Positions 1 through 64,000 of a DNA stretch of 64,000 bases are shown here, piece by piece. Within the stretch, counting starts at the first letter, position 1. The number at the start of each line of letters is the position of its first letter. The DNA comes from Patescibacteria group bacterium (GTDB taxonomy: Bacteria; Patescibacteriota; Patescibacteriia; 2-12-FULL-57-11): positions 462,647 through 526,646 of the forward strand of contig SCUL01000002.1 in NCBI GenBank assembly GCA_004297205.1. The letters run 5' to 3'. The translations under genes and the position numbers were made by a program. Below the pieces are notes generated by a model. The model made no database searches, was not told the origin of the DNA, and worked only from the letters and a program-made list of their open reading frames with translations.

Positions 1-2649
1 CGAGCCGCCGCTCGCGGACGGTTGGCCGGGCGTCGAGGGCGCGGTCGTGTCGATCACGAGCGCTTTTGCGTTTCCGAGCGACCCGGCTGCTCCGGGCGAG
101 GCCAACGTGAGCGTCGCGTTGTTCAGCGCGGCGTCCTTGATGGTGCCGGAGTTGAGCGCGAGCGAGTTCGTGGCGACGTAGTCGAGGTCCGCGGAGGTGT
201 CGCCGGCAACGACGGTGTAGTTGAAGGTGAGCACGGTCGAACCGGAGCCCGAGGCATAGTCGACAGTTTCGTCCGGGGTGCCGGTCTCAAGGGTGATCTG
301 CGGGGTGCCGACGACCGTGACCGCCTCGGTGAAGGTGACGGTGACGGGGACGACCTGGCCCGTGGCGTATGAGCCGTCCGCAAGCGTCGAGGAGACGGCG
401 GAGACGGTGGGCGCGGTCGTGTCGATCACGATGTTCTTCGCGTTGCCGAGCGATCCTGCGGCGCCGGGCGAGGCCAGGGTGAGCGTTGCGTTGTTCAGCG
501 CGGCGTCCTTGATCGAACCGCCATTCAGGGCGAGGGAGTTGGTGGCCACGTAGTCGAGGTCGGTGGAGGTGTCGCCGGCAACGACGGTGTAGTTGAAGGT
601 GAGGACGGTCGAACCGGAGCCGGAGCTGTAGTTGACGGTTTCGTCGGGCGTGCCGGTCTCGAGCGTGATCTGCGGAACGCCGGTGACGGTGACCGCCTCG
701 GTGAAGGTGATGGTGACCGGGACGACCTGGCCGGTCGTGTATGAGCCGTTGGCAAGCGAGGAGGAGACGGCGGAGACGGTGGGGGCGGTCGTGTCGATCG
801 TGAAGGTGTCGGTCGTGACGGCGCCGTCGGCGGTCGTGTTCGCGTTCGAGTCCGTGGCGCGGACGTTCATGGTGTGCGAGGCGTCCGAGAGCGCCACGGC
901 AACGGTGCAGGTGAAGGGCTCGACCGCTTCGTCGAACGCGGCGTCGTCCGCGGTGCAGGCGCTCCAGCTGCCGGCAGTCCCGTCCATCTGGAATTGGACG
1001 GCAGAGACCGTGCCCACGGCTTCGGTGGCGGTGCCGGTGAGCGCGGGCGTCGAGTCGTTGTTCGGATCCGGAGACAAGGCCGTCAAAGAAATGCTCGGAG
1101 GGGTCGTATCGAACGCGCTGAACGCAATGGACACGTCCTGGAAGGTGGGCGTGTTCGCGGATTCGGAGGTGAGGGTCACCTGATACTGGACGTATCGGTG
1201 GCCGTCGGTGACGCAATTGTTCGAGGAAATGTCCGTGCCGGAGACGATGGCGTTGCAGGAAGAGAAGGCCGTGGCGCCGACCATGGTGGCGCTGTTCGAG
1301 GTGCGCGCCTTGAGGGTGGTCGTCGCGACGCCGTCCGTGTTCGCGGTCATAGTCCCCCACGCGCTCAACTGTTCCGTGTCGAAAATGGAGGAGGTCAGCG
1401 TGCCGGACGAGGCATACCGTTCTTCCTGCGCGGCGTACGTGGCGTAGGTATCGGCTTCGGATTTGTAGTCCGCGGCAATCCAGGGGGTGGAGAGGGTGGA
1501 GCTGGAGACGCGAAACTCATCTGCCTTGCCGTCAATGGCGTAAAGAGTGCTGGTGGCGCCGAATGTAAAAGTTAACCAGTTTATCGGAGAATTTTGTGTC
1601 TTCGGACCTGCCCGGAGCGTGCCATTCTTATAGAATCTTCCCTGGGTACCGTCGTATGTGTACGTAAACTTCTGCCATTGGTTGAGGGCGATGGTGCCGC
1701 CGGGCAGTTCAGCTGGAGCAAATCTGGTAGTGACATCCGTGCCCGCATAAACAGCGCCGACCGAGTCGCCGTGGAAGATGAAAGCACCCCAGCCGCCGCC
1801 GGCACTGGCAGTTATCACCGGGTTATAATTCTTGTTCGAAAGCGGATACAGCCAAAAATCAACGGCGAATGTTGTTTTTGGTCCGCTCAAACCTGCAATT
1901 TGAACGCTGTCGTCAACCCCATCATACGACTCTCCCCCGTCAATAACTCCGGACGTCGTAGGACTGGGTTCGGTCGCGGATGTTTTCGCGCCGTTGAAAC
2001 CGTTGGATGTGGAATCGATCGTGGCAGTCCCGGACGTTTCAGAAAAATGCTGGACGGTCATGTACGTGTTGTTCCACACGTTCGATGCGGACTGTGCGCT
2101 GCTCGTGGTCGTGTTGCCGTAGTAGACGTAGATGTGGTCGGTGCTCGACGATGAGGCGATCTGGGGCACCTTCACCCAGACGGTGGACGTCGAAGTCTCA
2201 TCCCACTTCTCGATTTCGTAGGGAAGGAGCGTCACGCCGTCCGAGTCGGTGAAACGGATGTCCTGGCCCGAGTTCTGCGTGTTGGCGTAGTCCACGCGCG
2301 AGGAGTTGAGCGCGACAAGGACGGGGAAATTCGTCAGGTTCTCCGCCTGCCCCGAGTTGTCGAACGTGATCTTCCGGCGATATTTCAAACTCGTGTCGTA
2401 CCAAGCGGTGGTCGTCGCGAGTGTGAGCTGGCCGGCAGAAAAAGAAACGACGTTCGAACTGGAATCGAACTTCGTCGTGTCCAACCAGCTCGTCTGGCCG
2501 GATCCCCCGGACCAGTTCGTCTGCGTCCACGGGCTCGTCGCGGCGGAAGCGCGCGGGACCAGCGAGGAAAATTGCGAGACGAGCAAAACCTGCGTGACGA
2601 GCATCACGGCTGCCAGCAGGGAGAAAATGAGGGAGTATTTCTTTGACAT
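1..2649 (-). CDS. Large secreted surface/adhesin-like protein, partial (runs off window start). Signal peptide, DUF2341/LamG-like N-terminal region, C-terminal tandem Ig-like repeats.
   Basis: Own translation of the minus strand from ATG at 2649: [22 protein letters not shown]... (signal peptide), then motifs DIRFTD...LPYEIEKWD...VWVKVP...IYVYYGN typical of DUF2341. At the other end, repeated [42 protein letters not shown] Ig-like units. No stop before position 1, so it is absent from the ORF track. High GC3. Confidence 0.6.
60..810. repeat. Two tandem ~372-375 bp DNA repeat units (~90% identical) inside the adhesin gene, each encoding one Ig-like domain.
   Basis: gttgttcagcgcggcgtccttgat occurs at 118 and 493. 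gtcgaggtc..ggaggtgtcgccggcaacgacggtgtagttgaaggtgag occurs at 181 and 553. The repeats may continue beyond the window start. Confidence 0.7.
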
Positions 2650-2740
2650 TGCCACACTTCTCGTCTTTAAATCCCTTGAATTTTACACCTTACCGAAGCA
2701 GTGTACCACTTTTGGATTTTGAAGGAAAACGCGGTGTTCA

Positions 2741-3031
2741 TCACATTTTTTTGAACGCCGTCCCGTTGATTTTTTCGAGCGTGGATATCGTGAGCGAAAC
2801 GGAGGGATTGTCCGTATTTTTCAAGGTCATGCGACCCCCGAACCTTTTTTGCAGCGGCGTGAGGAATTCGTCTCCCCAGGAAGGCGAAAACGTGCTGACG
2901 CCGGCAAAATCGACAAGGATGTCTTCCTTGCCGTTCAGGCCGTCCAACGTCGGCAAAAAAGCCGCGAGGGCCTCTCTTCCCGCCTGACGGGACGTGAGCA
3001 CGGAACCGAATTTTGCAATGAAGATGGTCAT
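2741..3031 (-). CDS. STAS-like small protein (DUF4325-like), 96 aa.
   Basis: ORF MTIFIAKFGSVLTSRQAGREALAAFL...EDILVDFAGVSTFSPSWGDEFLTPL matches the DUF4325 STAS-like pattern (vvLDFeGV..ssSF.DEf). Stop of the upstream GHKL gene lies 7 nt before its start. Lower GC (~52%). Confidence 0.55.
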   Translation of the reverse strand: MTIFIAKFGSVLTSRQAGREALAAFLPTLDGLNGKEDILVDFAGVSTFSPSWGDEFLTPLQKRFGGRMTLKNTDNPSVSLTISTLEKINGTAFKKM

Positions 3032-3038
3032 GCGCCGT

Positions 3039-3773
3039 TCAATATTGGATGAACGCCAACGAACCGCGGATCGGCACGTCGGCTTTCTTCATGAGGAATC
3101 CCGGTTTGCCCTTCCGGATTTCAAGCACCGCATCACCGGATTGGAAGGTCAGATCCGCCTCGGACTTCGCAAGCGCATCCTTCACGTATTTCAAACCGTT
3201 GCCCCGATGTTCCGGCGCCCTCCCCGTGATGAATTCGGTGAAAGCCACGCGCAACGCTTCCTCGTCGGTTTTGAGACCGGGCCGTATCCGATGCAGCGTC
3301 GCAAAAACACCGACCCCGCGATCCGCAAGGACAACGACCCGTTTCCCCGGGTCATGGGCGAAAAAGACGCCCGGGAGATCCGGCCAATTTCCCAAGTTAT
3401 GATCGAAGGAGTTGTTGCCGATTTCCCCAACGGAAGAGGAAATGAGCGACGCAATGCCCTGAAGCGCGGGGTTGGCGTCCAACTCATGCGCCATGCGCTC
3501 GTAACGCGTTTTGAATCGGTCACTCGTCGAACAATAAAAGTCGTGTTCCGGGGGGTACGACTTTTCCGCACTGACCCATTCCTGGGCAACCCGAAAGATG
3601 CCTTTGGTCTTTCTTCCCAAGTCCGACAGCGCGTAATACCGATGGCCTCCCGGGGAAACGAAGGTTGCCTTAAAGGTTCCCTCGTTATGCCAACGCCGGA
3701 GAGTCGCCACGGAAACGCCCAGATATTTGGCCGCTTTCGTGATGGAAACAAGATTTTTTGCGACTTTCCCCAT
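3039..3773 (-). CDS. MerR-type HTH fused to a GHKL (histidine-kinase-like) ATPase domain; RsbW/SpoIIAB-like serine-kinase fold.
   Basis: Start at ATG 3773 (MGKVAKNLVSITKAAKYLGVSVATLRRWHNEGTF = MerR/excisionase-type HTH). C-terminal part has GHKL boxes: EIGNNSFDHNLG (N-box), VVLADRGVGV (G1), RGNGLKYV (G2). The longer in-frame ORF to 3884 is less likely. GC ~54%. Confidence 0.6.
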   Translation of the reverse strand: MGKVAKNLVSITKAAKYLGVSVATLRRWHNEGTFKATFVSPGGHRYYALSDLGRKTKGIFRVAQEWVSAEKSYPPEHDFYCSTSDRFKTRYERMAHELDANPALQGIASLISSSVGEIGNNSFDHNLGNWPDLPGVFFAHDPGKRVVVLADRGVGVFATLHRIRPGLKTDEEALRVAFTEFITGRAPEHRGNGLKYVKDALAKSEADLTFQSGDAVLEIRKGKPGFLMKKADVPIRGSLAFIQY

Positions 3774-3783
3774 ATCTGCAGAA

Positions 3784-3812
3784 AGTATACAAAAACTATA
3801 CAAACTTGTCAA
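3784..3812 (-). promoter_or_regulatory. Sigma70-like promoter for the HTH-GHKL gene with TTTGTATA direct repeats over the spacer and -10.
   Basis: Minus strand reads TTGACA-17nt-TATACT; about 10 nt further downstream is the ATG. TTTGTATA copies (plus-strand tatacaaa at 3786, 3797, 3816) overlap the spacer and -10 in MerR-operator-like placement. AT-rich (~38% GC). Confidence 0.45.
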
Positions 3813-3909
3813 ACCTATACAAATCTGTACATTTTGTGAAAATCGCTCATCCTCCCGACAAAAACGAGGTTGCCACGGCGCCAAAAAACGGGCAGGATAG
3901 CGGCAGTTT

Positions 3910-3984
3910 TCGCCCCTAGCTCAACGGATAGAGCTCCGGTCTTCAGAACCAGTGATGGGAGTTCGATTCTCTCAGGGCGCACCA
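3910..3984 (+). tRNA. tRNA-like gene with a Trp-type body but anticodon UCA (loop CUUCAGA); CCA encoded. Acceptor stem non-canonical as read.
   Basis: D-arm GCTC-AACGGATA-GAGC; anticodon arm CCGGT-CTTCAGA-ACCAG (one C.A mismatch); T-arm GGGAG-TTCGATT-CTCTC; 3' AGGGCGC-A-CCA. The 3' half closely resembles E. coli tRNA-Trp (GGGAGTTCGAGTCTCTC). The 5' strand tCGCCCCta pairs imperfectly with AGGGCGC, and G37 is unusual for a UCA anticodon. Confidence 0.5.
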
Positions 3985-4020
3985 GCCCTCCAACCTCGAC
4001 TTTCTAAAAGCGAGGCGGGG

Positions 4021-4096
4021 CGGCTGCGGATCGAACCGCGCCGCATCCCCGCGCGAGCGGGGCTGTCGATGCAGCCGAACGTCCGCCCCCAGTGCA
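4021..4096 (-). other. GC-rich tRNA-like cloverleaf element (non-canonical): 7-bp acceptor-like stem enclosing three hairpins, one carrying GGTTCGATCC.
   Basis: Reverse complement GGGGCGG...CCGCCCC-G-CC forms a perfect 7-bp closing stem. Internal hairpins: GGCTG/CAGCC, CCCCGC-TCGC-GCGGGG (tetraloop, no anticodon loop), and TGCGG-[CGCGGTTCGAT]-CCGCA (11-nt loop). It is not a canonical tRNA. Confidence 0.3.
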
Positions 4097-4172
4097 TGGC
4101 GGAAGCCGGACGCGACCCGACAGCACCTATGCGGCACGGCGAGAGACGCAGCCGGCCCGCCGAGCGAACCCT

Positions 4173-4823
4173 ATGCCCCCCAAGAAAACCGTGAAACTCG
4201 ACAAGGCGCTGGCCTGCAAAGTGGTCCGCCACCCGCACCAGTTCCTGAAGGAGCTGTTGGACCTGCGCAACGAACATCCGGAGCGCGAGGCCGAGATCGA
4301 CCGCAAGATCCGCGAGACCTTCGAGTGCGAGCGCGCGCCCTTCATCCTGGACATGTCCGGTTTCTCCCGGACGGTCATCAAGCACGGCATCATCCATTAC
4401 CTGGCCATGATCCGTCGCATGGTGAACGTGGCCGTGCCGGCGATCACCGACAACAAAGGCGAGATCGTGAAGCAGGAAGCCGACAACATCTTCGCGGTTT
4501 TCGCCGATCCGACCGACGCGGTGCGCGCCGCCCAGGACGTGGTGCGCGGGCTGAACGCGCTGAACACCGTGCTGCCGGACGAGAAGGACATCTACGTGTC
4601 CATCGGCATCGGCTACGGCGACATCCTGCTCGTGCCGGGCGAAGACTTCTTCGGCAACGAGCTGAACCTTGCCTCAAAGCTCGGCGAGGACATCGCGGAG
4701 AAGGGCGAAGTGCTCCTGACGGAAGAAGCGCACGGCAAGATCACCGACTCGACCCTCAAGTTCGAGAAGGTTTCGGCCTCGATTTCCGGGGTCGGCCTCA
4801 AATATTTCCGGCTCAAGTCCTGA
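4173..4823 (+). CDS. Standalone class III adenylate/guanylate cyclase catalytic-domain protein (~216 aa).
   Basis: Motifs FILDMSGFSRTV (metal Asp), EADNIFAVFADP, VSIGIGYGDILLVPG, FFGNELNLASKLGE match the cyclase homology domain. The start at ATG 4173 (MPPKKTVKLDK) is preferred over the upstream in-frame ATG at 4092. Confidence 0.6.
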   Translation: MPPKKTVKLDKALACKVVRHPHQFLKELLDLRNEHPEREAEIDRKIRETFECERAPFILDMSGFSRTVIKHGIIHYLAMIRRMVNVAVPAITDNKGEIVKQEADNIFAVFADPTDAVRAAQDVVRGLNALNTVLPDEKDIYVSIGIGYGDILLVPGEDFFGNELNLASKLGEDIAEKGEVLLTEEAHGKITDSTLKFEKVSASISGVGLKYFRLKS

Positions 4824-4827
4824 GAAG

Positions 4828-4858
4828 TCAAAAACCGTCCCGCCTTGGCGGGACGGTT
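4828..4858. terminator. Bidirectional intrinsic terminator hairpin between the convergent cyclase and pilT genes.
   Basis: aaaaccgtcccgcc-ttgg-cgggacggtt. Confidence 0.5.
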
Positions 4859-4867
4859 GTGTGCGTA

Positions 4868-5926
4868 TCAGGCGCGTTCGCGGGGACGGGTGACCAGGGT
4901 CTGCGCGTCCTTGGCGTCGACGAGTCCTTCGGCCACGAGCCGCTTGGCGTCCTGGGCCAACGTGTACATGCCGTACTTGCCGGAGGTCTGCAGCACCGTG
5001 TCTATCTGCGCGGACTTGCCTTCGCGGATCAAGTTGGAAATGGCGGACGTATTGAACAGGACTTCGCGCACGGCGATGCGGCCGCCGCCCCGCTTCGGCA
5101 ACAGCTGCTGCGTGACGACGGCGCGCAGCACCGAGGCCAGCTGCACGCGGATCTGATTCTGCTGGTGCGGCGGGAAGGCGTCGATGATGCGTTCGATCGT
5201 CGTGGCCGCGCTGTAGGTGTGGAGTGTGGCAAAGACGAGGTGTCCGGTTTCCGCCAGGGTCAGCGTCGTGGCGATCGTTTCCAAATCACGCATTTCGCCG
5301 ATCATGACGACGTCCGGATCCTGGCGCAGGATGTGTTTCAGGCCTTCGGCGAAGCTGCGCATGTCTTCCCCGAGCTGGCGCTGACGGATCAACGCTTTGC
5401 CTTGCGGGAAGAGGAACTCGACCGGGTCCTCGAGGGTCACGATGTTGGCCGCGACGCGCTCGTTGACGAGGTTGAGGAGCGTGGCCAGCGTCGTCGATTT
5501 GCCGGAGCCGGTCGGACCGGTCACGAGAATGAGCCCGTGCGGCAGCGTGGTGAGATCGGCCACGGCTTGCGGCAAGGACAGGTCGGCGACGCTCGGAATC
5601 TTCACCGGCACGAGACGCGCGGCCATGCCGACGTTGTTCTTTTCCTGGTGGACGTTGATGCGGAAACGCGCCCCGCCCGTGGTGTAGGCGGCATCGAGCT
5701 CCAAGTTCTGTTCGAAGCGCGCGATCTGCTCCTTCGTGAGCACGCCGTACACGAGTTCCCTGACCTGCTTTGCGGTGAGCGGCACCCCTCCTCCGACCGG
5801 CACGAGCGCGCCGTCGATGCGCAACGTCGGCGGCCGACCGACCACAAGGTGCAGGTCCGAGGCCTTGGCGGTCACGGCGGCGGAGAACAGCGCGTCCATG
5901 ACATTGTTGACGACGGGTGCGGGCAT
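4868..5926 (-). CDS. pilT: Type IV pilus retraction ATPase PilT.
   Basis: Walker A GPTGSGKSTT; PilT-family motifs LRQDPDVVMIGEMRD, AETGHLVFATLHT, GGGRIAVREVL. An alternative start at M10 (5899) matches the PilT N-terminus MDALFS. Confidence 0.9.
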   Translation of the reverse strand: MPAPVVNNVMDALFSAAVTAKASDLHLVVGRPPTLRIDGALVPVGGGVPLTAKQVRELVYGVLTKEQIARFEQNLELDAAYTTGGARFRINVHQEKNNVGMAARLVPVKIPSVADLSLPQAVADLTTLPHGLILVTGPTGSGKSTTLATLLNLVNERVAANIVTLEDPVEFLFPQGKALIRQRQLGEDMRSFAEGLKHILRQDPDVVMIGEMRDLETIATTLTLAETGHLVFATLHTYSAATTIERIIDAFPPHQQNQIRVQLASVLRAVVTQQLLPKRGGGRIAVREVLFNTSAISNLIREGKSAQIDTVLQTSGKYGMYTLAQDAKRLVAEGLVDAKDAQTLVTRPRERA

Positions 5927-5948
5927 ATCCTCCCTCAGTCTACCACGT

Positions 5949-6638
5949 TCACCAACCTTTCACGGCGATGGCCTGTTCGGCGGCGGCGACCTGCGCTTCC
6001 TGTTTGCTCGTGCCTTCGCCCTTGGCGACGAGCTGGTCGCCGAGGAAAATGCCGACGACGAAATGCTTGGCGTGATCGGGGCCCGACTCTTCGAGCACCT
6101 TGTAACTCGGCGTGATGCCGAGCTGTTCCTGCGCCGCTTCCTGGAAGCGGCTCTTGGGGTCGAGATACAGCTGGTGCTCAAGAATGTAGGGCAGGCGCAC
6201 CAAGAGCTTGGCGTCGATGAAGCCGCGGCAGGCCTCCATCCCCTGGTCGAGATACAGAGCGCCGACGATGGCTTCGAACGCGTTGGCCAGAATGTACTGG
6301 CGCGCCTTGCTGCCGGCGTCCTTGGATTCGCCGCGCGAGAGATAGAGATGTTCTTCGACCTCGAGCTCGCGGGTCACCTCGGCGAGCATCACCGCGTTGA
6401 CCAGCGCCGCGCGCCAGTTGGTGAGTTCGCCCTCCGGATTGGGGTAGGTCCGGTAGAGGTATTCGGTGACGACGAGCTCGAGCACGGCATCGCCCAGGAA
6501 TTCGAGCCGCTCGTTGTGGCCGAGCGGAAACTCCGGATGCTCGTTCAGGTAGGAGCGGTGCACCACGGCTTGGCGCAGGTGCTCGATGTTTTTGAACTTC
6601 ACGCCGAGGCGTGCTTCCAACACGGAAAGGTCACTCAT
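5949..6638 (-). CDS. rnc: Ribonuclease III.
   Basis: RNase III signature [20 protein letters not shown] plus C-terminal dsRBD. TGA stop at the expected C-terminus. Confidence 0.9.
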
Positions 6639-7128
6639 GGTTCTTGGATTTAACCTCCGAATCTTCTTTTTCTTTCTTCGGCGGTTCCAGGTCGACTTTC
6701 TTCAACTGACCGGCGGTCACCCGGTCGCGGTAGATCGCCCCGAGCACGCCGTTCACGAAGCGGCCGGACGATTCGCCGCCGAAGGTCTTGGCCAGTTCGA
6801 TGGCTTCGTTGATGGCCACCTTGCTCGGCACCGTCTCCGAGTAGTGCAGCTCCGAAATGCCGAGCCGCAGGATGTTCTTGTCGACGAGCGTGATGGCTTC
6901 GAGCGGCCACTCCGGCGCGTACTTCACGATCGTCTCGTCGATCTCCTTCTGGTGCGCCAGTACGCCATCCAGAAGTTCCTGGATGAACCCCTTGTCGTTG
7001 AACTCCGGCGCGAACTCCTTGATCTGATACGACAAAACCACCGGGACGGCATCGGGCTTCTGCCCGTTGAAGTCCCATTGGTAGAGGACCTGCATGGCGA
7101 TGGTCCGCGCGAGGTGCCGATTGCTCAT
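6631..7128 (-). CDS. nusB: Transcription antitermination factor NusB.
   Basis: [14 protein letters not shown]...[15 protein letters not shown] typical of NusB. Overlaps the rnc start by 8 nt. Confidence 0.85.
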
Positions 7129-7176
7129 ATTGTGGGGCCGAAGGAACGAAAGAGCGAAAAAACCGAAAGACGAGAG

Positions 7177-7461
7177 TTACTCGTCTTTCTGAGGCGGATG
7201 GTCGTGACCTTTATGATCGTGGTCGTGATCGTGCTTGGCGGCCGCGGCTTTCTCCGCCTTCTTCAAGGCTTTGCCCGCTTCGACGAGCTTGGCCGGCAGC
7301 ACCTGGCGGCCGGCATAGGTGCCGCAGAACCGGCAGGCGATGTGGGGCAGGATCGGCTTCTTGCACTTCGGGCAGGTGCCGATCGCCATCTTCTTCAACG
7401 CAAAATGCGCTGCGCGGCGGCGTTTGTGGGAGGATGTGCGGCGATGTCCAGGAAGACCCAT
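7177..7461 (-). CDS. rpmF: 50S ribosomal protein L32 with a His/Asp-rich C-terminal extension.
   Basis: RTSSHKRRRAAHFALK...CPKCKKPILPHIACRFCGTYAGRQV (four-Cys Zn ribbon), followed by KHDHDHDHKGHDHPPQKDE. Confidence 0.8.
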   Translation of the reverse strand: MGLPGHRRTSSHKRRRAAHFALKKMAIGTCPKCKKPILPHIACRFCGTYAGRQVLPAKLVEAGKALKKAEKAAAAKHDHDHDHKGHDHPPQKDE

Positions 7462-7566
7462 AGGTGTCAGTTCCCGGCCACTATAACCGAGGTCCGTGAG
7501 CCTGGCAAGTCCCCCGGGTTGACCTGGCCCGCCTCCCGTGGAAAGGTGCCGGGCAAGGAGGTAGCG

Positions 7567-8211
7567 ATGATTCCGGCACTTGCACGGTTTCTACACCTGG
7601 CGGCGGAGGGAACCCGCAAGATCCGCCGCAGGACCCAGTACGACGAGGTTCCCGAAAACGAGCGGACACGCGTCGAAACGCATCTGCTCCAGACGGCCTG
7701 GCTCGCCGCAGCGATGATCGCCATCGAGCGCGCGCACGGAGAACCGGCCTTCGATCCGGTGCGCGTGCTGACGGCGACGGTCCTGCACGACATCGCCGAG
7801 TCGCGCATCGGGGACGTCCACTACGACGTCAAGGCCGACCCGCGCATCAGCGCCATCCTGCGCGAGATCGAAAAGGAATACGCGCACAAGATGTTCTCGC
7901 GTCTCCCGGACCAGGTCCGCGCCGCGTTCACGGACGCCTACGCAGTCGAGGACGAGCGGGGGAAGACGGCGGACGGCGACTTCTTCAACGCCGTCGAGCG
8001 CCTCGGCTACGTCTACGACACGCTGCAGTGGATCATCGACGGCAAGAAGACCTTGCGCAAGGTCTACGACAACCAGCACGAACCGCTCGTGAAGCTGATG
8101 GACCGCTTCGTCTCGGTGCGTCTGCTCTACGAGCCGATCCGGTCGTTCGTCGAGCAGCAGCTCCAGGAGTACCGCCACGAGCAGAAGATGCAGAGCATCG
8201 AGGACATGTGA
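7567..8211 (+). CDS. HD-domain phosphohydrolase (YfbR-like 5'-nucleotidase family).
   Basis: Strong SD AAGGAGG 7 nt upstream of ATG 7567. HD motif VLHDIAESRIGDV. The upstream part of the track ORF 6586..8211 is antisense to nusB/rpmF. Confidence 0.7.
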   Translation: MIPALARFLHLAAEGTRKIRRRTQYDEVPENERTRVETHLLQTAWLAAAMIAIERAHGEPAFDPVRVLTATVLHDIAESRIGDVHYDVKADPRISAILREIEKEYAHKMFSRLPDQVRAAFTDAYAVEDERGKTADGDFFNAVERLGYVYDTLQWIIDGKKTLRKVYDNQHEPLVKLMDRFVSVRLLYEPIRSFVEQQLQEYRHEQKMQSIEDM

Positions 8212-8229
8212 CGTGTCCAGGATGCGAAA

Positions 8230-8262
8230 GCGCCGCCCCCGGCAGGGAGCGGCGCCACTTTT
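8230..8262 (+). terminator. Intrinsic terminator after the HD gene.
   Basis: gcgccgcccccggcagggagcggcgc followed by a T7 run. Confidence 0.5.
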
Positions 8263-8265
8263 TTT

Positions 8266-10758
8266 CTAGATGAACGTCACCGTCGCCACACCGTCCTTTT
8301 CTTCCTTGAAGCGCATGAGACGCACGCCCTGCGTGTCGCGGCCGAGTTTGGAGACCGAGCCGAACGGGATGCGCACGACCTGCCCCTTCGAGGAGACGAC
8401 GATCAGGTCGCGCTCGTCCGAAGACGCGGAGACGTAGGCACCGACCGCTTCGCCCGTCTTCGGGCTGATGTGCATGGTCTTGATGCCGGAACCGCCGCGG
8501 CCCTGGAGTTTGTACTCCTTCAGGTTGGTGCGCTTGCCCATGCCGTTCTCGGCGATGACGAAAAGCTCCAGCATGTTCTTTTTGACCATCTCCGGGTCGA
8601 CGATGTCCATGCCGATGACGCGGTCGCCCTTCTTCTTGAGTTTGATGCCGCGCACCCCGGCGGCGGCGCGGCCCATCGGGCGCACGCTCTTTTCCGCGAA
8701 GCGGATGCTCTGGCCCTGGGCGGTCACGAGGATGACGTCGTCCTCGCCGGTCGAGGGGCGCACCCATTCCAGGATGTCCTCGTCCTTGAGTTTGATGGCG
8801 ATCAGCCCGTTCGAGCGCAGGTTCTTGAATTCCTCGATGGCCGTCTTCTTGATGTTGCCGTTCTTGGTGACCATCACCAGGTGCTTCTGCTCGGCGATGT
8901 CCGGCACCGACAGCACGGCGGACACCTTCTCCCCTGCCGCAAGCTGCAGGAAGTTCACGAGCGCCTGGCCCTTGGAGGTGCGCGAGCCCGGCGGCACGTC
9001 ATAGGCCTTGAGTCCGAAGACGCGGCCGCGCGACGTGAAGAACAGCATGTCGGCGTGCGTGTTCGTCGTGAACAGGTGCTCCACCACGTCTTCTTCCTTG
9101 GTGGTCACGCCGATCACGCCCTTGCCGCCGCGGGCCTGGGTCTTGAAGGTGTCCGGCGGCACGCGCTTCACGTAACCGTCGCGGGTGATCATGACGATGG
9201 TCGGCTCGTTCGGGATGATGTCCTCGACCGAGAACTCTTTGACGCCGTGGGCGATGATCTCCGTCTTGCGGTCGTCGCCGTACTTCTCGCGGATCTCGGC
9301 CGTTTCCTGCTTGATGACGGCGCGGATCTTCTTGGCGGAAGCGAGCAGCGCCTCGAGCTCCTTGATGACGGCGAGCTTCTCCTTGAGTTCGGTCTCGACG
9401 CGCAGGCGCTCCAGGTTGGCGAGCGCCGAGAGCTTCATCTCCAAAATGGCCACGGTCTGCGGCTCGGTCAGCTTGAACCGCTTGATGAGGTTCACTTTGG
9501 CCTCGTCCTTGTCGGCCGACTTCTTGATGGTGTCGATGATCTTGTCGATGTGGAGCAGGGCGATCTTCAAGCCCTCGAGGATGTGGGCGCGGTCGCGGGC
9601 GCGGGCCAGCTCGTAGGTGGCGCGGCGGCGGATCACCGTCTCCCGGTGCTTCACGAACTCCTCGAGCATGCTCTTCAGGTTGAGCACGCGCGGCTGCAGC
9701 CCGTCGACGAGCGCCAGCATGTTGACGTGGAAACTCGTCTGCAAATCCGTGGACAAGAACAGCTTGTTGAGCACCTTTTTGGGATAGGCGTCGCGCTTGA
9801 GTTCGATCACGATGCGCACGCCTTCCTTGCTCGATTCGTCGCGCAGGTCCTTGATGCCTTCGATGTTCTTGTCGCGCACCAGATCGGCGATCTTCTCGAT
9901 CAGGGTCGCCTTGTTCACCTGGAACGGCACTTCGGTGATGAAAATCTTGGCCGCACCGTCGTCCTCGACGATTTCCGTCTTGGCGCGCATGACGATCGAG
10001 CCGCGGCCCGTGGCGTAGGCGGCGGCGATGTCCTTGGTGCCGTAGATGATGCCGCCTGTGGGGAAATCCGGCCCCTTCACGATTTTGCAGAGGTCGGAAA
10101 TGGAAGCGTCCGGGTTGTCGAGGAGCAGCATCACGCCGTCGCAGATCTCGCGCAGGTTGTGCGGCGGGATGTTCGTGGCCATGCCGACCGCGATGCCGAC
10201 CGTGCCGTTCAAAAGCAGGCCCGGGAGCTTGGCCGGCAGCACCACCGGCTCCTTGTGCGAGCCGTCGTAGTTGGGGGCGAAGTCGACGGTCTCCTTGTCG
10301 ATGTCGAAGAGCAGCTCCTCGGCCACGCCGGCCAGCTTGGCTTCGGTGTAGCGCATGGCCGCGGCGCCGTCGCCGTCCATGGAGCCGAAGTTTCCCTGGC
10401 CGCGGATGCGCGGGTAGCGCTCGGAAAAGTACTGCGCCATGCGCACCATGGCGTCGTAGACCGACTGGTCGCCATGCGGGTGGTATTTGCCGAGCACTTC
10501 ACCGACCACGGTCGCGGACTTGCGGAACTTGGCGTTGGCGCGCAAACCCATCGTCCACATCGCGTAGAGGATGCGGCGCTGCACGGGCTTCAAACCGTCG
10601 CGGACGTCGGGGAGTGCCCGCTGCACGATCACGCTCATGGCGTAATCGAGGTAGCTCGTCTGCATTTCGTCGACGATGGCGCGGGCTTCGATTTTGCCGA
10701 TGTCGGTGCCTGCGGGCACCACGATCTCCTTGTCTTTCGGGGGCAGCTTCTTGGCCAT
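8266..10758 (-). CDS. gyrA: DNA gyrase subunit A.
   Basis: 830 aa. N-terminus [38 protein letters not shown] plus C-terminal beta-pinwheel repeats. Confidence 0.95.
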
Positions 10759-10765
10759 AGCAGGA

Positions 10766-11326
10766 TCAGCGGGGGGTGGAGGTTGCCAAAGTCGTCGTGT
10801 CCACGGCGGTGGAAAGGCGGTCGCGCATGGCGTTCAGCGCCGTGTTCAGCGAGGCCGTCGCGGCGGCGGTCGGCGTCGAGGTGGTGCCGGTGAGCGCGCT
10901 CAGACGCGCCGAGATGTCGCTGAACTGCCGGTCGAACAGGGCGCGGGCCTCGTCGGCCGCGGCATGCGTCTTGTTCGGGTCGCCGCTCGGCACGACGCGC
11001 GACCCCACGGCGAACACCCAGGCGCCGGCCACGAACACGGTCAGCACGATCGATGCGACCACCATGTTGCGCACCCGGCGGAAGTGGGTCTCCGGATCGA
11101 CGTCGTAGCCTTCATGCGTCGGGAGCCCCCCGTACGGATGCGCCGAAAGCTCCGGACGGAAATGCGGATCCTCCTCCGGCACGGCACCGACCGGGCCGGG
11201 CATCTGGTCCTCGAAGCCGAGCGGCTCGCGCTCGTGGCGGGTGCGCTCCTCCCCGGAGACCTGCTCCCCGATGAAGTCGGTCATCTCCCGGTCCGCGGCG
11301 GTTTTTTTGCTGCGGGGCGAGGCCAT
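10766..11326 (-). CDS. Hypothetical single-pass membrane protein.
   Basis: ORF with one TM helix ([20 protein letters not shown]); no recognisable domain. Confidence 0.45.
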
Positions 11327-11327
11327 A

Positions 11328-11990
11328 TCAGCTGCGGGTGAACTGGTAAAACGCCGTGCTGTCCTGCGGCAGGTCTTTGCGGGAAATCTTCAGCTTCTCG
11401 ACTTTCTCGGCCGTGCCACCGACTTCGCGGAAAAATGTGTCCGCGGAGTCGAGTTTCAACTTGATGTCGGCGTCGGCGTAATGCATCGGAATGACCACGC
11501 GCGGCTCCAACCGGTTCACGATCTTCACCGCTTCGTCGGCGCCGATGGTCGATCCCTGGCCGCCGACCGGCACGAGCAGCACGTCGATGTCCTCGAGCCG
11601 ATCCAGCTCCAGGTCCGTGAGCGGATGGCCGATGTCGCCGAGGTGCGCGATCGACAGGTCGCCGATCTCAAAACGGTACAGCGTGTTCGGTCCTTCCTTC
11701 TTGCCCTTCGGCGCGCCGTGGCCGGACGGGATGCCGTAGACGAAGACGTCCTTCACTTCGTACTCCCCCGGACCGCGGATGACGAACGGTTCGCCGCCGA
11801 CCTGTTCGGCCGCGCCGTGCCCCAGATGCTCGTGGGAAAGGGTCACGATCTGCGCCGTCAGGTTGCGCGGCAACTTCACGCCCATCTCCGGAGCGAAGGG
11901 GTCGGTAACGATGGCAACTTCGTCGGTGTCCGTCTTCGCAAGGATGCGGAAGCAGGACAAGCCGTGCCAGGTGAACGTGAGGGTGGCCAT
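11328..11990 (-). CDS. Metallo-beta-lactamase-fold hydrolase.
   Basis: SHEHLGHG metal-binding motif and MBL-like topology. Confidence 0.65.
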   Translation of the reverse strand: MATLTFTWHGLSCFRILAKTDTDEVAIVTDPFAPEMGVKLPRNLTAQIVTLSHEHLGHGAAEQVGGEPFVIRGPGEYEVKDVFVYGIPSGHGAPKGKKEGPNTLYRFEIGDLSIAHLGDIGHPLTDLELDRLEDIDVLLVPVGGQGSTIGADEAVKIVNRLEPRVVIPMHYADADIKLKLDSADTFFREVGGTAEKVEKLKISRKDLPQDSTAFYQFTRS

Positions 11991-12048
11991 ACAAAAAAGG
12001 CTGTCGGAACGCGGGTACTGTATCCCGCGGGGGCGGGAAAATCAACGG

Positions 12049-12735
12049 CTATTCGAAGAGCTCGATCACCCCGCGGTAATACTCGATTTCGCCATCGACG
12101 TCCTCCTTGGAGACGTCATGTTCGACCCCGGACCAGCCCTCCTCGAAGACTTTGACCTTGCCGCGGATTTCCGGTCCCCACTTTTCCGAACGCTCGGCCA
12201 TGGCGGCGAGCGTGGCGATCCGCCGATCAATCTCCGGCTGTTCCTTTTTATATTGCTCGATCAGGGTCATGCAGTCGCCGTTCTTCGATCCCAGGCACAT
12301 CTCCTGAATTTCCTTGGAGACGCGGTCGTGCACGGCGAGTTTCGCTTCCACGATGAGCGCGCGCTCATCCGGCGAAAAGAAAATCTCAAACTCCTGGCCG
12401 CCCTGGCGCACGTCTTCGACGCGGCCGCCCTTGGCCAGGAAGTTCAGGTATTTCTCTTTCAACCCGCGCTTTTCGAGTTCTTCCTGAAGATAGCGATCCT
12501 CATGCACCCGGCCTTCAGCGTCGTGGATGCGGGCGAAGGCTTTGCGGTACGGCCAGATCTCGCGGCCGAAGGTGACGATCATGCGCTCGATTTCCGTGAC
12601 CGGGGTGTGGGGATTCGCGGCCAGCTTCTCGACCTCGGCATGCATGGCGGCGCGGCGCTCCGCGGGAAAAAAGTGCGGCGCCTTGTCCACCGAGTGCTTC
12701 AACAGGTCGAGGGTGTAGGAATAGGGGTGTCGCAT
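12049..12735 (-). CDS. Hypothetical protein.
   Basis: 228-aa ORF with good coding composition; no domain recognised. Confidence 0.5.
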   Translation of the reverse strand: MRHPYSYTLDLLKHSVDKAPHFFPAERRAAMHAEVEKLAANPHTPVTEIERMIVTFGREIWPYRKAFARIHDAEGRVHEDRYLQEELEKRGLKEKYLNFLAKGGRVEDVRQGGQEFEIFFSPDERALIVEAKLAVHDRVSKEIQEMCLGSKNGDCMTLIEQYKKEQPEIDRRIATLAAMAERSEKWGPEIRGKVKVFEEGWSGVEHDVSKEDVDGEIEYYRGVIELFE

Positions 12736-12738
12736 AGC

Positions 12739-13332
12739 TCAATCTTCGCCGAACGGGTCGATGGCTTCTGGTCCTTCTTCTTTGGACGGTGCCGATGAGC
12801 CGCCGCCCCGCTCAGCGGGGCTACCGCGCTCGATGCGGTCGGCGCCCGAGAACGAGCCGAGCGCGCCGGAGCCGGAACGCGAGGCGTCCTGCGCCGCCTT
12901 GCCGATGGCGCCGCCGCCGACGGCGGGCGCCTGCGCGCGGGAGGCGGACGGTTTGGGCGCGCCCGGAGCGCCGGGTTTCTTGGCCAGCGCGGCGGTGATC
13001 TCCGCTTTCTTCTTTGCTTCCTCGTCCATGCGCTGCCGCATGGCGACCATCTTCCCCGCCTTGACCACCGCCGCCGACGGGCCGGTCGGCGCGTCGGCCT
13101 TCTTGAACTGCGTCTCGAACTGCCCGGCCGTGAGGTGGGTGGCTCCGGGCTTCAGGAGGCCTTTCTCCTTGAGCTTCATCATGACCTTCTTGGCCTCATA
13201 CCCTTTGAGGCTGGCACTGTGCGCCGGATTCACCCCGACCTCCTTCATGATCGACACCACCTTGCTTTGAAGATTGGAGCGCAGGTTCTGTTTGACGACC
13301 TTGGTGAGCGCCTGCCGAGAGATGTTCGCCAT
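12739..13332 (-). CDS. Hypothetical protein with a disordered Ala/Gly/Pro-rich C-terminus.
   Basis: 197-aa ORF. Contains a copy of the CCCCGCTCAGCGGGG palindrome within the coding region (~12803). Confidence 0.45.
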   Translation of the reverse strand: MANISRQALTKVVKQNLRSNLQSKVVSIMKEVGVNPAHSASLKGYEAKKVMMKLKEKGLLKPGATHLTAGQFETQFKKADAPTGPSAAVVKAGKMVAMRQRMDEEAKKKAEITAALAKKPGAPGAPKPSASRAQAPAVGGGAIGKAAQDASRSGSGALGSFSGADRIERGSPAERGGGSSAPSKEEGPEAIDPFGED

Positions 13333-13377
13333 ACGTACCTATTATATACGTCTTCCTGCGCCGCCACACCCCTCCTC

Positions 13378-13406
13378 TTGCCAATTCCCCCGGAAAGGTC
13401 TACGCT
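13378..13406 (+). promoter_or_regulatory. Putative sigma70 promoter upstream of rpsA.
   Basis: TTGCCA-17nt-TACGCT in the divergent intergenic region. Confidence 0.35.
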
Positions 13407-13473
13407 CCCGCCACATTCATCCATCCCCGGCACGGCCGGGACCCCGCCACGGCGGGGGTAATCGACGGTTTCC

Positions 13474-14643
13474 ATGCAAGACATCACCAAACAGAAGGAC
13501 GTGACCTCCGAATTCGAACGGCTGCTCGAGTCGTCCGGCATGCTCGCCATCCCCAAGGTCGGCGACGTGATCAAGGGCGCGGTCATCTCCTTTGCCAAGA
13601 ACGAAGTGCGCATCGACATTCCCGGCTTCAAGACCGGCGTGGTGCGCGGCCGCGAAATCTTTTCCGAATCCGCGGAAGTCGCCGGCATCAAGCCGGGCGA
13701 CGACGTCGAGGCCACGGTCGTGGCGCTCGAGAATGAAAACGGCGACGTCGAGCTCTCCTTCCGCTCGGCCGGACACCGCAAGGCCTGGGACGCCATCGCC
13801 GGCGCGCAGACCGCGGGCACGCCGCTTGAAGTGACCATCGTCGAAGCCAACAAGGGCGGCCTTATGGTCCGGGTCAACCACATGCTCGGCTTCCTGCCGG
13901 TCTCCCAGCTCGCGCCGGAGCACTATCCGCGCGTGGCGGGCGGCGACAAGTCCAAGATCCTCGAGAAGCTCAAGTCGTTCGTCGGCCAGAGCCTCAAGGT
14001 GAAGGTGCTGGACGCGAACGAAGGTGCCGAGAAGCTGATCGTCTCGGAGAAGGCCGTCTGGGAAGACGAACAGGCCGCGGTCATCGCCAAGTACAAGATC
14101 GGCGACACCGTGGAGGGCGCGGTCACCGCGCTGACCGACTTCGGCGCGTTCGTGAAATTCGACGCGCTCGAGGGCCTGGTCCACATCTCGGAAATCGCCT
14201 GGCAGCGCATCGACCATCCGCGCGACGTGCTCACGGTCGGCCAAGAAGTGAAGTGCCAGGTGATCGGCATCCAGGGTTCCAAGATCTTCCTCTCCATGAA
14301 GAAGCTCATCGAAGACCCCTGGAAGAACGTGGGCGACAAGTACCACATCGGCCAAATCGTCCGCGGCAAGATCATCAAGGCCAACCCGTTCGGCTTCTTC
14401 GTGGAGCTCGACCCCGACATCCATGGTCTGGCGCACGTGAGCGAGCTCTCGCACACGCCGATCAAGGATCCGACCGACGTGGCCAAGGTCGGCGAGGACA
14501 AGACCTTCAAGATCGTGTCCATCGAACCGGACAGCCACCGGCTCGGCCTCTCGCTGAAGGCGCTCGAAGAAGCGCCGAAGGCCGAAGAGAAGAAAGAGGA
14601 AGACAAAAAGGAAGAAAAACCCGCCGAAGAAAAAACGGCCTAA
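13474..14643 (+). CDS. rpsA: 30S ribosomal protein S1 (short form with four S1 domains).
   Basis: Four S1 repeats ([10 protein letters not shown]..., [10 protein letters not shown]..., [10 protein letters not shown]..., GQIVRGKII...), acidic/Lys-rich tail. Confidence 0.85.
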
Positions 14644-14735
14644 CCGGCCGGCACGAAGGCGGTCCCTCCGGACCGCCTTTTGCGTTGCTGATTGCCAGAG
14701 GACCCCGAGACCGCCTATACTTTGAGTCGTACGCT

Positions 14736-16664
<1,929 letters not shown>

Positions 16665-16679
16665 CCACCTGGAGGAGGT

Positions 16680-17690
16680 ATGCGCACCAACGATCAAGCG
16701 GTTTATCGGCACGTGGTCACCGACGCCTGGAAACTTGCCTGGCGGCGGCGGTCCCTCTGGCCGTTCGGTTTTTTCGCGGCGCTGGTCACGACCGGCGGCA
16801 TCGTCGACGTGCTGATGCGGGGCTCGGGCAGCGTCTTTGACGCCGAGATCGCCCGGCTCTCCAACAACGCCGTCCCTTCGGTCGGGCAGCTCCTGCGCAT
16901 CGTCGGCCCGTCGAGCGCGGCCGTGCCTCCGGCGTGGCTGATCCTCGCCGCGGCGGTCGGCTTTATCATGGTGGCGGCGCTGCTCTGGGTCGCGCTCGTC
17001 TCCCAGGGCGCGCTCATCGCCGGCATCACCGCCGCCGACAAGCGCGCCAACCCGAAGGCCGTGCTCGGCCGCGGCATCGCCGTGTTCTGGCCGCTGTTCG
17101 GCATCGCGCTCCTCGACCGGCTCGTGATCGGCGCCGTGACCTTTGCGGCGGCCGTCCCCTTCGGGGCGGCGCTTGCCGGCGGCAACCCGGGCACGGTGCT
17201 GCTCTACGTCGTCACCTACGTGGCCTTCATCCTGGTCTCGACGGCCGCCTCCATCATCGCGCTCTACGCCGCGGTCGACGTGACCGCCTCCGGCTCGTCG
17301 CTCCCGAACGCCGTGAAGCACGCGGTGACGACCTTCTCCAAGCATTGGATCGTTTCCTACGAAGCGGCGCTCGTGGTCTTCGGCATCGACGTCCTGGTGG
17401 GCCTCGCGCTCCTCATGGGCTTCGTGATCCTGCTGGTGCCGACCACGCTCTTCCTCCTCATGATGCAGGTCATCGGCACGGTCGCCGGCTCCTGGCTGTT
17501 CCTGACGCTCTTCGGCGCGCTGCTCGTGGCCTGGGTCGTGGCGCTCGCCTCGCTCGCCACCACGCTGCGCTACAGCATCTGGACGCTGCTCTACGAACGG
17601 TTGCAGGGCCAGTCCGTTTCCGCCAAGATTGTCCGCGTGCTGCGCGCCATTCCCGACGTCTTCCGCGAAGCCGCCAAGCACCGCGCCTGA
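16680..17690 (+). CDS. Polytopic integral membrane protein, hypothetical.
   Basis: Strong SD GGAGGAGG before ATG 16680; multiple hydrophobic helices. Confidence 0.6.
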   Translation: MRTNDQAVYRHVVTDAWKLAWRRRSLWPFGFFAALVTTGGIVDVLMRGSGSVFDAEIARLSNNAVPSVGQLLRIVGPSSAAVPPAWLILAAAVGFIMVAALLWVALVSQGALIAGITAADKRANPKAVLGRGIAVFWPLFGIALLDRLVIGAVTFAAAVPFGAALAGGNPGTVLLYVVTYVAFILVSTAASIIALYAAVDVTASGSSLPNAVKHAVTTFSKHWIVSYEAALVVFGIDVLVGLALLMGFVILLVPTTLFLLMMQVIGTVAGSWLFLTLFGALLVAWVVALASLATTLRYSIWTLLYERLQGQSVSAKIVRVLRAIPDVFREAAKHRA

Positions 17691-17711
17691 CCCGTCCCTG
17701 ACCCCGCCCTC

Positions 17712-19400
17712 ATGGCCGATGAGAAACTCCCCTCCCTGTCCGCGCCCTCCGGAGCCGAAAAGCTGACGGAGAAGATGCGCGAGATCGAACTCAAGGCCAA
17801 GGAGCGCGAAGTCGAACAGCAGGCCGCGGTCGGCGGATTCCCGTACATCAACCTGGTCGGCTTCCCCATCAGCCCGGAAGCCATCATCCTGATTCCCAAA
17901 CCGCAGGCGCTCGAGCTCAAAGTCCTGTGCTTCCTGTCCGCGGGAGAGGAAGTGCGCATCGCCGCGGTCAACCCGGGACTGCCGGCCATCCAGGAAGTGC
18001 TCTACCAGGTGGAAGAACGCACCGGCGCCAAAGGCGCGATCTACGTCATCTCCGAACACAGCTTTGAAACGGCGGCGAAGCTCTACGACGCTCTGCCGAC
18101 GATCCGCAAAATCACCAAGGGCGTGGCCATCTCCGAAGAGGAACTCAAGAAACACGAAGGCATCACCGACTTCACGGCGCTCGAGGGCGAGCTCAAGAAG
18201 GTCAATGTCACGGACATCGTGACGATCCTCGTGGCCACGGCCTTGAACGCCAACGCCTCCGACATCCACGTCGAAGCCGAGGAAAAGGCCATCGTCGTGC
18301 GTTACCGCCTCGACGGCATCCTGCACGAAGTGGCCAAGCTCCCGGCCGAGCTGTGGGCCAAAGTCGTCAGCCGCATCAAGCTGCTCTCGGGCCTCAAGAT
18401 CAACGTCACCGACCGCCCGCAGGACGGCCGCTTCACCATCCTGCTCACGAACGACAAGATCGACGTCCGCGTCTCCATGCTCCCCACGACCTGGGGCGAG
18501 TCGGTCGTCATGCGCATCCTGCGCGCCTCCGGTGCCGGCAAGACCGCCGATTTCAACAACCTCGGCATCCGCGGCCGCGCTTTCACCGAGCTCGCCAAGC
18601 AGATCGAACGGCCGAACGGCATGATCATCACCACCGGTCCGACCGGCTCCGGTAAAACGACGACGTTGTACTCGATCCTGAAAAAGCTCAACTCGCCGGA
18701 GATGAAGATCATCACGCTCGAAGATCCGGTCGAATACAAACTCGAGGGCATCAACCAGTCGCAGATCGACCACGCCAAGGACTACACCTTCGCCAAGGGC
18801 CTGCGCTCCATCCTCCGTCAGGACCCGGACGTCGTCATGGTCGGTGAAATCCGCGACCTGGAGACGGCCGAGATCGCCATCCAGGCGGCACTGACCGGCC
18901 ACCTCGTCATTTCCACCATCCACACCAACTCCGCGGCCGGCGCCATTCCTCGCTTCCTCTCGATGGGCGTGAAGGGCTTCCTGCTTGCGCCGGCTTTGAA
19001 CGCCGTCATCGGCCAGCGGCTGGTCCGCCGCATCTGTCCGGACTGCATCGTCGAAGACAAGCTCAGTTCCGAATTGCTGGCGCGCGCCAAAAAGGTGCTC
19101 GGCGACATTCCTGCGTCGTCGGGCGAAAAGCCGGACCTCTCCAAGGTGAAATTCTACAAAGGCGGCGGCTGCAAGGCCTGCATGGGCCTCGGCTTCAAGG
19201 GACGCATCGGCATCTACGAAATCATGATCATGGACAAGGACATCGAGCAGATCATCCTGTCCGGAGAAGTTTCCGAATACAAGATGCTCGAGGTTGCCGT
19301 GTCCAAAGGCATGGTCACGATGGCCCAGGACGGACTTTTGAAAGCGCTCGACAAGCTGACCTCGGTCGAAGAAGTGTTCCGCACCGCAAGCGAAGACTAG
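17712..19400 (+). CDS. pilB: Type IV pilus assembly ATPase PilB/GspE.
   Basis: GspII_E N-domain, Walker A TGPTGSGKTTT, tetracysteine CPDC...CKAC. Confidence 0.9.
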   Translation: MADEKLPSLSAPSGAEKLTEKMREIELKAKEREVEQQAAVGGFPYINLVGFPISPEAIILIPKPQALELKVLCFLSAGEEVRIAAVNPGLPAIQEVLYQVEERTGAKGAIYVISEHSFETAAKLYDALPTIRKITKGVAISEEELKKHEGITDFTALEGELKKVNVTDIVTILVATALNANASDIHVEAEEKAIVVRYRLDGILHEVAKLPAELWAKVVSRIKLLSGLKINVTDRPQDGRFTILLTNDKIDVRVSMLPTTWGESVVMRILRASGAGKTADFNNLGIRGRAFTELAKQIERPNGMIITTGPTGSGKTTTLYSILKKLNSPEMKIITLEDPVEYKLEGINQSQIDHAKDYTFAKGLRSILRQDPDVVMVGEIRDLETAEIAIQAALTGHLVISTIHTNSAAGAIPRFLSMGVKGFLLAPALNAVIGQRLVRRICPDCIVEDKLSSELLARAKKVLGDIPASSGEKPDLSKVKFYKGGGCKACMGLGFKGRIGIYEIMIMDKDIEQIILSGEVSEYKMLEVAVSKGMVTMAQDGLLKALDKLTSVEEVFRTASED

Positions 19401-19411
19401 GCGGAAACGAA

Positions 19412-19436
19412 ACGCCCCCGCCCAGCGGGGGCGTTT
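19412..19436. terminator. Bidirectional terminator between pilB and tsaE.
   Basis: aacgcccccgc-ccag-cgggggcgtt followed by a TTT run. Confidence 0.55.
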
Positions 19437-19855
19437 TACGTTGCGGTAACCGTTCGCTTCTTCCCCGTGTGATTGAAGACGAGGCGACGCGTTCCCTTCG
19501 GTAATACGCGGGTTACTTTGTCAGCCCACTCGATGGCCACGACCATGTTTTCTTTGCCGAGGTAGTCGGCGACGCCCAACCCCGTGAACTCCGCGTCGGA
19601 CTTCAGACGATAGGCGTCGAAATGCACCAGCTGGTGGATGCGCGGATGCGGTGCGGCATGCACGTGCATCAGCGTGAAGGTCGGACTCGTGATTTTTTCG
19701 GCGACGCCCAAATGTTTGGCGAGCCGCTGCACGAAGGCGGTCTTCCCTGCGCCGAGCGGTCCTTCGAGCGCCAGCACTTCGCCGCCGCGCAATTCCCCTG
19801 CCATACGCTTGGCAAAGACATCGAGTTTGGCGAGTGTGGAAATATCCTGCGTCAT
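19436..19855 (-). CDS. tsaE: tRNA t6A biosynthesis ATPase TsaE.
   Basis: GPLGAGKTAFVQ P-loop; YjeE-family size. Confidence 0.8.
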   Translation of the reverse strand: MTQDISTLAKLDVFAKRMAGELRGGEVLALEGPLGAGKTAFVQRLAKHLGVAEKITSPTFTLMHVHAAPHPRIHQLVHFDAYRLKSDAEFTGLGVADYLGKENMVVAIEWADKVTRVLPKGTRRLVFNHTGKKRTVTAT

Positions 19856-19856
19856 A

Positions 19857-20864
19857 CTAGCGTCCCAACTCCCAGCCCGCGTCCGGCGCGAGCATCAGCG
19901 GATCCGATCGGCGTTTCCCCTGGAGCGCGAAATATCCAGCCGCGACGATCATCGCGGCGTTGTCCGACGTCCACGCCAGATCCGGTTCGACGTAGCGGAC
20001 TTTGGGCAGCTCCTTCTTGATCGCGGCCGCGAGCAACGTGCGCAGGCGGCGATTGGCTGCGACGCCGCCGCCCAAGAGCGCCGTCTTGGCGCGCGCCTTT
20101 TTTGCCGCCGCGATAGTTTTTGTCACCAGCACTTCGCAGACCGCTTCCTCAAACGAAGCGCAAACATCGGCGGGCTTCGGCTTCTTCCCTTTGGCCTCGA
20201 TGACGCTTCGCACCGCAGTCTTCAGACCAGAGAAACTGAAATCGAAGTCGCCGGAGGCGATCATCGGCCGCGGCAGCTTCACGGCGCGCGGGTTCCCCTT
20301 CTGCGCGAGCTTCGAGACCGCCGGACCGCCCGGATAGTCGAGCCCGAGCAGCTGCGCGGTTTTGTCGAAGGCCTCGCCCGCAGCGTCGTCGCGCGTCGCG
20401 CCCATCAATTCGTACTGACCAAGCTTTTTGATGCGCAGCAATTCCGTGTGTCCGCCGGAAACGATCAGCGCCACGGCAGGAAAGGCAACGCGCGGGTTCG
20501 TGAGCCAGTTGGAGGCGATGTGCCCCTCGATGTGGTTCACGCCCACGAGCGGTTTCTTCCAGAGCCAGGCGAGCGTGCGTCCCACATCAACCCCGACGCG
20601 TAGCGACGTGATGAGTCCGGGCCCGGCCGTGACGGCGATGGCGTCCACGTTCGGTCGCTTGGGATTCACCATCTTGGCGAGCACCGGAAAGATTGTTTCG
20701 GCATGTTCGCGCGCCGCGACTTCCGGCACCACGCCGCCATACTTCTTATGAATCAGCACCTGGGATGCGGTCAGCATCTTCTCCACCACAAACCGTCCCC
20801 GCTCGACGCGCACAAGCGCCAGGGATGTTTCATCGCAGGACGTTTCGATGCCGAGGATGCGCAT
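19857..20864 (-). CDS. tsaD: tRNA N6-adenosine threonylcarbamoyltransferase TsaD.
   Basis: MRILGIETSCDETS N-terminus; Kae1/TsaD family. ATG at 20864 is preferred over the TTG at 20885 shown in the track. Confidence 0.9.
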   Translation of the reverse strand: MRILGIETSCDETSLALVRVERGRFVVEKMLTASQVLIHKKYGGVVPEVAAREHAETIFPVLAKMVNPKRPNVDAIAVTAGPGLITSLRVGVDVGRTLAWLWKKPLVGVNHIEGHIASNWLTNPRVAFPAVALIVSGGHTELLRIKKLGQYELMGATRDDAAGEAFDKTAQLLGLDYPGGPAVSKLAQKGNPRAVKLPRPMIASGDFDFSFSGLKTAVRSVIEAKGKKPKPADVCASFEEAVCEVLVTKTIAAAKKARAKTALLGGGVAANRRLRTLLAAAIKKELPKVRYVEPDLAWTSDNAAMIVAAGYFALQGKRRSDPLMLAPDAGWELGR

Positions 20865-20881
20865 GATCAAACAATGGAGAG

Positions 20882-21568
20882 TCAACCGCGAAAGATGTAT
20901 CTGGATGAACGATACATCATGCGATGGACAATAAATGTTGTGACAACTGTGAAAGCAAAGAACCAGGCGAGGTTAACCAAGAATGCGCGTGCGGTAAAGA
21001 GTTGAAGCGCGGATAACGCCATCTGCTGCGGACGGAGGAGCGCGTCCCAGACATTCAATCGCGTATAGAGTCCGAAGACGCTTGCGAAGGAAGCGAGCAG
21101 ACACATCGACACCATGAACAGGCGTTTTTTGCCCGAGTCACGAAATCGCGCGGTCGCGACCTGCGCAAGCGAAAAGACGTAGCTCAAAAAACCGGTGAGC
21201 GCGTACAGAAATACGGGGTAGAGCGTCCACAGGCGGTCAACACAAACACCCGTATACGTTTCTCCGGATGGAAGCCGACAGAGTTCGGCGACATGGCGAA
21301 TCTCCGTGACGGAATAAAGCGTATATGGAAGAAACGTCAACCATAAAAGCCACGCGAATGCGCTTTTCAAACCGGAAGCGGAGCCCCGGGCGATGGACCA
21401 TCCCGAAAACAACGGGACTCCGAGCAGCACGAGCCGCAATACGGAGAGCACGGGCACGCCGAACGGCCGAAGATTAGGATAGAGGTTCCAGTCATGCAGC
21501 AAAAAAACCGCAGTCACCATGCAGACCCCGATCGCGAATGCCGCTCGATGTGTAAAGGGTGTCTTCAT
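20882..21568 (-). CDS. Polytopic membrane protein, hypothetical (DUF1361-like); lower GC (~55%).
   Basis: 228-aa ORF with about six hydrophobic helices; GC drops relative to flanks. Confidence 0.55.
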   Translation of the reverse strand: MKTPFTHRAAFAIGVCMVTAVFLLHDWNLYPNLRPFGVPVLSVLRLVLLGVPLFSGWSIARGSASGLKSAFAWLLWLTFLPYTLYSVTEIRHVAELCRLPSGETYTGVCVDRLWTLYPVFLYALTGFLSYVFSLAQVATARFRDSGKKRLFMVSMCLLASFASVFGLYTRLNVWDALLRPQQMALSALQLFTARAFLVNLAWFFAFTVVTTFIVHRMMYRSSRYIFRG

Positions 21569-21573
21569 GACAT

Positions 21574-22434
21574 TCAGATGCTTTCATTGACGCTACACCG
21601 CCTTGTTCGAAACGCATAGCTGGGAAAGGAACGATGCGGGCGGTTCATTGCCGAGAGGTATGTCCAGAGCGTCGGCGCATAAAATACCCTGCAAGACGCC
21701 GGTCGTGACAGGGTTGTCTGCCCGACCTCGGGAGGTTTCCTTACCAATGCGGGTAGAACCTTCGCGAGGGCCGCCGCTTGCCTCGCTTTGATGGTCCGCA
21801 ACGTCTCAAGCCGGCCAAGCTCCACGGCCACGCGCCGCACGATTGTCATGTTCTGGAACTGATGATCGCGAAGAACAACCGATACTCGGACCGGATCTCC
21901 ATGAAGGTACGCCCAAAATCCTCCTGAGTCACCGAGATAGTCGGGAACGTCTCCCCAGATCACTTGAAAGAACGGTTTACTCACCCCGCGAAACAGCCGA
22001 TGTGAAAAACGAAACGCATCAAGCAGAATGATGCCGTCGACATCTTTTATCGCCGCGACCACGGAGGACTCCGTGAAACAATAACGTCTTTCGGAACGCA
22101 CGGTCCGCCACTGCGGAGTTTCTCGTCCGACGACATGCCACAGGGAGCGGCCTGCAAGACGTTCACCGACCCGCTCCGCGCGAAGCCAGAAGGCGAGCAG
22201 CAGGTGACCGACGAACGTCGTGAAACCACGTTCAGCGATCCTCCTCCCCACCCAGGGCGTCCAATGTCCAAAAGGGATCTTGTAGTGGATGATCAGTAAT
22301 TGAAAACCGGCTGATTCGAGAGCGGCACACAGCAACGCATCCGTGGCTTTCGTCCCCGCAATAACCACGACGCGATGTGGTCCCTTCTCGGTTTCGTTCC
22401 GCGTCTCGATGCCCAGGATGCGCATGGCAACCAT
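21574..22434 (-). CDS. Formyltransferase-fold protein (Fmt/PurN-like N-domain) lacking the canonical Asn/His catalytic motif; low GC (~52%).
   Basis: Own frame analysis of the tail of track ORF 21574..23361. Start ATG 22434 (MVAMRILGIETRNE..RVVVIAGTKATDALLCAALESAGFQLLII resembles the Fmt N-terminus). The core DGIILLDAF...QVIWGDVPDYLGDSGG aligns with HGSLLPRWRG but without His. Third codon positions are AT-rich. Confidence 0.45.
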   Translation of the reverse strand: MVAMRILGIETRNETEKGPHRVVVIAGTKATDALLCAALESAGFQLLIIHYKIPFGHWTPWVGRRIAERGFTTFVGHLLLAFWLRAERVGERLAGRSLWHVVGRETPQWRTVRSERRYCFTESSVVAAIKDVDGIILLDAFRFSHRLFRGVSKPFFQVIWGDVPDYLGDSGGFWAYLHGDPVRVSVVLRDHQFQNMTIVRRVAVELGRLETLRTIKARQAAALAKVLPALVRKPPEVGQTTLSRPASCRVFYAPTLWTYLSAMNRPHRSFPSYAFRTRRCSVNESI

Positions 22435-22499
22435 CCTAGCGCGCCGGGGCAAAAAAAAGAACGGCGAGGGTGTCGCCGCCGAACCGCACCCGGGTCCGA

Positions 22500-23336
22500 T
22501 CAGGTCTTCGGAAGCCGCGCGATGATCGCGGTCAGGAGCTGCGTGAACCGCCGGCTCGCCGCCGCCGCCGTCCCGACGACGTCGTTGTGCGAGAGCGGCT
22601 GGTCCTTCACCCCGGCGCCGTAATTCGTGACGCACGAGAGGCCGAGAACTCGCCTGTTCATGTGCCGGAGCGCGATCACTTCCGGCACCGTGGACATGCC
22701 GGCGAGATCGGCACCGAGCGCGCGCAGCATGCGCACCTCGGCCGGCGTCTCGTACTGCGGTCCTGCCATCATCGCGTAGATGCCCTGCGCGAGCGGCTTG
22801 CCGAAGACCTCGCGCGCCGCGTCCTGCGCAAGCTCCCGGTACTCGGGATCGTAGGCGTCGGTCATGTCCGGGAAGCGCGGCCCGAAGGCCTCGACGTTTT
22901 CGCCGCGCAACGGCGAGGCGGACGCCAGGTTCAGGTGATCCCGGAGGATCACGAGGTCCCCGGGCCGGTAGTCCGTGTTCACGGATCCGGCCGCGCAGGT
23001 GACGACGAACGTGTCTACTCCGGCCATGGCCAGCGTCCGGACGGCGAAGACGACGTCCTCGAACGCATGCCCTTCGTAGGCATGCACGCGCCCGGCGAGC
23101 AGAAGCGCGCATCGCTCTCCAACCTCCTTCACGAAGAGACGTCCGGCATGGCCTTCCACGCCCGGAGACGGCAGGCCGAGCTCGTCGTAGGAGATCGACC
23201 TCGCGCTTCCGGTCGCATAGCTGCCAAGCCCGGAACCGAGCACGACCGCGACCTGCGGACGGAAACCGGTCCCGAGCCATGTCTTCACCCGCACCGCCGA
23301 CGTGTGAACCCGCTCTTCGTTCGCGTTCCTGATCAT
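22500..23336 (-). CDS. punA: Purine nucleoside phosphorylase (PunA/PNP family).
   Basis: VVLGSGLG, GRVHAYEGH and MSTVPEV motifs. Start may be ATG 23336 or the upstream alternative at 23399. Confidence 0.8.
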   Translation of the reverse strand: MIRNANEERVHTSAVRVKTWLGTGFRPQVAVVLGSGLGSYATGSARSISYDELGLPSPGVEGHAGRLFVKEVGERCALLLAGRVHAYEGHAFEDVVFAVRTLAMAGVDTFVVTCAAGSVNTDYRPGDLVILRDHLNLASASPLRGENVEAFGPRFPDMTDAYDPEYRELAQDAAREVFGKPLAQGIYAMMAGPQYETPAEVRMLRALGADLAGMSTVPEVIALRHMNRRVLGLSCVTNYGAGVKDQPLSHNDVVGTAAAASRRFTQLLTAIIARLPKT

Positions 23337-23426
23337 CAAACCCTCCTCGTTGGCCTTCCAACGTGGCGCGACCTTAACAAAACCCTTCGGCTTCTGCAAC
23401 GGACGGCGACACGTTGACGCGCGGGG

Positions 23427-25079
23427 TCACGGCATCGGCAGGAGCGCGGCGTCCGACTTGTGGAACGTGAAGCCGGCGTAATCGACCGTGTCCTTGCCGC
23501 GCGCGTCGATCCAGAAGAGATAGGTTCTGCTCGGAAGGAGGAGCTCTTCCCGGATCCCGCTCGCGGCCTGCACGTCGCGGTCGACGTAGTCCGTCACGAT
23601 CACGATCGTCTCCGTATCCGCGGGAATGGGAATGTCTTTGCCGAGCGTTCTTGACGCGGGGGCATGCCACCGCGTTTTGAAGAACGAGGGCTCGCCGCCG
23701 ACGAGCTCGGTGACGTCGTAGGCCGGAAGATAATAGCCCATGTGACGGAAGTACGGCTGTGTGCCGTCCCTCCAGACGTCGCTTCCCGGCGGACGGAACC
23801 GCATCCCGATCTCCGTGACGATCGCCGTCGTCTCCGGAGGGTGGGCGCGGATACTGCTCAGGATTTGGTCGAGCGACGCATCGCGCTGCGCGAGCGTGGT
23901 GCGGGTGAACGTCGTCACGAGGTGATTCTTGCGCTCCACAAACTTGGCCGCTTCCCACAGCGCCGGCACCCGGCGGAACGCGGGGTCGTTGAGCAGGAGA
24001 AAGCTCAGCGCACCGGATGCGATGACGAACGCAAAGAGCCCGGCGGCGATCGCGCGGCCGCGGTCCTGCTCCATCATTCGCGCCGCGGGGAACAAGAACA
24101 GAAGGAGAAGCGCCGGCGCCACGGTCATGAGGTAGCCGCTGCCTCCCATGTGGATGAAGAGGTAGACGAACAGCGAGGGCAACACCCAGACGAGCGCGAT
24201 GACGGCGAGGATGCCGTCCCCCGGACGGATCAGTCCGCGGACAGGCCGCCGGAAGATGACAACGGCGAGGGGAACAACCAGAGCCGCGTGGAGGATTGCG
24301 AGGATCGTTTTCCCAACGAACGCCGCCTTGGCCATGGTGGCGCCGAAGGGCGCGCCCAAGAAGGGAGACGTCGTACCTGCGGAGATCGCAGCCTGCGCGC
24401 CGAGCACCGCCATGAACGCGCCGATGCCGCCGGCCAACCCGATGAGCGGCACGAGCCACAGGGCGGTCAATCCCACGCCGACGCCGACGTTCAGGAGGAC
24501 GTCCCGGATCGTGCACCTCTTTGCGCGGACGAGCGCGGCAAACGACAAAATCCAGAGCGGAAGGAGCAGTAGGGTCGAACTCTGCCGGTATCCGCCGTAG
24601 AGCGCGAGCAGCGCGGTGAGAGGAAGGAGCAGATGCGCGCGCTTCTCCCGCAGGATGCGGAGCGTGACATACGCGGCGGCGACGGAGATGAACGCGTCGC
24701 CGCTGTAGTTGAGCGCCACCTCGCCGTAAAACCAGAAGAATGGATTGAACGCAAAAGCGAGTGCAACAAGAATCGCCGCCGTGCGGTTGCGCACGAGCTG
24801 TTCGGCGAGCAGGAACACCATGACGGTCGCGGCGGCGGAGGCAAGGATCGACAACACCACGAAACCCGCGTTCACGTCGCGCGTGAGGACGGAAAGCAGC
24901 TGCGCCGCTCCTAGATACAGCACATACCCCGGCGGATGGGGCTGGTGATGCACCATATCGAACCGTTCAATCCCCAGTGCGAACTGGACGGAGTCCCAAT
25001 CAAAAAGGTACCGCGTGGCAAACGGCACGCGCGTCGCAAGGACGATCAGGAACAACGCGGTGGGGGCGGACCGGCGCAT
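23427..25079 (-). CDS. GT-C fold membrane glycosyltransferase (PMT/ArnT-like).
   Basis: Thirteen or more TM helices. N-terminal loop FDWDSVQFALGIERFDMVHHQPHPPGYVLY is typical of GT39/GT83-like enzymes. Start chosen at ATG 25079 (MRRSAPTALFLIVL). Confidence 0.55.
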   Translation of the reverse strand: MRRSAPTALFLIVLATRVPFATRYLFDWDSVQFALGIERFDMVHHQPHPPGYVLYLGAAQLLSVLTRDVNAGFVVLSILASAAATVMVFLLAEQLVRNRTAAILVALAFAFNPFFWFYGEVALNYSGDAFISVAAAYVTLRILREKRAHLLLPLTALLALYGGYRQSSTLLLLPLWILSFAALVRAKRCTIRDVLLNVGVGVGLTALWLVPLIGLAGGIGAFMAVLGAQAAISAGTTSPFLGAPFGATMAKAAFVGKTILAILHAALVVPLAVVIFRRPVRGLIRPGDGILAVIALVWVLPSLFVYLFIHMGGSGYLMTVAPALLLLFLFPAARMMEQDRGRAIAAGLFAFVIASGALSFLLLNDPAFRRVPALWEAAKFVERKNHLVTTFTRTTLAQRDASLDQILSSIRAHPPETTAIVTEIGMRFRPPGSDVWRDGTQPYFRHMGYYLPAYDVTELVGGEPSFFKTRWHAPASRTLGKDIPIPADTETIVIVTDYVDRDVQAASGIREELLLPSRTYLFWIDARGKDTVDYAGFTFHKSDAALLPMP

Positions 25080-25154
25080 GATGCGGATTGTAATGTGCTC
25101 ATCTTTATCTTGAAAGACAGAACATTGACGCGCGGGAAAAATTCGGTTACATTC

Positions 25155-25229
25155 TCCGCCGCATGGCCTCATCGTCTAGTGGTTAGGACAGCGGCTTTTC
25201 AAGCCGTGAACGGGGGTTCGATTCCCCCT
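25155..25229 (+). tRNA. tRNA-Glu (anticodon UUC), CCA encoded.
   Basis: Acceptor GGCCTCA/TGAGGCT; D-arm TCGTCTAGTGGTTAGGACA; anticodon loop TTTTCAA; T-arm GGGGG-TTCGATT-CCCCC. Confidence 0.8.
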
Positions 25230-25339
25230 GAGGCTACCATGGACCCGTACCTCAACAGTTGAGCGCTGATCGGAACGTCGATCCTTTCGCTACCGGTCGA
25301 CGTCCCTTTCAGGGGCGAGTGCAACTCTCGCACGGTTCA

Positions 25340-25372
25340 CCCAAAACACCCCGCCAAGGCGGGGTGTTTTGT
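25340..25372 (+). terminator. Intrinsic terminator after tRNA-Glu.
   Basis: caccccgcc-aagg-cggggtg followed by TTTTGTTTT. Confidence 0.5.
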
Positions 25373-25425
25373 TTTCAGCCAAGGGACTCGAACGAAGATA
25401 AAAAGTATCCGCCGGGAGGGGCGGA

Positions 25426-25845
25426 TCACGTCTGCTTCTTGGGACGCTTCTCGTCGTGTGCCTTGCGCAGGGCCAGGGCGTCCTTGTACTCCGCGACGAC
25501 CCGCAAGTCGACATTGCGGGCATCCTTTGCCGCTGCCCTCATGCAGGCGGCGACGTAAGCGTTCTTGGTGGCGACCACGATCTTTGCGCCGCCCTTGCCG
25601 GCGAACTCCCTGAACGCATTCCAGAGCGCCTCGGGCGCGTCGGGCGCGACCTGTTCGACCGTCGCACAACTGACGATCCAGAAGGCGCCCGGCTCTATCA
25701 GCAGGCGCACCATCTCCATCTCCTTCTCCACGGCCTTCGCATTCAGGATCCGCGGGAAGGTGGTTTGCGGGTCGCCCTTGAGCAGCTCCTTCAGCATGAA
25801 CTGCGCCGAGCGGCCTGGCGGCAGCGTCTTATTGTCGTCACCCAT
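25426..25845 (-). CDS. Hypothetical protein, 139 aa.
   Basis: Real C-terminal part of track ORF 25426..26430, with start at ATG 25845 (MGDDNKTLPPGR...). A terminator hairpin atccgcccctcccggcggat lies downstream on the minus strand (25403-25425). Confidence 0.45.
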   Translation of the reverse strand: MGDDNKTLPPGRSAQFMLKELLKGDPQTTFPRILNAKAVEKEMEMVRLLIEPGAFWIVSCATVEQVAPDAPEALWNAFREFAGKGGAKIVVATKNAYVAACMRAAAKDARNVDLRVVAEYKDALALRKAHDEKRPKKQT

Positions 25846-25960
25846 CACGGCTCCTTTGGGGTGTTGCCGCATTGTACGCAGCGCCGCCGCCTTGTCAATC
25901 CTGACCTCCCGTGGTTGAATTGCCCGGCATCTTCGCGGTGAAGATGAGGAGGTTTCGGAC

Positions 25961-27247
25961 ATGGATCGGAGGACGCAGAATTCCGTGGTCGTCATCGGCG
26001 GCGGCGGACGCGAACACGCGCTCGTCTGGAAGCTGCGGCAGTCCCCGCTCGTCGATCTCGTGACGTGCATCCCGGGCAACGCCGGCATCGCCGAGATCGC
26101 GCAGTGCATCCCGGCGGATCTCGCCAAGACCGACGAGCTGACGAAGATGATCGTGGACCTGCAGCCGGACCTGGTCGTCGTCGGTCCGGAAAAACCGCTC
26201 GCCGACGGGCTGGTCGATGCACTCGCGGCGAAGGGCGTCCGGGTCTTCGGTCCGAGCGCGGCAGCGGCGCAGATCGAAAGTTCCAAAGCGTTCGCCAAGC
26301 GGCTGATGCAGCGGGCGGACGTGCCGACGCCGGGTTTCTCCATCGCCGGCAACATGAACGAGGCATCGCGGTACATCCGTGCCGCAAGCGGTCCGCTCGT
26401 CGTCAAAGCCGACGGCCTGTGCGCGGGCAAGGGCGTCGTGGTCTGCGCGACGCAGGACGAAGCCCTGGCCGCGGCGGAAGCCGTGCTCGTCCAACGGATC
26501 CACGGCGATGCCGGCTATCGCGTCGTCGTCGAGGAACGGATCGTCGGCCGCGAACTCTCGGTCATGGCGCTGTGCGACGGCACGCGCGTGCTGCTGCTGC
26601 CCGCGGCGCAGGACTACAAGCGGCGCGAGGACGGCGACCGCGGCCCGATGACCGGTGGCATGGGCGCGTTCAGCCCGTCGCCGCTCGCCACCCCGGAGCT
26701 GCTCGAAACCGTCCGTACGAGGATCCTTGAACCGGTCGTCGCCGAGATGAAGCACGAAGGCGATCCCTTCCGCGGACTCCTCTACGCCGGACTGATGATC
26801 ACGGAACGCGGACCCCTAGTGCTCGAGTTCAACTGCCGCTTCGGCGATCCGGAAACCCAGGTCGTGCTGCCGCGCATCGAAGACGACCTCTACGAACTGC
26901 TCGTCTTCGCCGCCATGGGACGCTTCCCGAGCGGCATCCGCGCGGTCTCAACATCGCCCCGCGCCGCGGTCTGCGTCGTGAAGTGCGCCGCGGACTATCC
27001 GGCGGGCGGCTCAAAGGACGTGCCGCTCACCTGGACGACCCACGCGGACTTCACGGACGCGGAAATCTTCCATGCCGGCACGAAGGAAGACGGCCGCGGG
27101 CGTCCCGTCACAAACGGCGGGCGCGTGCTCGACATCGTGGGCATCGGCGACACGGTCGCGGGGGCGCGCCAACGCGCCTACACGGCGGCCGCGGACATCG
27201 GCTTCGCCGGCGAGGCGTTCCGCACCGACATCGCCGCAGACGTCTGA
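25961..27247 (+). CDS. purD: Phosphoribosylamine--glycine ligase.
   Basis: SD GAGGAGG upstream; ATP-grasp motifs. N-terminus VVVIGGGGREHALVWKL. Confidence 0.9.
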   Translation: MDRRTQNSVVVIGGGGREHALVWKLRQSPLVDLVTCIPGNAGIAEIAQCIPADLAKTDELTKMIVDLQPDLVVVGPEKPLADGLVDALAAKGVRVFGPSAAAAQIESSKAFAKRLMQRADVPTPGFSIAGNMNEASRYIRAASGPLVVKADGLCAGKGVVVCATQDEALAAAEAVLVQRIHGDAGYRVVVEERIVGRELSVMALCDGTRVLLLPAAQDYKRREDGDRGPMTGGMGAFSPSPLATPELLETVRTRILEPVVAEMKHEGDPFRGLLYAGLMITERGPLVLEFNCRFGDPETQVVLPRIEDDLYELLVFAAMGRFPSGIRAVSTSPRAAVCVVKCAADYPAGGSKDVPLTWTTHADFTDAEIFHAGTKEDGRGRPVTNGGRVLDIVGIGDTVAGARQRAYTAAADIGFAGEAFRTDIAADV

Positions 27248-27267
27248 CATCCTCCCCGGGAGGACGG

Positions 27268-27330
27268 TGGCCCACGGCCACCTGTTTTTTTACAAAAAAA
27301 GAAGGCGACTTGCGTCGCCGCGCCGCGCTC
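27268..27330. terminator. Back-to-back intrinsic terminators for purD (+) and guaB (-).
   Basis: ggtggcc-cac-ggccacc plus a T8 run; then ggcgac-ttgc-gtcgcc, preceded by an A-run serving the minus strand. Confidence 0.5.
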
Positions 27331-27340
27331 CCGAGTCCCG

Positions 27341-28843
<1,503 letters not shown>

Positions 28844-28934
28844 CTATTAGAGAGGAACGGCAGGTCCCCGTCAACGGTTGACGCGCCCGCAAGCGGCCGC
28901 CTACCATGGGGTGCCGAAAAGGCAAGGAGACGAC

Positions 28935-30248
28935 ATGAAGGGAAAAACGATGGCCGTCGTCGGCGCCCAGTGGGGCGACGAGGGTAAGGGGAAGATCGTG
29001 GATGCGCTGGCCGCGGACGCCGACATCATCGCCCGCTACGGCGGGGGCGCCAACGCCGGACACACCATCTGGGTGGACGGCAAGAAGACGGTGCTGCACC
29101 TGCTCCCCTCGAGCATCCTGCGGCCCGGCAAGACCAACGTCGTCGGCCCCTACGTGGTGGTCGATCCGGAGGTGCTCGTCGCGGAGCTCGCGATCGCCCG
29201 CAAGATCGGCGCGACGGTCATCCTCGATCCGCGCTGCCAGGTGGTCACGCCGTTGCACCGGCAGATCGACGTGCTGCGGGAGCTCACGAACGGCACGGGC
29301 GTGATCGGCACCACGGGCAAGGGCATCGGCCCGGCCTACGAGGACCTCGCGGCGCGTCGCGGCCCCAAGCTGCGCGACCTGCTGTCGACGAGACGGATGT
29401 TCCGCGCGCTCCGGGACCGGCACTTCCTCGAAGAGCGGATGCTCCTGATCCGGACGTACGCCGCCCAGGGGAAGGACGAAACGGACCCCATCCGCTGGCG
29501 GCTCTTCGCCGAGAACGGTCGCGACTGGCCGGAGCTCGAACTCTCCGGCTGGGGAGTCCAGCACGCCGAGACCATTGCTCCGCACCTCAAGGATGCGGCC
29601 GGCCTGATCGACGCGGCGGACGGCAAGACCCTCCTCTTCGAAGGCGCGCAGGGCATCATGCTCGGCATGGTGGCCGGCACGCAGCCGTACGTCACCGCGT
29701 CGCTGACCGGTCCGGGCGCGATCGGCGAGACGCTGGGCGTCCACCGCCTCGACCGGGTGATCGGCGTCGCCAAGGCCTACGTCACGCGCGTCGGCGGCGG
29801 TCCGTTCCCGACCGAAACGCCGGAGAAGGGCGACTGGCTGCGCGAGCGCGGTGCCGAGTACGGTGCAACGACCGGCCGGCCCAGGCGCTGCGGCTGGCTC
29901 GATCTGGTGGCGCTCCGCTACGCCTGCCGCATGGGCGGGATCACCGAGCTCGTCATCACCAAGCTCGACGTGCTGCGCGGCCTCGCGGAGATCCCCCTCT
30001 GCCGCGCCTACCACCGCGGCGACGGCGCGCCGTGCGTGCCGGAGGGCTTCGACGCGGAGGGACTCGACGGCTTCCAGCCGATCTACGAGACGCTCCCCGG
30101 CTGGAGCGAGGACATCTCCGGCTGCCGGAGCTGGGACGACCTGCCGGAGAACGTCCGGACGTTCCTGAATCTGGTCTCGCTCCAGCTCGGCGTCCCCGTG
30201 ACCGGCGCGAGCGTCGGTCCGGAACGCGAACAGATCGCCTGGCGATAA
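28935..30248 (+). CDS. purA: Adenylosuccinate synthetase.
   Basis: SD AAGGAGA before ATG 28935. N-terminus MKGKTMAVVGAQWGDEGKGKIVD; GDEGKGK P-loop. Confidence 0.9.
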   Translation: MKGKTMAVVGAQWGDEGKGKIVDALAADADIIARYGGGANAGHTIWVDGKKTVLHLLPSSILRPGKTNVVGPYVVVDPEVLVAELAIARKIGATVILDPRCQVVTPLHRQIDVLRELTNGTGVIGTTGKGIGPAYEDLAARRGPKLRDLLSTRRMFRALRDRHFLEERMLLIRTYAAQGKDETDPIRWRLFAENGRDWPELELSGWGVQHAETIAPHLKDAAGLIDAADGKTLLFEGAQGIMLGMVAGTQPYVTASLTGPGAIGETLGVHRLDRVIGVAKAYVTRVGGGPFPTETPEKGDWLRERGAEYGATTGRPRRCGWLDLVALRYACRMGGITELVITKLDVLRGLAEIPLCRAYHRGDGAPCVPEGFDAEGLDGFQPIYETLPGWSEDISGCRSWDDLPENVRTFLNLVSLQLGVPVTGASVGPEREQIAWR

Positions 30249-30355
30249 CCGACCGGACGGCACCCGCATCGGGCGGGGCCGCCGGTCTCTTTTTTATGCG
30301 AAAAAAAGTAGCGGATGCGTGTGCATCCGCCGGCGCCGTGGCGCCGTTCCCGCGC

Positions 30356-32095
30356 TCAGACGCCGTGGCCGAAGAAACCCCGGCCGTCCTTGTCCGGGAT
30401 CATGACGAGCGTCACCCCGGCCGCCTTGCAGGTCGCCTGCACGTCCGTGTCCTTCCTCGCCCCGCTCGTGGCGAAGATCGTGCGCACGCCCGCGGCGATG
30501 AGCTTCTCCGGCCCGTCGATGAACGGGAAGAAGCTGTCGCTGTAGGCCACGGCGCCGCGCACGTCGTGCGGCGGCACGTCCTTGTGGTGTTGGCGCGTGG
30601 CGCGCGCGATCGCGGTCTGAGCCGCGAAGACGCGGTCCTGCTGGCCGACGCCGTTGCCGATGAGCGCGCCCATGCGCACCAGCGAGATCGTGTTCGAGTT
30701 GCTGGTGCAGCCCACGGCCCACGCCAGGATGACGTTGGCCTTGTCTGCCTCGATGAGCTCGCCGAAGATCTCGACCCGGGCGTGGCGCAGATCCATCACG
30801 AACGTGTAGTTCGGCTGGAGGGTGAAGCCGCCGCGCACACGCTTCAGCAGCGGCGTGCCGTCGAGCGAGGCCGGCGTGAGCCGACCGAGCTCGGAGTTCA
30901 CGATGCCGCGGCACTTGCCGTGATCGACGCGGTCGAGCTCCTTGAACGCCTCGGGGGTGATCTCCGGGGCGATGACCCCGTCGAGCAGCCGCTTCTTGAG
31001 GCCGGTGTCGGCGAAGTGGAGGTGCTGGCGCAGCAGCTCCGCCTCGGGCAGGCCGATCGGGAAGTTCGTCATGACGAAGCCCCCGTGGACCGCCGTGAGG
31101 TCGCCGGCGAGCATCCCCCTGAGGGCGCCCGCCGCGTCCGGTGCGATCGCGGCGCCGCAGGCGTTGCCGTGCTTGACCCCGACCGCGATCATCGGCGAAC
31201 CGAGCTGGTTCACCGCGAACCCGGCCTGGACGTGCGTGACCGTCTGCAGCAGCCGGTCGAGGTCGGTTATGTTCACGAGACTCGGCGGCTGGCTGCCCTC
31301 GAGGATCTCGAAGCGATGCACCGCGAGCGGGTCCTCGTCCGTGGTCCGGTAGAGCGTCGCCTCCGCCTGCTGCGGATTCTCGCCGTACTTGACCGGCCAC
31401 TCGTCGACCCGCTCCCCGGCCAGGAAGTAGTACTTCCCCTTGCCGTGGTAGGCGGCCGACGCGCCGCAGTAGCGCGCGACGAGGTACTCGCCGTACGCCA
31501 CGCCCTCGGTGATGAACTCGTCCGAGGCGGCGCGCCCGTCGCGCAGCGCGGCGAGCGTCTCCTCGTAGCACGCCGGGTTCAACACGAGGATGCGCCGGCC
31601 CTTCGCGCCGGAGCGAACCATCGTCGGACCGCCGATGTCGGTGCCCTCGATGACCTCCTCGACCGTCACGCCGGGCTTCGCGATCGTCCGCTCGAGCGGG
31701 TAGAAGTTCACCACGACGATGTCGATCGACGGGATGCCCATCCGCGCCAGCTCGTCGCGATCCTCCTCGACGTAGCGCGCGAGCAGCCCCGCGCTGATCT
31801 CCCGCGAGAGCGTCTTGACGCGGTCCCGCAGGAACGGCTGCCCCGTCTCCTCGAGAATGGCGGCGATGGTGTCCGCCGGCACCTTGTGACGCTCGAGGAC
31901 CGTCCGGAGCGAGCAGCGCAGCAGCTCGGTGACGTCCGTGACCGCGACACCCCCCACGCGCAGCTCCTTGGCGGTGCCGCCGGTCGAGTAGATGGTGATG
32001 CCCTGCTCGACGAGCTCCCGGCAGAACGGGACGATGCCCGTCTTGTCCGAGACCGAGACCAGGGCGGTCTTCGGCTTCCAGTTCTCGATGTTCAT
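30356..32095 (-). CDS. purH: Bifunctional AICAR transformylase / IMP cyclohydrolase.
   Basis: MGS-like N-domain (ALVSVSDKTGIV) and AICARFT domain. SD AGGAGGAAACAG upstream. Confidence 0.95.
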   Translation of the reverse strand: MNIENWKPKTALVSVSDKTGIVPFCRELVEQGITIYSTGGTAKELRVGGVAVTDVTELLRCSLRTVLERHKVPADTIAAILEETGQPFLRDRVKTLSREISAGLLARYVEEDRDELARMGIPSIDIVVVNFYPLERTIAKPGVTVEEVIEGTDIGGPTMVRSGAKGRRILVLNPACYEETLAALRDGRAASDEFITEGVAYGEYLVARYCGASAAYHGKGKYYFLAGERVDEWPVKYGENPQQAEATLYRTTDEDPLAVHRFEILEGSQPPSLVNITDLDRLLQTVTHVQAGFAVNQLGSPMIAVGVKHGNACGAAIAPDAAGALRGMLAGDLTAVHGGFVMTNFPIGLPEAELLRQHLHFADTGLKKRLLDGVIAPEITPEAFKELDRVDHGKCRGIVNSELGRLTPASLDGTPLLKRVRGGFTLQPNYTFVMDLRHARVEIFGELIEADKANVILAWAVGCTSNSNTISLVRMGALIGNGVGQQDRVFAAQTAIARATRQHHKDVPPHDVRGAVAYSDSFFPFIDGPEKLIAAGVRTIFATSGARKDTDVQATCKAAGVTLVMIPDKDGRGFFGHGV

Positions 32096-32235
32096 GACCT
32101 GTTTCCTCCTGCCCTGTCGTCGGGCGGCAAAAGAGTAGCGAAGAACAGGGAAAAACGCTACCGTGTCCCTGTAATCGCCGACTGTCGCCCGCCGTAAGAG
32201 TGTGCAGGATGCTGCATACCTCAGAAGGCGCGGCC

Positions 32236-32805
32236 ATGGCCATGACCGACGCCCTGCCCCATCGCGACGAGGATACGGCGCTCGCCATCCGTGCCAAGAC
32301 GGAGCGGGAAGCCTTCGGCATGCTCTTCGACCGCTGGCTGCCCAAGATCTACGGCTACATCTACCGCCGCATCGGACACCGCGAAACGGCCGAGGACCTC
32401 GCCAGCCGCGCCTTCGAGAAGGCCTACGGCGCGATCCGGTCCTTCGACGCCAAGAAAGGAAGCTGGAGTTCCTGGATGTATCGCATCGCCACGAACGTGC
32501 TCTACGACCACTACCGCTCCGCCAAGGACGTGGTACTGCTCGAGGAGGATGCCGCCGAGGCGCTGCCGTCCAAAGAAGATTTGAACCTGCTCGTCGACCG
32601 CGGGTTCGACGCGGTGCGCGTGCGCGCCGCGATGGAAGGCATGCCCGAACGCTACAAGTCGGCCATCGCCCTGCGCTTCTTCGAAGAGCGCACCACGGAA
32701 GAGATGATGGAGATTCTCGAGGTGAAACGCGGAACGCTCGCCGTGCTCATGCATCGGAGCCTGCGCGCGCTCGGCCGACGCCTCGTAGAGAGACCGGACG
32801 CCTAA
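32236..32805 (+). CDS. ECF-type RNA polymerase sigma-70 factor.
   Basis: Region 2 (YGYIYRRIGHRETAEDLASRAF...SWSSWMYRIATN) and region 4 (ERYKSAIALRFFEERTTEEMMEIL...GTLAVLMHRSLRAL). Start ATG 32236 has GAAGG upstream; alternative starts at 32209 or 32200. Confidence 0.8.
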   Translation: MAMTDALPHRDEDTALAIRAKTEREAFGMLFDRWLPKIYGYIYRRIGHRETAEDLASRAFEKAYGAIRSFDAKKGSWSSWMYRIATNVLYDHYRSAKDVVLLEEDAAEALPSKEDLNLLVDRGFDAVRVRAAMEGMPERYKSAIALRFFEERTTEEMMEILEVKRGTLAVLMHRSLRALGRRLVERPDA

Positions 32806-32812
32806 CTTTTAT

Positions 32813-34768
32813 ATGACTCATCGCGAGCCCACGCCCGACGAACTCCTCTCGGCACTCGAGGGGAAGGCCCTGCCCGGGGACGCGCATGACGCGTACCTCC
32901 GGCTTGGCCGTGCCCTCGAGCGCGCCGCGCCGCCGGTCGAAGAACCGGACGTGTTCTTCGCCGGCCGGCTGAAGGCCAGGCTCGCCACTCCTATGCCGCA
33001 ACCCCGAGTCCCCATTGCCGCGCTCTTGCTGCCACTCGTCGGCGTCATCGCCATCGCGGCCGTTGTCTTCGCCCTGCCACGCCAGAATCCGGCCGCCCCC
33101 GCCGCTGCGCCGGAAAGCGCCACGGCCACGGACGCCTCCTCCAAGATCGCCGGGCTCGGCGGCGAACTGACGCTCGTCGTCGGCGACGTCCGCTGGCGCG
33201 CCACAGCCACCGATGCCTGGCAGGCCGCGAGCGAAGGCGCACAGATCGCGCCGGGCGCCGAACTCGACGTGCCCGGCAACGGCCGCGCCATCGTGACTTT
33301 GGATGACGGCAGCGCCGTGCGCTTGAACGGCAAAACCACGCTCGCCTTTTCCGCCGTCACCCGCGAGGCCGTCGAAATCCGCGAATCCCGCGGCACCGCC
33401 TACTACCGTGTCGTGAAAGACCCGAACCGCACCTTCACGGTCGTCACGGAGGAAGGCACGGTCACCGCGCTCGGCACGGCCTTTGCCGTGGCCCGCGACG
33501 CCGAAAAGAAGACCCTCGACGTCAACTGCATCGAATCCAAAGTGAAGATCGCCCTCGCCAAGGACGGCACCAAGCTCGAGAAGGAACTCGGCCAGGGCAA
33601 GACGCTGTCCTACGACGGCAAAAAATCGCCGGACGCCGGCACCAAGGAGTCGGCCATCGATCCGCAAAAGATCGCGGTCGTCCCCTTCTTCGCCTGGAAC
33701 ATCACGCAGGACGCCAAGGAAGGCGCGCCGCTCGGCATCGCCGCCGAAGTCAAAGAACTGGCCGAAGCCGCAGACAACGGCGATACGGAGAAGGTCGCGT
33801 TGCTGACGGAGGAGGAACAAGCGCTCGCCGCCGTGGCTCCGGAACCGAAGCCGGCGCCCGCTCCGGTGACCGGCATCACGCTCTCGGGCACGCTGTCCGG
33901 CACCACCGCCAAACTGAGCTGGAAGGTGAACGGCGTGGACGTTTCCGAAGGCTTCAAGGTGGTCTACGCCAAACAGAGCGGCCCGACCTATCCCGGCAGC
34001 TCGGCGAGCTTCCAGGGCAGCGAGGTACGCTCGGCCGCGATCGGCAATCTTCCGGCCGGCAACACCGTCTACTTCCGGGTCTGCGCCTATCACGGCGGCG
34101 GCTGCTCCACCTATTCCAATGAAGTGAAACTGGTCGTACCCGCCGCCGAACCCAAGCCGGTTTCGGGCGACGTGCCCCTCTCGCTCTCGGGCATCGTCAG
34201 CGGCACGACGGCCTCCGTGAAGTGGACCGCGACGGGCGACGTCTCGGGCGGCTTCAAACTCGTCTGGAACAAGACCGGTTCCCCGGTCTATCCCGGCGAC
34301 AACGCCACCTACATCGACGGCGGCACGCGCGCCTCCTCCATCAAAGGACTGCCGGAGAACACGGCCGTCTTCATCCGGATCTGCCGCTACACCGGCAGCG
34401 GTTGCGACGTATACTCCAACCAAGTAACGCTCCAGACCGGCACGGCCCCGGTCAAAGCCACGGGCGGATACAGCCCGATCAGCGGCCAGCAGCAGCTCTC
34501 CGTCCAGCAGGCGCCGAACGGCATGCAGCTCAACTGGACGCCGAGCACCATCCCGAACTTCATCTACTATAAGGTGGTGCGCTCGGAGACGAATGGCGAC
34601 CCGTACTACCCGAACGACGGGTACGTCACGGCCATCTCCAATCAGAGCACGACCGGCTATACCGACACCTCGGCCATCTCCGGTACCACCTACTATTACC
34701 GGATCTGCGCGAAGGATGGCGACGGCATCGTCTGGTGCGGCAACGTCGTCACCATCACCGCTGAATGA
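32813..34768 (+). CDS. Membrane anti-sigma factor: cytoplasmic N-domain, one TM, FecR-like domain, three Cys-containing FN3-like repeats.
   Basis: Starts 8 nt after the sigma gene. TM segment IAALLLPLVGVIAIAAVVFAL. FecR-like region LTLVVGDVRWR...TALGTAFAV. Three ~100-aa repeats of the form SG..SGTTA.L.W...G.VS.GFK.V....G.P.YPG......G....S.I..LP...TV.FR.C.Y.G.GC..YSN.V.L. Confidence 0.7.
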   Translation: MTHREPTPDELLSALEGKALPGDAHDAYLRLGRALERAAPPVEEPDVFFAGRLKARLATPMPQPRVPIAALLLPLVGVIAIAAVVFALPRQNPAAPAAAPESATATDASSKIAGLGGELTLVVGDVRWRATATDAWQAASEGAQIAPGAELDVPGNGRAIVTLDDGSAVRLNGKTTLAFSAVTREAVEIRESRGTAYYRVVKDPNRTFTVVTEEGTVTALGTAFAVARDAEKKTLDVNCIESKVKIALAKDGTKLEKELGQGKTLSYDGKKSPDAGTKESAIDPQKIAVVPFFAWNITQDAKEGAPLGIAAEVKELAEAADNGDTEKVALLTEEEQALAAVAPEPKPAPAPVTGITLSGTLSGTTAKLSWKVNGVDVSEGFKVVYAKQSGPTYPGSSASFQGSEVRSAAIGNLPAGNTVYFRVCAYHGGGCSTYSNEVKLVVPAAEPKPVSGDVPLSLSGIVSGTTASVKWTATGDVSGGFKLVWNKTGSPVYPGDNATYIDGGTRASSIKGLPENTAVFIRICRYTGSGCDVYSNQVTLQTGTAPVKATGGYSPISGQQQLSVQQAPNGMQLNWTPSTIPNFIYYKVVRSETNGDPYYPNDGYVTAISNQSTTGYTDTSAISGTTYYYRICAKDGDGIVWCGNVVTITAE

Positions 34769-34810
34769 CAGGCAGCGCTGCGAAACCCCCGCTCCGGCGC
34801 GGGTTTCGTG

Positions 34811-34839
34811 CTTGACAGGCCGGCGCGCATCGCGTATCT
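34811..34839 (+). promoter_or_regulatory. Sigma70-like promoter upstream of a small membrane protein gene.
   Basis: TTGACA-17nt-TATCTT, about 15 nt before ATG 34855 (near-leaderless). Preceded by the hairpin cccgc-tccggc-gcggg. Confidence 0.45.
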
Positions 34840-34854
34840 TCGCGCCGACAACCT

Positions 34855-35187
34855 ATGGACCCCGAATTCTTATTCCTGGTCGGTGGAACGCTGGTGAGCA
34901 TCTTCCTGCACCTGTTCACGCTCAACTTCGTCTTCACCATGGTCTGGGATCTCGACGGCGTCTTCCTAGTGGGCCTTTTCTGCGCCATCTTCCTTGGCGC
35001 GGTCACCGGCATCTTCGTCGCCGCGGCCTTTCCCCCGGCCCAGCCGGTGGCCTCGGCGGCGATCGCCTCGCTGCTCATGCTGGCCACCTTCAAAAATCTG
35101 CCCGGTTACCGCCGGCTGACGCTCGTCCTGATCAACATCGTCTTCGCCTTCGGCCCGCCGGTCATCCGCGCCGCCTCCGGCCTCTGA
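34855..35187 (+). CDS. Small integral membrane protein, hypothetical.
   Basis: 110 aa with three hydrophobic helices. Confidence 0.5.
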   Translation: MDPEFLFLVGGTLVSIFLHLFTLNFVFTMVWDLDGVFLVGLFCAIFLGAVTGIFVAAAFPPAQPVASAAIASLLMLATFKNLPGYRRLTLVLINIVFAFGPPVIRAASGL

Positions 35188-35188
35188 G

Positions 35189-35215
35189 AACCGCCCGCCC
35201 GGGCGGTTTTCTTGT
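35189..35215 (+). terminator. Intrinsic terminator.
   Basis: ccgcccg-cccgggcgg followed by TTTTCTT. Confidence 0.5.
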
Positions 35216-35285
35216 CGCGCGTTTCGCTCTATACTTCTCCCGTATGACGAACGCCCCTTGGCTGACGCCCCACGAGGAGAACTAC

Positions 35286-35696
35286 ATGAAGGCCTTCACC
35301 GCGGCCAAGGCCCACCGCGACGAAACGCCCGTTCCGACCGCGGAGGACGAGGCCAAACTCGCCCTCGACGTCTTTGAGACGCCGAACGAAATCGTGGTGC
35401 AGGCGCCGATCGCCGGAGTCAGACCGGAGCATCTTGACATCTCGCTTTCGCATGATATGCTCACGATCCGCGGAAAACGGATGGAGGCCTCCGAAGCCGG
35501 ACGCGCGTACCTCTGCCGGGAGTGCCACTGGGGATCGTTCTCGCGCTCGGTGATCCTTCCGGTGTCCGTCAGCTTTGAACGCAGCCGCGCCACCTTCGAA
35601 CAGGGCGTGCTCACCGTGCGCATGCCCAAGCTCGGCCGTGGCCCTTCCATTCCGATCGACGTGTCCCCGACTCATGACTCCGCAGACCCCTCTTGA
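35286..35696 (+). CDS. Small heat shock protein (Hsp20/alpha-crystallin family).
   Basis: SD GAGGAGAA before ATG 35286 (the upstream ATG at 35244 is also possible). ACD motifs LALDVFETPNEIVVQAPIAGV and GVLTVRMPK. Confidence 0.75.
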   Translation: MKAFTAAKAHRDETPVPTAEDEAKLALDVFETPNEIVVQAPIAGVRPEHLDISLSHDMLTIRGKRMEASEAGRAYLCRECHWGSFSRSVILPVSVSFERSRATFEQGVLTVRMPKLGRGPSIPIDVSPTHDSADPS

Positions 35697-35835
35697 AGCG
35701 ACGCTCCTCCGATTTGACGGCACCGCCGCGGTGTTGCGCTTTGCAGACGGCCGGGAGGTCCGCGTGACCGTGGACGCGGCCGCCCGTGAAGCACTGGCCC
35801 GCGAGATCCTGAACCAACTGCTCTCCGAACGCTAA
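35674..35835 (+). CDS. Small protein, DUF3006-like (53 aa); overlaps the Hsp20 3' end.
   Basis: MTPQTPLEATLLRFDGTAAVLRFADGREVRV fits the DUF3006 pattern (RFEG..AVL...DG). Real part of track ORF 35575..35835. Confidence 0.35.
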   Translation: MTPQTPLEATLLRFDGTAAVLRFADGREVRVTVDAAAREALAREILNQLLSER

Positions 35836-35840
35836 GCCGC

Positions 35841-37736
35841 ATGCTCCGGCCGATCCGCATCAAACTCACGCATCCGTACGCCGTCGCGACTCTTGTTTGC
35901 GTGACGGTCGTTTTATTGATCGGGACCGCCGCGCTCGGCGCGCGCGCCCTCGAACGCCGTTGGAAAAACCTGATCCTGCCCGGCATCACCGCGGGAGGCA
36001 TCCCGCTCGGTGAAAAGACCTTGGAGACCGGCGCCATCGCGCTGGCCGAAACCTTTGATGCCAACGTCGGCGCGGGCTTCCGCTTCACGTCGCCGACATC
36101 GGAAACGATTGTGCCGGCGGAGCTTGTGGGCATCGACACGCCGGACCAGACGCGGACCCTCGTTCAACTGGATGCTGACGCCACGGCCCGCGCCGCCATG
36201 GCCGTCGGGCATGGGGGCAACATCCTCCAGCGGGCGGCGGACGCGGTGCGCGTCGCCATCGATGGGCATGAGATCCCGCTCATCGTGCGCGTCTCGCGCC
36301 AGGACCTGATCAGCGCGCTCGCCGAGAAATTCCAGACCGAAGAAACGCCGGTCGTCGACGCCGGCCTGCGCTTCGAAAAACGCGACGGACGCTCGGCGTT
36401 CGCCGTGGTCACCGCACGTCCCGGCAAGATCTACGACTACAACGCCGCGGTGAACACGCTCGAAGCGCAACTCGCCGAGGGCGACCTCACGGCGATCCCG
36501 CTGACCTTGCGCGAGGCCGCGCCCGCCGTGGGCGATGCGGCGGTCGCCGCGCTCATTCCCGAGGCCGAACGCCTGCTCGGCCGCGGCTCGATCACCCTGA
36601 AAGATCCGGAAGGAGAAACCTGGGAGATCACCCCGGACACCTTCGCCGGCTGGATCGCGGTCGAAGCGGACGCGGGCGCCCCGCACCTCGGTTTTTCCAC
36701 GGAGGCCATGGCGCCCTTCTTCGACGGCATCGCCGCGGAGGTCGGCGTCGAAGCGGTGGACGCCCGATTCCGCATCGAGAACGGCCGCGTCGTCGAGTTC
36801 GCCCCGTCGCGCGACGGCATCACCGTGGACCATGACGCCACCGCCGCCAATCTTTGGCAGGCGCTCCAAAAAGGCGAGACGGAGGCGGCGCTGGTGCGCA
36901 CCGTCGAAAAACCGCGCATCGCCACCGGCGAAGCCAACGGGCTCGGCATCACGGACAAACTGGGGACCGGCGTCTCCCGCTACGCCGGTTCGCCGCGCAA
37001 CCGCATCAGGAACATCAACAACGCCATCCGAAAACTGAACGGCATCCTGATCCAGCCGGGTGAAACCTTTTCGCTGATTGCGGCGCTCCAACCGTTCACC
37101 CTTGAGGGCGGCTGGCTGCCGGAGCTCGTCATCAAGGGCGATAAGATCGTTCCCGAAATTGGCGGTGGCGCCTGTCAGATCGGCACCACCACCTTCCGCA
37201 TGGCCATGAATTCGGGGATGCCCATCGTGGAGCGGCAGAACCATTCGCTCGTCGTGAGCTATTACAACGACCTTGCAAACGGCAATCCGGGCACGGACGC
37301 CACCATTTACGAACCTTCGCCGGACTTCAAATTCCTGAACGACAGCGGCAACATCATGCTGTTCGAAGCCGTCAACGACAGCGAGAAACAGATGCTGTAC
37401 TTCACCCTCTGGGGCACCGCCGACGGCCGCAAAGGCAGCTACACCCCGCCGGTCGTCCACAACTGGATCGGCGCGGGTCCGGAAAAGATCGTCGAGACGA
37501 CCGACCTCGCCCCCGGCGAGCGCAACTGCCAGGCCGGCCACACCGGCGCGGTCACGAGCTTCACCTATGAAGTGACGCTCCCGGACGGCTCCAAGAAGGA
37601 GCAGGTCTTCACCAGCCGCTACCGCGCGCTGCCCCGCATCTGTCTGGTCGGCGTGGCCGCGGCGGCCCCGCCGCCGGAGGAACCGGCGCTCGGCAGTTAC
37701 GGACCCGGCCAGGAACCATCCGCTCCCACCCCGTAA
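35841..37736 (+). CDS. VanW-family protein (N-terminal TM plus VanW domain).
   Basis: VanW core SRYAGSPRNRIRNINNAIRKLNGILIQPGETFS...GGGACQIGTTTFRMAMNSGMPIVERQNHS. Confidence 0.8.
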   Translation: MLRPIRIKLTHPYAVATLVCVTVVLLIGTAALGARALERRWKNLILPGITAGGIPLGEKTLETGAIALAETFDANVGAGFRFTSPTSETIVPAELVGIDTPDQTRTLVQLDADATARAAMAVGHGGNILQRAADAVRVAIDGHEIPLIVRVSRQDLISALAEKFQTEETPVVDAGLRFEKRDGRSAFAVVTARPGKIYDYNAAVNTLEAQLAEGDLTAIPLTLREAAPAVGDAAVAALIPEAERLLGRGSITLKDPEGETWEITPDTFAGWIAVEADAGAPHLGFSTEAMAPFFDGIAAEVGVEAVDARFRIENGRVVEFAPSRDGITVDHDATAANLWQALQKGETEAALVRTVEKPRIATGEANGLGITDKLGTGVSRYAGSPRNRIRNINNAIRKLNGILIQPGETFSLIAALQPFTLEGGWLPELVIKGDKIVPEIGGGACQIGTTTFRMAMNSGMPIVERQNHSLVVSYYNDLANGNPGTDATIYEPSPDFKFLNDSGNIMLFEAVNDSEKQMLYFTLWGTADGRKGSYTPPVVHNWIGAGPEKIVETTDLAPGERNCQAGHTGAVTSFTYEVTLPDGSKKEQVFTSRYRALPRICLVGVAAAAPPPEEPALGSYGPGQEPSAPTP

Positions 37737-37742
37737 GCAACC

Positions 37743-37775
37743 AAAAACGTCCCGCCAAGGCGGGACGTTTTGTTG
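37743..37775 (+). terminator. Intrinsic terminator after vanW-like.
   Basis: acgtcccgcc-aagg-cgggacgt followed by TTTGTT; near-identical to the hairpin at 4828. Confidence 0.55.
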
Positions 37776-37972
37776 GGCAGAAGCTCCTTCATGTGGAACA
37801 GCGCACAAGAAGATACATTGTAGAAAGCGTCGAGCCCGGAGGCCAGAGACCCCTACGATCCATCTCCATGCTTGTCGTGTGCGCTGGTCGCCACGAAGGA
37901 GCGAGGCGTGAATCTACCACACCCCGGTGAAAGTGTCAAGGGGGTTCAAACAACCTCCGTTTCGGTCCGTTT

Positions 37973-38590
37973 TCAGCCGATAATTTTGTCGGCCAGCCCG
38001 TACTTCACGGCCTCGGTGGGATCCATGAAGAAATCGCGGTCGGCGTCCTTTTCGACTTTGGCTTTGGTCTGTCCGGTGTGCTTGGCCAAAATCTCGTTCA
38101 GCCGGTCTTTCATCTTCAGGATGCGCTCCGCCCGGATTTTGACGTCCGTGGCCTGCCCTTCGGCCCCGCCCATGACCTGGTGGATCATGACCTCGGAGTT
38201 CGGCAGGACGAACCGCTTCCCTTTCTTGCCGGCGGCCAACAGGATGGCGGCCATCGAGGCGGTTTCGCCGATGCAGATCGTGGACACGTCCGGACCGATG
38301 TACTGCATCGTGTCGTAGATGGCGAGTCCGGCCGTGACCGAGCCGCCCGGCGAGTTGATGTAAAGCTTGATGTCCTTAGTTTTGTCCTGGCTCTCCAGGA
38401 ACAGGAGCTGGGCGATTACGGTATTGGCCACGGCGTCATCGATGGATTCCCCCAGGAAGACGATACGGTCCTTGAGGAGACGGGAGTAAATGTCGTAGGC
38501 CCGCTCGCCATAGGGCGTTTTGTCGATGACCGTCGGCACCAGGTAGGAACCGCGCGGCGCCTGGCTCGTGATGGTATAGGGATGCGGCAT
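37973..38590 (-). CDS. clpP: ATP-dependent Clp protease proteolytic subunit.
   Basis: Catalytic motifs GETASMAA (Ser), MIHQ (His), FFMDPTEA (Asp). Confidence 0.95.
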
Positions 38591-38642
38591 AGGGATGGTT
38601 TCAGTGTATCACCCGGAAACTGGCAGTCAAGGGTGGAGAGTG

Positions 38643-39620
38643 CTAAACGGCGACCACGCGCCAGTGCCCGTCCTGCTCCACGAGCTTCCCGGGGACGGCG
38701 AATCCGGCGGCCTTCTTGTGGCCGCCGCCGCCGAAATGCGCCGCGAGCTTGGCCACGTCGCGCTCGCCGGTGGTGCGCAGCGAGCCGCGGACCGTGCCGT
38801 CCTTGCCTTCTTTGAGGACGAGCACCGTCGGCACGTCGAGCACCGCATTCAGAAAATTGGAGATGCCTTCGGTCGATTCGTCCTCACCGACACCGGCCTC
38901 GGCGTAGTCGGCCCTGGTCAGCGCGGTCGTGGCGATCCCCCAGGTGCGGTTCACGGTCAGCCGCGACAGGGCGACGCCCCACAGCTTCAGCACGGCCACG
39001 GACTTGTTGTGGAAGATGTGCGTCATGACGTCGCCGAGCTTGGCACCGCGGGACAGAAGCGCCGAGCCGACGTGAAGCGCCTGCGCCGTCGTGGCCGGAT
39101 TCGAAAAGTGCGACGTGTCGGTGCAGAGCCCCGTCAGCAAGCAGGTCGCGGTGGCACGGTCGACCGACTCCCCGACCGCCTCGTGGAAACGATGGACGAC
39201 TTCGGCCGTGGAGCTCGCGTCGGTCACGATCAGGTTGAGATGGCCGAAAGCGGCATTCGTGACATGGTGGTCGACGTTTACGATCTTGGCATCCGGCAGC
39301 GCGGCGAGCAGCTCCTCCACCCCGGTCATCTTCAGGTCCGCCGCGTCGAAAAAAAACACTGCGTCCGGGGCGATTTCTTTAACGCGCTCCTGATCCGCGA
39401 TCACCTGATCGGCGCCTGGCATGAAACGGTAGGCGGCCGGCACGCCGTCCACGCAAAAACGGGTGTGGACCTTGCCCTGGCGCTCCAACCAGCGGCCGAA
39501 GGCGAGCATCGCGCCCAAGGTGTCGCCGTCCGGACGGCGGTGGGCGACCAAAAGCGGGTGGCGTGCCGCCAAGGCGACATCCCGGGTCCGGCGGTAGAGC
39601 TCATCCACGTGGATCGGCAT
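38643..39620 (-). CDS. nrnA: DHH/DHHA1 phosphoesterase (NrnA-like nanoRNase/pAp phosphatase).
   Basis: DHH motifs HRRPDGDTLGA, VDHHVTN, and GGGH in DHHA1. Confidence 0.8.
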   Translation of the reverse strand: MPIHVDELYRRTRDVALAARHPLLVAHRRPDGDTLGAMLAFGRWLERQGKVHTRFCVDGVPAAYRFMPGADQVIADQERVKEIAPDAVFFFDAADLKMTGVEELLAALPDAKIVNVDHHVTNAAFGHLNLIVTDASSTAEVVHRFHEAVGESVDRATATCLLTGLCTDTSHFSNPATTAQALHVGSALLSRGAKLGDVMTHIFHNKSVAVLKLWGVALSRLTVNRTWGIATTALTRADYAEAGVGEDESTEGISNFLNAVLDVPTVLVLKEGKDGTVRGSLRTTGERDVAKLAAHFGGGGHKKAAGFAVPGKLVEQDGHWRVVAV

Positions 39621-39698
39621 AGGAAGGGAGCACTCTACGGGGTATTCGCGGGACGGTCAACGGGGCCAGGATAAAAAAGAGGACACCCCCGGTGGATG

Positions 39699-40508
39699 TC
39701 AGTCCTGGACGTTGAGGGCGGCGAGCTCGGCCTCGATCTGGGCCAGCTCGTCGTTCCTGGCGGTCCGGCTCGAGTCAAGGTCGGCCAGCTGGGCTCGCTT
39801 GCGCTCGGCCTCCTTCTCGAGGGCGATGCGCCGCTCCTCCCGCCTGCACTTCTCCGCGCGGCGATCGAGCTCGTCGTCGACGAGCGTGCAATGCCACTCG
39901 GCCTCGAGCAGCTTGCGCTGCAGTGCGGCGCGATCGGCATCAAGCGCCTCCTTCGCCCGGCGCAGCTCGTCGTCGCTCTCGGCGCCGACCATCTCCAGGA
40001 ACTGGAGACGCTGGTTCTCGAACTCCGCCCCGACATCGACCTCCGGCAGAGCCGTCTCGCCCGTGTCTCCTCCGGGGGATGATGGCCGCTCGCGACGGCG
40101 CTCGACCTGCTCCTTGAGCTGGGCGAGGCGCGCGGCCGGATCCTTCACCGGCGGCGGCGCAACGCCGGCGAGGCAGGCCGCGGCGATCAGCCGCCCGCGG
40201 TCCGCATCGAAGTAGATCTCGCCCTCCTCCCCGTCGACCATCAGAACGCCGTGGTTCTTCAGGAAGTGGTACAGATCGTCTGCGGCACCGCGGGCGATGT
40301 AGTCGCGATGCGTGCTGGCGCAGATGCCGCGCACCTCGTCCGGATGCTTGAAGGTGCCGGCGCGGCGCGCCGTCTTGCCGAGTTGCTTCAGCACGGCCTC
40401 GAGGGCGGGCGGCTGCTTGGACGTCACGCGGTAGCGGGTATGCCGCTCCACGTTCTCGGGACCTGCCGCCGACTGCGCTCCGTTGCTGCCGCTTGCCTGA
40501 GCTGCCAT
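39699..40508 (-). CDS. Hypothetical protein with C-terminal coiled coil.
   Basis: SD GGAGGAGG before ATG 40508 (MAAQASGS...); the longer track start at 40586 is unlikely. Charged heptad-like C-terminus. Confidence 0.5.
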   Translation of the reverse strand: MAAQASGSNGAQSAAGPENVERHTRYRVTSKQPPALEAVLKQLGKTARRAGTFKHPDEVRGICASTHRDYIARGAADDLYHFLKNHGVLMVDGEEGEIYFDADRGRLIAAACLAGVAPPPVKDPAARLAQLKEQVERRRERPSSPGGDTGETALPEVDVGAEFENQRLQFLEMVGAESDDELRRAKEALDADRAALQRKLLEAEWHCTLVDDELDRRAEKCRREERRIALEKEAERKRAQLADLDSSRTARNDELAQIEAELAALNVQD

Positions 40509-40673
40509 TGAGTCCTCCTCCGGTCCGGGTTCTGTCACCGGTACCGACGTCCGAACATACGCCCGGGCCGGATGCCTGTCAAGCATCGCCGAGCGGGATT
40601 GACGTTGAAAAACCTGTCCATAAAAAAGGCCTCCGCACGCATAGCGCGCGGAGGCGTTCGTCCGGTGATCCCG

Positions 40674-41486
40674 CTACCGAACCAAGCCGTTGATCGTAGC
40701 CATGTAGGCCGAGATGGCGTTGCGGCCCGACAGGACCGAGAAACGGCGCTCGGGCGGGTAGCCCGGCAGCGTCACGTAGCCGCGCCGGAAGGCGGCTTCG
40801 AGCTCGGCACGGTTCAAGAACACCGGCCTGCCGATGACCTCCCCGTCCTCGGGCTCCGCCTCGCTCTTGCGGCCGAGATGCACGGCGTAGACCGCGATCG
40901 GCGTGCCGTGGTTGGCCGTGTCGATCGCGAAGTACTCGTCTCCGCCGAGACGCGTCGGCGTGTCGAGCATCTCGTAGCCCGCCTCCTCGAACAACTCGCC
41001 GCGGACCGCGTCGACCTCCGTCTTCGCCTTGACGTCGCCGCCGCCCGGGAACTCGAGCTCCCAGCGGCCGACGACCGGACCGCGCCAGGCCGGCACGAGC
41101 AGTACGCGACCGTCGTCGGTGTACGGGATGATGGCCACGGACTTGCCGACGATGCCGTTCCACCAGTAGATCCCCTTCCACGTTCGCAGCACGCCCCCGG
41201 CGGTCTTGATGGGATGGGCGAGTACGACGCTCACCCGGTCCTCGAAGACGACGCCGACCCGGCCGAAATGCGGATCGAACCCGTCGGCCGCGTGCTGCGC
41301 GATCTGCGCCTCCTCGACCGCCGCCATCTCGTCATCCCCCGTAAGGATGCAGTGGACGCCCTCCGCGGCATTGCCGCGGCTCCCCGGAATCATGGCCAGA
41401 ATCTCGCGGTAGCGGGTGAACCGCTCCGGGCGGGTGGCCCGGGCCTCATTGAGCACCGCCTGCAACAACTGTTCGCTCACCTTCAC
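40674..41486 (-). CDS. NUDIX hydrolase (ADP-ribose pyrophosphatase-like).
   Basis: Nudix box GRWELEFPGGGDVKAKTEVDAVRGELFEEAGYEM. Start proposed at GTG 41486 with SD GGAGGAGG 5 nt upstream; the upstream ATG at 41549 (MERFSCRFKRR...) is less likely. Confidence 0.65.
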   Translation of the reverse strand: MKVSEQLLQAVLNEARATRPERFTRYREILAMIPGSRGNAAEGVHCILTGDDEMAAVEEAQIAQHAADGFDPHFGRVGVVFEDRVSVVLAHPIKTAGGVLRTWKGIYWWNGIVGKSVAIIPYTDDGRVLLVPAWRGPVVGRWELEFPGGGDVKAKTEVDAVRGELFEEAGYEMLDTPTRLGGDEYFAIDTANHGTPIAVYAVHLGRKSEAEPEDGEVIGRPVFLNRAELEAAFRRGYVTLPGYPPERRFSVLSGRNAISAYMATINGLVR

Positions 41487-41619
41487 GATCGCCTCCTCCG
41501 GTCCGGGATTCCCCGACCGACGCTTGAACCTACATGAAAACCGCTCCATCGTCAAGCCGCCGACCCCGCCTCGACGCTGGAATATCCCCTTGTTACACTG
41601 TCCCCGACGCCGCCACCCC

Positions 41620-43884
41620 ATGTACCTCGAGCAGCTCCACATCCAGGGCTTCAAATCCTTCGCCCAGGCCTCCCGCCTGGACTTTTTGGGTCCCGAACAA
41701 AAGACCAAGGGCATCACCACGATCGTCGGGCCGAACGGCTCCGGCAAGAGCAACGTGGCCGACGCCATCCGCTGGGTGCTCGGCGAGCAGTCCATGAAGC
41801 TCCTACGCGGCAAAAAGTCGGAAGACGTGATCTTCGCCGGCTCGGATAAAAAGGCCCGCTCCGGCTTCGCCGAAGTCACGATGCGCCTCTTGAACGAGGG
41901 CCGTTCGGCCGAGCTCGACTACCCGGAAGTCGAAATCACGCGGCGGCTGTACCGCGACGGCGAATCCGAGTACCTGCTGAATAAAAACAAGGTCCGACTC
42001 CAGGACATCCAGCTGATCCTCGCCAAAGCCAACTTCGGCGAGCGGCACTACGCCGTGATCGGCCAAGGCATGATCGACTCGCTGCTCGCGCTGTCCGCCG
42101 AGGAACGCCGCGACTTCTTTGACGAGGCCTCCGGGGTGAAGCCGCTGCAAATCAAAAAGCAGCAGTCCATCCAGAAGCTGGCGCTGGCCGAAGAAAACCT
42201 GACGCAGACCACCACGCTCCTTGCCGAAATCGAACCGCGCCTGCGCTCGTTGGCCCGCCAAGTGAAACGGCTTGAAGAGCGCGGCAGCCTCGAGGAAGAA
42301 CTGCACGGACTCCAGCACGTTTGGTACGGCGGCCAATGGCGCGCACTCACGGCGAGCCTCGACGAGGTCCGCGGCCGGCTCGCGAAGCAGGAAGCGCAGC
42401 TCACCGCCAAAGCCGGTGAAGCGGAGACGCTGCGACGCGGTTTCCAGGACATGGAAAAGGAAGAAACCGCGACCGGCGCGGCGCTCAAAGTCCAACAGGA
42501 ACTCTCCGCCCTATTCTCCGAACAAAGCACGCTGCGCGACAAGCAGCTCAAATTCGACACGGCGATCGCCCGCGCCCGCGCCGAGGCTACCGTCACGACG
42601 CCACTGCCGCTCTCCAAAATCATCAGCGAACTGCAGGGCATCGTCGACGGACAGGCCAAGCTCGTGGAGAAGATCCAGAAGGTGAAGGATTTGGACGCGC
42701 TCGCCGCCATCCAGAAAGAACTGGCCGCGACGTCCGAGCGCACCCGCGAACTGCTCGACAAGCTGGAGCGGCCGCCAAAGTCCGAAAAACCCGACGCTGT
42801 TGATCCGAAGACCTTGGCCGACCTCGCCATCGTCCAGAAGGAAGTAGCGGAGGTCGCCGCGCGGATTGCGGCGGCCCAGAAGAAGCTCGTCTCGGCCGGT
42901 GCCGAGGAATCGTCCAAAAAGGGCGCCGTCTTCGCCAAACAGCGGGAGCTGGCCGCCAAGCAGCAGGAGCTCCACCAGCTGGAGTCCGCCGCCAACCAGA
43001 TCCGCGTCGACTTGGCGCGTCTGGAAACCCGCCGCGAGGCGCTGGAACAAGAAATGACGGTCGAGCTCAAGGAGCGCGCCGAGCGGGTCCGCGCCGAAGC
43101 CGCGGCGCTTCCGGAGGGTCCGCTCGACGGGGAGCTTGGAGCGCGCATCCAGAAGCTGAAGTACTCGCTGGAGCTGATCGGCGGCATCGATCCGGAAGTC
43201 GTGAAGGAATACCAGGAGACCAACGACCGCTTCACGTTCCTCTCAACGCAGAGCGAGGACCTGCGCCTGTCGATCGAGAATCTGGAGAAAGCCATCATCG
43301 AACTCGAGGGGCTCGTTGAAGAACGTTTTGTCACGGCCTTCGATGCCATCAACGCCAACTTCGACCGCTACTTCAAGATTCTGTTCAACGGCGGCCAGGC
43401 CAAACTCACGAAGACCGTGCAGAAAGAGGAAGATGCGGAGACGGAATCAGACGTCCTTGAGGAGGAGATCGAAGAAAAACCCAAGACCATCGCGGAGAAA
43501 TTCCGGGAACAGAAGTACGTCATCGACATCAGCGCCAACCCGCCGGGCAAGAAAGTCAAAAATCTGACCATGCTCTCCGGCGGCGAGCGGGCGCTGACCG
43601 CGATCGCGCTGATCTGCGCCATCATCTCCACCAATCCGCCGCCGTTCGTGGTGCTCGACGAAGTCGACGCCGCGCTCGACGAATCCAACTCGGTGCGCTT
43701 CGCCACCATCGTCGACGAACTCTCCCACCGCTCCCAGTTCGTGGTCATCACCCACAACCGCTACACCATGGAGAAGTCGTCCGTCTTGTACGGCGTCTCG
43801 ATGGGCGAAGACGGCGCCTCGCGGCTCTTGTCCGTAAAGATGGAAGACGTCCTCAAAGGACACGGCGCCAAACAACCGGTGTAA
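41620..43884 (+). CDS. smc: SMC-like chromosome segregation ATPase, short form (755 aa) apparently lacking the hinge domain.
   Basis: N-terminus MYLEQLHIQGFKSF..IVGPNGSGKSNVADAIRWVLGEQS; C-terminus LSGGERALTAIALICAI (signature) and FVVLDEVDAALD (Walker B). The middle is continuous coiled coil with no Gly-rich hinge motif. Confidence 0.75.
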   Translation: MYLEQLHIQGFKSFAQASRLDFLGPEQKTKGITTIVGPNGSGKSNVADAIRWVLGEQSMKLLRGKKSEDVIFAGSDKKARSGFAEVTMRLLNEGRSAELDYPEVEITRRLYRDGESEYLLNKNKVRLQDIQLILAKANFGERHYAVIGQGMIDSLLALSAEERRDFFDEASGVKPLQIKKQQSIQKLALAEENLTQTTTLLAEIEPRLRSLARQVKRLEERGSLEEELHGLQHVWYGGQWRALTASLDEVRGRLAKQEAQLTAKAGEAETLRRGFQDMEKEETATGAALKVQQELSALFSEQSTLRDKQLKFDTAIARARAEATVTTPLPLSKIISELQGIVDGQAKLVEKIQKVKDLDALAAIQKELAATSERTRELLDKLERPPKSEKPDAVDPKTLADLAIVQKEVAEVAARIAAAQKKLVSAGAEESSKKGAVFAKQRELAAKQQELHQLESAANQIRVDLARLETRREALEQEMTVELKERAERVRAEAAALPEGPLDGELGARIQKLKYSLELIGGIDPEVVKEYQETNDRFTFLSTQSEDLRLSIENLEKAIIELEGLVEERFVTAFDAINANFDRYFKILFNGGQAKLTKTVQKEEDAETESDVLEEEIEEKPKTIAEKFREQKYVIDISANPPGKKVKNLTMLSGGERALTAIALICAIISTNPPPFVVLDEVDAALDESNSVRFATIVDELSHRSQFVVITHNRYTMEKSSVLYGVSMGEDGASRLLSVKMEDVLKGHGAKQPV

Positions 43885-43950
43885 AAAAGAGACCCCGCCG
43901 TCGTCCTCACATGGAGGAAGGGTGGCGGGGTTTTGCGTTTGTCGCGGCCG

Positions 43951-44358
43951 TCAGCGGCGCGCGGACGCGGGTTGCGGCGGGGGCGGCCCCTGCCGTTCGA
44001 TGATCTCGTCGCGGAGCACCCGGATGGCATCCCGGGTGTCCCAGGCGGGGTCCGCGCTTCCGGATTCCGTCGCGGCCACCGCTTCCCGGTAGCGCGTCCA
44101 GAAGTCCGTGCGGCGGCTCTCCCCCAGGGAATCGCCGCAGCGCTCACAGTACTCGCAGCCCGGATCGGCCGCGAAAGACACGATCAGTCCACCGTGGCAC
44201 GCGCTCAGCGCGTCCGTGCGGAAGGCGATTCCCCGTCGCGCGAGCGCCGTACGCGCGCGGACGGATTCCGGATTTGCCGACAGATACCGGTACAGCGCCC
44301 GGCCGCAGAACGCGAGCACCGCCGCGCCTGCCAGACAGCCGACCACCAGCGTCGCCAT
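43951..44358 (-). CDS. Hypothetical membrane-anchored protein.
   Basis: 135-aa ORF with an N-terminal hydrophobic helix; Cys-rich mid region. Confidence 0.4.
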   Translation of the reverse strand: MATLVVGCLAGAAVLAFCGRALYRYLSANPESVRARTALARRGIAFRTDALSACHGGLIVSFAADPGCEYCERCGDSLGESRRTDFWTRYREAVAATESGSADPAWDTRDAIRVLRDEIIERQGPPPPQPASARR

Positions 44359-44439
44359 GCTCTTCTTCTCTCCTCTCCTCCGGACACGTGCCTGGAGGTG
44401 CCCAAGAAGATACCCTGGAATCGCCCCCGCGTCAACCCT

Positions 44440-44468
44440 TGACGCTTCGGCCCGGCTTCCCTATAGTG
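44440..44468 (+). promoter_or_regulatory. Sigma70 promoter of the rpsP operon, with a structured leader.
   Basis: TTGACG-17nt-TATAGT. The ~90-nt leader contains the CCCCGCTCAGCGGGG palindrome and the hairpin ggcgg-cgctca-ccgcc. Confidence 0.5.
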
Positions 44469-44559
44469 CAGGCGCTGCATCGACCCCGCTCAGCGGGGCA
44501 AGACGCCACGGCGGCGCTCACCGCCTAACGCGTCGCATCTACATCTAACATCATCAGGC

Positions 44560-44919
44560 ATGCTGACCATCCGCTTGTCCCGCGTGGGCAAGAAGAAGCA
44601 GCCGTCCTACCGGCTGATCGTCTCCGAGAAGGCCCGCGACCCCTGGGGTAAGGCCACCGAGATCCTCGGTTCCTACGATCCCCGCACCAAAAAGGCCGCG
44701 CTCAACGCCGAGCGCATCGCCTACTGGCGCAGCCAGGGCGCGCAGCTCTCCGACTCCGTCTGGAACCTGCTCCTCAAGGAAAAAATCGTCGAAGGCACGA
44801 CCCGCAACGTGGTCGCCAAGCTGAAGAGCAATCCGCCGAAGAAGGAAGAACCCAAAGTCGAGGCCGCACCGGCCGAGGCCAAAGTCGAAGAAAAGAAAGA
44901 AGAAGCGCCCGCCGCATAA
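44560..44919 (+). CDS. rpsP: 30S ribosomal protein S16.
   Basis: MLTIRLSRVGKKKQPSYRLIVSEKARDPWGK. Confidence 0.9.
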   Translation: MLTIRLSRVGKKKQPSYRLIVSEKARDPWGKATEILGSYDPRTKKAALNAERIAYWRSQGAQLSDSVWNLLLKEKIVEGTTRNVVAKLKSNPPKKEEPKVEAAPAEAKVEEKKEEAPAA

Positions 44920-44996
44920 GACCCCGACACCGCGCTTTACTGGCGCGGTGTCGCTGTTATACTGGGTGCGTGGTACTTCACACCTAACCCCGCTGT

Positions 44997-45347
44997 ATGG
45001 CTGAGAAGGATCAGGAGTTCGTGGAATACATGGTCCGGAGCATTGTGAATCACCCCGACGATGTCCGCGCCGAGCGGACCATCGACGAGCGCGGCGTGCT
45101 CATCACGCTGCACGTCAACCCGGAGGACATGGGCTATGTCATCGGCCGTGAGGGCCAGACGGCCCGCTCGCTGCGCACCCTGCTGCGCATCGTCGGTGCC
45201 AAGTCGAACGCCCGCGTGAACCTCAAAATTTACGAGCCGGAAGAAGCGCGCCAGGCCCGCATGGCCGAACGGGGGCCCCGCCCGGGCGCCGCAAGCGACG
45301 ACGCCAACCGCCCCGACTTCTCCGCGCTCGATGATTTGAAGATCTGA
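44997..45347 (+). CDS. KH-domain RNA-binding protein (YlqC/UPF0109 family).
   Basis: KH motif VIGREGQTARSLRTLL; conserved position after rpsP. Confidence 0.8.
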   Translation: MAEKDQEFVEYMVRSIVNHPDDVRAERTIDERGVLITLHVNPEDMGYVIGREGQTARSLRTLLRIVGAKSNARVNLKIYEPEEARQARMAERGPRPGAASDDANRPDFSALDDLKI

Positions 45348-45976
45348 AGCGCTTCACCGTCATCACCCTCTTCCCGGAGATCGTCGCCGCCTACGCCGGC
45401 GAGAGCATCCTAAAACGCGCCGCAGCCAACAAGCTGCTGGCGCTTTCGGCTGTGCAGCTGCGCGACTTCGCCCGGGACAAGCATCGCCGCGCCGACGACA
45501 AGCCGTTCGGCGGCGGCCCCGGCATGGTGCTGATGGTCGAACCGATCGACCGCGCCTTGAAGTCGGTGCTGGGCACGAAAAAGAAAAAGACCCGCGTCAT
45601 CCTGACCTCCGCCCGCGGCACCGTGTTCACCCAGGCGGATGCCAGGCGCCTCGCGAAGTACGACCACGTCGTCTTCATCTGCGGCCGCTATGAAGGAGTC
45701 GATGAACGCGTCGCCGAACACCTGGCCGACGAAGAGCTTTCGATCGGGCCGTACGTGCTTACGGGAGGCGAACTGCCGGCCCTCGTCATGACCGATGCCA
45801 TCGCCCGCCAGATTCCGGGCGTGCTCGGCAAGGGCGAGTCGCTTGAAGAAGCCCACGGCAGCTTCCCGCAGTACACCCGGCCCGAGAAGTACAAAAAATG
45901 GAAGGTGCCGCCGGTGCTCCTCTCCGGCGACCACAAAAAGATCGCCGAGTGGCGCAAGAAGGGGGATCGGCCGTAA
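45344..45976 (+). CDS. trmD: tRNA (guanine37-N1)-methyltransferase TrmD; start apparently a non-canonical CTG overlapping the KH stop (ATCTGAAG).
   Basis: Conserved N-terminus KRFTVITLFPEIVAAYAGESILKRA is in-frame upstream of the first canonical start (GTG 45452). An in-frame TGA at 45332 leaves only CTG 45344 as the initiator. SPOUT-knot motifs VFICGRYEGVDERV and GGELPALVMTDAIARQIPGVLG. Confidence 0.7.
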   Translation: MKRFTVITLFPEIVAAYAGESILKRAAANKLLALSAVQLRDFARDKHRRADDKPFGGGPGMVLMVEPIDRALKSVLGTKKKKTRVILTSARGTVFTQADARRLAKYDHVVFICGRYEGVDERVAEHLADEELSIGPYVLTGGELPALVMTDAIARQIPGVLGKGESLEEAHGSFPQYTRPEKYKKWKVPPVLLSGDHKKIAEWRKKGDRP

Positions 45977-45979
45977 CGT

Positions 45980-46591
45980 ATGCCGACCCCCGTTCCGTGT
46001 ATCGCATTCAGCGGGGCTCCCTGCACGGGTAAGACCACGTCCATCACCGCGATCAAGAGAGTATTTGGTGATGCGGTCTGCTGCATTCCCGAAGCAGCAA
46101 CGTTCGTGATCGGCCAAGCGGGTTTTCTGCCACCGTCGTCCATTGAGGAAAATCGGCTGTACGTGCGGGCAATGTCTCACGCGCGCATGGCTTTGGAAGA
46201 CATGGCGCAGACGCATGCTCGATCGTCGGGCGCTCAATTCATCGTTGCGGATCGTGCGGTTTTGGATGCGGCACCCTATCTGCCGGGTGGCCGCGACGAA
46301 CTCGCTGAGCTCCTTGAAACGACCGTCCAGGAACTCTTTCAACGGTATGCGACGGTTCTCTTCTTCGAACCGCCGACCAAAGAGATATTCGATGCGGGTC
46401 GAGCGGCGAATCCCGCGCGCTCGGACACCTACGAAGGCATTCAGCGCCTGACCGAGCAAACACGTGCGGCATGGACCGGACATCCCTCTTTTCAAAAGAT
46501 TCCCGCGACAGCAATTTGGAACGACAAGTACGCCCTCGTTGAATCAATCATCCGCGACAACCTGAATAAAAAAGAGGCCGGTCCCGCTTAG
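45980..46591 (+). CDS. P-loop NTPase of unknown function (AAA_28/NadR-like ATPase fold).
   Basis: Walker A FSGAPCTGKTTS; GC slightly lower than flanks. Occupies the slot where rplS usually follows trmD. Confidence 0.55.
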   Translation: MPTPVPCIAFSGAPCTGKTTSITAIKRVFGDAVCCIPEAATFVIGQAGFLPPSSIEENRLYVRAMSHARMALEDMAQTHARSSGAQFIVADRAVLDAAPYLPGGRDELAELLETTVQELFQRYATVLFFEPPTKEIFDAGRAANPARSDTYEGIQRLTEQTRAAWTGHPSFQKIPATAIWNDKYALVESIIRDNLNKKEAGPA

Positions 46592-46632
46592 CGGGATCGG
46601 CCGCGTCGTTTCCCGTTGCCGGGAAGCGGCGC

Positions 46633-47022
46633 TCAGGCCACGACCCGCACCCACTGCAGGCGCGCTCCGCGCCAGAGGCGGAAACGATCCACCGCGAAGG
46701 TGTTCGCCGGATCCGGCCGGTCGCCGTCTCCGATCACGTCGCCGTCCACCATGTATTGGTACGCGCCCTCGTCGTAGCCGCGGATACCGCGCACCAGAAT
46801 CGCACCGCGAACCTCGACCGTGTGCACGTCGTACGCGCCGGGGTAGGCGGTGTGCGTCAGCTCGAGCACCGTTTCGCCGCCGGACGCGACGAGCTCGGGC
46901 CCGACCGCCTCGTAGCGGGTGGCACAGCCGGGCAGGATGCGCGCCGCCACGACCGCGCCGATCCAACCGAACACCGCGCCCATGAATCCCCGCCGTGTTA
47001 CCGGCGGCTTCTCCGTTTCCAT
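46633..47022 (-). CDS. Tat-signal secreted protein, hypothetical.
   Basis: Twin-arginine motif VTRRGFMGAVFGWIGAVVAA. Confidence 0.5.
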   Translation of the reverse strand: METEKPPVTRRGFMGAVFGWIGAVVAARILPGCATRYEAVGPELVASGGETVLELTHTAYPGAYDVHTVEVRGAILVRGIRGYDEGAYQYMVDGDVIGDGDRPDPANTFAVDRFRLWRGARLQWVRVVA

Positions 47023-47150
47023 CGCATTTCTCCTCTCGGGTGCCGCCTATTGTACGAGCATCATCACTGCCGCATCAAGCCCCCGATATGCCGGGAAAAA
47101 TTGCCGAAAAACCCTGTGGATAAGCCAAAAAACCGATCCCCCTCCCCGCT

Positions 47151-47179
47151 CTTGACAGCTTTTCGGCACTTCCGTACTA
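47151..47179 (+). promoter_or_regulatory. rRNA promoter with upstream A-rich element and boxB/boxA-like leader.
   Basis: TTGACA-17nt-TACTAT; A-tracts upstream; leader hairpin aagagccttttcgggctcttt followed by the boxA-like GCTCTTTGTGTGG. Confidence 0.55.
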
Positions 47180-47370
47180 TACGGCCACAAAACAAGAGCC
47201 TTTTCGGGCTCTTTGTGTGGTCATGAACAACTGAAGACCATTGCCCAATAGTCAGCCATGGAGGCATCGTGCTTTTCATGGTTGCAACGTCTGTCCGAAG
47301 AGTCGCAAGACTCTTCAATTCAACAGATCTCCAAATAGAGCTATCAGCTCTCGAAACCGGCTTGCCGGTT

Positions 47371-48866
<1,496 letters not shown>

Positions 48867-49140
48867 CTAGGGAGTGTTATTCTACTCTTCGGGGTATGAA
48901 TCATTTCCGTCGAACTCGCTGCGCAGTGCAGCGGGTATAGGACGTTGCAACCATAAAGGGCATGAACAAACGCCGGCCGAAAGGCCGGCGTTTTGATTGG
49001 CCAAGGCCCTTGCCAGGAATCGCCTTTTCCCCTACAGTATCCGGGCAAAACAGACATACGGCGTGGATCGTCGCTTCGCTCCGATGCACGCCCGTCGTCC
49101 GTTCGGCTTCCGAAAGCGAGCTTTCGAAGCCTCACTCCCT

Positions 49141-49217
49141 AGGGCGTGTAGCTCAGTTGGTTAGAGCGTTACACTGATAATGTAAAGGTCGATGGTTCGA
49201 CTCCATCCACGCCCACC
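49141..49217 (+). tRNA. tRNA-Ile (anticodon GAU) in the 16S-downstream spacer; CCA encoded.
   Basis: GGGCGTGTAGCTCAGTTGGTTAGAGCG, anticodon loop CTGATAA, T-arm GGTTCGACTCC, 3' end CACGCCCACCA. Followed by the hairpin atcccccg-taaata-cgggggat (49218-49245). Confidence 0.85.
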
Positions 49218-49345
49218 AAAATCCCCCGTAAATACGGGGGATTTTGAATAGAGATGAATGGTTTCCCGCAAATCGCTGACCTCTGGTTGCCCTGGCTATG
49301 CCCCACTGTGATCAACACTGAGATGTTCTGAGCAGACTGATCGAA

Positions 49346-49555
49346 CTACTGCATCTGGTTCCTCCAGCCGGAGTCCCACTGCTTCGATATCCATACCTCG
49401 ACATCGTCCCGACGGAAGCGTCGTTGTCGGCCAAAGCGGTAGAAGGCAAGGTCTCCCTGAGCGATAAGGCGCTCGAGCGTCGCTCGTGACACGCGAATCA
49501 ATGTCGCGAGCTCGGGTGGAGTCAGAAATTCTGAAGAGCGCTGTTGATCCAGCAT
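49346..49555 (-). CDS. Excisionase/AlpA-like HTH DNA-binding protein (69 aa).
   Basis: LTPPELATLIRVSRATLERLIAQGDLAFYRFGRQRRFRRDDVEVWI. Confidence 0.6.
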   Translation of the reverse strand: MLDQQRSSEFLTPPELATLIRVSRATLERLIAQGDLAFYRFGRQRRFRRDDVEVWISKQWDSGWRNQMQ

Positions 49556-49834
49556 AGTGATCGGGCATCATCATGGTAGGAAGTGCGCCCCCACCCTGGA
49601 TGATCCAAAGAGCGGCGTCAACGCCATCGTGACCCGACCCCTTCAGAAATGCCGGAAACTCATGATATAAGCCTGAAGATTGTTGTTATGTCAGAAAGCG
49701 TCATTTCAAGCCGCCAATTCTAGATATCTGTTGGGCGGCGACATTCGACGTCTTCCAGACTTATATGATAGTATCACCGATGTCGTCCTATTCATTAGCT
49801 TTCTCGTGTGTCACGCGTCGTTCCCCTTATATCA

Positions 49835-50776
49835 ATGCGCCTTCGTCAGCAGTGGTTGCGCGAACTCGGCGGACTTCAGGCATTTTCGGTGAAAAACAAA
49901 GAGTGGCTTCCATTGCTTGAGGAAGACACGCGCCAGTCCCTGATGATCGAGGGCGAGTTTGTCGATCGACGGGAACTGAAGAACATACTTGAACGTCGAC
50001 CAACGCCGCTGAGCGCCAAAGCCCACAAGGTGCTCGGATACTTCGATGCGGCGAGCTTCAGCTACGAATTCGCGTTCCAGCAGTTTCGTACCGGCGAGTT
50101 CGCTCTGAGCAAGGCGCTGCTACTTCAGATACACGCCCTCATGTTCCGAAATGATCCGCACTTCGCATACACGCCGGGAGAGTGGCGGCGCGGCGACATC
50201 ACCATTACTGGTGCGCCCGTGCGACCACCACCCGCGCATCGAGTGCCTGGGATCATGGATCGCCTGCTCGATCTCGCCAACAAGGCGAAGAGGGACCCCC
50301 TGCGTATCGCTGCCGTCCTTCACGCGGTATTCGAGCACGTCCATCCGTTTCCGGACGGCAACGGACGCGTTGGGAGGATCCTCCTCAACTTCATTCTCAT
50401 TGCGCACGGCTTGCCGAACATCGCCATCAAGGGAATGGAGGCGGAGCGGTCTGACTACGTCGCGGCGTTGGAGGAGGCGGATCCGGTTGTCGCGGACGTA
50501 CTTCGTGGTAGGCGGCCGTGGACATTCCTGCTCCAACACCCGTTCCTGCATCTCGAGGAGATTCTCAATCACGATCTCGCGGTTGCCATGGATTCCATCG
50601 TCTGTCCGCGCTTTGAGGAGAAGCGTGCGCCCTTGATGACGCTTGAGGAAGTCGCCAGGCAGACGAGCAGGAAGCTCCCCTCGTTTCAGACAGCCTGTTC
50701 TCAAAAAAAGTACATCTCAATCAAGCGCGGCCGAAGCCGCGTGACGCATCCGCTCCTTCTTCAAAAGCCGCGGTAG
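49835..50776 (+). CDS. fic: Fic/Doc family protein (AMPylator-type Fido domain).
   Basis: Fic motif HPFPDGNGRVGR. Start at ATG 49835 (MRLRQQW); the track start at 49808 is GTG. Followed by a terminator-like hairpin at 50809-50845. Confidence 0.8.
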   Translation: MRLRQQWLRELGGLQAFSVKNKEWLPLLEEDTRQSLMIEGEFVDRRELKNILERRPTPLSAKAHKVLGYFDAASFSYEFAFQQFRTGEFALSKALLLQIHALMFRNDPHFAYTPGEWRRGDITITGAPVRPPPAHRVPGIMDRLLDLANKAKRDPLRIAAVLHAVFEHVHPFPDGNGRVGRILLNFILIAHGLPNIAIKGMEAERSDYVAALEEADPVVADVLRGRRPWTFLLQHPFLHLEEILNHDLAVAMDSIVCPRFEEKRAPLMTLEEVARQTSRKLPSFQTACSQKKYISIKRGRSRVTHPLLLQKPR

Positions 50777-51042
50777 TGTCCGAACGGAGTGACCGGAATA
50801 ACAGAACAACTCCCCCATTACTGGAAGAGTTGTTCTATCGGCCGCACCTCTGCCCGCCCGTACGTAAGGCGTGCAATGTATGCAGGGCAGCGTTTATCCC
50901 TGGTACCTGTTGACCGGACGTTGCCCACGCCGTGACAGGGTGAGTAAGTGTCGAGTCACCAGAGACGCCGCCGACCTTATGATTCCAGGCTCTTCTGCGA
51001 CCTGCAAGAGACTGGAGTGATCCCAGAATCACGCTTACCCGG

Positions 51043-51067
51043 GGTTCGACTCCATCCACGCCCACCA
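51043..51067 (+). repeat. attR-like direct repeat of the tRNA-Ile 3' end.
   Basis: Identical 25 nt to 49193-49217. Confidence 0.7.
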
Positions 51068-51118
51068 GAAAAGCGCCTCTCTTCGGAGAGGCGCTTTTCT
51101 TTGATACAGTATCGGCAT

Positions 51119-51685
51119 ATGCGCCTCACCCCTTTGCTTTCGGTCCTATCCACGATCACGCTGGTCGGGGCAGGTTGTTTCCCCTCGACGCCGGCCATCA
51201 CTTCCTTCGAGGAGTGCGCCGCGGCGGGCAACCCCGTCATGGAATCGTATCCGCGCCAATGCCGCACCCCGGACGGCCGAAGCTTCACCGAAGAAGTCTC
51301 GCCGCCTCCCTCGCTCGGCCTGTGGGCGGAGCCCAACGGCATCGTCGTGACGGATCAGCAACCGGGCGCAAGCGTCACGATTTCTGCAATCATCATGGAG
51401 AAGGCTGGTTGGATCGTCATTCATAAAGAAGCCGCTGGCAAGCCCGGTGTCGTGATCGGTGAGGCGCGTCTCGTGGCCGGCGAGAGCAGCCAGATCAAGG
51501 TGTCGCTGCGGGAGGCGACCCTCGAGGGCATGGGGTATTACGCCATGCTGCACATGGACGACGGCGACGGCCGCTTCAACATTGCCAAAGACGCCCCGGT
51601 ACGCAGCTCCGTGCTTGATGGAATCATCATGGCGCGGTTCGAGGCCTCGGCCGAGGCGGGTGAACCGCCGGTCGTCAATCCGTAA
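51119..51685 (+). CDS. Putative lipoprotein/secreted protein, hypothetical.
   Basis: Signal peptide MRLTPLLSVLSTITLVGAGC (Cys at the lipobox position). Real part of track ORF 50948..51685. Confidence 0.5.
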   Translation: MRLTPLLSVLSTITLVGAGCFPSTPAITSFEECAAAGNPVMESYPRQCRTPDGRSFTEEVSPPPSLGLWAEPNGIVVTDQQPGASVTISAIIMEKAGWIVIHKEAAGKPGVVIGEARLVAGESSQIKVSLREATLEGMGYYAMLHMDDGDGRFNIAKDAPVRSSVLDGIIMARFEASAEAGEPPVVNP

Positions 51686-51905
51686 CACGCGTCACTTGCG
51701 TGATCTGCGGGGACATGTGAGGATCCCTGCATGTTGGTCACCCAAGCCATCGCCACTTGGTCCGGCTTCGCCCGCGCCGCCCGCTCCTGACCGGGCAGCG
51801 GCCGCGCTTTGATCGCCAAAGCCCTGGAATCCGCCCTGCTCGGGCGGATTTTCTTTTTATTCATCTGCCACGGGTTGCTGCGGCCTTCCCTCTCTCGCTG
51901 ATCCT

Positions 51906-52610
51906 ATGATCGTCCGCGCCATCAAGACACGCGTGTTCCTTGAAGGTGAAAACGTGCACCATTTCATCGCGGAGCATGTCCGCCTGCTGCACGAGCGATC
52001 CATCCTCGTCGTCACCTCGAAGATCGTCGCGCTCGCGGAAGGGCGGACCGCCACGCCCGCATCCGAAGAAGAGAAGGCGGCTCTGATCCGCAGCGAGAGC
52101 TCGTTGGCCATTCCGACCACCTACTGTTGGCTGACCGTTCGGGACGGCATGGTCATGCCCTCCGCGGGAGTGGACGAGTCGAACGGCAACGGCAAAACGA
52201 TCCTTCTCCCGCGTGACAGCTACGTCGCCGCCTCGGCACTGCGGGAAACACTGCTCAAAACATGCAAGTTACGGCATCTTGGCGTGCTCGTGACGGACAG
52301 CCGGACGCTTCCGCTGCGCGCCGGCGTCACCGGCGTCGCCATGGGCTATGCCGGTTTTCGCGGCATTCGCGACTACCGCGGCAAGCCGGATATCTTCGGG
52401 CGTCTCCTGCGCATGTCGAGAACCAACGTGGCCGACAGCTTGGCGGCCGCCGCGGTGCTGCTGATGGGTGAAGGCGCGGAGCAACAGCCACTTGCCATCG
52501 TGGAAGATGCTCCGGTGGAGTTCAGCGACATCGTCGATCGCGGAGAACTGGCAATCGACATTCGTGATGACATGTATCGTCCATTGTTCACGAACATCGC
52601 TCACTCATGA
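51906..52610 (+). CDS. CofE-like F420-0:gamma-glutamyl ligase family protein.
   Basis: F420_ligase-family motifs SKIVALAEGR, GNGKTILLPRDS, VLVTDSRTLPLRAGVTGVAMGYAGF. Confidence 0.6.
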   Translation: MIVRAIKTRVFLEGENVHHFIAEHVRLLHERSILVVTSKIVALAEGRTATPASEEEKAALIRSESSLAIPTTYCWLTVRDGMVMPSAGVDESNGNGKTILLPRDSYVAASALRETLLKTCKLRHLGVLVTDSRTLPLRAGVTGVAMGYAGFRGIRDYRGKPDIFGRLLRMSRTNVADSLAAAAVLLMGEGAEQQPLAIVEDAPVEFSDIVDRGELAIDIRDDMYRPLFTNIAHS

Positions 52611-52640
52611 ACAATCTGTGGATAACTAGGTCGCTTTTTC

Positions 52641-52668
52641 TTGCTCTCACACTTCATCGTGCTACACT
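52641..52668 (+). promoter_or_regulatory. Putative promoter for the small basic peptide gene.
   Basis: TTGCTC-16nt-TACACT. Confidence 0.3.
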
Positions 52669-52780
52669 GAATCGTGCATGGAGGAAATTTGTGATGAGAT
52701 CGCCGATTTCCTCGCAGCACATCACATAACGCGCCACGCATCTGACGTGCGTACCGCGCACACGGAAGGAGGTGACCGAC

Positions 52781-52867
52781 ATGGCTAAACGGAAGAAGGC
52801 AGCGAAGCGGAAGCCGGCCAAGCGGCCCGCCAAGCGGAAGAAGGCGACCAAGAAGCGCCGCGCCTAA
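52781..52867 (+). CDS. Tiny Lys/Arg-rich peptide (28 aa: MAKRKKAAKRKPAKRPAKRKKATKKRRA).
   Basis: Strong SD GGAGGTGA 5 nt before the ATG; an intrinsic terminator immediately follows. Not in the ORF track (below 60 aa). Confidence 0.4.
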   Translation: MAKRKKAAKRKPAKRPAKRKKATKKRRA

Positions 52868-52871
52868 TGAC

Positions 52872-52910
52872 GCTCAAAAATCGCTCCCTTACAGGAGCGA
52901 TTTTTGTTTT
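52872..52910. terminator. Bidirectional terminator (small peptide gene on +, endoQ-like on -).
   Basis: aaatcgctcc-cttaca-ggagcgattt followed by TTGTTTTG. Confidence 0.5.
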
Positions 52911-54132
52911 GCTTCCGTTTCGTCTTCTTTGAAAATCCGCACCGTGCCGTATTGTCCGTCGAAGCCGCCGAGCACCGTGAGTTCTGCCGCGCGTACCCTG
53001 CGTATCGCTTCAGCCACGCGTTGCCCGCCTTCCGCGGCGATCTGCGCCAGCGGAACATCCAAAAGAACGGCAAATTCACTACCGACGCGGTCGGTCAGCC
53101 GCTGGTACACCTGCTGCACTTTTTTCGAAGCCGGGCCGACATCCAGAGCTTCGCCGATGACTTGTTCGAGCGGCACGATGCTGCGAAACGGCACGGCATC
53201 CGGGGGCTTTCCGCCGTCCGGCCGGTCGGCCAGCGCCGCGACGCGGGCAAGGACGCCGACCGTGACCTGCTTGCCGCAAGCCGGACAGATCCCTTTCCGC
53301 TTGGCCGTCTCTTCCGGCTTCATGCGAACGCCGCACAGACGATGACCGTCCAAATGATACTTCCCCTCTTCCGGAAAGAATTCGATCGTCTCCACCAGCG
53401 CTTTCTTGTCGCGGCCGGCGATGGCCGCGTACAGCGCGGCGTAGGTGCGCTCCGGCAGATCAAACACGTCGGCTTCACGGCCGAGGTTGCGCAGCGAGTG
53501 CGCATCGGAGTGCGAGAGCAGCAGCACGCCGTCCAGTTGCGAGAGGCGCCAGTTCATGGCCGGGTCCGAAGAGAGGCCGGTCTCGATGGCATGGATGTGT
53601 TTGGCGTCGTCGCCGAAACACTCGGTGATGCTGTCGAAACCGGACTCGGAACCGAAGATGGCGAACCACGGCGTCCAGGCGTGCGCGGGAATCAGCAGCG
53701 TGCGCGGATCGGCTTCCTGGATGAGGTGCAGGAGATCGACCGAATCCATGCCGAGGATCGGCCGCCCGTCGGCTTTCAAGTTCTTCCCCAGTTTTTCCAG
53801 AGCGGCGCGGATCTTGTGGACCGCGGCGAAATCCGGCGCAAGAAGCACGAGGTGGACGCGCCGTACTTTGCCGCCCCGCTTGTAGATGCAGGCGACTTCA
53901 CTCGACAGCACGAAGCGCGCGCCGGGCTCCGCCGGATACGCATAGGTGCCAGGCGCGACTTCCACGAGGTCGCGCTCGAGTTCCGCGATCCAGGCCGGAT
54001 GCGTGAAGTCGCCGCTGCCGAGCAGATCGATCCCCTTGCGCCGGGCCCATTGCGCCAGGTTCGGCACGGTGAGTTCCTGGCTGCAGGCGCGGGAAAACCG
54101 CGAATGGATATGGAGGTCGGTGATGGTGCGCA
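52889..54132 (-). CDS. PHP-domain endonuclease, EndoQ-like (PHP N-domain plus C-terminal Zn-finger-like region).
   Basis: Real frame is the tail of track ORF 52889..55210, with start at ATG 54132 (MRTITDLHIHSRFSRACS..GIDLLGSGDFTHPAWI, like the EndoQ N-terminus; later CPACGK). TATACT at about -13..-8 from the ATG suggests a leaderless transcript. Confidence 0.55.
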
Positions 54133-54159
54133 TGCCGGGCAGTATAAAGGAACGTCGGG

Positions 54160-54194
54160 ATAAAAAAAGTGGGCAGCGACGGTGAGTCGCTGCC
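54160..54194 (-). terminator. Intrinsic terminator between rsr and the endoQ-like gene.
   Basis: Minus strand: gggcagcgac-tcacc-gtcgctgccc followed by ACTTTTTTTA. Confidence 0.5.
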
Positions 54195-54219
54195 CGCGTT
54201 GCCGATGCAACGGTGGCGC

Positions 54220-55944
54220 CTAGGCCGCCTCGGGATCGTCCTCGGCGGAGGACGGCGCCCGCCCGGTCTCCCACCGGGCAATCCGCGCGACCGCCTGGGT
54301 TCCGTCCTCCTCGTACGAGGGGATGAACTCCAGGAGCCGCTCGGACCAGCCGGCAAGGAGCGCGACGCGCGGCTCGTCGCTTGGGAACTGCGCGGTGCCG
54401 TATCCGGCCAGGTCCACGGAGTACAGGAAGACTCCGGGGTTCACCTGGCTGCGGTACCGCCGCAGCTCCTCGGCAAGCGACGCGTCCCGGACGGACTCGT
54501 GCCACATTCCGTGCGCGGCCTGGGCCGAGTCGTAGCACTGCATGTCCGAGAAGAGGATGATCCGGTCGACCCGGGTCTTCGTCTCGCGCAGGTGCCGGAC
54601 GGCGAGGTACGCGTTCGTGGCGTGGCCCACGTCGGTGTTCGCCAGGCGCGCCATGTTGGTGATGATCGAATCCTTGGAAAGGACCGGCACCACCTTGTGA
54701 CTCTCGCCGAACACCGAGCACACCGCCTGGTCGCACATCGTGTGGGCGATGGCGCCGAGGAGGTTGGCCACGTCGCGCAGCGCGACCGTCGAGCGCTCGG
54801 AGACCGGGGACTGCATCGAGCCCGAGTTGTCCGCGGTGATGAACGTGCGCCCCGCGAGTCGGGGCAGATTCACCACCGAAGCCTCGAGCGCCGCAAGCAG
54901 CGCCTCCATGACCTCCGTCCGCCGCGGGTGCGACGCGATGCGCTCGTCGAGGGCCCGCCCCGAGATGCCGCACCACTCGCCCGCCACGGACGGGTCGAGC
55001 ACCCGGTACGCCGAGTAGAACCGGAACGGCAGCTGCCGGCTCCGCCGCACGTGCTCGGGGTTCCGGAGCATCGCGATCACGCGGTCGAGCGCCTCGTCGG
55101 CGCCGTTGCGCATGAGGTTCGCGATGTTCCGCATCCCGGCCATGAACGGCAGGCGCAGTGCGTTCCAGGTCTCGGCCTTCGCCCCGAAGTGGGAGATGAG
55201 GACCTCCCACGTGGCGTCGGCCGCGGCGGCGAGCGCGCGCGCCTCGTCGTCGAACGCCTGCTTGCGCAGCAGGGCCGACTTGGCCGCGAGCTTCGGCAGG
55301 AGCGCCGCGTCGAGCTCGCCCTTCACCAGGTACCGGTAGAGCGCGGAACGCTCCGGTGTGCCGGGCTTGGGGCGGACGATGCGCAGCACGTCGCGGAGCT
55401 TCACGGCCCGGTCGCGGTCGTACTTGGCGAAGTGGTACTCGCCGAAGTTCCCGAGCGCGTCCGCAAGCCCGCGGGTGAGGCAGTTCGGGAAGGCGTGCTC
55501 CCCGCCGCGCTCACCGTGCGAGCCGATCGGCCCGTGCGCCCTCGTCCACGCCGCGATGACCTCGGCCGGCTCGTCCGCGCGGCGGACGATCTCCGGGGTC
55601 CAGCGCCGGACGAACGGCTTGCAGGCCGGGATGGACGCGGCCATGGCGAGCACCACGATCGGGGTCGACCGGATGTGCATCACCTGGCGCGTGTAGGCCG
55701 CGAGCCGGAGCACGAACTCCGGATCCACCGCGGCCGCGGCGGCAACGTCGGCGAGGAGCTCCACATCCGACGTCTGTCCGTCGGCGTAGAACTTCGGCTC
55801 GCCGGCGAGCGACGCGCACACCCGCGTGTACAGCCGGGTCCGCGCATCCGAGGTGAAGGCGAGGCCGCCCCCGTGGTTGCGCGTGGCATCGGCGCGGGAG
55901 ACGACCTGCTCACGGATCGACGGCGAACGAAGATTCTGACGCAT
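54220..55944 (-). CDS. rsr: Ro60 ortholog Rsr (TROVE domain plus C-terminal vWA).
   Basis: TROVE region (PKFYADGQTSDVELLADVAAAAAVDPEFVLRLAAYTRQVMHIRS) and vWA MIDAS motif ITADNSGSMQ. Start ATG 55944 has SD GGAGG 5 nt upstream; the track start is GTG 55956. Confidence 0.8.
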   Translation of the reverse strand: MRQNLRSPSIREQVVSRADATRNHGGGLAFTSDARTRLYTRVCASLAGEPKFYADGQTSDVELLADVAAAAAVDPEFVLRLAAYTRQVMHIRSTPIVVLAMAASIPACKPFVRRWTPEIVRRADEPAEVIAAWTRAHGPIGSHGERGGEHAFPNCLTRGLADALGNFGEYHFAKYDRDRAVKLRDVLRIVRPKPGTPERSALYRYLVKGELDAALLPKLAAKSALLRKQAFDDEARALAAAADATWEVLISHFGAKAETWNALRLPFMAGMRNIANLMRNGADEALDRVIAMLRNPEHVRRSRQLPFRFYSAYRVLDPSVAGEWCGISGRALDERIASHPRRTEVMEALLAALEASVVNLPRLAGRTFITADNSGSMQSPVSERSTVALRDVANLLGAIAHTMCDQAVCSVFGESHKVVPVLSKDSIITNMARLANTDVGHATNAYLAVRHLRETKTRVDRIILFSDMQCYDSAQAAHGMWHESVRDASLAEELRRYRSQVNPGVFLYSVDLAGYGTAQFPSDEPRVALLAGWSERLLEFIPSYEEDGTQAVARIARWETGRAPSSAEDDPEAA

Positions 55945-56774
55945 GGGATCCTCCACCTGCCCCGCTCAGCGGGACGGAACGTTGTTATGTGCGAGTTGTG
56001 AAAGAAGAGGCCCGGGACGCGTGTCGTCGCCGGGCCATGAAGCTTGCGTATCTGGGGAGAAGAAGCGGAATCGGATGCTTGTCACCGCGCCGTACCGCGA
56101 TGGCATCCACGACGTCCTTTCGGACGCCGCGGGAGTGGAACTTTCGTTCCCCAGGGACGTGACCCCGAACGGGTCCGTCATCCCTGGTGCCGGCATCAAC
56201 CCTCACACGGAGGTCCGCCGACATGATGTTCAACCGACTGTCGAGGCCGGTCGACCATTCCCAATTGGAGATGTTCTTTAGAAGTAACCGGTTCCTACGC
56301 TGCCCCAGACGCGCAACTTGTGAAGGTTCTCGAGGAAGAAACGACGAGGGTCTTGTATGCCACTTGGAAAGAAGTATCCCTCGTCTACACCGCCGAGCGC
56401 CTTCGTCGCAGGCCGGAACCGAGCGGTTCCGGACTTGGACGAAGGGCCGGGCGGCCCCTTCCCCACGGTCCACACGCGGAGAGCGGTTTCCGCGCTCCAG
56501 AGGAGTGCAGTCCCCGCGTACCCTGGACAAGCATCGACAGGTCCGGTGCGGTCCGTTCGATCCGACGACAGTGATCTATCGCCAGCTCGATGCACCCGTT
56601 CTATCACAGGATGAAAACTTTGTCAAGTCCTTAACTACTGAGAGTCTAATTTACTACACAACAGAGCCAAATTATAACACAATAAAGTATAACGATATAT
56701 CCTACAGACGAATGAGCGGCGACAACGCAAGTGTCGCCGCGCCCTTGACGATCCACCGGGGTCGTGCTAGGTTC

Positions 56775-57058
56775 CCGCTACCGATCGGAGCGCATGCGTG
56801 CTCCATCGCCCCGTACAGGAGGCGGGGAAACATGTTCAGCGGAGGCTAGCGTCGGTTTTGCCGCAAACGTCATGGACCTCGGTTCGAGCTGGAGTACAGC
56901 AGCAGTTCGCGCAGGACACCACTTTCGAGGTTTCTGCCCGAGCAGATGGAGATCGCAAGAGCGGTCCCTTCCCGAAGGACCATCGCAAGGAGGCCACCAT
57001 GTCGAGCGGCGGCTGATACCGACCCCCGGGCGCGCAAGCGACCGGGGTCATTTTTTAC
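56775..57058 (+). ncRNA. Candidate structured ncRNA (Y-RNA-like?) in the ~1.1 kb noncoding region next to rsr, ending at an intrinsic terminator.
   Basis: AT-rich (~30% GC) stretch 56600-56700, then TTGACG-17nt-TAGGTT (56744-56772). Hairpins ggagcgc-atgc-gtgctcc and ccccg-tacaggagg-cgggg. T-loop-like GGTTCGAGC (56884) and, upstream, GGTCCGTTCGATCC (56555). Two SD-preceded pentapeptide mini-ORFs. No convincing protein ORF. Confidence 0.3.
57017..57058 (+). terminator. Plus-strand intrinsic terminator closing the noncoding region.
   Basis: gacccccgg-gcgcgcaagcga-ccggggtc (bulged C) followed by ATTTTTTAC; overlaps the stop of the minus-strand TrmB-like gene. Confidence 0.5.
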
Positions 57059-57801
57059 TTGAACGTCGGAAAGCCACCGGCACCACGCCACGCCAGATCG
57101 AACAGGGCGCGCAGCGTCTGGGCCGCGATCGCGCTGTCGATCACTACCCCGATGATCGCTCCCTTGAACGTCACGATGGCGACCTTATCGCCGTAGATGA
57201 CCAAGTCTCCGTAAAATTCGAAATCTTTGGGCGGCAGGACACGCACGTCCACGCCGGGTCGCGCCCGCTGCACGTTGCCGAGCAACAAGGCGCGGCCGGG
57301 TGTTTTGCGTTTGGAAAGGACGTCCTGAATCGCGCGCAACTCCGGATCGGAGAAAATCTCTTTGACTGCGTCAATATTGGCCATTTCGTCGACCGTGGCC
57401 GGTTTCGTGGCCGCGATATCCTCGAGAATGGTCCGCAAACCCTCCACGCCCTCAAAAAATTTCACGCCGGGACGCTCGCCTTTCTGCAGCAGCCGCAGAT
57501 CGTTCAGCACCGACGCGATCTCGCGGACCTTGCTTTGCATCTTCTTTGATTCCTCCTCCACGAAATGAAGCAGCCGATCCGGCGGTTCCGCGGAAAAGAG
57601 CTTGCGCTTGCCGCGGATGTAGGAACTCATGAGCCCTTTCTGGGAAAGCCCGGTGATCGCCGCATAGGTGGATGGCCGGGAAAAACCCGCTTTCTTGGCA
57701 ACGATCTGTACCGGAGATGGGCCGAGCTCCAAACTCGCGATGTAGACGCGCGATTCGCTGTCGTTGAAACCGAGGGATTTGAGCAGGTCTGCGTAATCCA
57801 T
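57055..57801 (-). CDS. TrmB-family transcriptional regulator.
   Basis: N-terminal TrmB HTH MDYADLLKSLGFNDSESRVYIASLELGPSPVQIVAKKAGFSRPSTYAAITGL. Start taken at ATG 57801 rather than the track start. Confidence 0.65.
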   Translation of the reverse strand: MDYADLLKSLGFNDSESRVYIASLELGPSPVQIVAKKAGFSRPSTYAAITGLSQKGLMSSYIRGKRKLFSAEPPDRLLHFVEEESKKMQSKVREIASVLNDLRLLQKGERPGVKFFEGVEGLRTILEDIAATKPATVDEMANIDAVKEIFSDPELRAIQDVLSKRKTPGRALLLGNVQRARPGVDVRVLPPKDFEFYGDLVIYGDKVAIVTFKGAIIGVVIDSAIAAQTLRALFDLAWRGAGGFPTFK

Positions 57802-57926
57802 ACCAACGCATTCTACCACACGACGATGCTTTTTTGTCGCCCAAGGGTTGACAAAAACAGGCCGATGTGATAGCCTCGCGCGTTCGTCCCCGGCCTGCTG
57901 TTCAATCCCGGGGGCGACGGAGGCAA

Positions 57927-58127
57927 ATGGACCGAACCATGGCCGAGAAGGTCGTGTCGTTCTCGTGGCAGAATGGCCGCGAGCACCCGCTCCTGTGCAC
58001 TGCGCTCAAGGCGCTCGGCATCAGCCGGGCGCGCTTCGACGAGCTGCGGCGCGAGGCGGCCAACGTGAGCCGCGGCCGCGACCGGCTCGCGGTGCTCACC
58101 CCCTGCGGCGGCGCGGTCCGGACCTGA
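57927..58127 (+). CDS. Small hypothetical protein (66 aa).
   Basis: SD GGAGG 4 nt before ATG 57927. Real part of track ORF 57867..58127. Followed by the terminator caggcggt-acgcc-accgcctg plus a T-run. Confidence 0.35.
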   Translation: MDRTMAEKVVSFSWQNGREHPLLCTALKALGISRARFDELRREAANVSRGRDRLAVLTPCGGAVRT

Positions 58128-58148
58128 CCCGGACGCGCTACGCAGCAA

Positions 58149-58205
58149 CAGGCGGTACGCCACCGCCTGTTTCTTTTTGCTATAAAAAGAGGGCATCCTG
58201 AGGGA
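58149..58205. terminator. Back-to-back terminators (+ and -).
   Basis: caggcggtacgccaccgcctg plus TTTCTTTTT, then gagggcatcc-tga-gggatgcctc preceded by A-rich sequence for the minus strand. Confidence 0.5.
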
Positions 58206-58209
58206 TGCC

Positions 58210-59055
58210 TCACTCCGCCGTCGTCTTCTGTCCGGCGGTGGAGCGGCGGGAGACGATCGCCTGCACGTCCGCGAGTTCTGCCGGGATGTTCACCCCGAGC
58301 GCTTCCTCGGGGTCCGTGAGGACGAGTTCTGCGACCGTCGCCTCTTCTTCGGCCGCGACGGCCAGAAGCGGCGGCAGGTGGAACTCGTCACCGTGGCCGT
58401 CGGCGCGCGGATACGGCCGGATGCGGTCGTAGTGGCTCAGGAACCAGGCGCGGTCGAAGACGTACAGCGACGGATTCACCGACGTTGTCGTCACGAGGTC
58501 CGCGGCACGTGCGTCCCCGGGTTCGACCACGTTCACGATCCGCCCGCGCGCGTCTCGGAAGACGCGCCCGTACCGCTCCAGAATCCGCGGAGAATCGGCG
58601 CCGCCGATCTTCACCGTGACCATGGAGATCATGGGGCGCGGCAGATGCGTGGCCGTGGAGGACTGATGCATCTCCACAAGACGGCGCAGCGTCTCCGTCC
58701 GCCACAGCGGCATGTCGCCGTAGACGACGAGAAAGGCGTCTCCTTGCCGGGCGGTCCGGTCATGCTCCATGACCAGGCGCACTGCATCCGCGGCGCCGCG
58801 CCGACGGTGCTGGTGCATGATGGCGTACCCGCCCACCCGGTCCCGCTCGAGCGCGGCGTCTATCTGGTGGCGGAACCGGCCGTTCAGCACGAGCCAGCGC
58901 GGCCACAGCCCTTTCACCCGATTCACCGTCCGAAGCACCTGCCCGAGCATGCTCGTGCCGCACGCGACATCGACGGTCTCCGTAAGCTTGGAGACCCCGG
59001 GGCGCAGCGTTCCGTGGCCGGCCGCTACGACAATCACACCGACGTACGTTTCCAA
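58210..59055 (-). CDS. Sugar-phosphate nucleotidyltransferase (GlmU N-terminal-domain-like, no acetyltransferase domain).
   Basis: GVIVVAAGHGTLRPG..., LVVYGDMPLW (compare GlmU LYGDVPLI), and EFHLPPLL in the position of the GlmU YY..D motif. Confidence 0.55.
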   Translation of the reverse strand: METYVGVIVVAAGHGTLRPGVSKLTETVDVACGTSMLGQVLRTVNRVKGLWPRWLVLNGRFRHQIDAALERDRVGGYAIMHQHRRRGAADAVRLVMEHDRTARQGDAFLVVYGDMPLWRTETLRRLVEMHQSSTATHLPRPMISMVTVKIGGADSPRILERYGRVFRDARGRIVNVVEPGDARAADLVTTTSVNPSLYVFDRAWFLSHYDRIRPYPRADGHGDEFHLPPLLAVAAEEEATVAELVLTDPEEALGVNIPAELADVQAIVSRRSTAGQKTTAE

Positions 59056-59149
59056 TCCTTGTACTCCCGTGAAAGAACACCCAGCTCTCCTCGGCTGGCC
59101 CCGCCATCCATCACATGCTCAGGATGAGAGGCGGGGTCAGCAGGCGAGA

Positions 59150-60079
59150 TCAACGGCCGACGAGTACGGCGGCGGCCAGCTTCTCCGGATCGTGACGTGC
59201 AAGTTCGGCCTTGCGCAGCAGATCCGCGGCGATGACGCGCTCTCCGGACAGGTCGTTCTCCACGGGAAACGAACCGACTGCCGCATACCGAGCGGCCACT
59301 GCAGCATCCGGATGCGCGGCATTCACGACGACCGCATCCACGGAGCGCCCGAGCGCGCGTTCCACCGCGGCAACGAACTGTGCGGCCGTAAAGCCGTCCG
59401 TTTCTCCCGGCTTCGTCATGGTATTGCAGACGTAGACAAGCCGCGCCCGCGTTTCGCGCAGTACTTCGGCGACGCCGCGCACGAGGAGCACCGGAACGAC
59501 GCTCGTGTAGACGTCCCCGGGACCGAGCACCACGAGATCCGCCGCTTTGATCGCTGCGCTGACCTGCGGCAGCGCCAAGGCGTTCGGCTCGAGCCACACT
59601 TCGGCGATGCGGGAGCGCGCCTGCACGGTGGGCACGTCGATCGCGGTCTCGCCTACAAGCACCGTCCCATCGGCCAGACGCGCCCGCAGCGTGATGTTGC
59701 CCGTCGTGACCGGCAGCACCGTGCCGCGGACCTTGAGCATGTCGCCGAGCCCGCGGACCGCCTCCAGGAAACTGCCGGAGTAGCTCGCGAGCATGGTCAG
59801 CAGCATGTTGCCGGAGGTGTGGCCGTCGAGCGCCCCCTCGGCAAAGCGGTGCTGCAGCAGGTCGCGCGCCACGTCGCCCGGAAAATCGGACAGCGCGAGC
59901 AGCGCTTTGAGCACGTCGCCGGGCGGCAACGCGCCGAGCTCGTCGCGCAGGCGGCCGGAGGAGCCGCCGGAGTCGGCCATCGAAACCACGGCGGTCAGTT
60001 CCGCGTCGGGAACCCGCTTGAGGCCGGACAGCAGCGTGAACTGCCCGGTGCCGCCGCCGATGGTCACGATCTTGGTCAT
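59150..60079 (-). CDS. YvcK/CofD-family protein (UPF0052; LPPG:FO 2-phospho-L-lactate transferase-like / gluconeogenesis factor).
   Basis: MTKIVTIGGGTGQFTLLSGLK...SMADSGGSSGRLR signature. Confidence 0.75.
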   Translation of the reverse strand: MTKIVTIGGGTGQFTLLSGLKRVPDAELTAVVSMADSGGSSGRLRDELGALPPGDVLKALLALSDFPGDVARDLLQHRFAEGALDGHTSGNMLLTMLASYSGSFLEAVRGLGDMLKVRGTVLPVTTGNITLRARLADGTVLVGETAIDVPTVQARSRIAEVWLEPNALALPQVSAAIKAADLVVLGPGDVYTSVVPVLLVRGVAEVLRETRARLVYVCNTMTKPGETDGFTAAQFVAAVERALGRSVDAVVVNAAHPDAAVAARYAAVGSFPVENDLSGERVIAADLLRKAELARHDPEKLAAAVLVGR

Positions 60080-60864
60080 GCGCGGAGTTCGTTGTAGGTC
60101 CGCTCAAGGACCGCGAGCTGTTCCGGCGTGTTGGCGCCGAGCGTCTCGCGGGAATCGTGGGCGGCGACGGTTTCGAGCTTCGCCTTCTGCGCCACGGCGA
60201 TGCCCAGCACGTCGGGCAAGTAATATTCGCCCTGGACGTTATCGCAGCCGACCTGCGGCAGGTGCTCCCAGAGCCACGGCGCACGGAAACAGTAAAAGGA
60301 CGGATTGACCTCCGTGATGCGCAATTCGGTCGCGGATGCGTCTTTGGCTTCGACGCTTTTGACGACGCGGCCGGAGCCGGAATCGCGCACGATGCGCCCC
60401 CAGTCGGCGAAGGACGAGCGCCAGCCGGAAAAGTCGGGAAGCGGCACCGTCAGCATGGTCATGTCCGCGCCGGTCGAGACGTGGTGCTGGGTGACGCCAT
60501 GGATGGTGGCCGAAGAAATGAGCGGCTGGTCGCCGTAGAGGACGAGGACATGATCCGCCTTGGAGACGGCCGGGCGCGCGCACAGCACGGCATGTCCGGT
60601 CCCCTTCGGCTCCGGCTGCAGGACGAACCGGACGTCGCGGCCGGCGAGCGCCGCGCGGACCTTCTTCTCCACGGCCGGACCGACGACGACGGTCACCCGG
60701 GCGGCAATGCCGCTCGCATCGACCGCGTCGAGCACGTGGAGAAGCATCGGCCGGCCATGCAAGGGAACCAGCACCTTCGGCACGCCGGGAAAGGCCTGGT
60801 GCATGCGTTTGCCCTGACCCGCCGCGAGAATGACGACGTCGACTTTCGAGATGGGTGCGTTCAT
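60076..60864 (-). CDS. GlmU-N/MurU-like sugar-1-phosphate uridylyltransferase.
   Basis: Start ATG 60864 (MNAPISKVDVVILAAGQGKRM); VLVLYGDQPLI; EYYLPDV. Overlaps the neighbours by 4 nt on each side. Confidence 0.65.
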   Translation of the reverse strand: MNAPISKVDVVILAAGQGKRMHQAFPGVPKVLVPLHGRPMLLHVLDAVDASGIAARVTVVVGPAVEKKVRAALAGRDVRFVLQPEPKGTGHAVLCARPAVSKADHVLVLYGDQPLISSATIHGVTQHHVSTGADMTMLTVPLPDFSGWRSSFADWGRIVRDSGSGRVVKSVEAKDASATELRITEVNPSFYCFRAPWLWEHLPQVGCDNVQGEYYLPDVLGIAVAQKAKLETVAAHDSRETLGANTPEQLAVLERTYNELRA

Positions 60865-61526
60865 AGATGGGCGTTGGTGGCGTGGAACACCGTCAGGTAG
60901 TCTCGAATTTCCATCAGCGAGGTGAAATTGAGCATGCCGATCGACAGGTACTTCTCGGGCGGGATGTCGAGGCGCCGCTTCAGAACCGGTATCCAATCCG
61001 GCCGCAACCGCATGACGTCGCGCGTTTCCTCCACGTGGTCGTTGACGAACACGGTTTTTCCGGGCGCGTCCGGGAACGTGGCGATGTGCACCGTCTTTGC
61101 CTCGGGGCCGGCATGAATCTCATGCACGAAACGGTCGAGTCCCGAGGCCGCGATCTTTCTCCGCTGGAACCACTCGTCGCCGCGCGAGAGCAGCATGAGC
61201 GGGACGTTCAAGGAAATCATGCGCGACAGGAAATCGCGCGTGTCTGGAAAGAGAAAGTCCGCGGCATGATCGAGGACTTGTTCCAGGCGCACGGTGGCCT
61301 GATACGGATCGACGTCGGGCAGCAGCTCATGAAGGAGCTTGGCATGACGGTCCGGCGAATACCCCAAGCGCTCCCCGCCGTGGTCGAGGACCCGCGGATA
61401 CAGCTGCCAGAACATCTCCCGCGTGACGCCGAGTTCCACAAGTGCGCCCGACAGCGCCCGCTTGAAGGCATCGGTGTCGAACAGCGTGTTGTCGAAGTCG
61501 AGAATGATGCGTCCGATGCCGTTCAT
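60861..61526 (-). CDS. HAD-superfamily phosphatase.
   Basis: Motif I ILDFDNTLFDT. Confidence 0.7.
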   Translation of the reverse strand: MNGIGRIILDFDNTLFDTDAFKRALSGALVELGVTREMFWQLYPRVLDHGGERLGYSPDRHAKLLHELLPDVDPYQATVRLEQVLDHAADFLFPDTRDFLSRMISLNVPLMLLSRGDEWFQRRKIAASGLDRFVHEIHAGPEAKTVHIATFPDAPGKTVFVNDHVEETRDVMRLRPDWIPVLKRRLDIPPEKYLSIGMLNFTSLMEIRDYLTVFHATNAHL

Positions 61527-62278
61527 ACCGGAAGCGTTTTCCAAAGCGAATCGAACATCAGCCGCTGGGTGTCCGAGGTGTCGGCATCCTCGATCAGCAC
61601 GCCGCGCGGCTCACCGCTCGCACCCACCGAAAAGAGCGCCGTTTTATCGGCGTAGACGATGAGGTACGTAGGCGCTCCTTCTTTCTTGGTCAGCCAGCGG
61701 CGCTCGGCCAGGGCCTGCTCCTCTCCGCCGGAACCGATGGCGATCGCCCGGACCCGGATCTTGCGGCGGATGCGCTCGGCGGTGAAACCGGGAAAGGCCC
61801 GATAGAGATGCGATCGGATGTCCGCGGACGAATAGACGACGTAGGCGCGCTCGGCTTCGGGCAGGGCGCCGACCGTATCGAGGACGTCGGCAAGCAGGGT
61901 GCGGATCCCCGGGTCGCCCTCGTAGTACTTCACGACCGGTTTCTCGCTGGCTTTGGAAAACAGCGATGCCAGCTCCGGCAGAATGGCCCGCACCTCTTCT
62001 TTGGCCGCGGAGAGTGCGGAGGCCTTGGCGTCGATCATGGCCAGCAACTTCTCCGGGTGTTCGGCCACGAAATACTGCTTGGTCTTTTGGTGGTAGTACG
62101 AGACCAACCCCTGCTCCATGAGGGACTTCAGGATATCGTAAGTGGTGCCGCGGTTGACGCCGGAAGCGTCCGCAAGTTTCCGAACGGGTGCTGGCCCATG
62201 CGCCAAAACCGACCGGTACACGGCGATTTCCTTGTCGGAAAAGCCCAGTTTCTTAAGCAATACGGCGGCATCTGCCAT
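61523..62278 (-). CDS. TrmB-family transcriptional regulator (second copy).
   Basis: LGFSDKEIAVYRSVLAHGPAPVRKLADASGVNRGTTYDILKSLMEQGLV. Confidence 0.65.
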   Translation of the reverse strand: MADAAVLLKKLGFSDKEIAVYRSVLAHGPAPVRKLADASGVNRGTTYDILKSLMEQGLVSYYHQKTKQYFVAEHPEKLLAMIDAKASALSAAKEEVRAILPELASLFSKASEKPVVKYYEGDPGIRTLLADVLDTVGALPEAERAYVVYSSADIRSHLYRAFPGFTAERIRRKIRVRAIAIGSGGEEQALAERRWLTKKEGAPTYLIVYADKTALFSVGASGEPRGVLIEDADTSDTQRLMFDSLWKTLPV

Positions 62279-62343
62279 AGGATGGAGGTAGCCTATGCCG
62301 ACCGGGAAATCTTGTCAATTTTTCTTCTACACTTTTTCCACAG

Positions 62344-64000
62344 CTACGGCTTCAGGTAGATGATCCAGCTGCCGTCCTCGTACGCCCGTGTCCAGCCAAG
62401 ACCATCCACGACCTCTCGAGAAAAAGTTCGTTTCCCCTCTTTCCCTGCATTCGGATAGTTGTCCATCCAGAAGAAGAATGGATATTCACCGGACGCGTCG
62501 TTCTTCCAAAAGAGCATGGCGTCGATCGGCGTTTGCGTGAGCGCGTCACTGAACTGTGCGGCGCTTCCGGCTGCGGCAAGTTGCTCGATCACCTGGAAGC
62601 GCTCGCCGTAGCGGGAGGCGTGGTGGCTGAAATGCGGGTTATGGGCCACGAAGTAATGGATGGGCAGATACGCGTTCAAATCTGGCGTGCCGGAGGTCAG
62701 CCACGTTCGCGTTTGCCAATCAGGCACGGCCGCGGCGAGTTTGGGTGCGAGCGCGGCCATCTGTGAGGGAGGAAGACTCTCGATCAGGCGCAGCCGCGTG
62801 ATGTCGTTGTCGAGGAAGCCCGTCATCGGCCAGAGCGGAAGCGAAACGACGAGCATCGCGACAACGGCGCCTTGCCGCACCGGCTCGCCTCGTCCTGCCA
62901 CGTATCTGTCCCAGACCCATTGCCCGAGCGCGACGGCGCCCACGGCGAGCGCGGCATTGGCCAAAAACTTGAAGGGATTCGCGGCCTGAAGCGGGTGGCT
63001 GCCGACGAGGTACAGCAGGATGGATCCGAACTGATACAGATAGGAGAAGCCGAGCAGGCACAGATTCCCGCGCACGAACGGATCGCGGCGCAGGAGGATC
63101 AACCCGGCGAACCCAGCAAGCGCCAGCGGCATGCGCCAGCCCCAGTCCGCGAACGGCAGCCAGGTACTGAAGTCGGCAGCCTGAAAGTAGAACGCCTGCC
63201 AATTCTCCATGCCGCCTTGGTAGGAGAGGAGCAGCGGCACGACGTATGGCGAGGCGACGGCAAACATGATCACGCCGACGCCGCAGAACCGGGCGAGTGC
63301 AGCGCGTCGGTTGGGAGCAGAAAGCGCCAGCGCAAGCATTACCGGGATCGCCATGAACCACCAGAAGTAGTACGTCAGGAACAGGAGACCGCCGGAGATG
63401 CCGAAGAACGCATACGTCAGCGGCCGCCAGCGCTTCATGGCGATTTCCCGGGCGTACAAACCAATCCACAGCGCCACGCCGAGGCCCGGCAGCGTCTTGT
63501 ACGGCTTCAAGAAGACGTCGCTGAAATCGAGCAGGAAGAGGAAGGCGAGCGGGATCAACACCCACCACCAGCTGCGGTCCGGTTGACGGACATCGCGGTC
63601 CGAACGGCGGTCATGGATCCGCAGGACGACGTACGTGCCCAGGAACCAGATGCCGAACGCCGTGGCCACGCCGAACTTGGCGGCGGTCACGGCGTTCTCG
63701 GCAAACAGCCGGCTCACGAGTCCGGCCAGCCAGAAGTAGAGTGGCGGATAAAACTGGGGCAGGCCGTGGTAGTAGAAATCATTCCACGGGCTGCCTTTAA
63801 GCACCTGGCTCAAGTACGCCAGGATGAACATCTCGTCGCCGTTGTTGCCCCACCACATGCGCTGCAACGGCCAGACCAGCACCAAGTAGAAAGCGACCAT
63901 GAGCGCGGACAAGAGCGCCGCGAACAACCACGGCTGCCTGGGCCGGCGTAGAAGGAGGTACGCCGCGGCGGCACCACCTGCAACAAGCAGGACTTTGCCC
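62344..64000 (-). CDS. Large polytopic membrane protein, probable GT-C-type glycosyltransferase; partial, continues beyond the window end.
   Basis: Many TM helices with Trp/Tyr-rich loops. The frame stays open upstream of the track TTG start to position 64000. Confidence 0.5.
   Translation of the reverse strand, partial: GKVLLVAGGAAAAYLLLRRPRQPWLFAALLSALMVAFYLVLVWPLQRMWWGNNGDEMFILAYLSQVLKGSPWNDFYYHGLPQFYPPLYFWLAGLVSRLFAENAVTAAKFGVATAFGIWFLGTYVVLRIHDRRSDRDVRQPDRSWWWVLIPLAFLFLLDFSDVFLKPYKTLPGLGVALWIGLYAREIAMKRWRPLTYAFFGISGGLLFLTYYFWWFMAIPVMLALALSAPNRRAALARFCGVGVIMFAVASPYVVPLLLSYQGGMENWQAFYFQAADFSTWLPFADWGWRMPLALAGFAGLILLRRDPFVRGNLCLLGFSYLYQFGSILLYLVGSHPLQAANPFKFLANAALAVGAVALGQWVWDRYVAGRGEPVRQGAVVAMLVVSLPLWPMTGFLDNDITRLRLIESLPPSQMAALAPKLAAAVPDWQTRTWLTSGTPDLNAYLPIHYFVAHNPHFSHHASRYGERFQVIEQLAAAGSAAQFSDALTQTPIDAMLFWKNDASGEYPFFFWMDNYPNAGKEGKRTFSREVVDGLGWTRAYEDGSWIIYLKP

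What the first reader, a model, noticed from the sequence alone, without database searches (positions are those of the whole stretch)
52889..57058. rsr (Ro60 TROVE+vWA) and EndoQ-like locus with an adjacent ~1.1 kb noncoding region: candidate Y-RNA-like ncRNA
A Ro60 orthologue with a C-terminal vWA domain is followed, after its own terminator, by a PHP/Zn-finger EndoQ-like nuclease with a leaderless-looking start. Immediately 5' of rsr lies the largest non-coding stretch in this otherwise compact window (55945-57054). It contains an extremely AT-rich block, promoter-like TTGACG-17-TAGGTT, several stable hairpins, two T-loop-like motifs (GGTTCGAGC, GGTCCGTTCGATCC) and a plus-strand intrinsic terminator. 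Bacterial Rsr partners (Y RNAs such as YrlA, with tRNA-like modules) are typically encoded next to rsr. An Rsr/Y-RNA RNP beside a deaminated-base endonuclease suggests a nucleic-acid damage/quality-control island not previously described as a unit.
Basis: partly seen in the sequence, partly recalled or inferred. Interest (0 to 1): 0.75.

Follow-up and report, generated by a model that had tools for sequence, protein, structure and literature searches.

The report
Tandem Y-RNA-like genes upstream of rsr
The 1.1 kb gap next to the Ro60 (rsr) gene of this Patescibacteria genome holds two Y-RNA-type partner RNAs on the rsr strand, one with an unusual 206-nt domain in place of the usual tRNA-like part, and on the other strand a small RNA with two five-codon glycine-rich reading frames; the neighbouring EndoQ gene is real but is not linked to rsr in relatives.

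Summary

Y-RNA-like RNAs are present, but on the minus (rsr) strand at 56399-56327 (M1, 73 nt) and 56309-56051 (M2, 259 nt).

A covariance model built only from other rsr loci finds exactly these two sites in the 64 kb window (E 3e-12 and 2e-9). It finds 114 sites in 68 related loci, all on the rsr strand. In other phyla the same stem encloses Rfam YrlA matches.

The window's RNAs lack a tRNA-like domain. M2 carries a conserved multi-hairpin insert seen only in this Patescibacteria clade.

The AT-rich block separates two conserved divergent promoters. The plus-strand one drives a ~275-nt RNA with two Shine-Dalgarno-led mini-ORFs (MFSGG, MSSGG) that end just before the terminator. This arrangement is conserved in 11 of 12 relatives that carry the adjacent TrmB-like gene.

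rsr-EndoQ linkage is not conserved. TrmB-gap-rsr linkage is.

Verdict: a new variant of a known kind.

The parts
54220..55944 (-). rsr (Ro60 orthologue, TROVE + vWA/MIDAS), 574 aa; GGAGG Shine-Dalgarno sequence 6 nt before the ATG
   Evidence: Pfam TROVE E=9.5e-30, vWA_Ro60 25.5 bits; PDB 9kop E=1.6e-22; 100% identical to an NCBI 'TROVE domain-containing protein [Patescibacteria group bacterium]'
54162..54195 (-). intrinsic-terminator-like hairpin (10 bp, 8 GC) with a T-run after rsr
56327..56399 (-). Y-RNA-like RNA M1 (73 nt). P1 56399-56393/56333-56327; J1 5' CGGUGUA and 3' GUUUCUUCC; P2 GACGAGGG 56385-56378 / CCCUCGUC 56350-56343; AUACUUC 56377-56371; 20-nt apical insert
   Evidence: model R1, built without window sequences: 55.6 bits, E=3.2e-12; the minimum-energy fold recovers P1, P2 and CUU/AAG
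56051..56309 (-). Y-RNA-like RNA M2 (259 nt). P1 UCUGGGG 56309-56303 / CCCCAGA 56057-56051; J1 5' CAGCGUA and 3' GCUUCUUCU; P2 GGAACCGG 56295-56288 / CCGAUUCC 56074-56067; UUACUUC 56287-56281; 206-nt multi-hairpin insert 56280-56075
   Evidence: R1 44.9 bits, E=2.1e-9; fold z=-4.75 with P1 and P2 recovered; conserved in 9 M2-type copies from 7 loci, 25 of 42 predicted pairs compensatory
56073..56150 (-). conserved 3' half of the M2 insert: Ha GGAAC-GAAA-GUUCC (56150-56137), Hb long stem capped by C(GAAA)G (56130-56109), Hc stem with a GUACGG loop (56108-56073)
   Evidence: alignment A5 and RNAalifold pair counts; helices
56598..56626 (-). promoter-like site for the Y-RNA/rsr transcript: TTGACA (56626-56621), 17 nt, TG-n-TAGAAC (56603-56598). 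The inferred start is near 56591, which leaves a ~190-nt structured leader before M1
   Evidence: read; the same cTTGACA-N17-TGnTAgAgT lies at the equivalent place in L014, L061-L063 and L065-L068
56000..56036 (-). GC-rich hairpin GGCCCGG...CCGGGCC followed by UCUUCUUUC, between M2 and the rsr ribosome-binding site; a weak terminator or a processing signal
   Evidence: analogous hairpin plus C/U tract in L014 and L002
56630..56744 (.). AT-rich spacer between the two divergent promoters
   Evidence: GC 0.31; the same layout in relatives
   Evidence: TTGACA-17-TATATT, TATTTT or TACGCT at the equivalent position in L002, L014, L015, L017, L018
56781..57056 (+). inferred ~275-nt plus-strand RNA carrying two mini-ORFs, convergent with trmB
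   Evidence: bounded by the conserved promoter and terminator; fold z=-3.87
56817..56849 (+). AGGAGG (56817-56822), 9 nt, then ATG TTC AGC GGA GGC TAG = MFSGG* (56832-56849)
56987..57016 (+). AAGGAGG (56987-56993), 5 nt, then ATG TCG AGC GGC GGC TGA = MSSGG* (56999-57016)
57021..57056 (+). intrinsic terminator: stem GACCCC...GGGGTC (57021-57049) and T6 (57051-57056). It starts 4 nt after the mini-ORF stop, and its T-run overlaps the trmB stop codon
   Evidence: the same stop-to-hairpin spacing of 2-8 nt in 11 relatives
57055..57819 (-). TrmB-like HTH regulator gene, the conserved upstream neighbour of the cassette
   Evidence: Pfam TrmB E=1.3e-10; TrmB-gap-rsr synteny in 12 related loci
52889..54133 (-). 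EndoQ homologue (414 aa), an adjacent gene that is not part of the conserved unit; leaderless-looking start (TATACT ends 7 nt before the ATG, no Shine-Dalgarno sequence)
   Evidence: PDB 5zb8/7k30 E=5e-57, full length; TIGR00375 E=1e-49; absent next to rsr in relatives

Best explanation
The gap between trmB and rsr is a compact RNA locus organised around two divergent sigma-70-type promoters in the AT-rich block.

Minus-strand transcript (inferred). The minus-strand promoter gives a ~650-nt transcript that continues into rsr. It contains two tandem Y-RNA-type RNAs, M1 (73 nt) and M2 (259 nt). Each is closed by the same platform:
- a 7-bp stem, P1;
- a conserved asymmetric internal loop (5' CRGYGUA, 3' GNNUUCUUC);
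- an 8-bp stem, P2;
- the conserved 5' strand (A/U)UACUUC.

Shown: this platform is conserved with abundant compensatory changes. It occurs only on the rsr strand next to rsr genes in many phyla and in phages. In other lineages it encloses the tRNA-like domain that Rfam recognises as YrlA.

Inferred: Rsr binds this platform, as Ro60 binds the bulged terminal stem of known Y RNAs. The two RNAs are cut out of the precursor, as in M. smegmatis and D. radiodurans. The apical parts tether Rsr to partners. M1 is the 'long hairpin, small loop' type (YrlB/Yrn2-like). M2 replaces the tRNA-like module with a clade-specific 206-nt multi-hairpin domain that carries two GNRA-capped hairpins.

Plus-strand RNA. 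The plus-strand promoter gives a separate ~275-nt RNA. Its two 5-codon Gly/Ser ORFs are probably translated. The second ends 4 nt before the terminator, which abuts trmB. Its role is unknown. My best guess is a translation-coupled switch on termination, and so on antisense transcription into trmB.
For: Motif and helices:
- The motif GCRGYGUAG-N7-(A/U)UACUUC lies in pairs upstream of rsr, on its strand, in most of the close loci with upstream sequence (L011 shows none and L017 a single copy).
- The partner strands, followed by GNNUUCUUC, and an outer helix were found with different sequences in each copy.
- On 26 non-window copies, 91.3% of cells pair, against 58% in shuffles. 14 of 15 pairs change on both sides. 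Slid controls give 44-53%.

Model R1, built from those 26 copies:
- It finds exactly two sites in the 64 kb window on both strands, E=3.2e-12 and 2.1e-9.
- It finds 102 + 12 sites in 68 rsr loci, all on the rsr strand and none opposite.
- R1 hits enclose the Rfam YrlA matches: L003 1366-1494 against 1381-1481; L023 3519-3647 against 3537-3639; also L021, L022, L007, L008.
- Phage TROVE loci show the same module.

Other support:
- The M2 insert is conserved, with compensatory pairs.
- Fold z-scores are -6.15 and -4.75.
- The promoter is conserved in relatives.
[quoted passage not shown] In M. smegmatis both lie upstream of rsr and come from one precursor (PMC4201824).
Against: - No expression, processing or binding data exist for this organism.
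- Rfam YrlA and tRNA models do not match the window at all.
- The YrlA matches in the relatives that anchor the homology are all below Rfam's gathering score (27-48 bits against 69).
- The published putative Rsr-binding motif GNCGAAN0-1G (PMC4201824) is not present at the expected place in M1 or M2. Relatives read UACUUCGAAC, but the window reads UACUUCUUU and UACUUCUAA.
- The copies used for the covariation count were picked by a finder that required pairing, so the 'percent paired' figure is inflated. The pair-type diversity and the independent window hits are not affected.
- The hairpin plus C/U tract at 56036-56000 could terminate transcription before rsr.
Confidence: 0.8

Rival explanations
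1. M1 and M2 are not released as trans-acting Y RNAs. They are cis-acting Rsr-binding sites in the long 5' leader of the rsr mRNA and give autoregulation. This does not exclude the main explanation.
For: In the window and its close relatives the modules always sit between a conserved promoter and rsr, with no strong terminator in between. The M1-M2 linker CCUUCAC can pair with the rsr Shine-Dalgarno region GUGGAGG in the minimum-energy fold, and likewise in L014.
Against: In other lineages the same module lies downstream of rsr (L003, L004, L040, crAss-like phage L070), where it cannot be a 5' leader. Characterised Y RNAs upstream of rsr are processed from precursors (PMC4201824). Pairing between CCUC and a Shine-Dalgarno sequence is expected by chance.
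Confidence: 0.15
2. One reading: the Y RNA is a plus-strand, tRNA-like RNA that runs from TTGACG-17-TAGGTT to the plus-strand terminator and uses the T-loop-like motifs.
For: The promoter and terminator are conserved in relatives, and the RNA folds better than shuffles (z=-3.87).
Against: No tRNA, YrlA or R1 match on the plus strand. All 114 R1 hits and all YrlA hits elsewhere are co-oriented with rsr. GGTTCGAGC is a 4-bp/3-nt hairpin, and GGTCCGTTCGATCC lies antisense to the minus-strand leader. Apart from the Shine-Dalgarno/mini-ORF/terminator modules, the sequence is barely conserved.
Confidence: 0.04
3. rsr, the Y RNAs and EndoQ form one functional nucleic-acid damage island.
For: They are adjacent and co-oriented in this window. 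Both proteins act on damaged or aberrant nucleic acids (established knowledge of the families).
Against: A terminator separates the genes, and EndoQ seems to have its own leaderless start. tblastn with the EndoQ protein finds no relative in any of the 60 rsr loci then held. No PHP or EndoQ gene is called in 8 further contexts.
Confidence: 0.05
4. The gap holds a missed or decayed protein-coding gene.
For: ORFs of up to 220 aa are present on both strands.
Against: No codon-position GC signal. No Pfam hit. No protein-level conservation in 71 fetched loci (68 rsr loci and 3 phage TROVE loci), even though nucleotide and structure conservation is clear. Long ORFs are expected by chance at 65% GC.
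Confidence: 0.02

Closest known systems
YrlA-type bacterial Y RNAs (Rfam RF02553; S. Typhimurium and M. smegmatis YrlA)
   Same: Encoded within a few hundred nt of rsr on the same strand, often in tandem. The 5' and 3' ends form a terminal stem, followed on the 5' strand by AU(G/A)CUU. In other phyla, the stem module found here physically encloses the YrlA matches.
   Different: No T-arm, D-arm or acceptor-like domain, and no Rfam match at any threshold. M2 has a 206-nt multi-hairpin domain in its place. The extra outer helix P1 and the conserved internal loop CRGYGUA/GNNUUCUUC lie outside the Rfam model. The GNCGAA motif is absent from the window copies.
YrlB (Salmonella, M. smegmatis) and Yrn2 (D. 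radiodurans): second, hairpin-type Y RNAs
   Same: [quoted passage not shown] This matches the description in PMC4201824.
Thermus phage phiLo Yrl1/Yrl2 with phiRo60 (PMC12135203)
   Same: Two Y-like RNAs directly upstream of a TROVE gene with a stem-bulge-stem platform. phiRo60 is the closest solved structure to the window's Rsr.
   Different: Those RNAs were picked by a CGAA motif in the bulge. The window copies lack CGAA, although most clade relatives have CUUCGAA.
Leader-peptide attenuators and minigenes (trp/pyrBI-type leaders; lambda bar minigenes)
   Same: For the plus-strand RNA only: a Shine-Dalgarno-led ORF of a few codons that ends 2-8 nt before an intrinsic terminator.
   Different: No downstream sense gene, since read-through would run antisense into trmB. 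No alternative antiterminator hairpin was identified. The link rests on my own knowledge of those systems and was not tested.

Membership tests
Bacterial Y RNA (Rsr partner RNA, broad sense) | Encoded close to rsr on the same strand | tested here: met
   M1 and M2 lie 107-455 nt upstream of the rsr ATG on the minus strand. All 114 module hits in 68 loci are on the rsr strand.
Bacterial Y RNA (Rsr partner RNA, broad sense) | 5' and 3' ends pair into a long stem interrupted by a conserved bulge or internal loop (the Ro60-binding platform) | tested here: met
   P1-J1-P2 with 14 of 15 pairs covarying; recovered by single-sequence folding.
Bacterial Y RNA (Rsr partner RNA, broad sense) | Published putative Rsr-binding sequence GNCGAAN0-1G / CGAA in the platform (PMC4201824; PMC12135203) | tested here: not met
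   The window has AUACUUCUUU (M1) and UUACUUCUAA (M2). Most relatives have UACUUCGAAC. The motif is itself only a proposed binding site.
Bacterial Y RNA (Rsr partner RNA, broad sense) | Bound and stabilised by Rsr | not testable with these tools
   Needs RIP, EMSA or an rsr knockout.
YrlA (Rfam RF02553) | tRNA-like module (T-arm, acceptor-like stem, D-arm) and a score at or above the gathering threshold of 69 bits | tested here: not met
   No YrlA or tRNA hit in 52500-57300 at E<=10. ARAGORN finds nothing there. Clade relatives are also negative.
Ro60/Rsr protein | TROVE (HEAT-repeat ring) domain followed by a vWA domain with MIDAS | tested here: met
   TROVE E=9.5e-30. vWA_Ro60 E=1.4e-5, slightly below its cut-off. 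DNSGS motif in the translation. 9kop aligned over residues 20-546. NCBIfam Rsr equivalog scores only 37.6 bits against a 900-bit cut-off, so it is a divergent member.
Endonuclease Q | Full-length homology to a characterised EndoQ, including the N-terminal PHP HxH motif and the Cys-rich zinc finger | tested here: met
   5zb8/7k30 E=5e-57 over residues 9-407; DLHIHS and C..C/CPxCG are aligned. Catalytic activity was not tested.
Leader-peptide transcription attenuator | Short translated ORF whose ribosome occupancy chooses between terminator and antiterminator upstream of a regulated gene | tested here: inconclusive
   A Shine-Dalgarno-led ORF and a terminator 2-8 nt after the stop are conserved. 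No antiterminator and no downstream sense gene were found.

The most novel reading that the evidence does not exclude
A clade of Patescibacteria (Uhrbacteria-like) has a self-contained RNA-surveillance cassette. Its parts are a TrmB-like regulator, a divergent promoter pair, a Y-RNA precursor whose large member has swapped the tRNA-mimic for a new ~200-nt effector domain, and an antisense-facing small RNA. In that small RNA, the translation of 3-5 Gly/Ser codons ends against the terminator. This would sense translational or glycyl-tRNA status and set read-through into trmB, and so set expression of Rsr and its Y RNAs. If true, it would be a new input logic for Ro60 systems and a new Y RNA effector module.
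Probability: 0.15. Interest if true: 0.75.

Novelty: new variant of a known kind. Interest (0 to 1): 0.55.

Why it matters
Y RNAs next to rsr are textbook knowledge, so their presence here is expected. Three things are new.

1. A structural signature, P1 - CRGYGUA/GNNUUCUUC loop - P2 - UACUUC, detects Rsr-linked RNAs that Rfam's YrlA model misses. It works across phyla and phages with perfect strand specificity in this sample. It gives a better handle for annotating Y RNAs and a concrete candidate for the Rsr-binding surface.

2. A Patescibacteria lineage has Y RNAs with no tRNA-like module. One of them carries a conserved 206-nt domain. This bears on the open question of what the tRNA-like module is for and what Rsr is tethered to in organisms with minimal RNA-decay machinery.

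3. A conserved small RNA with five-codon Gly-rich ORFs is wedged between the regulator gene and the Y-RNA promoter. It is an unexplained and experimentally tractable element.

Tried and rejected
- Rfam at gathering and at E<=10 on the region found no Y RNA, YrlA or tRNA. ARAGORN found none either.
- The T-loop-like motifs were rejected as tRNA-like elements for the same reason and on inspection.
- blastn of the gap against relatives gave only 23-99-nt patches. This pointed to the motif but was useless for whole-region alignment.
- The first idea was that GGCAGCG-UA-G... is a permuted acceptor/D-arm. I rejected it because the bases after GUAG covary with a downstream strand, not with CUUC.
- The RNAfold alternative for M1 (GGGGAAGGG/UUCUUCCUC plus GCCGCC/GGCGGU) was set aside in favour of the P1/P2 fold, which relatives support.
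- tblastn of the EndoQ protein against the 60 loci then held gave no hit. The same search of every gap ORF of 71 aa or more, against all 71 loci, gave only two marginal hits (E 0.002 and 0.004), which lie antisense to the conserved RNA.
- PADLOC gave no hit for Rsr, EndoQ or TrmB.
- A blastn search of E. coli genomes with the Rfam YrlA consensus, meant to reach a validated Y RNA locus, found no match.
- The Annual Review on bacterial Ro60 (PMC10870794) is not held.
- MAFFT alignment of the plus-strand RNA showed little conservation outside the Shine-Dalgarno/ORF/terminator modules. No structure model was attempted.

Full report
**Source and gene map.** The window's Rsr is 100% identical to an NCBI protein from a 'Patescibacteria group bacterium' contig of 855,898 bp. 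Its nearest relatives (59-72% identity) are Uhrbacteria or unclassified Patescibacteria. All of the following genes are on the minus strand.
- A TrmB-like regulator at 57819-57055 (Pfam TrmB E=1.3e-10).
- A 1110-nt gap.
- rsr at 55944-54220 (TROVE E=9.5e-30; vWA_Ro60 just under its cut-off; closest solved structure the Thermus phage Ro60 9kop).
- A hairpin with a T-run at 54195-54162.
- A gene at 54133-52889 that aligns over its full length with P. furiosus EndoQ (E=5e-57). Its ATG has no Shine-Dalgarno sequence, and TATACT ends 7 nt upstream.

**The gap is non-coding.** rsr shows GC3 of about 0.96. The gap shows no codon-position signal. Its ORFs of up to 220 aa have no Pfam hit and no protein-level conservation in 71 fetched loci (68 rsr loci and 3 phage TROVE loci).

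Rfam finds nothing in 52500-57300, even at E<=10 with permissive filters, and ARAGORN finds no tRNA-like gene. The two 'T-loop-like' strings are therefore not evidence of a tRNA-like Y RNA. In more distant rsr loci, Rfam YrlA gives significant but sub-threshold matches (27-48 bits). All of them are on the rsr strand.

**Synteny.** tblastn and gene contexts show TrmB, then a 1.0-2.8 kb gene-free gap, then rsr, all co-oriented. This holds in L002, L014, L015, L017, L018, L051, L061, L062, L063, L065, L067 and L068. No relative has EndoQ next to rsr. The 'Rsr + EndoQ island' reading is not supported.

**The conserved RNA module.**
- Pairwise blastn of the gaps gave short collinear patches. These led to a motif, GCRGYGUAG-N7-(A/U)UACUUC, present in pairs on the rsr strand in most close loci.
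- The seven or eight bases after GUA pair with a downstream segment. That segment is followed by GNNUUCUUC, and the flanks form an outer helix. Both helices differ in sequence from copy to copy.
- On 26 short-insert copies from other loci (alignment A3), 91.3% of cells pair against 58% in shuffles. 14 of 15 pairs change on both sides. Slid controls give 44-53%. One caveat applies: the copies were collected with a finder that required pairing. This inflates 'percent paired' but not the diversity of pair types.
- A covariance model built from A3, with no window sequence (R1), gives an independent test. In the whole window, on both strands, it finds exactly two sites: 56399-56327(-) at 55.6 bits, E=3.2e-12 (M1), and 56309-56051(-) at 44.9 bits, E=2.1e-9 (M2). 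The next candidate has E=0.51.
- Across 68 rsr loci R1 finds 114 sites at E<=0.01. All are on the rsr strand, in arrays of 2-6, upstream or downstream of rsr.
- R1 hits with ~80-nt inserts coincide with the Rfam YrlA matches (L003, L007, L008, L021, L022, L023). The module is therefore the terminal stem that carries the tRNA-like domain in YrlA-type RNAs.
- Two of three sampled phage TROVE loci (crAss-like L070, Rhizobium phage L071) have R1 hits, and Streptomyces phage L069 has only a YrlA match.

**M1 and M2 in the window.**
- M1 has a 20-nt apical insert. It fits the 'long hairpin with a small loop' second Y RNA described for Salmonella, M. smegmatis and D. radiodurans (PMC4201824).
- M2 has a 206-nt insert. 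M2-type copies in L014, L013, L017, L018, L002 and L015 have inserts of 155-267 nt.
- These inserts share a GNRA-capped 5-bp hairpin, a long C(GAAA)G-capped hairpin, and a 4-bp stem with an (A/G)UACGG loop. In RNAalifold, 25 of 42 pairs are kept through changes on both sides.
- In this sample, R1 hits of 190 nt or more occur only in this clade.
- M2 alone folds with z=-4.75, and the minimum-energy structure recovers P1 and P2.
- There is no tRNA-like domain in the window or in any clade relative.
- The proposed Rsr-binding motif GNCGAAN0-1G / CGAA (PMC4201824; PMC12135203) is absent from the window's two copies. Most relatives read UACUUCGAAC.

**Transcription (inferred).**
- Just downstream of the AT-rich block, on the minus strand, lies TTGACA-17-TGnTAGAAC (56626-56598).
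- The same cTTGACA-N17-TGnTAgAgT is found at the equivalent place in relatives.
- The likely product is a ~650-nt precursor (leader, M1, M2) that continues into rsr. The only candidate stop is a GC hairpin followed by UCUUCUUUC at 56036-56000.
- Processing from a precursor has precedent.
- A purely cis-acting leader role cannot be excluded for this locus. It is unlikely for the family, because the module also occurs downstream of rsr.

**The plus strand.**
- The plus-strand terminator is also conserved.
- Between them the window has two Shine-Dalgarno-led mini-ORFs: AGGAGG-9-ATG...TAG (MFSGG, 56832-56849) and AAGGAGG-5-ATG...TGA (MSSGG, 56999-57016). The second stops 4 nt before the terminator stem.
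- These are the only two GGAGG-led ORFs of 2-6 codons in the 64 kb window. Shuffles give 1.5 of any kind and 0.07 Gly/Ser-rich.
- Eleven of the twelve relatives with TrmB have one or two equivalents: MGSGS, MGSGR, MGSGG, MGGG, MGGSGR, MFGG, MYGG, MCGG, MLGGGK, MFGSGK. The terminal ORF in each is followed within 2-8 nt by a terminator.
- In 463 kb of loci, all 14 Gly-rich examples are on the strand opposite rsr, between trmB and the Y array.
- Gly codons vary at the third position. Ser switches between AGY and UCN. Both point to selection on translation rather than on RNA sequence.
- The rest of the RNA is poorly conserved. Function is unknown. A translation-coupled effect on termination, and so on antisense transcription into trmB, is my speculation.

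**Verdict.** The strand, position and features are different from those proposed, and the RNAs lack tRNA mimicry. The EndoQ association is incidental. The Y RNAs are a new variant of a known kind. The mini-ORF RNA and the TrmB linkage are the least expected parts.

Noticed in passing
window 56781-57056 (+); also L002, L014, L015, L017, L018, L051, L061-L063, L067, L068 on the strand opposite rsr: A conserved small RNA with one or two Shine-Dalgarno-led ORFs of 3-5 Gly/Ser-rich codons. The window has MFSGG and MSSGG. The last ORF ends 2-8 nt before an intrinsic terminator that abuts the trmB stop codon. The codon changes look like selection on translation. Function unknown.
   Followed up: partly
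window 57055-57819 (-) and 12 related loci: A TrmB-like HTH regulator is the conserved upstream neighbour of the Y-RNA/rsr unit. In several relatives a PRPP synthetase gene precedes it. It is the obvious candidate regulator of the divergent promoters.
   Followed up: partly
L002 1894-3057 / 3131-3845 and L015: The whole ~1.24 kb Y-RNA unit (M1 + M2) is tandemly duplicated, which gives four modules and a 2.7-2.8 kb gene-free gap. L019 and L032 carry four modules of different sizes.
   Followed up: partly
window 54220-55944: rsr is compositionally distinct from its neighbours: GC 0.66-0.79 and GC3 about 0.96, against about 0.8 GC3 in EndoQ and trmB. This is compatible with horizontal acquisition.
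   Followed up: no
window 56326-56310 and 55957-55951 (-): The M1-M2 linker CCUUCAC can pair with the rsr Shine-Dalgarno region GUGGAGG in the minimum-energy fold. L014 shows ACCUCAC/GUGAGGU. This might couple precursor processing to rsr translation, or it may be chance.
   Followed up: no
window 47370-49215: The 16S rRNA gene is followed by tRNA-Ile(GAT) and then by ORFs. Rfam finds no 23S anywhere in the 64 kb window, so the rRNA genes appear to be unlinked.
   Followed up: no
window 3910-3984: ARAGORN calls a tRNA-SeC (anticodon TCA) here. Rfam's tRNA model gives only 42 bits, with several non-canonical acceptor pairs. This is unexpected in a reduced Patescibacteria genome.
   Followed up: no
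L001 3668-3741: A contig binned as 'uncultured Gammaproteobacteria' carries a tRNA-Ile identical to the window's and an Rsr 54% identical to the window's. It is probably a mis-binned Patescibacteria contig.
   Followed up: no
L012 4472-4810: In one relative a tmRNA gene lies about 950 nt downstream of rsr on the same strand.
   Followed up: no
window 56866-56897 (+); L051, L061-L063: A CUCGAG-centred palindrome or hairpin recurs 20-40 nt after the first mini-ORF.
   Followed up: no

What the first reader, a model, noticed from the sequence alone, without database searches (positions are those of the whole stretch)
56817..57016. Two near-duplicate SD-preceded pentapeptide mini-ORFs (MFSGG, MSSGG) inside the rsr-adjacent noncoding region
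AGGAGG-9nt-ATGTTCAGCGGAGGCTAG (56832-56849) and AAGGAGG-5nt-ATGTCGAGCGGCGGCTGA (56999-57016) are 13/18 identical in their coding parts. They lie 165 nt apart, and the second sits just before the terminator. Paired ultra-short ORFs with canonical ribosome-binding sites suggest ribosome-loading/stalling elements or peptide-encoding modules within an ncRNA, or a duplicated regulatory unit. This is not a standard annotation class.
Basis: seen in the sequence. Interest (0 to 1): 0.6.

Follow-up and report, generated by a model that had tools for sequence, protein, structure and literature searches.

The report
Conserved small RNA with translated mini-ORFs
The two five-codon reading frames are real, conserved parts of a roughly 277-base RNA gene found in a group of ultra-small bacteria, and their pattern of change shows that ribosomes read them, although what the tiny peptides or the ribosome loading do is still unknown.

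Summary
AGGAGG-9nt-ATGTTCAGCGGAGGCTAG (56817-56849) and AAGGAGG-5nt-ATGTCGAGCGGCGGCTGA (56987-57016) are the only SD+ATG+short-ORF elements on either strand of the 64-kb window.

They lie on a predicted + strand transcription unit of its own (about 56780-57056). It has a TTGACG/extended -10 promoter and an intrinsic terminator that starts 4 nt after the second stop codon.

It is not a Y RNA. The Y-like RNAs lie on the rsr (-) strand at about 56050-56397, and this RNA is transcribed away from them. It runs convergently into a TrmB-family regulator gene.

All 14 loci with that adjacent gene and a complete spacer (the window plus 13 from Patescibacteria assemblies and metagenome contigs) have the same unit. 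None of 4 rsr loci without the gene has it.

13 of the 14 carry one or two strong-SD ORFs of 3-6 codons: MGSGS, MGSGR, MGSGG, MGGSGR, MLSGS, MFNGN, MFGG and others. The last stop lies 0-6 nt from the terminator stem.

Variation is codon-like. MGSGR is written two ways that differ at 7 of 18 nt. Ser uses six codons from both codon families, and stop codons interchange.

So these are very probably translated mini-ORFs on a dedicated, unannotated small RNA. The closest known analogue in mechanism is the mccA mini-mRNA. Function is inferred only.

The parts
56745..56773 (+). Promoter of the mini-ORF RNA: -35 TTGACG (56745-56750), a 17-nt spacer, then an extended -10 TGc-TAGGTT (56765-56773).
   Evidence: Read. 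The same layout, TTGACA-N14-TGn-TAnnnT, lies at the same relative position in the homologous loci (for example L002 TTGACAaaagtcaaaatacgTGcTATATT). The simple consensus scan did not flag it, because the window's -10 matches only 3 of 6 positions.
56780..57056 (+). Predicted mini-ORF RNA, about 277 nt. The ends are inferred from the promoter and the terminator and have not been mapped.
   Evidence: The + strand folds with z = -3.6 against shuffles; the - strand gives z = -1.5. The terminator's U-run exists only on the + strand. Homologous units are 234-436 nt long.
56782..56808 (+). 5'-terminal hairpin (CGAUCGGAGCGCAUGCGUGCUCCAUCG).
   Evidence: Minimum-free-energy folds. Most homologous RNAs also begin with a 5' hairpin.
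56809..56827 (+). Small hairpin CCCCG-UACAGGAGG-CGGGG that presents SD1 (AGGAGG, 56817-56822) in its loop.
   Evidence: The first translation-initiation region is predicted to be more accessible than the terminal one.
56832..56849 (+). Mini-ORF 1: ATG TTC AGC GGA GGC TAG (MFSGG).
   Evidence: Counterparts in other two-ORF RNAs are MLSGS (L036), MFGSGK (L012), MLGGGK (L011), MGGGSG (L020) and MCGG (L028). Five of the six first ORFs end in TAG and one in TAA.
56850..56888 (+). 5' strand of the predicted long-range helix. It contains GUCGGU, GCCGC, CAUGG and CCUC, which pair with ACCGAC, GCGGC, CCAUG and GAGG of the SD2/ORF2 segment.
   Evidence: MFE and RNAduplex results. Homologous helices have a few compensatory pairs. 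For the window itself the duplex energy is no better than shuffles (z = -0.5).
56889..56980 (+). Variable structured central domain. Its sequence is not conserved between sub-groups.
56987..56993 (+). SD2, AAGGAGG: 7 nt complementary to the 16S 3' tail ...GGAUCACCUCCUUUCU, with a 5-nt spacer to the ATG.
56999..57016 (+). Mini-ORF 2 (terminal): ATG TCG AGC GGC GGC TGA (MSSGG).
   Evidence: Terminal ORFs are conserved in 12 other loci. Variation is codon-like.
57021..57056 (+). Intrinsic terminator: stem-loop 57021-57049, then A and T6 (57051-57056). The T-run overlaps the stop codon of the convergent TrmB-family gene.
   Evidence: The distance from stop codon to terminator stem is 0-6 nt in all 13 typical RNAs.
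57055..57819 (-). Convergent TrmB-family regulator gene. The public annotation gives 248 aa (P0121). The predicted fold resembles TrmBL2: winged helix, coiled coil and a PLD-like C-terminal domain.
   Evidence: Pfam TrmB E = 1e-10. AlphaFold model pLDDT 93; Foldseek to TrmBL2 (5box) E = 1e-12. This gene lies next to the RNA in all 14 loci.
56596..56744 (.). AT-rich divergent control region (31% GC). On the - strand it holds a TTGACA -35 (56621-56626), a 17-nt spacer and TGa-TAGAAC (56598-56606), pointing toward the Y-like RNAs and rsr. An inverted repeat GCGGCGACA/TGTCGCCGC (56716-56740) lies just upstream of the + strand -35.
   Evidence: The box ATATTTGTCAAGT recurs in the homologous loci.
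56329..56397 (-). Context: Y-RNA-like module 1 on the rsr strand. It has an outer stem CUCGG/CCUCGAG, conserved internal-loop sequences GGUGUAG and GUUUCUUCC, and an inner stem GACGAGGG/CCCUCGUC.
   Evidence: Both stems co-vary across about 16 homologous modules (by inspection). In distant loci the same motif starts sub-threshold Rfam YrlA hits.
56050..56310 (-). Context: larger Y-RNA-like module 2 on the rsr strand. It is closed by UCUGGGGC.../...CUUCUUCUCCCCAGA and has a branched interior.
   Evidence: nhmmer finds two homologous copies in L002 (E = 2e-11 and 5e-11). The fold has z = -5.55.
54220..55944 (-). Context: rsr, the Ro60 homologue (TROVE plus vWA domains).
   Evidence: Pfam TROVE E = 1e-29. 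Translation. The identical protein is deposited as 'TROVE domain-containing protein [Patescibacteria group bacterium]'.

Best explanation
The two mini-ORFs belong to a dedicated small RNA gene, about 277 nt, on the + strand at 56780-57056. It is transcribed from its own strong sigma-70-type promoter and ends at an intrinsic terminator that it shares, tail to tail, with a TrmB-family regulator gene.

**Shown by comparison.** The unit is conserved in a clade of Patescibacteria wherever that regulator gene is adjacent. Its most conserved part is one or two complete translation-initiation regions (an SD with 5-10 nt of complementarity to the 16S tail, a 3-9 nt spacer and an ATG), each followed by a 3-6 codon ORF rich in Gly and Ser. 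These ORFs evolve like coding sequence.

**Inferred.** Ribosomes load on these sites and translate them. Each SD-to-stop unit spans only about 30-35 nt and the last stop lies 0-6 nt from the terminator stem. A ribosome on the terminal ORF should therefore overlap the base of the 3' hairpin. That ribosome must also compete with a long-range helix in which the SD, the AUG and the ORF form the 3' strand.

The RNA therefore most likely works as a ribosome-gated mini-mRNA of the mccA type. In that model, ribosome binding decides how the 3' end folds, terminates and survives, and repeated rounds of translation give a tiny fMet-x-Ser-Gly-x peptide in quantity. In the two-ORF versions the more accessible first ORF ends at or near the 5' strand of the helix, and its translation may open the second site.

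The downstream target is not established. It could be a peptide acting on the TrmB-family regulator, or the RNA and its ribosome occupancy acting on the convergent TrmB gene and so on the divergent Y-RNA/rsr operon.
For: **Coordinates and rarity.** Both units were read directly and are the only two such elements in 128 kb of sequence counted over both strands.

**Independent unit.** The promoter and terminator were read in the window and in 13 homologous loci. The + strand folds with z = -3.6.

**Conservation.**
- 14 of 14 loci with the adjacent TrmB-family gene have the RNA.
- 0 of 4 rsr loci without that gene have it.

**ORFs.** There are 17 distinct ORFs, all starting with ATG, all with an in-frame stop after 3-6 codons and nearly all with a strong SD.

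**Coding signature.**
- Of the codons that differ between the 5-codon ORFs, 60 are synonymous and 62 non-synonymous in frame. The figures are 6/118 in frame +1 and 24/93 in frame +2.
- MGSGR is ATGGGCAGTGGTCGGTAG in L016 and ATGGGTTCCGGACGCTAA in L032. These differ at 7 nt, and every difference is synonymous or keeps the stop.
- At codon 3 of the 5-codon ORFs, Ser is written AGC, AGT, TCA, TCT or TCC; TCG also occurs at other positions.
- Codon 4 is always GGN, with A, C or T in the third position.

**Strongest conservation.** The ORF block is the longest invariant run in an alignment whose mean column identity is 71%.

**Stop next to the terminator.** The distance is 0-6 nt in 13 of 13 typical RNAs.

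**Long-range helix.** It is predicted in every sub-group and has compensatory pairs in group A. The terminal initiation region is predicted to be less accessible than the first.

**Precedent.** For the 7-codon mccA ORF, ribosome binding induces termination at the adjacent terminator and makes the short RNA very stable, and the ORF is translated reiteratively (PMC4231749, PMC6495379).
Against: - There is no expression, ribosome-profiling or peptide evidence. Both transcript ends are predicted, not mapped.
- The peptides are extremely short, low in complexity and variable in length (3-6 residues). One low-GC relative (L029) has MPD and (V/M)ND instead, about 200 nt from its terminator.
- Pairing of the SD/ORF strand with upstream sequence is no stronger than with shuffled upstream sequence (z from -2.2 to +1.3), and covariation rests on few sequences.
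- The idea that the first ORF opens the second site fits the window, L020 and L036. In L011, L012 and L028 the predicted partner strand lies 38-74 nt after the first stop.
- Unlike mccA, there is no co-directional downstream gene and no modifying enzyme nearby.
- A GGN-periodic RNA motif could mimic part of the codon signal, although it would not explain the Ser position.
Confidence: 0.55

Rival explanations
1. Peptide signal. The RNA is simply a very small mRNA, and the 4-6-residue peptide (consensus M-x-S-G-x) is the active product. For example, it could be an intracellular ligand of the adjacent TrmB-family regulator and report translation capacity to the promoters of the Y-RNA/rsr operon.
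For: - Conservation is at the amino-acid level.
- The RNA is strictly linked to the regulator gene: 14 of 14 loci with it against 0 of 4 without.
- The two peptides on one RNA resemble each other and differ between lineages: MFSGG/MSSGG, MCGG/MFGG, MPD/MND.
- TrmB homologues in loci without rsr also have a convergent small RNA with a tiny SD-led ORF: L033 MMN, L034 MGKHGSAH.
Against: - Length and sequence vary (MGGG, MFGG, MGGSGR).
- I know of no precedent for an unprocessed 4-6-residue cytosolic peptide acting as a ligand.
- The regulator's C-terminal domain has a PLD-like, TrmBL2-type fold with no known peptide site.
- This reading does not explain why the stop codon abuts the terminator or why the site is embedded in a helix.
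Confidence: 0.2
2. Leader-peptide-type attenuator. Ribosome occupancy of the terminal ORF controls read-through of the terminator. Read-through transcription runs antisense into the convergent TrmB gene and lowers its expression.
For: - The stop-to-stem distance is 0-6 nt.
- The RNA's 3' end lies within -2 to 29 nt of the TrmB stop codon in 8 of 12 loci.
- The ORFs are rich in Gly and Ser codons, as regulatory leader peptides are rich in the codons they sense.
Against: - In L011, L012 and L028 the spacer is 58-218 nt. In L011 and L028 an additional hairpin followed by a U-run (read in the TrmB direction) lies between the RNA and the TrmB stop codon.
- In L029 the ORFs are about 200 nt from the terminator.
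- No alternative antiterminator structure was identified.
- The Patescibacteria in question are not known to regulate Gly or Ser supply in this way (my own knowledge).
Confidence: 0.12
3. Untranslated regulatory RNA. The GGAGG and G-rich segments are binding sites or pairing strands, and the ORFs are incidental. The segments could sponge 30S subunits or a GGA-binding protein, or act as internal partners that mask C-rich CCUCC 'seed' regions.
For: - Several GGAGG copies occur per RNA, including inside the ORFs and just after the stop codons.
- C-rich linkers resembling the anti-SD lie upstream, such as CACCCACCUCUC.
- The SD/ORF strand is predicted to be paired.
Against: - It does not explain the invariant ATG at optimal spacing, or an in-frame stop in 17 of 17 ORFs that changes among TGA, TAG and TAA.
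- It does not explain Ser being encoded by both codon families, or the excess of synonymous changes only in frame.
Confidence: 0.1
4. It is a Y RNA, the Ro60/Rsr partner, or part of one. Its long closing stem would be the Rsr-binding stem.
For: It lies about 840 nt from the rsr start codon. Its ends are predicted to pair into a long irregular stem around a large interior.
Against: - It is on the strand opposite rsr.
- It gives no Rfam YrlA or Y_RNA hit even at E <= 10, and ARAGORN finds nothing tRNA-like.
- The locus already has Y-like modules on the rsr strand, carrying the conserved motif that marks YrlA hits in distant loci.
- The RNA is absent from 4 rsr loci that keep those modules.
Confidence: 0.02
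5. The mini-ORFs are the C-terminal ends of longer protein-coding genes: the 72-codon frame 56798-57016 and the 220-codon frame 56187-56849.
For: Both longer frames are open in the window.
Against: - The longer frames are not conserved. L011 has a stop 4 codons upstream, and several loci have no upstream in-frame start.
- The 220-codon frame would run across the AT-rich promoter region and the Y-like RNAs.
- Long spurious ORFs are abundant in this high-GC sequence.
Confidence: 0.01

Closest known systems
mccA mini-mRNA of the microcin C operon (E. coli, H. pylori)
   Same: Both have a very short ORF (7 codons in mccA) with a very efficient SD, followed by an intrinsic terminator. In mccA, ribosome binding to the ORF induces termination and makes the short RNA abundant and very stable, upstream RNA masks the terminator, and the ribosome translates reiteratively without leaving the RNA (PMC4231749, PMC6495379). 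The SD-ORF-terminator layout, the strong promoter and the upstream strand pairing with the SD/ORF segment are matched here.
   Different: There is no sequence homology. The ORFs here have 3-6 codons and do not end in Asn. No MccB-type adenylyltransferase or any co-directional downstream gene is present; the next gene is convergent. Many of these RNAs carry two ORFs. Ribosome dependence has not been tested here.
Leader-peptide attenuators and translation-attenuation leaders (trpL, hisL; ermC and cat leaders)
   Same: Both use a short SD-led ORF whose translation remodels nearby RNA structure. In both, a first ORF can unmask a second SD, and codon content is biased. This comparison rests on my own knowledge of these systems.
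   Different: Those leaders regulate a downstream gene on the same transcript. Here the second SD drives only another mini-ORF and the transcript then ends. No terminator/antiterminator alternative was found.
Regulatory minigenes (phage lambda bar; the axe-txe minigene, PMC8708949; the LEE1 leader minigene, PMC3262186)
   Same: These are 2-6 codon ORFs with an SD whose translation, rather than the peptide, has the regulatory effect or sequesters tRNA as peptidyl-tRNA (titles and abstracts; lambda bar from my own knowledge).
   Different: Those minigenes sit inside mRNAs or operons and are not reported as conserved at the amino-acid level. Here the mini-ORFs are the conserved core of a stand-alone RNA.
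Bacterial Y RNAs (YrlA/YrlB, Rfam RF02553)
   Same: Both lie in the rsr neighbourhood, within the 4 kb used to define YrlA candidates (PMC4201824). Both are structured RNAs with a long closing stem.
   Different: This RNA is on the opposite strand, lacks the GNCGAA-type motif and the T/D-arm mimicry, and gives no covariance-model hit. The real Y-like modules of this locus are on the rsr strand.
Dual-function sRNAs (SgrS/SgrT, RNAIII/hld, SR1/SR1P)
   Same: These are small regulatory RNAs that also carry a translated small ORF (my own knowledge).
   Different: Their peptides are 26-43 residues or longer. No base-pairing target is known for this RNA, and its ORFs are an order of magnitude shorter.

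Membership tests
Bacterial Y RNA / YrlA (RF02553) | Encoded on the same strand as rsr, within about 4 kb (PMC4201824). | tested here: not met
   The RNA is on the + strand and rsr on the - strand. The distance criterion is met; the strand criterion is not.
Bacterial Y RNA / YrlA (RF02553) | Match to the YrlA covariance model, with tRNA-like T and D arms. | tested here: not met
   No hit at E <= 10 in 55900-57120. No hit at gathering score in 13 homologous loci. ARAGORN finds nothing. As a positive control, distant loci L022-L024 give YrlA hits on the rsr strand.
Bacterial Y RNA / YrlA (RF02553) | Binds Rsr/Ro60. | not testable with these tools
   This needs immunoprecipitation or in vitro binding.
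mccA-type peptide-precursor mini-mRNA | Very short SD-led ORF followed directly by an intrinsic terminator on an abundant short transcript. | tested here: met
   The layout is present in 13 of 13 typical RNAs, with a stop-to-stem distance of 0-6 nt. Abundance was not tested.
mccA-type peptide-precursor mini-mRNA | Peptide of 7 residues ending in Asn, with a MccB adenylyltransferase gene downstream. | tested here: not met
   The peptides have 3-6 residues and end in G, S, R, K or N. The next gene is a convergent TrmB-family regulator, and flanking genes vary between loci.
mccA-type peptide-precursor mini-mRNA | Ribosome binding induces termination and stabilises the RNA. | not testable with these tools
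   This needs in vitro transcription with ribosomes and RNA half-life measurements.
Leader-peptide transcription attenuator | Short ORF upstream of a terminator, with a mutually exclusive antiterminator structure. | tested here: inconclusive
   The ORF and terminator are present. A competing long-range helix involving the ORF is predicted, but no structure competing with the terminator was identified.
Leader-peptide transcription attenuator | Regulated structural gene(s) downstream on the same strand. | tested here: not met
   The next gene is convergent in all 14 loci.
Type I toxin mRNA | Hydrophobic peptide of about 20-60 residues, with an antisense RNA partner. | tested here: not met
   The peptides have 3-6 residues, mostly Gly and Ser.
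tmRNA | tRNA-like domain plus a tag reading frame without an SD or start codon. | tested here: not met
   Neither Rfam nor ARAGORN gives a hit. The ORFs have an SD and an ATG. A normal tmRNA is found elsewhere in a related contig (L014).

The most novel reading that the evidence does not exclude
The TrmB-linked mini-ORF RNA is a sensor of translation integrity. Because it depends on very long SD:anti-SD pairing and on Gly and Ser tRNAs, ribosome occupancy of its tiny ORFs, or the steady supply of the short-lived peptide, would report whether ribosomes and tRNAs are intact.

Occupancy at the stop codon also melts the base of the 3' hairpin and so sets the fate of the RNA. The signal would be passed through the TrmB-family regulator to the divergent Y-RNA/Ro60 RNA-quality-control operon.

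This would be a new kind of regulatory circuit, built on some of the shortest conserved coding sequences known.
Probability: 0.12. Interest if true: 0.85.

Novelty: new variant of a known kind. Interest (0 to 1): 0.62.

Why it matters
If the reading is right, these 4-6-codon frames are among the shortest reading frames with comparative evidence of selection on the encoded amino acids. They form the conserved core of an unannotated small RNA family in Patescibacteria, a group whose regulation is almost unknown.

The family is absent from Rfam. Gene callers cannot see it, and I found no paper describing it in three literature searches.

Its fixed position is between a TrmB-family regulator gene and, in this clade, a Y-RNA/Ro60 operon. 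That gives a concrete, testable link between ribosome loading and the control of an RNA-quality-control system.

It also extends the mccA-type principle, a ribosome-gated mini-mRNA, beyond antibiotic biosynthesis.

Tried and rejected
- **Rfam:** no family covers the RNA. I searched the whole window at gathering score, the intergenic region at E <= 10, and 13 homologous loci.
- **ARAGORN:** no tRNA or tmRNA in 55900-57150.
- **Longer ORF:** rejected.
- **Sequence search with the window's intergenic region (blastn, nhmmer):** it found only the Y-like part, in L002, and never the mini-ORF RNA. The RNA body diverges too fast, so homologues had to be found by synteny and architecture.
- **Consensus scan for promoters and terminators:** it missed both elements in the window, because the -10 is weak and the terminator stem has an internal mismatch. 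I identified them by reading and by comparison.
- **Test for an evolved SD-sequestering helix (RNAduplex against shuffled upstream sequence):** not significant. I therefore treat the helix as predicted, with limited covariation.
- **Y-like repeats on the same strand as the mini-ORF RNA:** my first guess, because GGUUCGAAGUA resembles the vertebrate GGUCCGAAGGUA. Rejected: YrlA hits, T and D arms, stem covariation and folding all place them on the rsr strand.
- **Fold of the TrmB-family protein:** checked for a hint of peptide or RNA binding. It is an ordinary TrmBL2-like architecture, which is uninformative.
- **Multiple alignment of all Y-like units for RNAalifold:** too gappy to give a consensus. 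Covariation was read by eye.
Full report
**1. The observation**

Direct reading confirms both units.

- **Unit 1:** AGGAGG (56817-56822), 9 nt, ATGTTCAGCGGAGGCTAG (56832-56849, MFSGG*).
- **Unit 2:** AAGGAGG (56987-56993), 5 nt, ATGTCGAGCGGCGGCTGA (56999-57016, MSSGG*).

The coding parts share 13 of 18 positions, and the ATGs are 167 nt apart. A GC-rich hairpin followed by T6 (57021-57056) begins 4 nt after the second stop codon.

The pattern GGAGG-N4-10-ATG-(2-6 codons)-stop occurs only twice on both strands of the 64-kb window, and both occurrences are these. Markov simulations expect 1.2 per window, and 0.135 that are Gly/Ser-rich. Two within 200 nt is far from chance.

**2. Where it sits**

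- **rsr.** The 574-aa TROVE/vWA protein (Ro60 homologue) is on the - strand at 54220-55944. The identical protein is deposited from a Patescibacteria MAG on an 856-kb contig.
- **TrmB-family gene.** A regulator gene lies on the - strand at 57055-57819. Its predicted fold is TrmBL2-like: winged helix, coiled coil and a PLD-like domain (pLDDT 93; Foldseek E = 1e-12).
- **Spacer.** The 1.1-kb spacer between the two genes matches no Rfam family, even at E <= 10. ARAGORN finds nothing.

The spacer contains three things.

(a) *Y-like RNAs next to rsr, on the rsr strand.* There are two structured modules, at 56329-56397 and about 56050-56310. Together they fold with z = -5.55.
- They carry a motif that reads GAAGUAWCY-N5-6-CUACRC on the + strand. 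It recurs 1-5 times upstream of rsr in every related locus with enough upstream sequence.
- In distant loci (L022-L024) the motif marks the 5' end of sub-threshold Rfam YrlA hits on the rsr strand (E = 2e-7 to 3e-3), with obvious tRNA-like T and D arms.
- Their two stems co-vary across about 16 modules (by inspection).
- These are the Y-RNA equivalents of the locus. They agree with the published rule that bacterial Y RNAs lie within 4 kb of rsr on the same strand (PMC4201824).

(b) *An AT-rich stretch* (56596-56744, 31% GC). On the - strand it reads TTGACA-17-TGaTAGAAC, pointing toward the Y-like RNAs and rsr.

(c) *The unit that holds the finding, on the + strand.* It has TTGACG (56745-56750), a 17-nt spacer, TGcTAGGTT (56765-56773), a predicted start near A56780, and the terminator at 57021-57056. 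The terminator's T-run overlaps the stop codon of the TrmB-family gene. The + strand of this unit folds with z = -3.6 and the - strand with z = -1.5.

**3. Related loci**

The genome scan, the metagenome scan and the exact-protein look-ups together returned 39 loci. Most were found through Rsr and the rest through the TrmB-family protein.

- In every locus where a TrmB-family gene lies upstream of rsr and the spacer is complete, the same unit is present, convergent with that gene. These loci are L002, L011, L012, L016, L017, L019, L020, L028, L029, L031, L032, L036 and L037 (L038 is a second contig with the identical RNA). Each has a TTGACA/extended -10 promoter, a 234-436-nt RNA and an intrinsic terminator.
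- Genes beyond the TrmB-family gene differ from locus to locus: PRPP synthase, a T2SS ATPase, a radical-SAM enzyme, bactofilin. The conserved cassette is therefore the TrmB-family gene, the RNA, the divergent promoters, the Y-like RNAs and rsr.
- Four rsr loci whose upstream neighbour is something else keep the Y-like modules but lack the RNA. The neighbours are a PBP in L021 and L027, DUF6847 in L015 and a transposase in L030.
- Two more distant TrmB-family homologues, with no rsr within 4.5 kb, also have a convergent promoter-to-terminator RNA with a tiny SD-led ORF. L033 has MMN. L034 has MGKHGSAH, with its stop touching the terminator.

The RNA therefore follows the regulator gene, not rsr as such.

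**4. The mini-ORFs are the conserved core**

The RNA bodies have diverged so far that nhmmer and blastn do not connect the sub-groups. Even so, 13 of the 14 RNAs carry one terminal unit of SD + ATG + 3-6 codons + stop, and six of them carry a second unit further upstream.

| Position | Peptides |
|---|---|
| Terminal ORF | MSSGG (window); MGSGS (L002, L017, L031, L037); MGSGG (L019); MGSGR (L016, L032); MGGSGR (L011, L012); MGGG (L020); MFGG (L028); MFNGN (L036) |
| Upstream ORF | MFSGG (window); MLSGS (L036); MFGSGK (L012); MLGGGK (L011); MGGGSG (L020); MCGG (L028) |

Sources.

- **SDs.** They have 5-10 nt of contiguous complementarity to the 16S tail GGAUCACCUCCUUUCU, with spacers of 3-9 nt. 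The one exception is L012 ORF1, whose GGGAG is interrupted. Real genes in the window use comparably strong SDs, so these are canonical sites rather than oddities.
- **Invariant block.** In the alignment of L002, L017, L031 and L037 (mean column identity 71%), the block CCATGGGAAGCGGAAG.TGA is the longest invariant run.
- **The exception.** The low-GC relative L029 has the same cassette but with MPD and (V/M)ND, and its terminator lies about 200 nt further on.

**5. Evidence for translation**

The variation looks like that of coding sequence.

- Among the nine 5-codon ORFs, codon 4 is always GGN, with A, C or T in third position.
- Codon 3 is Ser in eight of nine, written AGC, AGT, TCA, TCT or TCC, and Asn once. 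This uses both Ser codon families, which no nucleotide-level constraint explains.
- MGSGR is ATGGGCAGTGGTCGGTAG in L016 and ATGGGTTCCGGACGCTAA in L032. These differ at 7 of 18 nt, and every difference is synonymous or keeps the stop.
- L011 and L012 differ at two positions in the terminal ORF, both synonymous.
- Stop codons interchange among TGA, TAG and TAA while staying in frame.
- Over all pairs, differing codons are 60 synonymous to 62 non-synonymous in frame. The figures are 6 to 118 in frame +1 and 24 to 93 in frame +2. The pairs are not phylogenetically independent, but the contrast between frames is large.
- No longer frame is conserved.

I therefore consider translation of these ORFs very likely, although it is not demonstrated.

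**6. Anatomy bearing on mechanism**

- **Stop codon and terminator.** The terminal stop lies 0-6 nt from the first paired base of the terminator hairpin in 13 of 13 typical RNAs. A terminating ribosome covers roughly a dozen nucleotides downstream of its A site (general knowledge), so it should overlap the base of that hairpin.
- **Shared terminator.** The RNA's 3' end lies within -2 to 29 nt of the TrmB-family stop codon in 8 of 12 loci. Several stems have an A-tract/U-tract extension, as bidirectional terminators do.
- **Long-range helix.** In every sub-group the SD, the AUG and the ORF are predicted to form the 3' strand of a long, irregular helix. Its 5' strand lies 100-250 nt upstream and contains anti-SD (CCUCC or CCUCU) and anti-AUG (CCCAU) elements. 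In group A, five pairs of this helix system change on both sides and stay paired, all through L037.
- **Limits of that evidence.** The duplex energy of the SD/ORF strand with its upstream sequence is no better than with shuffled sequence. The helix is plausible but not proven.
- **Accessibility.** The upstream initiation regions are predicted to be more open (unpaired probability 0.49 for the SD and 0.53 for the AUG) than the terminal ones (0.38 and 0.29).
- **Relay idea.** In the window and L020 the first stop directly abuts the 5' strand of the helix. In L036 an anti-SD heptamer lies about 15 nt after the first stop (my reading of the sequence). In L011, L012 and L028 the partner strand lies 38-74 nt away.

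**7. Most likely mechanism**

The best-supported reading is a ribosome-gated mini-mRNA.

*Shown:* a conserved, self-contained promoter-RNA-terminator unit whose core is one or two complete initiation sites with codon-like mini-ORFs, the last of them abutting the terminator.

*Inferred:* ribosomes bind and translate. Binding competes with the long-range helix and overlaps the 3' hairpin. Ribosome occupancy therefore determines 3'-end formation and stability, and the short SD-to-stop distance favours repeated rounds of translation.

This is what has been shown experimentally for the 7-codon mccA ORF. There, upstream RNA masks the terminator, ribosome binding induces termination and makes the short RNA very stable, and translation is reiterative (PMC4231749, PMC6495379).

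The comparison is one of mechanism, not membership. There is no homology, no C-terminal Asn, no MccB gene and no co-directional downstream gene.

The data do not decide the output. It could be the peptide, which amino-acid-level conservation and linkage to a regulator favour. It could instead be the RNA and its ribosome occupancy acting on the convergent regulator gene or the shared control region.

I give 0.55 to the overall statement. Of that, about 0.8 applies to 'translated mini-ORFs on a dedicated small RNA' and about 0.3 to the specific mccA-like gating.

**8. Novelty**

Neither Rfam 15 nor three literature searches turned up a description of this RNA. The general principle of minigenes, leader peptides and mccA is known. 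What is new is the stand-alone, regulator-linked form with 3-6-codon ORFs conserved at the amino-acid level, next to a Y-RNA/Ro60 operon in Patescibacteria. I rate it a new variant of a known kind.

Noticed in passing
window 56050-56397, - strand: Two Y-RNA-like modules lie in the rsr leader: a 69-nt one at 56329-56397 and a branched one of about 260 nt at 56050-56310. They share the conserved sequences GGCAGYGUAG...GGWUACUUC and UCGYUUCUUCUCC, and stems that co-vary. Rfam YrlA does not detect them here, but it hits the same motif in distant loci. L014 has five tandem copies and L002 and L017 have four.
   Followed up: partly
window 56596-56744; the same region in L002, L011, L012, L016, L017, L019, L029, L031, L032, L036, L037: AT-rich divergent promoter region with a conserved box, ATATTTGTCAAGT, which is a -35 TTGACA read toward rsr. 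In several loci an inverted repeat lies just upstream of the RNA's -35: GCGGCGACA/TGTCGCCGC at 56716-56740 in the window, TGTCGCA/TGCGACA in L011, ACAGTGC/GCACTGT in L036. It may be an operator for the TrmB-family protein.
   Followed up: no
L033 about 5290-5660 and L034 about 5265-5510, - strand: TrmB-family homologues (39-44% identity) in loci with no rsr within 4.5 kb also have a convergent promoter-to-terminator small RNA with a tiny SD-led ORF. L033 has GGAGGUGA-6-AUGAUGAACUAA (MMN). L034 has MGKHGSAH, with its stop touching the terminator. The pairing of regulator and RNA may be much wider than the rsr clade.
   Followed up: partly
window 52766-52905, + strand: A 28-codon ORF (52781-52867) encodes a very basic peptide, MAKRKKAAKRKPAKRPAKRKKATKKRRA. 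It is preceded by a 10-nt SD (AAGGAGGTGA) with a 5-nt spacer and followed by a terminator-like hairpin and T-run. It has no Pfam match and is probably a real small protein gene.
   Followed up: no
window 47370-49215: The 16S rRNA gene (47370-48866) is followed by a tRNA (49142-49215), but Rfam reports no 23S or 5S rRNA anywhere in the window, so none follows within the 15 kb downstream of the 16S gene. The rRNA genes appear to be unlinked.
   Followed up: no
window 52892-54133, - strand: A 414-aa gene lies immediately downstream of rsr, after a hairpin and T-run at about 54140-54190. Its N-terminus looks PHP or endonuclease-Q-like by eye (DLHIHS...). Pfam gives only a weak PHP_C hit (E = 0.007).
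   Followed up: no
L029 3197-3612, - strand: This low-GC relative keeps the TrmB/RNA/rsr cassette. Its two SD-led ORFs encode MPD and (V/M)ND, similar to each other but unlike the Gly/Ser peptides elsewhere, and they lie about 200 nt from the terminator. One SD is also followed at 1 nt by ATG-TAA, a start-stop pair.
   Followed up: partly
L030 1817-2761: In one rsr locus (Rsr 68% identical to the window's), a transposase-like gene occupies the place of the TrmB-family gene and the mini-ORF RNA, while the Y-like modules remain. This suggests the regulator/RNA pair can be lost or replaced as a unit.
   Followed up: no
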